Assembly (NCBI RefSeq): GCF_902459465.1
Contig: NC_047064.1
Span: 3,534,001 to 3,598,000 of the forward strand
Reading direction: 5' to 3'
Source: Asterias rubens
Lineage: Eukaryota
Length of the DNA stretch: 64,000 nt
The position numbers were made by a program, and so were the translations under genes. The notes beneath the pieces were generated by a model that saw only the letters and a list, made by a program, of their open reading frames with translations, was not told the DNA's origin and did not search any database. Each line of letters begins with the position of its first letter. The first letter of the stretch is position 1. This document shows positions 1-64,000 of the stretch, in pieces.

Positions 1-26142: not shown

Positions 26143-26570
26143 AGTCAGGTTGGCTCAGTGGTTTCTTTCCATGCTTTTCAGCTCTGTGGACCCCGTGGTG
26201 GATTTCTCAAAGAGTTAGGACTAGTCTTATCTCGACTTAAGACGAGTAACTCATTCTAACTTAGGACTAGCCATACGTTTTTAATATCACTTAGGACTAG
26301 TCCTAACTCCTTGTGAAATCGACCCCCGGTTCGATACCCGGAACGGAGCCTTGCATGTGGATGGAAATACACCATACAGCAAGAACAGAGTGCAAATGCA
26401 GTCAGGTTGGGTTAGTGGTTTTTGTCCCTGCCGTTCACCTCTGTGGGCCCCGGTTCGATACCCGAAACCGGAACCTTGCATGATGATTGGGGTCTTCAGT
26501 CCCTACCTACTGCTTTGGTTTTCTCAAAAGGTTTTCCTTCCACGTCTAAAACATAAAATTCTTCATGGTC
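26143..26570 (+). mobile_element. Two tandem heads of a second tRNA-derived SINE family
   Basis: GCAGTCAGGTTGG(C/G)T(C/T)AGTGG ... GGTTCGATACCCG occurs twice. A minus-strand sister lies at 57538-57665. Confidence 0.65.
26197..26324. mobile_element. MITE inserted in a SINE head
   Basis: TIR GGTGGATTTCTCAAAGAGTTAGGACTAG / CTAGTCCTAACTCCTTGTGAAATCGACC. Confidence 0.75.
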
Positions 26571-26894
26571 TTTTCTACAAAAGGTTGGTGAGATGTTTCC
26601 TAAAGAATGCTTTGGCGACTAAATGATTCAGATGCACTATTCAAATTCAGAATGCAAGGCTTGTTATTTCATCTTAAACCGGCAGTTTGAAACTCGTCAA
26701 AGTTTAAAGAGTTTATACTAGTCGAGTATTTTAAGGTTTACCGGGGCATGACAATTTCCTGCGTGTAAAATGCGGTATGCTATAAGTATGAACGTCTGCC
26801 CTGGAACAAAATTGATATTTCCCCCCGTCATGAACATTTAACACAGTTATAGGTGATTGGAGATGGAGGGAGGGTAGAAGCTAATTGTACTTAC

Positions 26895-27064
26895 CTAAGG
26901 TGATCTGATAGCGACCTCTTCCCCCACCGCATCTCTCCCATCCCTTCACCGTTGCAATTGATCGGGGCCGGGGGGCACCCACCACCGTCACAGTTCGTTG
27001 CAAGACACACCATCAGTAGTGTGACGAGAAGCCAGTACGCAAAACACTTCTCCGCCGGTAGCAT
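26895..27064 (-). CDS. First coding exon of a putative neuropeptide precursor (signal peptide + Cys-bridged MRW-amide peptide + KR site)
   Basis: Manual translation: MLPAEKCFAYWLLVTLLMVCLATNCDGGGCPPAPINCNGEGMGEMRWGKRSLSDHL plus 2 nt (170 nt). It has a hydrophobic core after an N-terminal Lys, the G-KR amidation/cleavage motif at 26923-26915 and a consensus donor TAG|GTAAGT at 26894. A pyrimidine-rich acceptor (tttgtttcgtttttcgcttcAG) lies 1 nt before the ATG. Read unspliced it is only 57 codons, hence absent from the ORF track. Confidence 0.85.
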
Positions 27065-27582
27065 TCTGAAGCGAAAAACGAAACAAACCCCGAATAAGGA
27101 ACTGGCGTTGAACGAGCAACCGAGTCCAAGTCGAAGTATGTTACAATTTCAGTCCGTCTGGACGTTTATAGTCTCTGGTAGAGCTTATGTGGTGTTTAGG
27201 AAAACGCTCCCCGTGTGTCAATCCGCTCTGCCTTTACCCAACATAGAAGTCAGAACGGAGAAAGATTCCTAAAGTCCCGGGGATTTAGTTCTCAGAGCAG
27301 CACGATAGGTTTCCCAGCATGTATAAACCAGACAGCTGATGGAGAACTACAAGACAGAAGAAGAAACAAACTGATGATAGTCAGGATGTCTTTATTGTCT
27401 CGCGCTATATACTTGTCTCGCGAAGTCGCATGCTCTACCTGTGTCGTGAAACAATCTGTTCAGTACACTGTCGACCAGTCTGTCCGCAGCTTACGGGGCG
27501 AGTTATCCGTACTGCGGATGGGGAAGTGACACCCACGTGTCCGCAGACAAATTGCTTTTGTGTTGGCGCGCTTTTAACTTAC

Positions 27583-27725
27583 CGTGCTTTCCCAAAGACA
27601 CACCCATTATGACGTGCGCATGTGTGCACGTTGTTCTTTGTTGTTGTTGAGGGGTTGTGTACAGTTTTGTTTTAACGGACATGCGCTGTTGTAGCGAATT
27701 GTCCAATATCTAGGACGTTTTTATG
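27583..27725 (-). promoter_or_regulatory. Candidate 5' non-coding exon/core promoter of the neuropeptide gene
   Basis: Consensus donor CACG|GTAAGT at 27582 could join the acceptor at 27066. There is a CATAAAA element at 27719-27725 and a CRE half-site TGACGT at 27610-27615. An alternative TATATA lies at 27406-27411. Out-of-frame upstream ATGs weaken the model. Confidence 0.3.
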
Positions 27726-28154
27726 TTGACTCTACAGGCATTCAAGTGGTATACATGTAAAGCATTGTCCGTCGCTTAATACTTAAAACAGATGATCATG
27801 CCAGAAAATTAAGACAGTCCGGTATTAAGAAAGTTAAAGATAGAGCACAATACAACGGTAACATTGGAAGGAAACATGATTCCCAAATTTGACATTTTTC
27901 TTTAGCCTATGGTTTTAACATCAACCAATAATTATTTCATCAGAATTACTGCATGTTAGATTGTGACGTAGTAAGGGACTAGTGATTTTTGATGTTTTAG
28001 TGGAGGAGGGGATGTTTTCAATTATGTTTTTAAAGGTAGTAAGATTTGAGGGAGATTCGGACTGGAAGGCATGCAGGGAAACACCTACTGATCCCATTTG
28101 TACCATCGGGTTAGTATTATAATCTAACAATTTGCTTACATTTTTTTCTTACTT

Positions 28155-28460
28155 TTGACCTAGTACACCTTTGAATAGAGGTACTTTATTCCTACTTTAG
28201 ACATTTAAATGGAGGTATTTCACAATACTGTCAGACCGTCCTAAAACACCTTTAAGATTCCATGCCATAGGCCTGAAAAAACCCTTAAATAAATAAGGTA
28301 TTTTATCCATACTTAAGAACTGCAAATTACCTTAAATAATAGAGGTATTGTATTAAAATACCTTTAATAATAGAGGTATGTTATCTATAGGGGCCTGAAA
28401 TTTTGTAATAACGGAGGTTTCCTATCCATACTATCAGACCGACAAAGTATCTTTAAGAAT
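28155..28460. repeat. Degenerate repeat of ACCTTTAATAATAGAGGTA-like motifs
   Basis: At least four copies of the motif. Confidence 0.5.
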
Positions 28461-29004
28461 ATGGGTAATTTCATGTATTTAGGAGAGTTGATTGGCCTTT
28501 AATCTAAAACTACACACAAACATCAGATCAGTACAAGGATAACTCAACGAAATAACATTAACTTAGCGCAACTCTGAAGTTCATATCTTTTTAATAAAAA
28601 CCCATTAATAACGGTATTGAAATATCACTATAAAAATTAACAAGTGTCTCTGACGTACCGATATTATATTATAACATAATTATGGTCATGAAACGCTATC
28701 TCGCTTCAAGTCTCAGTATATCTTCCGGTTTTCCTGTCGAACATCAATCGTTTTTTCATTACGAGGGATCCTATGTGTGCTTCACTTGCTAAATATAGCT
28801 CCATTGTTTCCTGTTCAGACAAAAAAATCTATTGTGTTGAAGTGAAAATTACGTCTTGTCAAGTGGTAAGACTGCATGGGTTGTAATTACGAGGGCTGGT
28901 TCGAATCCTGCTAAGCTAACCGCCGTTGGCTAGAATAAGTATTGTCGCGTATTATAATTACTGAATCACATTTTAGAGCGGTAGGGTCCATGCAGAAAGA
29001 ATAA

Positions 29005-29129
29005 TCAGGACGCTTGGTGGCAGCAGACTTACCAGGTCAAATCCATTGTTCTCGGTAATGTGCGCAAGCTCAGAACTAGGTAAACAATGGAAATCTACTT
29101 GGTAAGTCTGCTGCCATCAAGCGTCCTGA
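29005..29129. mobile_element. Short MITE with ~30-bp TIR
   Basis: TCAGGACGCTTGGTGGCAGCAGACTTACCA / TGGTAAGTCTGCTGCCATCAAGCGTCCTGA. Confidence 0.75.
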
Positions 29130-30343
29130 AAGTCTCCCATTGGAATACACAATGTGAGAAACGTTTATGACAGTTATGTTTCCCAGATTCAACTAAACAA
29201 ATAACTGATCAGATAAGTATTGATATTTTTCCCATAACCACATTACTGCGATGTAAAATGTATCTAAAAATTGTTTCATGTTATTAAAGGATACACTTTA
29301 CTTCTACCCAAAAGTTGTTATTGTTAAAATGTTGTGTATCTTATGTCTTATTTGTTTTCAGCTTAAACTGTTCTGCCATCGTGTCGCTTTTATTACGAAC
29401 TCGATGTGTCATGTAATATGTTCATCTGTCCTTTTGTCTGTCTGTCTGATTGTCTTGTTTTCTTGTCTGTCTGGCTGTTTTTTTTTTACAAGCTCATGCT
29501 TACCAAAATGGCCCGTACTCTATTTACTTATTTATGTTTACTCTTCTTTAAAGATAATGTTTTGCTTTAACTGTCGTGTTTCTCTTATGAGAGTAAGGAA
29601 ATAAACTATTCTTGAATCGAATTGAATTGAATCTAAGAGTGATTGCCAAACGTATCTTCTCTTTAAAGCAACAATGGATTATATTTTCTAAATTTGCCAA
29701 GGGCAAATCCATAGCGATGTTATTTATTTATTTAATAATTAACTTAGTTATTGCCATTAGTTATTCATTAAATGATTTATTCATTACTCAAATTGATGTT
29801 TAATTTATGTATGATTCATACCCAGGGCGTGATTTTCTAGGTAAACTGTAGATAACGTGACATTTTTTTTTAACTAACACGGATTTTCGCAATAACGACG
29901 GCTTGAAATGTTCGTTTTAGATTTCAATTTTAAAATAACCCACATTCAATCCAATTGAGCTCAAATAAATTCAAAGCAATACTATTTTAGCACCAACAAA
30001 CCCACGAATTATATACCGTGTAAATAGCCTACCTGTATTAATTGTTACCCCTACACCGACGTGTGTTAGCACTGTATACTAAAAACAAAAAAAAATTCTT
30101 TGTTCTTACGCCAAAATAAAAAATCAGCCAGAGGAAATATGTATCTGTGATATTTTGTAAGTCATCCTGAATCGAGCTCAATTCAAGTCATTTTCAGCCG
30201 AGTGCAATGCCCCTAAAATGCACCTCGAGGCACAAGAGCCTGGACCACTGCCCCCATTCCCACCTGGGCATTTTCGTCGATGTCGAAACCTCCTCATCTT
30301 TTATAGATTGCAGTTTTGTCTTTACCCTAAACCTTCCCCTTAC

Positions 30344-30524
30344 TCAGTCTGTCCCCTTTGAATCCGTCTTGGCCAAATCCCACGTGGTCCTCTTCTCCTT
30401 GCGTTTAAAACACATTTCTCCTTCTCGCAGATAGGCACTCAAAGGAATCGAGAAACCAATAGTTGTTTTCGAAGCGTTCACTCTCATAACCAACACCCGA
30501 GGCGAAAGGGAGAAAAAACCTGAC
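30344..30524 (-). other. Candidate exon (5' UTR exon or diverged paralogous terminal exon)
   Basis: A long pyrimidine tract ends in aaacAG at 30525, and a donor TGA|GTAAGG lies at 30343. The phase-2 frame is open to a TGA exactly at the donor. Confidence 0.3.
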
Positions 30525-30963
30525 CTGTTTTGCAATCGGTGAGAAATAAAGAAGAAAAACCCAAAAACAAATACACAAAAATTGCGGTGAACCGGGGGAT
30601 TCAAATCACAAAGAGTAATATGATGTCGTGATGCAACAACTTTCTAGAATAAAGTGCCCGCCAGTAGAGAGAGAGAGAGATACAGGGGAACAAAAAGAGA
30701 AAGGCAAACCTTTTTATCTATAATCACAACTCTCAATTTGGGACCGATGTAGACGCAGGAAACGCTTGAATTTAACTCTCGTTTCTCCACACTGAAGTGT
30801 TCAAATGGATAAATAATTAAATAGTTCAGTGCGTGTTGCCTCCCTGTGTTTGAGACAGATAATACGCCGTGTTAACACCAATCAAAGCTCCATGGTCGTT
30901 TTTATTACAGGCTAGCATGAAATAGTTAAGACGCATGTGAAGAAGACAAAAATTGCCTTCAGC

Positions 30964-30994
30964 AAGTGCGGTCATTGCGTGGAGAGTTTTTATA
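30964..30994 (-). promoter_or_regulatory. TATA box + initiator-like element
   Basis: TATAAAA at 30994-30988 and GCACTT Inr-like motif with its A at 30967 (27 nt spacing). Motif match only. Confidence 0.25.
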
Positions 30995-31552
30995 TCATCT
31001 CAGATCTCTCATTCAGTTTGAGCTTGTATCGTGCAAATCTCTGTTTAACGAGCGCTTATTTCACCGCGCATGGAGGCGATTTCGAAGGGGGTAGAACGAG
31101 AACATTTACCGGAAGATCAGAGAGGGGAAGTGACGACGGGGGAATAAGACGGACTTGGAAAGGCTGTCATTAATTTGTGAAGGATCTCCATTTTGAGGAG
31201 GCTTTGTATCCTTAGTGCCGTCTTTACACCAAAAGCGTGAAGACAGACACAACATTATACACAATACTTTGATTAGTTAAAATCATATGCGGAGCGTATA
31301 CCTTATAGTAGTTTTAATATTTTTTAATACTCAAAGAATGTATGATTATAAAATGCTATTTTTTGGTTAGATCACTGCAGCTATTGATTATGTATAACAT
31401 TTTGAGAGACAATATTTCCCTTCTTAGGATTGTAGTTTTCAAGATAGGTATCCAAACCGTTTCAATCTGAGAAACACTGCAGCTATTGATAATGTACTGC
31501 ATTTTGAGGAATGCAATTTTAGAGGTAATGATTAAAAAACATTTGACCCGAG

Positions 31553-31890
31553 AAAAGGGAAGGTACACGTTTGGTAATTACTCAAAACAAATATGAACGT
31601 AAAAACTGACTTGGTATAACGAGCATTTGAGACCTGTTGATAGTATAAAACATTGTGAGAAACGACTCCCTCTAAAGTAGCATAGATTTTGAAATAGAGG
31701 TAACTTCTCACTAAAATTTATTAAAGACTTCTAGCTAGAAGTCTTTTATTCCTATCTGAAAGCACACAAATTCGTCCAACAAGGGTGTTTTTTCTTTCAT
31801 TTTCTCCCAACTTCGACGACCAATTGAGCTCAAATGTTCATAGGTTTGTTATTTTATGCCTATGTTGGGGAACACCAAGTGAGAACTATA
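31553..31890. mobile_element. Kolobok-like family 1 variant, truncated
   Basis: AGGGAAGGTACACGTTTGGTAATTACTC plus family internal sequence. Confidence 0.7.
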
Positions 31891-33961
31891 AAACGTTTCT
31901 CAGAGTGTGTGTTTTAATCACGGATTATTCTTCCTGCATAGACAAACCGCTCCAGAGATTCGGTGGTATTTATAAAACGCTTCTACATTTTCTAAATAAA
32001 ATTTTCACTGGTTGGCTTTAATTGTATATGTCTCCAATGAAAAAAGAAAGAAAAAAAAACTCTAAAAAGCAAAGGCGTACTTTGCCTCTACGTCAATAAC
32101 TACTCGGGGGCATATTGTGCGCATATGTTTGAGGAAGTGAACTTGAACTACGTATACTTCGAAACCACAAGTTGTCCTTGAAGATTACTTAACGTTTGAC
32201 AAAAGTACACAATGAAAAAGACAACGGTGGAGAAAAAGGGCGATTTGAAGTGGTTCTGTTAAATTCTAACAAAATTACCAAATATAAAGTTACGTGCAAA
32301 TTTAACGTAAAAGGTGTTAACCTTTTTGTCCAAATTGACTAACATTCACGTACAAATTTGAAATTTGTGGCATATTATTCACAATTTGTGCATTAGTTGC
32401 GAATATTTACGTGAACATTAAACATTTTGTGAAATAAAGCAAAACCAAACGTGAATTTTTACGTATTATTCAGGTAAATTGTGTTAGATACATAACATGT
32501 GTTTAGACTTGTATTAAACAAAAACAGCATTGTCCATGTGTTTTTAAATATTTAACAATCACCAGTTATATTTAACACTAATTTATCAATATTGTGTAAG
32601 ATGCTAAACAATTGGTGCATTGTCTCTTACGAGTAAGGTGTCAGCCTAATTGATCAAATTTTGCGAACAAAAAAACAGCCGCAAATGGCACTCCCTTGAG
32701 AAAACTGTTTATCAGACGATAAGCTGCTCGTCTTGTACACGTTGTAAATGGAGTAGTTGTTGCTATGAAAGCTTAAATACAATTTTTTTTTAATATGTAA
32801 ATTGGTTAGTCTTTAAGTGCTTCCATAACCTTCTTATTTTATAAGATAATGTATTCAATCATGTTCTTGGGCACTCATAAGAGTCTTGTCAAGAAGATTG
32901 ATATTACAGCCAGCGACTTGACGTCTAATAATTTCAGAAATCAATACACGATGGCCATACTTAGTTGTACGTTAAGCACCACACAAAGTGAAAGATAAAT
33001 TACATCTTATTATTATTATTATTTTAGTATTTTTTATTCGGCATAAAAAAAAAACCAGTGACATATGCCTGGAATAAAAAATAAGATAAAAAATACCCCC
33101 AAACCGTAGCCCGAAGGCCCTCGATTCCAATATCCCTGGCCATATATTAAAACAACTTCAACTACCTACCCTAAGTCTATAAAAACATAATAAACATTAA
33201 ACAACAATAGAAAGATGCTCACCAGTAAAAATGTGAGACCTTAAAGACTTCAACTCCTTTAAAATACGATAGCTTTCAAGAAAATTCTGGTGGACAAATT
33301 CACCTGTCAGCACATACCACCTGGGAGAGTATCTAATACATGGCTTTCAAATTCCATCCAATCACCCCCCCCCCTTCTCTTTCCTTCACACTTGTCGAGC
33401 TGTTCACTATTGATCTCAAACAGCTAAACCTGTTAGGCATCGTGGGAGTGCGTGTAAACTTGCTGGGGATACTTTTTGTTAAATGCCTTGGTATTGAAAG
33501 GTAATCGTTTTTTGTACGTGATGAAACCTGACGTTTCACTGGCGTTAATGGCCGAGTGTGTGGGTCTCGACGGACTTTGGCGCGCGAGGATAGAGGAGAT
33601 AGTGCTTTTTGTTGTGTGGCGTGTCGGGACAACTGGGACTTGGCAACACAAAATCAACCCCAACCCCGAACCAAGCGTCAACAATTTATCCACCTTTAAA
33701 GATTAATCAAAATTATCCCATACCCGATTTCGAGTTTGATTACTCTAAATGTGTTGACTGCACGGACGATTTAAAGGACAAGCGAGCGAGTGCCTTTTTT
33801 GAAAAGTACGCTAGATCCTCCCCGCCAAAAATATCCCGCTTAAAAAAAAAACGTCCGTTAAAACCTATTTATTAAAAGCTAATTTCCTGCGCTCTCGAGT
33901 TTGGATTTCAAGAAATATCTTGAGCTTCGAAAAAGTTGCAGACGTTAACAATTTTTCTTAA

Positions 33962-34329
33962 AGGCACTGGACACGTTTGGTTATTCTCAAAGACCAATAA
34001 TCTCACATGGTGTATCCCAACATATGCATAAAATAACAAACCTGTGAAAATTTGGGCTCAATTGGTAATCAAAGTTGCAAGAGAATAATGACAGAAAAAC
34101 ACCCTTTTGCATAACTTTTTGTGCTTTGAAATGCACAATACAAGACTTCAGCTGAAACCTTTTTTTTTATTTGAGTGAGAAATTCCCTCTTTTTCAAAAA
34201 CTGTGTTACTTTAGAGGAAGCCGTTTCTCACAATGTTTTATACTATCAACATCTCTCCATTGCTCGTTACCAAGTTTAGGTTTGATGGTAACAATTATTT
34301 TGAGTTATTACCAATAGTGTCAAGTGCCT
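33962..34329. mobile_element. Kolobok-like MITE family 1, full-length
   Basis: TTAA-AGGCACTGGACAC ... GTGTCAAGTGCCT-TTAA, same internal sequence. Confidence 0.8.
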
Positions 34330-35194
34330 TTAATGTCTGTTTTAAAAAACAATCTAGGGGAAAGAGGAATGACACGACTCTTTCCTGGCTGAAGTGACAC
34401 GCAGGATATTAAAGGTTTTCTGACTACCGTCGGCAATACTTTCCCCAAAAGATCGCGTCACAGACGATAAGCTCCATTGTAAAAAGGGGCGATTATCATT
34501 AGCGATCAGCGGCTATGCATGTAAATGTTCATCCTTGATTGCTCTAAACACTACATTAATTTATTGAAACGAGCATGATGGCCGAGATACGTTCCAATAC
34601 ATAGCTGACGGGTACTTTATGTGACAAATGTTTGAGGCAGAACAAAACTTTGTTAAAGTGATAGTCTATTAGCCTCTTTGAGGTTTTGCGGACGCACTGT
34701 TTGGTTTGGGTGTATGCAAACAAATTTACCCATACCTAATAGTGTTCGTCGTAGGCTTGTTGTTTTTTAGTTAAAAAAGTAACTGTAATAAAAGTCTCAA
34801 GTTTTTAGGAAGTAACTTCAAAGAAGCGTGCTGATTTGAACTTTTGTTTCTTAGTGGTACAACACTGACAAATTGACAAAACTGCTCTTTTTCGTTATCC
34901 TTTTCCTTACAACTCAGTAGGGGTCTATATCTAATGGTAAAGATTTGGCCAATACACTAGTGTGTATTTAAAATTATCTAAATAATGAACATTGACACAT
35001 CTCTGCCCAACAAATCAGCCACAAAATGTAAGCTTCTTAAACCGACAATTTGAAAAAGCGGGGGAAATCCAAGAACAAAAGCAGAGGTGTAATCGTAAAC
35101 ACCATAAACCAAATAAACATTAGTTTGACTAAAGAGCGTATTGAACCCTCACACCCAGAGGTAGTAGTTTGGTACCTTTAAACTATTCCCAACT

Positions 35195-35481
35195 GTGATG
35201 TTTCCATCTATAAAAGCTTTGACCTATAATTGTAGACTTTTGATTGTGCACTTTTCAACCAATTATTCAAGCATCTTACACTGTAATTACTTTAACCGGT
35301 TCAATCACTTGTGGTTGTTTTGTACCTTATCAATTTTACTTCAAGCTTTGATGTTTCCATCTATAAAAACTTCCACACGAATATTGTTGACATATAGTTG
35401 TGCACTTTTCAACCAAATATCCAAGCATCTTACAATATTATTATACTGTCTTGTTTTGTTCACTTGTGGTTGTTTTGTACC
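35195..35481. repeat. 154-bp tandem duplication
   Basis: TGATGTTTCCATCTATAAAA at 35195 and 35349. CACTTGTGGTTGTTTTGTACC occurs twice. Confidence 0.8.
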
Positions 35482-35486
35482 CTAAT

Positions 35487-35842
35487 AGGAACACGTTGCC
35501 TTGGATCGGTCGAGTTGGTCTATGAAAAGCGTTTGAAACCATTTGTTATGAAATGCATATGGTTATAAAGATATTTTAAAAGTAGAATAAAATGATCCAC
35601 ACAAGCATCACTCAAAATTGCACGATTTTCATTTAAAGTCGCGAACTAATATGGTCGGCCATTTATGTGAGTCAAATATTTGACGACGAGGTAAAACGAA
35701 AACCACGCCATTTCGAGGCATATTTGTGTAGATCATTGTATTCTACTTTGGCAACATCTTTCTAACCATATCGATTTTATAACAAACGGTTACAGGACGC
35801 TTTTCAAAGACCAACTCGACCGATCCAAGGCAACACGTTCCT
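35487..35842. mobile_element. Kolobok-like MITE family 2
   Basis: TIR AGGAACACGTTGCCTTGGATCGGTCGAGTTGGTC with right-hand TTAA. Confidence 0.8.
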
Positions 35843-36906
35843 TTAATAATTGTACTTGAAGCTTTGAAGTTTTGCATGTACAGTTATATACTGTAAACAT
35901 TGAGAGTGCACTTCAACCAATTACCAATCATTTTACCCTAATATCACTAAAACCTGTTCATTTTTGCCGTAAGCAATCCTGACAAGAACTTGACTCATTG
36001 GGGATACGCACACCGGCAGCCAAATGTGCCTTTAACTTGTTAATCATTCACATCAACAATCTCTACCCTCACAGGTGCCCTTTTACTCCTGGGTGAAGAG
36101 GAGCAATTATAGTTAAGTGACTTGCCCAAGGACACAACTGTCACGACCGGGATTCGAACCCACACTCCGGTGCCCCAGACACCAGGGTTTGGTTAAATAA
36201 TGTGCTAGAATGAACAATGTTTTGACAAAACTCCGTGTAAGGCCCACACACCGTATAGGGATGAGCGTAATAAATGGTGCTGATTGTGATGAACACCATA
36301 ATTAAGACAAGAAAATGTGCTGTTGCAAACTGCTTTACTAGCTTGAAGGACATATAACTGCAAACATTGGTTGATGGCCCGACGTTTCGACCATCGTAGA
36401 GTCTTCATGACGTTGCACTCAAAGTTCATTCAACTTTTATCCTGGCTATTTTTGGTGATTAGCTAATTTTCAATCCATACTTAGCGAGTTAAAATTAGCT
36501 TATCGCCTTAATTAATTCATTACCACAAAACTCGCTATTCATATTCCATTCAAGCGTTATTCATATTTCTTTCAAGCGTCAAACTCGCCACACTTAATTA
36601 ACTTTTTTTTTTGTCAGAAGCAAGCTATCAATACAATCGATCTGCATAAAGTGAGGGGGTGGTCAAGCAATGCTACCCCCGTAAAAACTACCTTCCCAAG
36701 CACACCGTATACCATGTAAGGCAATCGAGTACATGACATGTAGGATTGGAAACTTTGCATGGTGAAATTACGTAAGGTTTGCCGTAATACCATGTAATAA
36801 CAATCTCTAAAAAATTAGTTAGGGTGATTCTTCAAAGAACCGTTGGTTGGATTTGAAACCTACGGTTCTTTTCAGAACCACCCAACCCATTTATTATAGA
36901 TGTAAA

Positions 36907-37156
36907 GTGTCGTGGCCAAAAGGTTAATAGCACCGAATTCAACTATGGTGTTTCTGATCAGCAGAGAGTGGGTTTGAGCCCCAGTCGTGACACTTGTTTC
37001 CTTAAGCAAGACAAATAACCATTGCTTCGTCCTTCGGATGGGACGTAAAACCGTCGGTCCCGTGTGTTGTGTAACGCACGTTTGAAAGAACCCAGTGCAC
37101 TTATGGAAACAAGAAGGGGTTCGCCCCGGTGTTCCTAGCTGGATCGGCAGCATATT
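36907..37156 (+). mobile_element. tRNA-derived SINE, most complete copy
   Basis: A-box-like GTGGCCAAAAGG and B-box-like GGGTTTGAGCCCC. Central TTCGGATGGGACGTAAAACCGTCGGTCCCG domain (resembles the V-SINE-type core, from memory). Confidence 0.75.
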
Positions 37157-37934
37157 GAAAACAATTACAAAATGGTGCCAAGGATTAGGTCTCATAATTC
37201 AAACTTCGTCCCACTCACCTTGCATGAAAATAATTGGCGCTTTGCATCATTTGAAAAAAATACCTCATTTTGGTTAGAGTGTCAGCGATTACACGCCATC
37301 ATGTATTACTGACAACTTGTTCCGGCTCTCCCATGTGATTTTCTCAAGCCGAGACTAAGCGGGGGCCCGGGCTTCTCAATAAAGCAAATGCTGCCGGGGG
37401 CACGGCTTTGCAAAATTGGATTCGTCGCTGAAAGTTCTCCTGTTTTTGCCGGGGAAAATTGCTTTTCGGCATCCCATGATAAAGAACATGGTTAGTAAAT
37501 CCTATAGTAATTCCATCATTTTGATGAAATATATTGTGGATCGGGCCATTTGTATGCAGTCTATGTGGAAAATAAGAAAACTCTTCAGTATAACACTGAC
37601 AGTTGAGTCTTCTTCTCTGTACAGTTCCAAATCAATGTAGTACACAAGGAATATTTAAAATGGTTAAGGACAATTATTCATATTGATTTCTGATGACATT
37701 TTGTATCTAAGGACACAAGCGCCACGTACTGTGTCCCTGCTTGATTCTTGATAAATCATAATTTATATACAAAATGTACGTTAACAAACAATAACAAGAA
37801 CAACACAACACAGTTTGATGCAGACTCCATGCTCCTACAGTGCCCAGCAGCTTTCATTCCTCGTCCCCTGACCTTTTCACTCAATCTTGGCAAGTCTCCA
37901 CCACACAGCTCTTCGTTTGTCATTCGCTGTTCCA

Positions 37935-38275
37935 AGGCACTGGACACGTTTGGTAATTATTGTCAAATACCTTTTTTCTCACTTGGTGTATCCCAACATA
38001 TGCATAAAATAACAGACCTTTGAATTGGTGATCAAAGTTGCAAGAGATTAAAGACAGAAAACGCCCCTGTTGCACAACTTGCTTTCAGATGCATAATAAA
38101 AGGCCTCAGCTAATGTCTTTTAATATTTGAGTGAGAAATTACCTCTTTCTCAAAAACTATGTTACTTCAGAGGAAGCTGTTTCTCACAATGTTCTGTACT
38201 ACCAATATCTATTCATTGTTCGTTACCAAGTAAGTTTTATGCTGACAATTTTTTTTAAGTAATACGCCAGTGCCT
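37935..38275. mobile_element. Kolobok-like MITE family 1
   Basis: AGGCACTGGACACGTTTGGTAATT ... CAGTGCCT-TTAA. Confidence 0.75.
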
Positions 38276-38836
38276 TTAACATTTAGGACAGTCCTGACAT
38301 TTTGGACATTCAAAAGCAGTTGTTCCGTCTTTAATTAAACACAGTAAGACCTTGGTCTGGTCATTAGTTCAGCCCTAAAACGGACTGGAAACAATCATCA
38401 TCCACAAAGACATAAGTGATCGTGTTAATATGAAGTTGACATTTTAGTGTGCGAGGACACACACCAGGAATCGATTGCCCGATTAAACAAACGCAACGAG
38501 CTGTAAAACTTCACTTCATAACGGATGGGTTTTGTTAAACCAATAACAAAACATCCATAATTATCAGCTCTTTATATATTAAAACATTTATAAAAATCGT
38601 TTGGTGAAAACTATAAGGTAAACTACAATGATCAAAAGGTCCTTAATTGAAAAATTCGTATAAATTTGAAGAAAAAAAATATATACATGCAAAAGCAGTT
38701 TTACATCTTAATTAAAAAGTGTTTTCAAATTGCTCTAACAGATGTCGAGCTCCGTTCATGACTCGTGTTTGTTTTTTTGTGAGACTAAAGTTAGTTAGAT
38801 ATTGGACATTTACGTAGGTTTAAGCAATGAATGTTA

Positions 38837-39240
38837 ATGTTGCTTTTCGATATTGGACATTGAACATTCACATAGATTTGTACAGTTAATATCGGTGTTA
38901 CCTTTTCGATAATTGACATTCAAATAGGTTTGTACAGCGAATATCAATGTTGCTTTTTAGATATTGGACATTGGACATTCAAATAGGTTTGTACAGAGAA
39001 TATCAATAATGCTTTTTCGATAATGGACATTGGACGTGCAAACAGGTGTGTACAGCGAATATAAATGTTGCTTTTTAAGATATTGGACATTGGACATTCA
39101 AATGGAATTGTACGGCGAAAATCAATAATGCTTTTTTTGATAATGGACATTGGACATTCAATTAGGTTTGTACAGCGAATATCAATGTTGCTTTTTTTAT
39201 ACTAGACATTGGACATTCACATAGCTTCGTACAGTGAATG
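38837..39240. repeat. ~59-bp minisatellite, 7 units
   Basis: Unit approximately AATGTTGCTTTTTCGATATTGGACATTGGACATTCAAATAGGTTTGTACAGCGAATATC. Confidence 0.9.
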
Positions 39241-40213
39241 TCATTATTTTTGTAACAGGTGGCGTTCCAAAGGGTGTTAGGTCAGTCTTTACTGTCAAAC
39301 ACTGTTCCTTTTACATCACCCAAATGACAGAGTTGACACTTTATGAAGACTGGATTCAAAGTAAAGTCCATTAAGATAGAACAGGTTATCAATCATTGTG
39401 CCATTATTGACCCACATTGCGAGTCGACAACGCCGGGGGCAAAAAAAAACCAAAAACATTTTGAGTGTAAACTGCCCTTTATATCCGTGAGAGTGAGTCC
39501 TGACCTATTTTTCCTTTTCAACATTTTCAATGATAAAATTCCCGTACACTCCCATGAAGTTTAATATAATAGAAAAACACTTTTAGTGTCAGTGAGTATG
39601 GGATTTTATTGTGTTTATACTGATACCATTTTGTGTTTAATATGTTGTGATTTTAGACTCCTTTTCATGGAACGGAAAGTGCCATCTCCTACTTTACATC
39701 AAACACATATGAGGTTTGAAATATGAACTATATATGCTTGCCACCCGGTTTGAATCGAATGCTAAGGCCATCTACCCTACACACATCAACTATTTAAAGA
39801 TAAAAAAAAAAATAATAATACTGTTTAAAAAAAGGGAAAACAATGGCAACTGATGAAATGGCACTTTGGGATTAAAACCAATGTATACTTCCAAGATTTA
39901 CCAACAATTGCTCAAGTTTCCCCCATTAATACCGTTACAATAAACTCCTTGAAGAAAAACGACATCTTCTAACAAATTTAAAGGGATGCTGCAATTCAAG
40001 TAAAACAGTTAGTTTTGCTGTCTTTTATTTGTGATATATGTATTGAACATCAATAAAATGTGTTTTGTTTATTCCCGACATATCTGACTTGCATAATTAG
40101 CGAATAAGTCATGCCCCCCCCCTTTGTGGATTGTTACTGCAGCCATATATATTATATATTAGCATTCCCTATTTAATCAAACACTCATTCAATCATTCAT
40201 TGATGATTTATTC

Positions 40214-40248
<35 letters not shown>

Positions 40249-40826
40249 CTTTGACAATTATCGTCACTTCTGAACAGAATCAATTGCATGAGACGTGGGT
40301 TTACACGGTGTGTTGCTATACATTGATCCACGGACTGTACATGTATAGTAATGCCACACGCATTTTTAGAGATTTAATTTGGCCAGAGGCTGGTTAAATC
40401 CCTTGCTATAAAGATTATCATACACAATAATAATGATAGTATTTTATAATTCAATATTTGCCCGTATGAACTTATAACTTTTGCCATTTTACTGAGCAGT
40501 GTCCTATTTATGTCTAGTCCCCCCCCCCGCGTTGCATGTAATTCACATGGGTCTCAAGTGGCACTTGAGTTGGATTTCAGCCTCGTCCCCAGACAACCTC
40601 GGACGTTAATCCCTCCTTAATGCTTGTCATTTTAGAATCATGTGAACAATTTTAATAGAGTGTTCGAACGAATCAAAGGTCACCGGTGTTTTCACACATT
40701 CAAGTACTGCTCTTGACTTCGTAGTGTACCCAGTAGTTTTGTTTGTTGTCATGGATATGTTGGTTAACATCAAGTGTCGCTCCCAAGGTTACTAGCAAGT
40801 TAAATACTAGTTCATTGGAGTCTTAA

Positions 40827-41169
40827 AGGCACTGGACACCTTTGGTAATTGTCAAAGACCAGTATTCTCACTTGGTGTATCCATACATATGTATACAGTA
40901 TAAACAGACCTTTGAAAACTTGGGCTCAATCGGTCTCCTTAGTGGCAAGAGAATAACGAAGACAAAAACCCGAACTTTTTGTGTCCTTTTAGATGCATAC
41001 AGGCCTGAAGTCTTTTAATATTTGAGTGAGAAATTACCTCTTTCTTAAAAACTACGTTACTTCAGATGGAGTGATTTCTGATAATGTGATTAACAGCTCT
41101 TCATTGCTCGTTACCAAGAAAGTATTAATGATAACAATTCATTTGAATAATTACCAATAGTCAGTGCCT
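40827..41169. mobile_element. Kolobok-like MITE family 1, full-length
   Basis: TTAA-AGGCACTGGACAC ... CAGTGCCT-TTAA. Confidence 0.8.
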
Positions 41170-42133
41170 TTAAATGTTCCGTAAATATAAATCCACCATT
41201 TCATTAACTACTATAAAGAAGGTTTCACTTAAATCCAGTTCTTTCTAAAGAAGCGAGTGAACTTCCAATCATTAGATCAAACTCAAGAACAAACATCAAA
41301 CTTTTCTCAGAAGGCACACACACAGAAAAGGGGTTATTAAGTAATAAGTTGGTTGAATGTGGGACATTCCTAATAAAATACAAAAGTTGCCAGCCGCTCA
41401 CCTGTTATTCCGACGTCAATGTTCTAAGCTATTGCTACAGCTGTGTTTAGAATAAAACAGTACACGTACATCGCAAATCTAAAATAGAAGAAATTGCACA
41501 AGAAGCTTCTTACTGTCACGATAAACTCAATAAAAAACGTGACTTGTGAAATGGTAACAGATCCGGAGACATAAAGACAATAGAAGATAACACAATAAGA
41601 CATTATTGGGTTTCACATTACAACTGATATAGCGCCGAGGTTGGAGCGCACCTGTACGGGACCAGTGTTGACGCAAACACCCTGGAAAAACACCCCAACC
41701 TCTCTAAAACAATTCGTGCTATCCGAGCTTCTACTCTTCCCTATATCTGGGATGTTTTTCCCCGGCTATAAATTGGCCTTCACTGCAATATATAGGTCTT
41801 TTTTACATTTCAAATTTCAGCAGGAAATTAGACTCTATTGTGGTGATACCTTACGCTTGACTGGTCAGCGCCAAGTGTAAAAGTCGATACGCTGGAATGA
41901 GCTTTATAATTAGGTGCGCGACATTTCGGGAACGAGCACAAACAATACGACCATTTATCACGAGTCACGTGTTGATTCAGACTGAGCTAAACAATTTTCA
42001 GCGAACTGTTCTTATAATTTCGGCAACATGAGAACTATAATAGTTTAAAGTTTTAGTCTCCGTTATAAGATTGGGCGGAGTATACGTTATATCAAGGATC
42101 ATGATGTCCAACGTTACTATTACCATGTAGGTA

Positions 42134-42478
42134 CACTCTAAAAACCAAAGAGTTGAATCCAACACTTGCGGTGAGTGACTACACTTTGAAAGTGTTGAAT
42201 CCAGCATGTTATATGTTAAATCCAACATTTAATAGTATTCTGTCAACAATTTAAGTGCCAGTTTAACGTTTAAAAAAGGAATGGTTTTGAGAAATGTTGA
42301 AACAACACTTAAATTGTTGAATTAACCCTTTTTGCGTTGGATCAAAAATTTAAAATGCTAGATTTAACCAACAAAATGCTGGATTCAACCACTAAAATAC
42401 TGGATTCAACACTTTCAAAGTGTAGTCACTCACCGAACGCATGCAAGTGTTGGATTCAACTCTTTAGTTTTAAGAGTG
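42134..42478. mobile_element. MITE with CACT termini and TA flanks (CMC/EnSpm-like)
   Basis: TA-CACTCTAAAAACCAAAGAGTTGAATCCAACACTTGC ... GCAAGTGTTGGATTCAACTCTTTAGTTTTAAGAGTG-TA, with long subterminal inverted repeats. Confidence 0.75.
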
Positions 42479-42614
42479 TATTAACCGTAATATAAAGTGA
42501 TATTCATTTACAAGGGAGGGACCAGCTTCAGTTTTATAAAAATGATTTTTTTTTAGGAAGAAACTTTAAGTAAAATGTAAATTTGCGGGAACAACCATGT
42601 GTAGATCTCTGTTG

Positions 42615-42686
42615 TGTGTATGTGTTGGCTCTGAGAAGAGCCGGTGTGGCATCGACGTTTCGAACAGTATTCTCTGCTCGTCTTAA
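42615..42686 (-). mobile_element. Penelope-type terminal relic with hammerhead-like core
   Basis: Minus strand: (C)TTAAGA-C-GAGCAG-agaata-CTGTTC-GAAAC-GTC. Related degraded pieces lie near 13145-13220 and 36365-36410. Confidence 0.5.
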
Positions 42687-43068
42687 TGGATCACGTTGCC
42701 TTGGATCGGGACGAGTTGGTCTTCAAAAGCGTTTGAAACCGTTTGTCATGAAATGCATATGGTTAAAAAGATAAGTGAAAACCAGAATACAATGATCCAC
42801 ATAAGTATCACAAAAAAATGCACGGTTTTTATTTTACGTCGCGAACTAACACGGTCGGCCATTTATGGAGTCAAAAATTTGAATCCCATAAATGGCCGAC
42901 CGTGTTAGTCGACGAGGTAAAAAGTAAACCACGCAATTTCGAAGCATGTTTGTACGGATCATTGTATTGTACTTTTACAACATCTGTCTGACCATAACGA
43001 GTTTATAACAAACGGTTACAGAACGCTTTTCAAGGACCAACTCGACCGATCCAGGGCAACGTGTTCCT
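42687..43068. mobile_element. Kolobok-like MITE family 2
   Basis: TTAA at 42683-86 and 43069-72. Same TIR as 35487. Confidence 0.85.
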
Positions 43069-43969
43069 TTAAGGGGAATGATTTTGATTACAAACAAAAA
43101 GAGACAGAAGCAAAATGGTAAAGGTGCGTAACCAATCGTTCCTAGTTGTGGAATACAAACAATGGCAACGGACATTCCTTGGGGGATGCAGACAATGACA
43201 ATGGAACCAACCACCCATGGTGGGACTCAGATAATGACATATTCATAAGGCGATTTTGATATTGTATATATAATATACTTCAATATTGGGGTGTCTCTAA
43301 GTGCTAACACTACAAGGCAAGTGCACAGACCATGCCCCTGTGTTGACCACAGATAATGACAAATTGCCACTGATGCGAACAAACAAGCATCTAAATTGAC
43401 CATGGCCTGAAAGGTGTTTGTAACTAACCTTCCTTGGGGCAATTTCTGATTCGTTAGAAAGGTTTCCTTATAGAAGAAAAAAACCAAAACAATTTAGACA
43501 AATGCAATTTATTGTCTGGCTTCTCTATTACGTCACCACATTTAGACACGACGTGTTTAGATGGCATATCATGACCCTTGTATTTTAAAAAGAAGTATTT
43601 ATTTACGTCAATTCCTCTCTATTGTTATATCGATTCGCTTTTCATAAAGGCGGGTGTGGGCGTTTGACAATGAAGTCCAAACAATGTAGTTTAATTAACA
43701 ATTAGTTCTTCTGTTAGTTTCCGATTGTTAAAGCGTTTTTTTGTTGTTGTGATGAAGCTCTGTTAAAATGCGCATCTATTGTTATCACAAAGGAATTTAA
43801 TGGTAGGGTTATGTAGATTGGCAAATACTCCTAAAAAATATGGCCATAAATTTACTTACTAAACGAAGAGCACTGCTGCTGTTGATAGTGTTAACTATTT
43901 TGTGAAAGGATTCCTTATTGGGAATTACTTAAAATAACTATTATCATAAAACCTTTCTTGATTACGGGT

Positions 43970-44276
43970 AATGGGAGTAGGTTGATGGTATAAAACATTG
44001 TGAGAAACAGCTCCCTCTGAAGTGACGTAGTTTTCTAGAAAGAAGTAATTTTCCACGAATTTGATTTCGAGACCTCAGATTTAGAATTTGAGGTCTCGAA
44101 ATCACACAACTTTGTGTGATCATGGTGCGACAAGGGTGTTTTTCCTTTCATTAATATCTCGCAACTTCGACGACCGATTGAGCTCAAATTTTCACAGGTT
44201 TGTTATTTTATGCATACGTTGAGATTCAGCAACTGTGAAGACTGGTCTTTGACAAACAGTGTACATTGTCTTTAAA
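43970..44276. mobile_element. Kolobok-like family 1, 5'-truncated
   Basis: Contains the GATTTCGAGACCTCAG hairpin and the GAAGACTGGTCTTTGACAA subterminal segment. Confidence 0.75.
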
Positions 44277-46409
44277 AGTACTACAATTTGGATATTCAAA
44301 TTTCCACCCACAAATAGTTGAATCTGGATCGGGGTCAAAACAGTCGACTGTGGCAAACCTGCAGAGAACTATTTCAATCTGAAATATTTTCAAAATTTGA
44401 GAACAAAATCGAAAGTCCCCACAAGTCACCGTTGTTTGCTATCACTGCCCCCGTATCCTCCGATTTGATGTTTTTTCGTGGGCTGATTGTATTTGGTTTT
44501 ATAGTAAAAAAGGGGAAATATAGAATCCGAGTTGCCTGTTGGTTTGTTTCACCCAGAACTCGGGGAAAGTGTACAATGCTTAATGCGTTGGGGTGGTAAC
44601 AGCCAAATTATATTCTTTATCACCGATGTTAAACTAACATTTATAAAAGAGAATTAGAGCTAATTTCTTCTTCCCAAACCCAATTATGTTCTTTCAAATT
44701 TTAAGCCTTGGTTTAATTTGGTAAAAGTGAATTTCAATCATTGACTTCCCTTTTTCCACATTCCACATCTCACAAGAGACCTTGGGTTTTTAGGGCAGTC
44801 AAGGGCTGGTAAAATCTTAAGTTGTACCAATTTAAAAGCCAAAACAAACAGCATGCTCTTCTAAATACCGTTTTATAAATTATCATGAAAGAAAAGCTGC
44901 TTTAACTTCTGCCAATTTTGAATTTTTTTTCTTGTAAATATAAATCATTCACTCTATTTAATTATGTGATCAAAACACATCTGAACCATTTAAACGTTCG
45001 TTTGAGAACGCAAAAGCAATTTCCAAAGAGTTATATGTTTTACTATGAAACAGCAGCGTTTTTTATTATCGAAAAATGGAAAATTATACCTTATCTGAAA
45101 TCGATGCCTTCAGTGAGACAGTCAAAGTTGAGAAAATAGCATTCGATTATTTGTTTCCCTCTGTACGTGTTTAGGTAAAAGTCGTTCCACAAAAATACGT
45201 GACAGCATACGGCTAAAATCAATCTGTTTTTCAAACCAAAGGTCGAGTCGTCTCCGTAACGAGTGGGTGCATAGGTGCGCGTGCACGCTTGTAATGACAA
45301 ACACGACCATGACAGATCATTGACAAACAAACATAAATTCAAGTTGACAATTTCTAGATCGAAATGACATGAACAATGCTTTCATTCGTCCAAATGACAC
45401 GTTTTACATTGAGACATAAATCTGTTTCCCTAGAAGGTTTAGTCATATATTGTGTATTTTATGCGGGTTTTGTTTATTCGAAGGGTTTGACGTTTTTAAG
45501 CTAGAGAGAGTACAATATTTCATGAAATGTAAAGTTTTGTTTTATGAACTTAGCTGAGTAAGACTGTGGCCCGTTGCTGTAGATATCCAAGGGAACGTAA
45601 TCGCTTGTCTAGACGTAGTTCATGCTTCAATTTTTAACCAGGACCCGATTTCATAGAGTTGCTTAAGCACACAAACTAGCTGAGCACAACAACCAAGTCA
45701 AGTACTATGTTCCTCTATAATTTAGATTCTATAATCGAGTCAACATGGGTCTGAGCTATTGATGGCATCATTGTTTTAGGGAATTTTTTTCTTTTTTTCA
45801 ATGTCAACAACCACACAAACCCTCCAACAAAACTGTGAACATTAAATCAAACTCATCAGTTTTAGTCCCGGGAGGAACGCATTTAAAAAGAAAAATGATT
45901 GTGTACCCTCAACCTTAATAGCTTCCTGGACTTTGACAATACTTGACAAATATCTGACTGGGGAATTATACACTATGGAGCGATCTTTTGAATCAGTTTG
46001 CCTCCGGGTTGAACTTAATGATTGTTTCCATAACTAGCAATATTCTACTAATTGTCATTAACTCCAACAAGACAAATTGATACATGGGTCCATTCTCTAA
46101 CAACTCACTCAATAAGAGAAAAGCGAAGAAAAAAAACCACAAAGGGAAACACAAACCTCTGTTTTTCTTTCTCCCCGCAATACCTCCCCGGACAATAACA
46201 CCTTTAATTACAGTCCTTAACCCATGACGACAGGTTGTAATGAGCAATTAATAAGCCGCGAGCTCCAATTCACACCCTATTATTGTAAGGTCTGCGCAGT
46301 TGCTAACGACTGACTGAAGACAAAAGATGCGGTAATAATGTGATTATTGTTATTTTTTACCCTTGTTGGTAATTACAGTGATCAATGCTGACTGGACAAT
46401 GAGTGTTAC

Positions 46410-46880
46410 AAATGGTTTTATGTTTACACTGCGGGTTATAAGAGAGCATTTGTCTAAATTAACAAATTGACGATGAAAGAATATCTCCATGCACTTTAAG
46501 GGCGAGAAGTTATATAACGGTTTACAAATTGTTTGCTTGTTTATTTATTTGATTGGGTGTTTCTTGATAATTATTGTTGAAACGGTGTTGTGTTTACACA
46601 GTGGGTAAAGAGAGAAAGACCTGTCGAAATTAAAGAAATTTACCATCAAAGACTTTCGCTAATGTACTTTAAGGGCAAAATGAGTATTCAAATAGTTTGT
46701 TTGTTACTTTATTTGATTGGGTGTTTATATACCTGTCCTTGACAATTAGAGATGACATGGTTTTGTGTTTACACTACGGGTTAAAAGAGAAAGACTTGTC
46801 TAAATTGAACAAATTGACAATCAAGGCCTTCGCCGTTTACTTTAAAGGCGAACAGTTAATTAAGTTTCAAAGTGTTTGAT
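46410..46880. repeat. Three diverged ~170-bp tandem units
   Basis: Anchors GTTTACAC..GGGT, ACTTTAAGGGC and ATTTGATTGGGTGTTT recur. Confidence 0.7.
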
Positions 46881-48450
46881 TGTTTTTTTTTCTGTTTTTT
46901 TCTTTAATTATTATTATTATATATATATATAATTTTTTTGGGGCGGTGTTTGTTGGTTTGTTTTTTGTTTTTGTTTTTTTGGTACCTGCCTCGTTTTCAA
47001 TATGACCTTCTTCGTTTTATGGCCTACATTTTTAATGGAGTTTATTTTGTTTTTTTACTCCTCATAGGGCTGTCCTTTTTTTGTGATGTTTGTATTTTCC
47101 TAATTGAGTTTTAAGTCAATAGTTCATGGCCATTGTTAAATTATATTTTATGGGATTAGTCGTTTGAGATGGTGGCCTTGTATGATTTTAAAGCCTTAAT
47201 AAAAAAATTATAATTTTGTTTTGAATTAACTAAAAATTTTTAAATTGTAACGTTCACTGCGGTACATGTTTTGAAGAACAATTTAGCTGTTAATGTTCCT
47301 TTCTTCTATTTATTACTAACGTGAATTTAATAGTTCGTTGGCTAATATATGGTTACACAAATTAACGGTTTATTGCAATAGACGAAAGAATGAATTAACG
47401 ACTCCGTTAATGGATATGCTTCTATATTTTTGGAAAATAAGCACATGGTTATAGTCAATTTGACATGACCTTTGAGCCACCTTTTTAAAAACATCGTAAA
47501 TTTTTCAACAAAGACAACAAATTATGAAACTTCCGCCATTATATGATACTAAAAATATTAAGGCCTGACAATTGTGTTTTAAACAGGATTGCTCAACGAT
47601 TAAAATTCGCCTGCTTCCATGTGAGACAATGGTTTTAAGTTTAACTGATAGTGAGCGCAATTCCCAATCATTAGTAAAACCATGGAATAACTAATTCTAC
47701 ACCAATGGCAAAACACATGTTTACACCTGTAGGCCTAATTTAATACAGTGTCATAGGCTACATTCGTTTTGACCCCCATGGGTAATCTTATCCGATAAGA
47801 TGTATACAAATTTCTGTTCTTAAAACCATATTATAATTTAACTCTAGCATATTATAATAGCAGTAGCTATTCATTCCCAAATGCGTAGGTTTCTTATTTA
47901 CCAGGGGCTTGTAACTGACAACCCAATTTACCGGCCGTACGTCGTAATCAAATCATGTATGGGCTATGGCAAAGAAAATGAACTATACCTTAAAGAACCA
48001 TCTATATCTGTCTTTCTCGCAATCGATATCTAAACGATCGATTGTGTTTCACTAACGGTAATAAAACTTCCAGAATGAAGTTGCGTATAATTATGCGGTG
48101 AGTATGCTGCTGTGCAGTTTGTTTTTATTTATTATAGTAATACTATTATTATTTGTGTAGGAAGCTATGCTGCTCCATGTCCTCTCACGTAAAGTATTTA
48201 CAGAACAAAATAAATTTAATCGTATAATCAACAGAAAATTAGTAAGTAAAACAAACATGATTACTCATACAAGCAGGATACATTGGTGTCTTTCCTTGTT
48301 TAAAATGTTGATAAAGTTATTTAATGTTTTTTTTTTAAGGTTTGTTTTATACTAAATACAAGTTTCGTACTGAGGGCGTCCATGGAAAGCAGTGCCGAAC
48401 GCTGATCTGAGTTTAGTCTCAATGGAGATAACATAAACTAGACATTAAGT

Positions 48451-48750
48451 ATATTAATTTTGGTTTTTACCCATACACCGATGTGTGTTAGCACTGTATA
48501 CTCAGTACTTTCCCGAGTCCTGTGAACAAATATCACAGGCATGTTACTCGGGTGGGATTCGAACCCACGACCCTTGAAATTCCAGAGCAGTGTCTTACCA
48601 ACTAGACTACCGAGGTTGCCCGGCAGCTAGAGGCAGTTTTTTTTTACAGGACTCGGGAAAGTACTGAGTATACAGTGCTAACACACATCGGTGTATGGGT
48701 AAAAACCAAAATTAATATTCTTTATCCCCGATGCAAATGAAACATCTATT
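48451..48750. mobile_element. TIR element carrying a tRNA-like Pol III module
   Basis: Perfect 73-bp inverted repeats (48451-48523 / 48646-48718) enclose a tRNA-like sequence at 48547-48614 (minus). Fragments of the family lie at 11405-11545, 19120-19237 and 30045-30085. Confidence 0.8.
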
Positions 48751-48883
48751 ATAGACATTAAGTGTTTGTGAACAAACACGAAGCTGTTCCGTGTTATTTT
48801 GCTTGGACTGTGTGCTTCATTGCCCAAGGAATCTATAACTGAAAAAAGGTTTCAAAAAAGTGGTGTAGCTCTTGATATAAGGT

Positions 48884-49245
48884 AACACTTCCCGGTTGAC
48901 CCGTAAGTAAAGGTCAACATGGGCTGATAGCTACCAACGACTAATCTGCAATGCCAGGGAGTCTGAAACTGACAAAGTAAAAAAAAAAAAATTGGTTGTG
49001 TAGATCTTGATATATAGTCCCACCTCCGGTTGACCTAGAAGTAGAGGTCAACATGGGGTCGCAGTTTTCCAAAAATAATATTTATTGCCTAAGAGTCTAT
49101 AACTGAGGTTTGAACATTGGCTTTGTACTTTTTGAGATATGGGCCCACTTCCAGTTGACCCGGAAGTAAAGAATAATAATAATACAAACAATACAAATCT
49201 AGACGAAAACAATACCTGTTCCGACGGTAGGTCGGAACAGCTAAT
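48884..49245. mobile_element. Helentron/HINE-like non-autonomous element
   Basis: Three core repeats ACTTCCGGTTGACCCGGAAGT-like (about 48886, 49022, 49146), an (AAT)n stretch and a terminal hairpin CTGTTCCGAC-GGTAG-GTCGGAACAG (49216-49240). Confidence 0.5.
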
Positions 49246-49454
49246 AAAAACAATTTAAACAAAGAACGAAATGGAAAGCAAAAGGTTCACGGTAACATCC
49301 AATGTAACCTATCACATTGCAAAAAGGAACTATGTAATACAAGCTGAAATGAATGTTGTTTCTAGTCTGCAGAGGGCAATGTTTGTGAAGTAGAGTTTGT
49401 GAAAATCTGAATATTTATCTTTGGAAATGAAATTAATAATATTGTGTAAGTTAA

Positions 49455-49810
49455 AGACTCTGGAAACTATTGGTAATTGTTAAAGACCAGTCTTCTCATT
49501 TGCTGTATCTCAACATATGCATAAAATAACAAACCTGTGAAAATTTGAGCTCGATTGGTTGTCGAAGTTGCGAGAGAGTAATGAAAGAACACCCTTGTCA
49601 CAACAAGTTGTGTGCATTCTGTTGCTTGATTTCGAGACCTCAAAATTCTAAACTTGAGGTCTCGAAATCAAATTCAGGGAAAATTACTTCGTTCTCTACG
49701 TCACTTCAGAGGGAGCCGTTTCTCACAATGTTTTATACTATCAATCTCTCCCCATTACTCGTTACCAAGTGGGGTTTTATGCTTATAATTATTTTGAGTG
49801 TCCACTGCCT
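49455..49810. mobile_element. Kolobok-like MITE family 1
   Basis: TTAA-AGACTCTGGAAACTATTGG ... GTGTCCACTGCCT-TTAA. Confidence 0.75.
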
Positions 49811-50473
49811 TTAAGTGTATGATAACTAAGCCCTACATTCAAAGCGTTGTCATATAGCATATTATAAAAAATTACAGCGCAATCATTCATTGTCTGTTTG
49901 TAATTATTTTTCCCACAGTCGTGAAAATCAACAAATGACAAGAACTGACTTGGTGTTAGCAACTGTTGTCCGCAATTATATCGTGTCCCACCCCGTCCCA
50001 TTATCGTATCTGTGTTAATTTGTCACACGTAGATACCAAGAAATTCAATTTAACACCGGAGATTTTGCAGTGAACTAATTTATTTCAAAGCAGCGAGTCC
50101 CATGAGATTCTACGAAACTGTTCAACGTTTGTCTTGTAAATAGAATGCAAGTCAATCAAGGAGACTAGAAAATGGACATTTTGCAATATGAGATCACGTT
50201 CTTCATTTTGAATTGGACTGGAACGGTAGAAGCTCAACTCTTTTCATTTCATTTCATATACATTTATTTCATGCCAACATCAATCAATACATTGTAATAA
50301 CATTGTTCAGAAAACATATAATAACTTGTACTAAGGAAAACTAATCCAGTTAATGAATATAAGGACGTGCAGAGAATAGTGGTCCAAACATTAATGGGTC
50401 TTAAGAGTGAACGATTTTTGAGGATTCGGTAGACAGTCATTTGGGGTTAGGACGGAAAACAATATTGTTTTAA

Positions 50474-50849
50474 AGGCAGTGGACACTATTGGTAATTGTC
50501 AAAGACCAGTCTTCTTACTTTGTGTATCTCAACATATGCATAAAATAACCCCAACCTGTGAAAATTTGAGCTCAATTGGTCGTCGAAGTTGCGAGGTAAC
50601 AATGTAAGAAAAACACCCCTACACGAAGTTGTGTTCTTTCAGATGCTTGATTTCGAGACCTCAAAATCTAATTCTGAGGTCTCGAAATCAAATTCGTGGA
50701 AAATTACTTCTTTCTCGAGAACTACGTCACTTCAGAGGGAGCGGTTTCTCACAATGTTTTATACCATTAATCTCTCCCCATTACTCGTTACCAAGTAAGG
50801 TTTTATGCTAATAATTATTTTGAGTAATTACCAATAATGTCCACTGCCT
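50474..50849. mobile_element. Kolobok-like MITE family 1, full-length
   Basis: TTAA-AGGCAGTGGACACTATTGG ... CCAATAATGTCCACTGCCT-TTAA. Confidence 0.85.
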
Positions 50850-51492
50850 TTAAGTTGAATTCTAAAAGTTGAAAGTTTCACACGTGAGTGCCTTTATGAG
50901 CTGTGCTACACACACATGTCCTTATATCTCTCACAAATTAATTGGCAGATATGGTGCTCCGTCGTTTAGCTTAGCAGATATTAAGATCTGTTTGTTCATC
51001 CTTTCTGCTTACCAGCACTATTACTCCTATTCTATTGTCCTGCTCGATGGGCCAGTTTCATACAGGCGCCAAACACAAAAAAACCTACTTGATGGAAAAG
51101 GGTCAGGAGCCAAAATACAAAGTACATTGGTCATGACTGACTCGCTATGTTTACATTAGTAGAATAAGTCTAGCATGATTTTCTCATACTTCTCATGATT
51201 TTCTGAAGCTTGGAGAGCAGTACTACGAGGGAATGTTGTTTAAAACCGCCTCGCCATCCTCCCTTGCTAATCGAATAAAAAAAAACTCAGCCTACACAAC
51301 ATTGTGTCTTCTCCACCTGTGGAAACATTTGTGCATTATCGCTGCTACTGCACCGGGATATAGTGGTTTGTTTTCATAGGTTTCTTCTATTAACATGATT
51401 AGGTGGCCCGACATAGACGAGCCTACGTTAAAATTACAGTTAGATGAGATCTGGTATGATCATTTTCAGTCCAAGCCGAGCTGAGGTTTTAA

Positions 51493-51845
51493 AGGGACTA
51501 CACACTATTCGTAATTACTCAAAATAATTGTTAGCATTTAAACTTTACTTGGTAACGAGTAATGGAGAGTTGTTGATAGTATGTTATACGTAAATCATTG
51601 TGAGAAATGGCCTTGCAGTAACGTAGTTTTTGAAAAAGTACCAATTTCTCACTCAAAATTTTAAACAACCTAAAGCCCTTTTTAGACATCTGAAAGCACA
51701 CAAATAGTGCAACAGTTTCTGTCATTATTCTCTTGCAGCTTAAATGACTTGAGCCAAAATGTTCACAGCTTTGTTATGTTATGTATGTTGGGATATACCA
51801 AGTGAGAATAATGGCTTTGACATTTAACAAAGGTGTCCAGTTCCT
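51493..51845. mobile_element. Kolobok-like family 1, diverged
   Basis: TTAA-AGGGACTACACACTATTCGTAATTACTC ... AAAGGTGTCCAGTTCCT. Confidence 0.65.
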
Positions 51846-52590
51846 TGAAAACGGGAGCGCGAGAGTATAATAGTAATGTTATCAGGGTGTATTGTTTTTC
51901 AAACAAAATTCCTCATTAGAGTTGTATGCACTTTGTAAAAGTAAATTGATATACATTCAGATGCAGATGTTTTATTTATACCAGGAAATAAACTAATATG
52001 AAAGATTGGGTTTTTATGGGAACAATTAATGTGCGTTTATACGTCACTAAGATGGGCACACTCTGTGAAAAGGAAACAAGAGGGACCCCGGTAAGTTACT
52101 AAAGAAAAACTTGTGGAGCGAAAGAAATTTTGAACGCGAAAGCTATTTACAGCTGTTTATGAGTCCGAGTGTTTGTTTGTCATTAATTTTGATAATGTAT
52201 GCCTATACAATACACTTCCGATTTTTCGTAAGCTATCGATACGAAATTAGGCCCCAACTTCTTTTGAAAACTAGCTACACCTCGGCCGTTGACGGCATGC
52301 GTCAAAATGACAATACTTGACGTCATCTGTGGGAGTCGCTATATTGCAACAAAGCAATTAGGCCGATTGGAGCGCCCACAATGACGTCACATAAGTGATG
52401 ACGTCACGGGGACTGTCGAGAGTTATTCTAAAATGCACAGCTGAAGGGTATGACTTTTTTTCAATTAAAAACTGTTTAACCTCATTTGAACTCAACTTCC
52501 TTATTGGTGAACACATTTTAATTGAATTTTAGCAAAGATCACTCGTTCCCATTCTCTTTCAACTGGTCTTTAAGAGAGAACTCACCTTAC

Positions 52591-53110
52591 TAGACACTAT
52601 TGGTAATTATACTCAAAATAATTGTTAGCATAAAAACTTACTTGGTAACAAGCAATGGAGAGCTGTTGATAGTATAAAACATTGTGAGAAAAGATTCCCT
52701 CTGAAGTAACGTAGTTTTCGAGAAAGAAGTTATTTCGACTAAAATATTTGAATTTGATTTCGAGATCTCAAAATAAGATTTTGAAGTCTGTAAATCAAGC
52801 ACATTACTTCGTGTTACAAGGGTTATTCTTCCATTATTATCTCGCAACTTTGACGACCAATTGATGCAGCAAGTGAGAAGACTGGTCTTTGACAATTACC
52901 AATAGTGTCCAGTGGGTCTTTGAGGGAGAATACGCCTTAAGCATTCGCAAAGGTAATTTTCTTTCTTGGAACAAATGTCACAAACAAATTGACCATCCTA
53001 AAGGACAAACCGCGAAAAAATTCCACGAGTGGTCTTAATATTTAATGTATTAAACTATCAACAGCTCTCCATCGCTCATTACCGAGTAAGTTTTTCTGCT
53101 AAAATTTTTT
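52591..53110. mobile_element. Kolobok-like family 1 copy plus adjacent terminal fragment
   Basis: GACACTATTGGTAATT ... TTACCAATAGTGTCCAG (52591-52915), and a second right-end fragment ending GCCT-TTAA at about 53145. Confidence 0.65.
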
Positions 53111-53979
53111 TTTTTTTTTAGTAATTACCAATAGTGTCCTTGCCTTTAAACAAAAATAGAGACTATTTTGTGAAGATGATAGCACCGAAAAGACATGTGT
53201 GGCTTATTGGTTTAATTTTGCTGTTCGCTCTCCTGTGAAATGGTCATGCTCAAGCAAAAGTAATCCATGATGAAACTGGTCAAATATTGATGCGGAAGAT
53301 AATGAAAACGGCACATAAATAATTTATGCACGATACTGTTTTCTTTTTATTCCACGATTGTTTTTCTTTTCACTAAAAATTGTAGACGAAATACCTTTCG
53401 AAATTGCATCGAAAAAAATGTGCCTTACCACTTGTTTAGTTGTTTGTTTGAGTGTAGAAACTGCTATCAATAAGCCTAATGGAATTGCCTGAAAATCACA
53501 TAGTTATATTTCTCGAAAACTAGAAATATAGTTCGCTGTTCAAAACCATGCTCTAGCTATCCTTCGTATATATTTCGTAAAAAATAATATTGGCAACACA
53601 CGTTTACAAGCCTCTTTGTGTAAGCACGATGGCATAAGGAATTGAATAAATTAAACTGCATAGTAGAGACTATAGATTCCTCTTTGTTTTTTTTTCTTTA
53701 TTTTAATTGTTTTAATTTTTGTTTGGACAAAAACCACTGCAATAAAAAAGTGTTTTTTTCAAAGACCCTGCTCATTTAATAAAATAACAGTTGATAAAAT
53801 ATAAAATCCGCACTGAAATTAAAAAATTGTAGCAGGAGTAAAATATATAATGGCAAGTTAAAGCATTTTAATTTTGAAAAAAAGAATTTTCAGAAACCAC
53901 GGATAGAAAACCTGCAAAGAGTCAAACAAAAGTAGAATCACGGACCAGACGACACACTATATCTTTTGCTTATGCTTAA

Positions 53980-54350
53980 TGCCCTGTTCACACCATGGCG
54001 TATCGCCTGAACGTAAGCCAACGTATGCGAAATATCGAAAATACGTTGGTGTACGCTGATATAAGTTTGGGGTAAGTTGGGGATACGTTGTTTACGTTAA
54101 GAGCACGCTGGGATACGCTGTTAAAATTTTGAACACGTCGAGTCCGCGATTTTTTTTAGCATGTTCAAAATGTATCGGCGTACTGAACGTGTGCTTCATA
54201 CGTTCTGCATAAGTTCCCCGTAAGTTCGTGGTACGTTAGACATACGTTGACATACGTTGATACACTCGTAGGTTGGTATACGTTGATGTAGAAACGTACA
54301 GCCAACGTAGTGAGAACGTACATATTATGTTCTACAGTACAGCTAGCGTA
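53980..54350. mobile_element. Harbinger-like MITE fragment rich in TACGTT motifs
   Basis: Begins TAA-TGCCCTGTTCACACC. Internal inverted TTTTGAACA/TGTTCAAAA. Right end not found. Confidence 0.5.
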
Positions 54351-55519
54351 TGTGCCGTACAGCTAGCGAGCATCCGGCGTTTTATGAACTTATGGGGGGG
54401 GGGTTCAGTATATATATGTGGGTCCCTTGAGTAACTCATCCTCATTTCTTTTTTAAAGTTTGCCCCTTTTTTACGCAAACAAAATGTGTTCCCCGTTTTC
54501 CCGCAGTAAAAATTAAAAAACCTACAACTGCACAATTCTTCAATATACTAAAAATATCCTTTATAATCACCGATGTTACCAAAACAATTTTCAGCCAAAA
54601 ATAATCGTGATTTTTTTATGATACCATTAATTTATTTATAATATTTATGTTGTTACGGGATAAACCTGACCGTGAACATACAATCAGAATTTACTATGTT
54701 TCATTTCCTTCTGTAACTGTAAGGCCAAAGTCTTCCATCAATTTACTGTACCCATTATCCCATTTTTAGCTTGGAGGTTTTTTCCCGATTGTAAAAGCAA
54801 AGGGGCGCCGAGGTTTTTTCTTGCAACACGGCACTTCGATTTAGGATAATCATTGTAAAGGTCGACATACCCCGAGTCACAATTTGTAATTGGTAGTTCT
54901 GGAAAAGCTGTACCCAGAAATGCCTTTAGGTCTCTGTTTTCTCTCTCTTAGATGTGACGATAAAGTGGTGGAAAATATTGTATGCAATCTCCCTCTCGCA
55001 CTGTAAGTCTACATTGACACGTCGTATGTGTATGTGTAGAACACATTCCAGTAGTGTAACAGTAAGCTTGCTACACTATCCATTACTTGTATTACGTGCT
55101 CTTCAAGTAGGGCATATAATTATCTAAAAATTGTCTCTCTAATCAATAAAGTGCCTTGGCCCGAAATGGTGTCCTTGTCCACAGCTTAATTTGAGATGGG
55201 TTCAATAATTGAATTGGTTAAGATATTAATTTTACTTTATCAAAATATTCAAATTCGCCTACTGTCCCCACGCACTGGCAGCGAGTTTTTCAATAAGAGG
55301 AGCTGGGGTTGATGGAAGTTTTTTTTTTTTTTTTCGAGAGGCACTGGAGAAGCAATTTGGGTGAAGTAAAAACACGGATTGGGAGTGGAGTACGTAAACT
55401 TACATTATTTAATAATGCGACCTGAGATGACGGTCCAGAGTGTCCTCCTTAAGAAGGTTGTAAGAATCAATGCATCTTAACCATGTTATAGTTCTTTATA
55501 AAAGACAATAACGACCACT

Positions 55520-56160
55520 GTTACGCAATAGGGATCTTTTTGACGTCACGAATTACGCAATTCCTTTTTTTTATCCGACGTTCCTTAATCGTGGTTTTTG
55601 TTTTATCAGATGTTCATTATGGGGGTTTCAATGCAAAGAAGTAATTTTGACAAAGCTTTTGTTTCTCGGAGACAGCAACGACTGTTGTAACGTAATAGGT
55701 CACATGTTGGGATTTTTTACGTCACAAATTACGCAATCTGACGTTCCTAAATTAAAATGTATGTTTTATCTGAGGTTCCTTAAAAGAGGGTTGTACTGCA
55801 ATGAAGATGTTTACTATTTATTTATCGGAGGCCGCAATGACTGTGTTACGCGATATGTCAGATGTTGAGACCTTTTGGACGTCACGAATGACGTAAATCC
55901 TGTTTTATCTGACGTTCCTTAACCGCAATTCCTGTTTTATCAGAGATTCATTAATAAGAGGGTTGCAAGGCGATGTAGTTGTTGGGATCTTTTTGACGTC
56001 ACGAATTACGCACAACTACTGTTTTATGCGTTGTTCCTTAAAAGGGTTGCACTGCCATAAAGTAATTTTGAACAAGTATTTATTTCTTTGAAACAATATG
56101 TCACTTGTTGGGATTTTTTGTTTGGGGGCGTCACGAATTACGCAATCCGACGTTTCTTAT
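55520..56160. repeat. Five degenerate tandem units each with GACGTCACGAATTACGCAAT
   Basis: Motif at about 55541, 55717, 55877, 55994 and 56127. Confidence 0.8.
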
Positions 56161-56555
56161 CCGCTACTCCTTATTCACGATTAGGCAAAGGGTGATGGGA
56201 TTATTTATATGAAGCTGGTTACTTATTCATGTGTACAAGTAAAGCAATGGTGTACCAGGGATAACAAACAATACCGGCATGTAATCAAATCAATGATTCA
56301 ATTTTGCCCCTGAGCGTATTTTCTCCGGTTAGAAAGCTAAGTCGCCAATCGTAAACTGTGAATTAATAATAAATACACGTTTCCTCAAAAATAACTTATT
56401 TGATTCACGGGTTAGGAAAACGCTCCGTAGGCTTTATATAACGAGACATTTAGGAATCAGACATTTTCTTTAATTGTAGTGTAAAGGTGGGGGTACACTT
56501 TGAATCGTTTCATGCGGCGTGTCAGATTTAAAGGGGATGTACCATCATTATCATT

Positions 56556-56870
56556 CAGTCTCCAGACGATGACTAGAGCAAGGTAGTCGAAACATTAAGT
56601 CCAATTTAAGAACTGAATCCGCGGTAGTACAGTTAAGTACGATCCTATAAGCTTAAGTAGTAGTCCCAGCCTATTTTCTATACCATCCGTCCGGGTAATA
56701 GTTAAAAAGCAGGACAGTTCTTTTCAGAACTGAGAAGTCTCCCAAACACCCGAACAATCTACTCCGCGGTAGTAGAATAATTAAAGCAAGACAGTTATCT
56801 AAGAACAAACTCTACCTGGCAAGATAGGCCTACACATGGTGTTACCGCAAACCAAATAATATATATATAT
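56556..56870 (+). mobile_element. Penelope-type terminal relic
   Basis: GTCTC-CAGACGA-T-GACTAG-agcaag-GTAGTC-GAAAC, with a duplicated TCCGCGGTAGTA internal motif. Confidence 0.4.
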
Positions 56871-57045
56871 ATTATTATTATACAAGACATGTGTCTGTTA
56901 TACAAGTAAACATGAACTCTAGTCCAAAGTTATTGCACACGCTGGCTATGGCTGCTTGCTTCAACAACAACGTTGGGGAATGGGACTCTTAAGGGATTCA
57001 GCCTAAGCCATTGCGGAAGTCATACACGCGGCATGACCTCAGTTA

Positions 57046-57175
57046 GGCCGTATCCGAATTGGCTACAGCTACGGCTACTTCACCGCGTCGTCATGCATTG
57101 AAGTATAGGACGCCCTTAGCAACACCCCTGGCAACGGTCGTAGCCGCAGCAGTAGCCACCAATTCGGACACTGCC
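57046..57175. mobile_element. PIF/Harbinger-like MITE
   Basis: TTA TSD on both sides. TIR GGCCGTATCCGAATTGG / CCAATTCGGACACTGCC. Confidence 0.75.
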
Positions 57176-57769
57176 TTAGTTTCGAAAGACCGATCCGTCA
57201 AAGATTGGAAACGCGCGAAGGGGATTTGCGCAGCAGTCCCTTGCCTCCGTGATATGGGGTGACAAAATAACACCCGAAAAGAGAAGCATTTTCAACGCCC
57301 TCATATGCTACCAATCCATCACATGTAGATTGCTGTTTCACAACTCAATTTCAGTAAAGTTGAAAACACTTTGAAGCGAATTACTCCATACTCCAAAGCT
57401 ATCCATGGCTTGATTTGTTCTTGTAATTTCATTTAATTGTTCTGGTTGTGAAGTCAAGGACACTCGTATTATATTAATCACTGTGTTGTACCAATAACTC
57501 AATGGAGAGAAGACAAGGAGTGGAGTTTCAGCTATAAATGTGGAGGAAACCCCCGGAGGATTCTAGGGGAAAACTCACGCAGTCAGGTATACGGGGACTA
57601 AAACCCTATCAACATAATGGTGCGCCGGCGTGATTCGAACCGGGGTCATGTGGAAGGCGAGGAAATATACCATCTAGACGTTCGATGAGCAAATGGAACA
57701 AAACATTAGGTTCATCAGCCGATTTCAAAAATTAAGAACGTTAGTGAATATGATAAGAAACAAAACACA

Positions 57770-58160
57770 AAACACAATGTCCACAGATTTACATAAAACT
57801 TACACAGCTTGAAGATTGTGATAGTAGAAAGCTTCCCTGGAAATGTTACTGAGGTGATGTATTTTTTGAGAAATGAGTAAAACAAATAATGTTCGTCTCA
57901 GTTTTAGCATGTAAAAACGTTAGCCAGTTATGCTATGGTTTTGGTATAATATCATAACTGGTTAATGGGATTTTACATGCTAAAATAATTTTCGTCTTCC
58001 TGAGAAGAAAATTATTTTGACTTGTTTTACTCATTTCTCAAAAACTACACAACCTCAGTTAGTAAAATTTGAAGGGAAGCTTTCCACTATCATTGGCTTC
58101 AAACCCTGTAAGTTTAATGTAAATCTGTGGACATTTTGAAAAAGTACCCATACCCTTAAA
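57770..58160. mobile_element. MITE with long imperfect TIRs (probably Kolobok-like)
   Basis: AATGTCCACAGATTTACATAAAACTTACA ... TGTAAGTTTAATGTAAATCTGTGGACATT. A related fragment lies at about 7645-7740. Confidence 0.65.
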
Positions 58161-58451
58161 GCCTATCATAATTAGCATCAATAAGTTCACACAGGCCTAG
58201 CCTAGGCCCAACTCTCAGCATCTAACCACCCACTAAACTACATTGCAACTGACGTATTCAATTCAGAACCAGGCGTTCCCAACATTTTACAAACGGTCAT
58301 GACAATATTTTCATCTCATTAATTAAGTCGCGTTTTCCCCCAAGATAAGACCATGGCTCGATTTCACAAAGAAATGATCTTAAAGTGCGAATCAATCTTA
58401 ATTGCCTAAGTGTCATGTCACCATACAAATTATTATGGCGAAATGACACAA

Positions 58452-58662
58452 CAAGACCTCAGAATTAGATTTTGAGGTCTCGAAATCAAGCATCTGAAAG
58501 TATACAACTTCGTGTGACAAGGGTGTTTTTTCTTTCATAGTTATCTTCGAAGAACAATTGAGCTCTAATTTTCACAGGTTTGTTATTTTACGCATATGTT
58601 GAGATACACCATGTGAGAAGACTGGTCTTTGACAATTACCAATAGTGTCCAGTGTCGTTAAG
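58452..58662. mobile_element. Kolobok-like family 1, half copy
   Basis: GAGGTCTCGAAATCAAGC ... TTACCAATAGTGTCCAGTGTC. Confidence 0.7.
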
Positions 58663-60169
58663 CTCGAATGATTGTGATGGCCGATGTACAAGGGGTTGCA
58701 GTTTGCCAAATTAATCGGGTTTATAATTGCCAAGGTTCTAACCTTGATATTGGTGAAAAAACATCAGCAAAATTGTTGCATCAAGGATTCAGTGTAGTTC
58801 GAGATCTCTGGATTACTATAATCACACACCAATAATTATATCCAGTAACTCTAGTAACAACTGAAACACTTACCTGTTACGGTGGAAACTGGAGTTAAGC
58901 TGCATGCCGATTATTATTATAACGTGGCCTTCACACGCCTGCCTCTTTTGTGCACCACACTTGATTTATAAAATTGTAATTTTAGGGAGAAGGAACAAAG
59001 TAGTATTTCGACTGCTGAAGCTACAACCCCTCTCGAGTTTTACATCTGTGGACAGACCGCTGGCAATTAAAAGACAATACTTTCGAAATTCCCGGTGTGC
59101 GAGTTTCAAGCAGTAGTCATCAAAGCGTAATGACAAACCTATATGTGTATCTCATCGCCTAGTGCTGGTCACCGAGTATAAAATAATACTGTATACCGAT
59201 TATATATATCTTTACCCGTCTGTGTATCGAAGTTTCTTATAGTTCGCTTCCCACGCGCACTACTGGCAGCTGATAGCGGGCCAACAAAAACATCGAGTTT
59301 AATTGAGCGGACCACCGCGTGCATTGGCGTGGAGTTCATGTAACAATCTTTTGATATTATAATTAGTTTTTGACATGGTTAATTAGGAAGTGCTATCTGG
59401 TCAATCACCGAACACTGTCAAAATGATCCTTCTTCTCTTTTAATTTGGGAGAACTGGTAATTAAGAAAAGAAAAACTAGTATTGTTTCTTTATTTTGTTT
59501 GTCAATTAATATTGAAAACAAAGAAGTAGGATGCAGGGGGGTTTTGCCATACAAATGATGGTAGTTCCGTTACGGTGTGCACACGCTTCAGGTTTAAATT
59601 ATTACCATGTAACTTCCTGAATTTATTTCTCAGTTACAATTATGTTCATGCACAAGTGTTGTGTGTGCTATCACATAGACCTATTGTATGTATTTTGCAT
59701 TTTACAGCCCAAACTCCCATTCAAGATGTTAATTCAAGACGAAAAAAAATAAAAAGACATAAGACACATCTGTTTTGATGAGTCAACACAAGTGTTGACT
59801 CTGAGAAAAACTACGTAAATTTATTGCTTGACGTTTGAATCAGTATTCAGTATACTCGGATTGTACTGTCATGAAACTTTATTCGGCCAGTATTTTAATA
59901 AAAATACACCAATTCACGAAACAAATATTTGCTTTAACAATCTTCAGATAACCAGAACAATTGTAAACCAAAATACATAACCGATGTTACCAACGCAAAC
60001 ATAACTATTGGGAAGCCCCAGATGAAAATCTCTTGATTGATGAAAAGTGTGGAAGTCTGAAATTAAAATTCACGGTGTAGACTGACGAATAGTATTAGTG
60101 ATTGCTAATGATGACGTTGACGTAAAGAGTTACGTAACCCTCCTGAAAACTCCCGGATCAGCCGGATCC

Positions 60170-60298
60170 GGAAGGACCCGGAAGGATCCGGAAGGACCCG
60201 GAAGGACCCGGAAGGACCCGGAAGGACCCGGAAGGACCCGAAAGGACCCGGAAGGACCCGGAAGGACCCGAAAGGACCCGAAAGGACCCGGAAGGGCC
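60170..60298. repeat. (GGAAGGACCC)13 minisatellite
   Basis: 10-bp unit with few G/A and C/T variants. Confidence 0.95.
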
Positions 60299-60399
60299 AA
60301 ATGGGTAACTCATGTCGTGAATATTCTCTTTGCAGCATGCCTGACTATTATTTTGTAATTAAGAAACATGTTTTAAACGTTTTTATCAAGAGCACTTAA

Positions 60400-60783
60400 A
60401 GGCAGTGGACACTATTGGTAATTACTCAAAATAATTATTAGCATAAAACCTTTCTTCGGGTGACGAGTAATGGGGAGAGGTTGATGGTAAAAAAAACACT
60501 GTGAGAAACGGCTCCCTCTGAAGTGCCATAGTTTTCGAGAAAGAAGTAATTTTCCACGAATTTGATTTCGAGACCTCAGATTTAGAACTTGAGGTCTCGA
60601 AATCAAGCATCTGAAAGCACACAAGTTCGTGTGACAAGGGTGTTTTTTTCTTTCATTATTATCTCGCAACTTTGATGACCGATTGAGCTCAAATTTGCAC
60701 CGGTTTGCTATTTTATGCATTATGTTGAGATACACCAACTGTGGAGGCTAGTCTTTGACAATTACCAATAGTGTCCACTGCCT
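60400..60783. mobile_element. Kolobok-like MITE family 1, full-length reference copy
   Basis: TTAA on both sides (60396-99, 60784-87). TIR AGGCAGTGGACACTATTGGTAATT. Internal hairpin GATTTCGAGACCTCA...TGAGGTCTCGAAATC. No coding capacity. A TTAA TSD with AG...CT termini fits Kolobok rather than piggyBac (CC...GG). Confidence 0.85.
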
Positions 60784-60982
60784 TTAAGTATGATTTTGGG
60801 GGGTTGACTAAGTGTTGTGCGTTAATAGCTCTATATGAAGTTAATACTAATATCAAAGTCTTATATAGCGCACGTTATCTACCAAACAAGGTACTCAAGG
60901 CGCTCAGGATATACAAACTCTCAGAAAGATAGGTTATTGCAGTGATGAATTCTGAGAGTCCCAATTATATAGCAGCTTTTAA

Positions 60983-61357
60983 AGCCATTATACACTTTCG
61001 GAACAGAAAACAAAATAAAAGTTCACAAATTTACAAATAACTTACAGGGTTTACAGAAGGTAATGGTGAAAGACTTCTCTTGAAATATTATTCCATGAAA
61101 TGCTTTACTTTTTGAGAAAACGTTAAACCAATTATCAATTCTCGATATTGAGAATTACGGATTTATTTTAAACACAATCCCCCATGTCATGACACGGCAA
61201 AAAGCGCGGAAACAAGGGTGGATTTCCCATTATTTTCTCCTGACTCCGAAGACCGATTGAGCCTAAATTATCACAGGTTTGTTATTTTATAATGTAAGTT
61301 GTGATACACGAATAGTGGGCCTTTGGACAATACTGTTACCGAAAGTGTCCAATGGCT
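60983..61357. mobile_element. Kolobok-like MITE family 3
   Basis: TTAA-AGCCATTATACACTTTCGG ... CCGAAAGTGTCCAATGGCT-TTAA. A sister copy lies at about 5040-5331 in the opposite orientation. Confidence 0.8.
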
Positions 61358-62262
61358 TTAAGGGTCTACAAGGTGTTACGGCGCATCCAGCGGCCATAAC
61401 CAGGAACGGGCACAAGTTGCGCCCTGATGTGAAACGACAACAGGTCCATTGTTGTGTTTTTATTGACATTAGAAACAGAACAAAACCCATAGCATACTCT
61501 CCTGAAAGCCAACCAACGTGAAAGAACTGCTTTGAGCTTGTAACATTAATTAATAAAAACGTGACCCGGTTTTTATTAGACGTGTCTCGGGTCTGCATGA
61601 ATAATAATCTAACTATTATCTAAGGCGATCTTAATTGAAAAAACTGGCCTTTGTTAAACGCCGGAAGTAATTCATGACGGTACGGTCAAAGTAAATTCTA
61701 GTAATATCACTCAAGAGGCACTCGCGTACATTATAACACGGAGTCATTGCTGAAGTTGTTTTGGTTGTGTAATGTCTTATTAGAAAGGGTTGGTTAATGA
61801 AACCTACCTCCATGCTGAAACCAGTCAGTTGTAATGTGGAGGAAGAAGCTATACAGTATAGTGCGGAAGTTAGGCCTGTTTTTGTTTTCATGTTAGCATG
61901 GTGGAGGGTTGATGTCGATGTCTATAGGATACCACCAATGGTGGCCTTTGGTATGCTCATTTTGATAAGGTGATATCCAACGTGGGTGCAGTGACGCACC
62001 CCAATTAAAGGTAGTGTTAAATTTTAGTTGTAATGAAAGAGAAGAATTACTTTCATAATTAACGATGTACATACATCACTTGTTATCAGCCTCGGCACTG
62101 TTGCGCGTCATCGTCCGTAGTGACAATGACGCCAATAATATTGTGAAGATGTTGTATCTTGACAACGATGGGAATAATATTAAAGTTAATTGTTGACATT
62201 TGTATTGATAACATTGCTATGGATTTGTTGAGAAAAGCAAAAACTAGTTGTTTCCAAGTTAA

Positions 62263-62594
62263 AGGGACACTTTGCCTTGGATCGGACGAGTTGGCAGCAT
62301 AAAAAAGCATTTGTAACCGTTTGTTATAAAATGCACATGGTTGGAAAGATATTTTAAAAGTAGAATACAATGATCCACACAAATTTGCCCTGAAATTGCG
62401 TGGTTTTCCTTTTGCCAATGGCCGACCGTGTTAGTCGACGAGGTAAAAGAAAAACCACGCAATTTCGAGGCATATCTGTGTGGATCATTGTATTCTACTT
62501 TTAAAACATCTCTCCAACCATTATGCATGTTATAGCAAACGGTTACAAACGCTTTTCAAAGACCAACTCGACCGGTCCAAGGCAACGTGTTCCT
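62263..62594. mobile_element. Kolobok-like MITE family 2
   Basis: TTAA-AGGGACACTTTGCCTTGGATCGG ... CCAAGGCAACGTGTTCCT. Confidence 0.8.
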
Positions 62595-62760
62595 TAAAAG
62601 GGATTGCGCATTCCTATTATGATGAAGATACACGCCAAGCAATGTACATCGATCATTTCCCCAAACTTGTTACTATCACTAAAGATCGCACTACATTCCG
62701 GTACTGGGGTTCTGTGTCCACTTTGGGGGGTTCTGATACCTAGAAATTTAGTTAGTTTAA

Positions 62761-63116
62761 AGGCAGTGGACACTATTGGTAATTACTCAAAACAATTATT
62801 AGCCTAAAACCTTTCTTGGTGACTAGTAATGGGGAGAGGTTGATGGTATAAAACATTGTGAGAAACGGCTCCCTCTGAAGTGCCATAGTTTTTGAGAAAG
62901 AAGTAATTTTCCACGAATTTGATTTCGAGACCTCAGATTTAGAACTTGAGGTCTCGAAATCAACCATCTAAACGCACACAACTTCGTGTGACAAGGGTGT
63001 TTTTTTCTTTCATTAATATCTCGCAACTTCGATGACCGATTGAGCTCAAATATTCACAGGTTAGTTATTTTATGCATAATGTTGAGATACACCAACTGTG
63101 AAGGCTAGTCTTTGAC
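62761..63116. mobile_element. Kolobok-like family 1, young copy lacking right TIR
   Basis: Near-identical to 60400-60750. TTAA-AGGCAGTGGACAC left end. Confidence 0.8.
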
Positions 63117-63800
63117 ACACAGTGAAATGTGTATTGCTCCTAACAGGTGCCATGCTCGTTAATTTCACTAGCAATCGAGCAGTTTCAGATTGAAACTACA
63201 TTACATTCTTTCTTGGAAAGAACTGTGGCAGTTAACTTCATTTGTATGAAGTATTTTTTTGTTTTGACGGAACCACTGTTTAATTTAGAGCTTCCTCCCT
63301 TTTCAATATCCGATAGTTAGCAAAGATAGTTCATCATGTGAACTTGCCTAATTTACAACTGGTACAGTTGTCTGTACATCCTATTCTTGGAACCTATTTA
63401 ACAATAGTATCTTCAACTTTTAAACATTAATGATTTCAAAATCTGTGGAATCTATAGTTTTTTATTAAGTTTCTTTTAGGGGGGGTGGCTATGTCATTAT
63501 ATCAACCACTGTGATAGGCAATATGACGGTTGGGATCATTGCCGTAACAAAAAAAATCATTCCTGGACTTGCAATTGGTGGTACTGATTTTGACCATCTT
63601 TAAAGGTTTGACATTCAGTACTATGAAGTGTTTCTATCGTAACTTTTAAAGTTAAATCGATTGATTTATATCAATCGATCTTGAGTGAAATTGAAATAAT
63701 TGAACGGGTACACGTTTCTCGACCGAACACAAATTAGTAAGAAACACGACACCCCACCCTTACAAACCCCATCCTAAAAAACTTCAAGATTTCAACTTAA

Positions 63801-64000
63801 AGACCTGCACACTATTGGTAATTGTCAAAGACTAGTCTTCACAGTTGATGTATCTCAACATATGCATAAAATACACACCTGTGAAAATTTGAGCTCAATT
63901 GATCGTCGAAGTTGCGAGATATTAATGAAAGAAAAAACACCCTTGTCACACCATGTTCACACGAAGTTGTGTGCTTTTAGATGCTTGATTTCGTGACCTT
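63801..64000. mobile_element. Kolobok-like family 1, cut by window end
   Basis: TTAA-AGACCTGCACACTATTGGTAATTGTCAAAGAC. Confidence 0.75.

What the first reader, a model, noticed from the sequence alone, without database searches (positions are those of the whole stretch)
26895..27064. Hidden neuropeptide precursor: a disulfide-ringed MRW-amide peptide missed by the ORF track
Seen: the minus-strand exon translates to MLPAEKCFAYWLLVTLLMVCLATNCDG|GGCPPAPINCNGEGMGEMRW-G-KR-SLSDHL and ends at an AG|GTAAGT donor, with a strong acceptor 1 nt before the ATG. Established: signal peptide, then peptide, then Gly-Lys-Arg is the hallmark of prohormone-convertase/PAM-processed amidated neuropeptides. Inferred: the mature peptide is about GGCPPAPINCNGEGMGEMRW-NH2 with a C-x6-C ring. 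The exact signal cleavage (after N24 vs G27) is uncertain and changes the cysteine count. The C-terminal MRW-amide matches the end of starfish luqin (EEKTRFPKFMRW-NH2), but the luqin FPKF motif is absent and the peptide itself is cyclised, which I do not recognise from calcitonin, CCAP/NG, vasopressin-type, MCH or somatostatin families. It could be an orphan signalling system or a divergent luqin-receptor ligand. It may also be one of the already catalogued but uncharacterised starfish precursors (e.g. the Arnp series).
Basis: partly seen in the sequence, partly recalled or inferred. Interest (0 to 1): 0.88.

Follow-up and report, generated by a model that had tools for sequence, protein, structure and literature searches.

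The report
Hidden luqin-like starfish neuropeptide gene
The small exon belongs to a real three-exon gene spread over about 65 kb of a sea-star genome; it is a so far unrecognised, very divergent copy of the luqin neuropeptide gene, lies about 1 Mb from luqin, and should give a ring-closed peptide ending in the same MRW-amide as luqin.

Summary
Minus strand 27064-26895 reads exactly as reported, with a cag|A acceptor and an AG|GTAAGT donor. It is coding exon 2 of a 3-exon gene that RefSeq annotates in Asterias amurensis as "uncharacterized protein" (XP_071788475/6, 106/105 aa). Exon 1 (MQLNSSFHRN) lies at 58905-58874. Exon 3 lies beyond the window.

The window is about 94% identical to A. amurensis, so it is a congener, probably A. 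rubens. No protein is annotated for this gene in that species. Exon 2 is 170/170 nt identical between the two species.

The gene matches none of the catalogued Arnp precursors or CCHamide-like precursors. Four lines of evidence make it a paralogue of the luqin precursor gene:
- It has the same 3-coding-exon layout, with a phase-2 intron splitting an Arg codon 11-12 residues after the start.
- Its signal-peptide core resembles that of luqin (FxxWLLxTxL; block shuffles give about 0.002-0.009).
- MRWGKR sits at the same position in a precursor of the same size (hhalign E 6e-5).
- It lies 1.14 Mb from luqin on the same chromosome, in the same orientation.

It differs from luqin in three ways. It has no KFMRW core. 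It has a C-x6-C ring inside the peptide. The C-terminal C-x10-C domain is missing, and the 3' exon and intron-2 phase are different. Expression, processing and receptor are untested.

The parts
58964..58970 (-). TATAAAT box 65 nt upstream of the annotated start codon. It lies in a block that is identical in A. amurensis.
   Evidence: perfect run 58856-58996
58874..58905 (-). Coding part of exon 1: ATG..MQLNSSFHRN plus AG. The donor AG|GTAAGT leaves a phase-2 intron that splits Arg11.
   Evidence: 100% match to residues 1-11 of P0001/P0005
27066..58873 (-). Intron 1, 31.8 kb, phase 2.
27066..27420 (-). About 360 nt directly upstream of exon 2, 98% identical to A. amurensis. It includes a conserved TATAAAC at 27170-27164 and the polypyrimidine tract and acceptor. 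It may be an internal promoter or enhancer. If it is used as a promoter, Met12 (27064) would be the start.
   Evidence: no ATG between the TATA and 27064. Function is inferred.
26895..27065 (-). Exon 2 (171 nt): the third base of Arg11, then Met12 to Leu67, then AG.
26999..27046 (-). Signal-peptide hydrophobic core CFAYWLLVTLLMVCLA, which resembles the core of the luqin precursor signal peptide.
26924..26983 (-). Predicted mature peptide GGCPPAPINCNGEGMGEMRW, with C-x6-C. The N-terminal limit is uncertain; cleavage could fall after A33, C36, or G38-G40 of the 105-aa form.
   Evidence: the cleavage site is inferred by the -3/-1 rule and by alignment to the mass-spectrometry-proven ArLQ N-terminus
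26915..26923 (-). Gly-Lys-Arg: amidation donor plus dibasic convertase site.
26889..26894 (-). GTAAGT donor of intron 2 (phase 2).
1..26888 (-). First 26.9 kb of intron 2. Exon 3 lies outside the window. In A. amurensis it is 33.3 kb downstream of exon 2, has an aaag|CAG| tandem acceptor, encodes 38-39 residues and contains no Cys.

Best explanation
The exon is coding exon 2 of a three-exon, roughly 65-kb gene that arose by local duplication of the luqin neuropeptide precursor gene and then diverged strongly.

Shown:
- The gene model exists in the sister species.
- The exon is as conserved between the two species as luqin's own exon.
- The exon-1/exon-2 architecture, the signal-peptide core and the MRW-Gly-Lys-Arg position match the luqin gene.
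- The two genes sit 1.14 Mb apart, in the same orientation, on one chromosome.

Inferred:
- The 105/106-residue prepropeptide enters the secretory pathway.
- The signal peptide is cut somewhere between residues 33 and 40.
- A prohormone convertase cuts after Lys60-Arg61, and carboxypeptidase removes KR.
- PAM (peptidylglycine alpha-amidating monooxygenase) turns Gly59 into a C-terminal amide. The product is an 18-22-residue peptide ending ...GEMRW-NH2.
- The two cysteines (C-x6-C) close an 8-residue ring.

The 3' part of the ancestral gene, with the C-x10-C domain, was replaced. The intron-2 donor lies 10 nt further 3' than in luqin, the phase is 2 instead of 1, and a different, Cys-free exon 3 follows.

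The likeliest targets are the two luqin-type receptors, because the peptide keeps luqin's amidated MRW end. This last step is the least certain.
For: Gene reality:
- The HMMER scan of 1.84 billion representatives gives one strong hit, P0001, at E 3e-33 and 100% identity. It corresponds to XP_071788476.1 and XP_071788475.1, two isoforms that differ by one Ser.
- An aaag|CAG| tandem acceptor explains that difference.
- The gene spans 65,348 bp with 3 coding exons. Exon 1 and exon 2 are both present and intact in the window.

Constraint:
- Exon 2 is 170/170 nt identical. It sits in a 254-nt perfect run, the second longest in the window, against a median identity of 94.3%.
- The proven luqin exon 2 shows 1 mismatch in 152 nt between the same two species, with flanks at 94%.

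Luqin paralogy:
- BLASTP against ArLQP gives 23.5 bits, E 3e-4.
- hhalign gives probability 65%, E 5.9e-5, and aligns exactly the exon-2-encoded parts of both proteins.
- tblastn with A. rubens and P. miniata luqin precursors has this exon as its best hit in both the window and the A. amurensis locus.
- With MRWGKR removed, the N-terminal similarity (FAYWLLVTLLM against FSAWLLLTILV / FGVWLLLTLLV) is reached by only 47/5000 and 11/5000 block shuffles.
- Luqin genes of A. rubens and P. miniata have a 35-nt coding exon 1 ending AG|gt, phase 2, splitting Arg12. This gene has a 32-nt coding exon 1 ending AG|gt, phase 2, splitting Arg11.
- The precursors are 106 and 105/106 residues long, with MRWGKR at residues 54-59 and 56-61.
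- Both genes are on CP134956.1, luqin at 23.19-23.21 Mb and this gene at 24.35-24.42 Mb, both forward.
- All four degenerate codons of MRWGKR differ between the two genes. The motif is therefore kept at the protein level after an old split.
Against: - There is no direct expression or peptide evidence. No protein is annotated for this gene in the A. rubens proteome held by the database.
- It is not among the 40 precursors found in the A. rubens radial nerve cord transcriptome.
- No transcript-derived contig is on record.
- Conservation carries no dN/dS signal, because there are zero substitutions. About nine other non-coding blocks in the window are equally conserved.
- The sequence similarity to luqin is weak (33% over about 50 residues) and includes a hydrophobic signal peptide.
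- The KFMRW core shared by echinoderm luqins is absent, and the C-x10-C domain is absent.
- Intron 2 differs in phase.
- No orthologue was detected outside Asterias.
Confidence: 0.72

Rival explanations
1. It is an unrelated, lineage-specific orphan secreted-peptide precursor. The MRW-amide end, the precursor size and the position near luqin are coincidence or convergence.
For: The peptide body shares nothing with luqin except MRW. Signal peptides are compositionally alike. RF/RW-amide endings have arisen repeatedly. The pairwise E-values are modest.
Against: Four independent coincidences would be needed: 1.14-Mb linkage in the same orientation (about 0.5% for a random gene in a genome of about 0.45 Gb), the same phase-2 Arg-splitting first intron, signal-core similarity beyond composition, and MRWGKR at the same residue number.
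Confidence: 0.1
2. It is a decaying or non-translated duplicate. The locus is transcribed, hence the gene model, but the ORF is a relic of a partial luqin duplication and no bioactive peptide is made.
For: The 3' domain is lost and replaced. It has not been seen in nerve-cord catalogues or in the A. rubens annotation. Exon conservation could belong to a larger conserved non-coding block running 26878-27601.
Against: The split is old, since all degenerate codons of MRWGKR differ. Even so, the ORF is open across three exons, the signal core, Gly-Lys-Arg and both Cys are intact, and the two species have identical exons 1 and 2. A neutral relic would not keep exactly the processing motif.
Confidence: 0.12
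3. It is a member of the echinoderm CCHamide-like (Arnp25-type) or another cyclic amidated family. The architecture of signal peptide, one cyclic amidated peptide and a dibasic site is the same.
For: Zandawala et al. 2017 describe exactly this architecture, and CCHamide-like precursor 2 was known only from brittle stars. Insect CCHamides have a C-x6-C ring (own knowledge).
Against: The ophiuroid peptides are TNHCKGRLPKFCFLHP-NH2 and RGICSDPLACGAAF-NH2. They have different ring sizes, 2-4 residues after the ring instead of 10, and no sequence likeness. Arnp25 is 97 residues with C-x4-C. Linkage and gene structure point to luqin instead.
Confidence: 0.03

Closest known systems
Luqin-type precursor of starfish (ArLQP, ALJ99961.1 / XP_033624181.1; peptide ArLQ EEKTRFPKFMRW-NH2)
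   Same: Both are 106 or 105/106 residues long. Both have an unusually long N-terminal signal region, a single peptide directly after it, and MRW-Gly-Lys-Arg at residues 54-59 and 56-61. Both have three coding exons with a phase-2 first intron in an Arg codon. They lie on the same chromosome 1.14 Mb apart in the same orientation.
   Different: The peptide body is unrelated: there is no FPKF/KFMRW, and the net charge is about 0 instead of +3. The peptide contains a C-x6-C pair. There is no C-terminal C-x10-C domain. Intron 2 is in phase 2 rather than 1, and the last exon is different. The introns are 32-33 kb instead of 6-11 kb.
Second luqin-type precursor of the crinoid Antedon mediterranea (AmLQP1 beside AmLQP2; Aleotti et al. 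2022, PMC9793003)
   Same: It is the only reported case of two luqin-type genes in an echinoderm. One copy is divergent in its C-terminal part.
   Different: Both crinoid copies keep the PP..SRW-amide luqin core and a C-terminal Cys pair. The present gene keeps neither the core nor the Cys pair.
Aplysia luqin transcript made by exon skipping (review PMC7041311)
   Same: [quoted passage not shown] This shows that the Cys domain is dispensable for making the peptide.
   Different: There it is an alternative transcript of the one luqin gene. Here it is a separate gene with its own 3' exon.
Echinoderm CCHamide-like precursors (Arnp25; Ophionotus CCHamide-like 1 and 2)
   Same: They also have a signal peptide, one cyclic amidated peptide and Gly-Lys-Arg.
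   Different: There is no sequence likeness. The ring size and tail length differ, and there is no evidence of shared gene structure or linkage.

Membership tests
Luqin/RYamide-type neuropeptide precursors | A single peptide placed directly after the signal peptide and followed by Gly plus a dibasic site | tested here: met
   The signal peptide was judged by its hydrophobic core and by alignment to ArLQP. SignalP was not available.
Luqin/RYamide-type neuropeptide precursors | Ambulacrarian C-terminal RW-amide, which is MRW-amide in eleutherozoans (PMC9793003) | tested here: met
   ...GEMRW-G-KR. Amidation itself is inferred.
Luqin/RYamide-type neuropeptide precursors | Conserved peptide core: KFMRW-NH2 with an upstream Pro in echinoderms (PMC4772807) | tested here: not met
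   The core here is GMGEMRW. The prolines lie inside the ring, 12-15 residues from the end.
Luqin/RYamide-type neuropeptide precursors | A C-terminal pair of Cys separated by 10 residues | tested here: not met
   There is no Cys after GKR in either A. amurensis isoform. tblastn finds no luqin exon-3 likeness in the 85-kb locus. Exon 3 of the window's own genome lies outside the window.
Luqin/RYamide-type neuropeptide precursors | Gene structure of asteroid luqin genes: short coding exon 1, a phase-2 intron in Arg12, and a phase-1 intron after GKRYSP | tested here: inconclusive
   Intron 1 matches in phase, codon type and position within one codon. Intron 2 lies 10 nt further 3' and is in phase 2.
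Luqin/RYamide-type neuropeptide precursors | Sequence homology to family members beyond chance | tested here: inconclusive
   BLASTP E 3e-4 and hhalign probability 65%, E 5.9e-5. Shuffle tests on the part without MRWGKR give 0.002-0.009. This is suggestive on its own and convincing only together with the linkage.
Luqin/RYamide-type neuropeptide precursors | The peptide activates luqin-type receptors (ArLQR1, ArLQR2) | not testable with these tools
   This needs a cell-based receptor assay with synthetic peptide.
Echinoderm CCHamide-like (Arnp25-type) precursors | Sequence likeness of the cyclic peptide to Arnp25 or the Ophionotus CCHamide-like 1/2 peptides | tested here: not met
Catalogued uncharacterised A. 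rubens precursors (Arnp11-25) | Matching length, signal-peptide length, cleavage-site positions and Cys pattern | tested here: not met
   None of the nine published descriptions fits a 105/106-residue protein with KR at 60/61 and C-x6-C. 'MRW' occurs in that paper only for ArLQ.
Neuropeptide precursor (generic) | Expression in neurons or endocrine cells, and detection of the processed peptide | not testable with these tools
   No transcript or peptide data are reachable.

The most novel reading that the evidence does not exclude
The copy has left the luqin system. A partial local duplication kept only the promoter-proximal exons of luqin, captured a new 3' exon, and evolved a ring-closed, uncharged MRW-amide peptide. 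That peptide now signals through a different receptor (for example one of the orphan peptide GPCRs expanded in starfish), or discriminates or antagonises between the two luqin receptors ArLQR1 and ArLQR2. This would be a datable, traceable birth of a new peptide signalling channel.
Probability: 0.3. Interest if true: 0.75.

Novelty: new variant of a known kind. Interest (0 to 1): 0.6.

Why it matters
Asterias rubens is the reference species for echinoderm neuropeptide biology. The literature states that eleutherozoan echinoderms have a single luqin-type precursor (PMC9793003), yet A. rubens has two luqin receptors, both activated by ArLQ (PMC5940834).

A second, cryptic luqin-derived gene would add a candidate ligand to that system. 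It keeps only the amidated MRW end and has gained a disulfide ring.

It would also give a clean example of how a neuropeptide gene diverges after local duplication: signal peptide and processing site kept, peptide body and 3' exon replaced.

Finally, it shows why such genes escape similarity-based and nerve-cord-transcriptome catalogues. The test is cheap: one synthetic peptide, two cloned receptors, one in situ probe and one targeted mass-spectrometry search.

Tried and rejected
- I searched inside the window for a downstream last exon in the right phase with a C-x8-12-C pair. Only junk ORFs turned up. The explanation came later: exon 3 lies outside the window and has no Cys.
- A word-indexed protein search with the 56-residue exon product gave nothing, because of the length filter. 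The same search with the full 105-aa protein found only itself, so no annotated orthologue exists in A. rubens, Patiria, Acanthaster, urchins and so on.
- The weak HMMER hits P0002-P0004 are unnamed metagenomic or repetitive proteins. P0004's 'PPSPCNGEGWGEEK' repeat resembles the ring region, but I take this as a low-complexity chance match.
- Literature string searches for MRWGKR, GEMRW and EMRWGKR gave zero occurrences. 'MRWamide' and 'RWamide' papers refer only to canonical luqins or to cnidarian peptides.
- The Arnp series and the CCHamide-like precursors were checked and rejected.
- Exact-product look-ups for transcript-derived contigs (the 105-aa form and the Met12-start form) found nothing on record.
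- I tested whether exon 1 or exon 2 derives from a repeat, prompted by a 'QLSSNFHR' repeat translation that resembles exon 1. Both exons are single-copy in the window, and the ~160-bp repeat does not include them.
- Three look-ups of the scan's earlier notes returned nothing on this locus or on luqin.
- I made no structure prediction, because it is uninformative for a 20-residue peptide.
- SignalP and a convertase-site predictor were not available.

Full report
**The observation**

The exon is preceded by a pyrimidine-rich tract ending cag|A, one base before the ATG. It ends ...CAC CTT AG|GTAAGT. The sub-parts were verified by translation:
- hydrophobic core at 27046-26999
- the 20-residue GGC...MRW stretch at 26983-26924
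- GKR at 26923-26915

I also tested whether such a pattern is rare. A loose filter (Met, uncharged hydrophobic 12-mer, then G[KR][KR], at least 45 open codons) finds only this ORF in the window. It also finds 0.21 per window in 100 Markov-1 random windows. The pattern alone is therefore not beyond chance, and the case rests on the evidence below.

**The gene**

A full HMMER scan of 1.84 billion representative proteins with the 56 residues returned one strong hit: P0001, E 3e-33, 100% identity over residues 12-67 of 105.

P0001 and its cluster mate P0005 are XP_071788476.1 and XP_071788475.1, 'uncharacterized protein' isoforms X2 and X1 of Asterias amurensis. The gene spans 65,348 bp on CP134956.1 and has three coding exons:
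- Exon 1 carries ATG plus MQLNSSFHRN plus AG.
- Exon 3 encodes 38-39 residues, has no Cys and two RR sites, and begins at an aaag|CAG| tandem acceptor. That acceptor explains the one-Ser difference between the isoforms.

A model with 32-33 kb introns, tiny exons and a NAGNAG isoform pair is unlikely to be ab initio, so I infer transcript support. I could not see the reads.

In the window, exon 1 is at 58905-58874, with a TATAAAT box at 58970-58964. Exon 3 is beyond coordinate 1.

**The organism**

The window is collinear with the A. amurensis locus over 59.5 of 64 kb, at a median of 94.3% identity. It is therefore a congener and not A. amurensis itself. The A. rubens and A. amurensis luqin loci differ by the same amount, with flanks at 94%. 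I take the window to be A. rubens (inference).

The A. rubens proteome is in the searched database, since it returned XP_033624181.1. It holds no product of this gene. In the window's genome the gene therefore appears to be unannotated as coding.

**Constraint**

Exon 2 is 170/170 nt identical between the two species. It lies in a 254-nt perfect run (26878-27131), the second longest in the window. Exon 1 with its TATA box lies in a 141-nt perfect run.

For comparison, exon 2 of the proven luqin gene has 1 mismatch in 152 nt between the same species.

Two caveats apply. With zero substitutions there is no dN/dS. About nine other blocks in the window are equally conserved. These include the ~360 nt directly upstream of exon 2 (98% identical), which carry a conserved TATAAAC at 27170-27164 and no ATG before 27064. 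This could be an internal promoter that makes Met12 the start. The mature peptide would be the same either way.

**Is it already catalogued?**

- None of the Arnp11-25 descriptions in Semmens et al. 2016 fits in length, cleavage positions or Cys spacing. 'MRW' occurs in that paper only for ArLQ.
- Arnp25 was later called CCHamide-like 1. A CCHamide-like 2 is known only from brittle stars. Their peptide sequences, read from the supplement, do not resemble this one.
- Full-text searches for MRWGKR, GEMRW and EMRWGKR found nothing.
- Papers on RW-amides and on luqin up to 2026 mention only the canonical luqin in eleutherozoans. [quoted passage not shown]

**Relation to luqin**

I read the ArLQP sequence from the 2016 supplement and used it to fetch the proteins of A. 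rubens (P0006), Patiria miniata (P0007) and A. amurensis (P0008), together with their loci.

Sequence:
- BLASTP of P0001 against P0006 gives 23.5 bits, E 3e-4.
- hhalign gives 65% probability, E 5.9e-5. It aligns luqin residues 16-65 with residues 12-67 here, which are exactly the exon-2 products of the two genes.
- tblastn with either luqin precursor has this exon as its top hit in both the window and the A. amurensis locus, at E about 0.15-0.2.
- To avoid circularity I removed MRWGKR and everything after it. The remaining similarity is FAYWLLVTLLM against FSAWLLLTILV or FGVWLLLTLLV. Shuffles that keep the composition of the hydrophobic block reach that score in only 47/5000 and 11/5000 cases.

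Gene structure:
- Both luqin genes have a 35-nt coding exon 1 that ends AG|gt. The intron is phase 2 and splits Arg12. Exon 2 is 152 nt, followed by a phase-1 intron.
- The present gene has a 32-nt coding exon 1 that ends AG|gt. The intron is phase 2 and splits Arg11. Exon 2 is 171 nt, followed by a phase-2 intron.

Size: 106 against 105/106 residues, with MRWGKR at 54-59 against 56-61.

Linkage: in A. amurensis both genes lie forward on CP134956.1. Luqin is at 23.19-23.21 Mb and this gene at 24.35-24.42 Mb. A random gene would fall that close about 0.5% of the time in a genome of about 0.45 Gb; the genome size is from my own knowledge.

Age: the four degenerate codons of MRWGKR all differ between the two genes. 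The split is therefore old and the motif has been kept at the protein level.

**What is not luqin-like**

- The KFMRW core and basic character of echinoderm luqins are absent.
- The peptide carries a C-x6-C pair.
- The C-x10-C domain that defines luqin precursors is missing.
- Intron 2 is shifted 10 nt and changes phase, and a different last exon follows.

The simplest history is a local duplication that kept exons 1-2 and acquired a new 3' exon. The Aplysia exon-skipped luqin transcript shows that the Cys domain is not needed to make the peptide.

**Mechanism (inferred)**

1. The signal peptide is removed between residues 33 and 40. Candidate sites by the -3/-1 rule are A33, C36 and G38-G40. 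By alignment to ArLQP, whose cleavage site is proven by mass spectrometry, the site falls near G38-G40.
2. A convertase cuts at KR 60/61, the basic residues are trimmed, and Gly59 is converted to an amide.
3. The two Cys form a disulfide. Only cleavage after A33 would leave a third Cys.
4. Expected masses are listed.
5. The receptor is unknown. The luqin receptors are the first candidates.

**Rivals**

- A convergent orphan precursor (about 0.1).
- A transcribed relic that is not translated or not functional (about 0.12).
- A CCHamide-like family member (about 0.03).

The main weakness of the preferred reading is the absence of any expression or peptide evidence. The gene is also absent from nerve-cord-based catalogues, which may mean low or non-neural expression.

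**Verdict**

The gene is a new, strongly modified variant of the luqin family. It is present in RefSeq only as an uncharacterized protein of the sister species, and I could not find it described in the searchable literature.

Noticed in passing
window 4401-4901, 7751-8051, 8451-8951, 24201-24551, 27151-27601, 30101-30551, 36751-37151, 41101-41951, 45301-45601: These blocks are at least 98.5% identical to A. amurensis, against a 94.3% median. The perfect runs reach 291 nt (36846-37136) and 217 nt (41219-41435 and 30324-30540). They look like conserved non-coding elements inside the two giant introns, perhaps enhancers of this gene. I found no ORF or Rfam match explaining them.
   Followed up: partly
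window 58500-58700 and about 20 further places (e.g. 63796-63957, 49451-49611, 50470-50632, 60621-60788, 9202-9360): A dispersed repeat of about 160 bp, SINE-like, with copies 70-94% alike on both strands. One copy lies about 200 nt from exon 1 but does not include it.
   Followed up: partly
window 48544-48616 (-): Rfam tRNA match (43.8 bits) that ARAGORN does not call. It may be a tRNA-derived repeat or a pseudogene.
   Followed up: no
window 42602-42647 (-): Histone 3' UTR stem-loop match just at Rfam's threshold (34.6 against 34 bits), with no histone ORF next to it. It is probably a chance match.
   Followed up: partly
window 26082-26240 and 26351-26626 (+): Two neighbouring ORF translations share a motif (SGWLSGFFPCFSALWTPWW and SGWVSGFCPCRSPLWAPV). 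This suggests two copies of another repeat, 250-800 nt downstream of the exon inside intron 2.
   Followed up: no
L002 (A. rubens), L003 (P. miniata), L004 (A. amurensis) luqin loci: Luqin gene structure is conserved between a forcipulatid and a valvatid starfish: 35-nt coding exon 1, phase-2 intron; 152-nt exon 2, phase-1 intron; introns of about 9.5-10.9 kb and 5.9-6.4 kb. The luqin review I searched (PMC7041311) does not mention introns or gene structure. RefSeq names these proteins 'uncharacterized' in all three species.
   Followed up: yes
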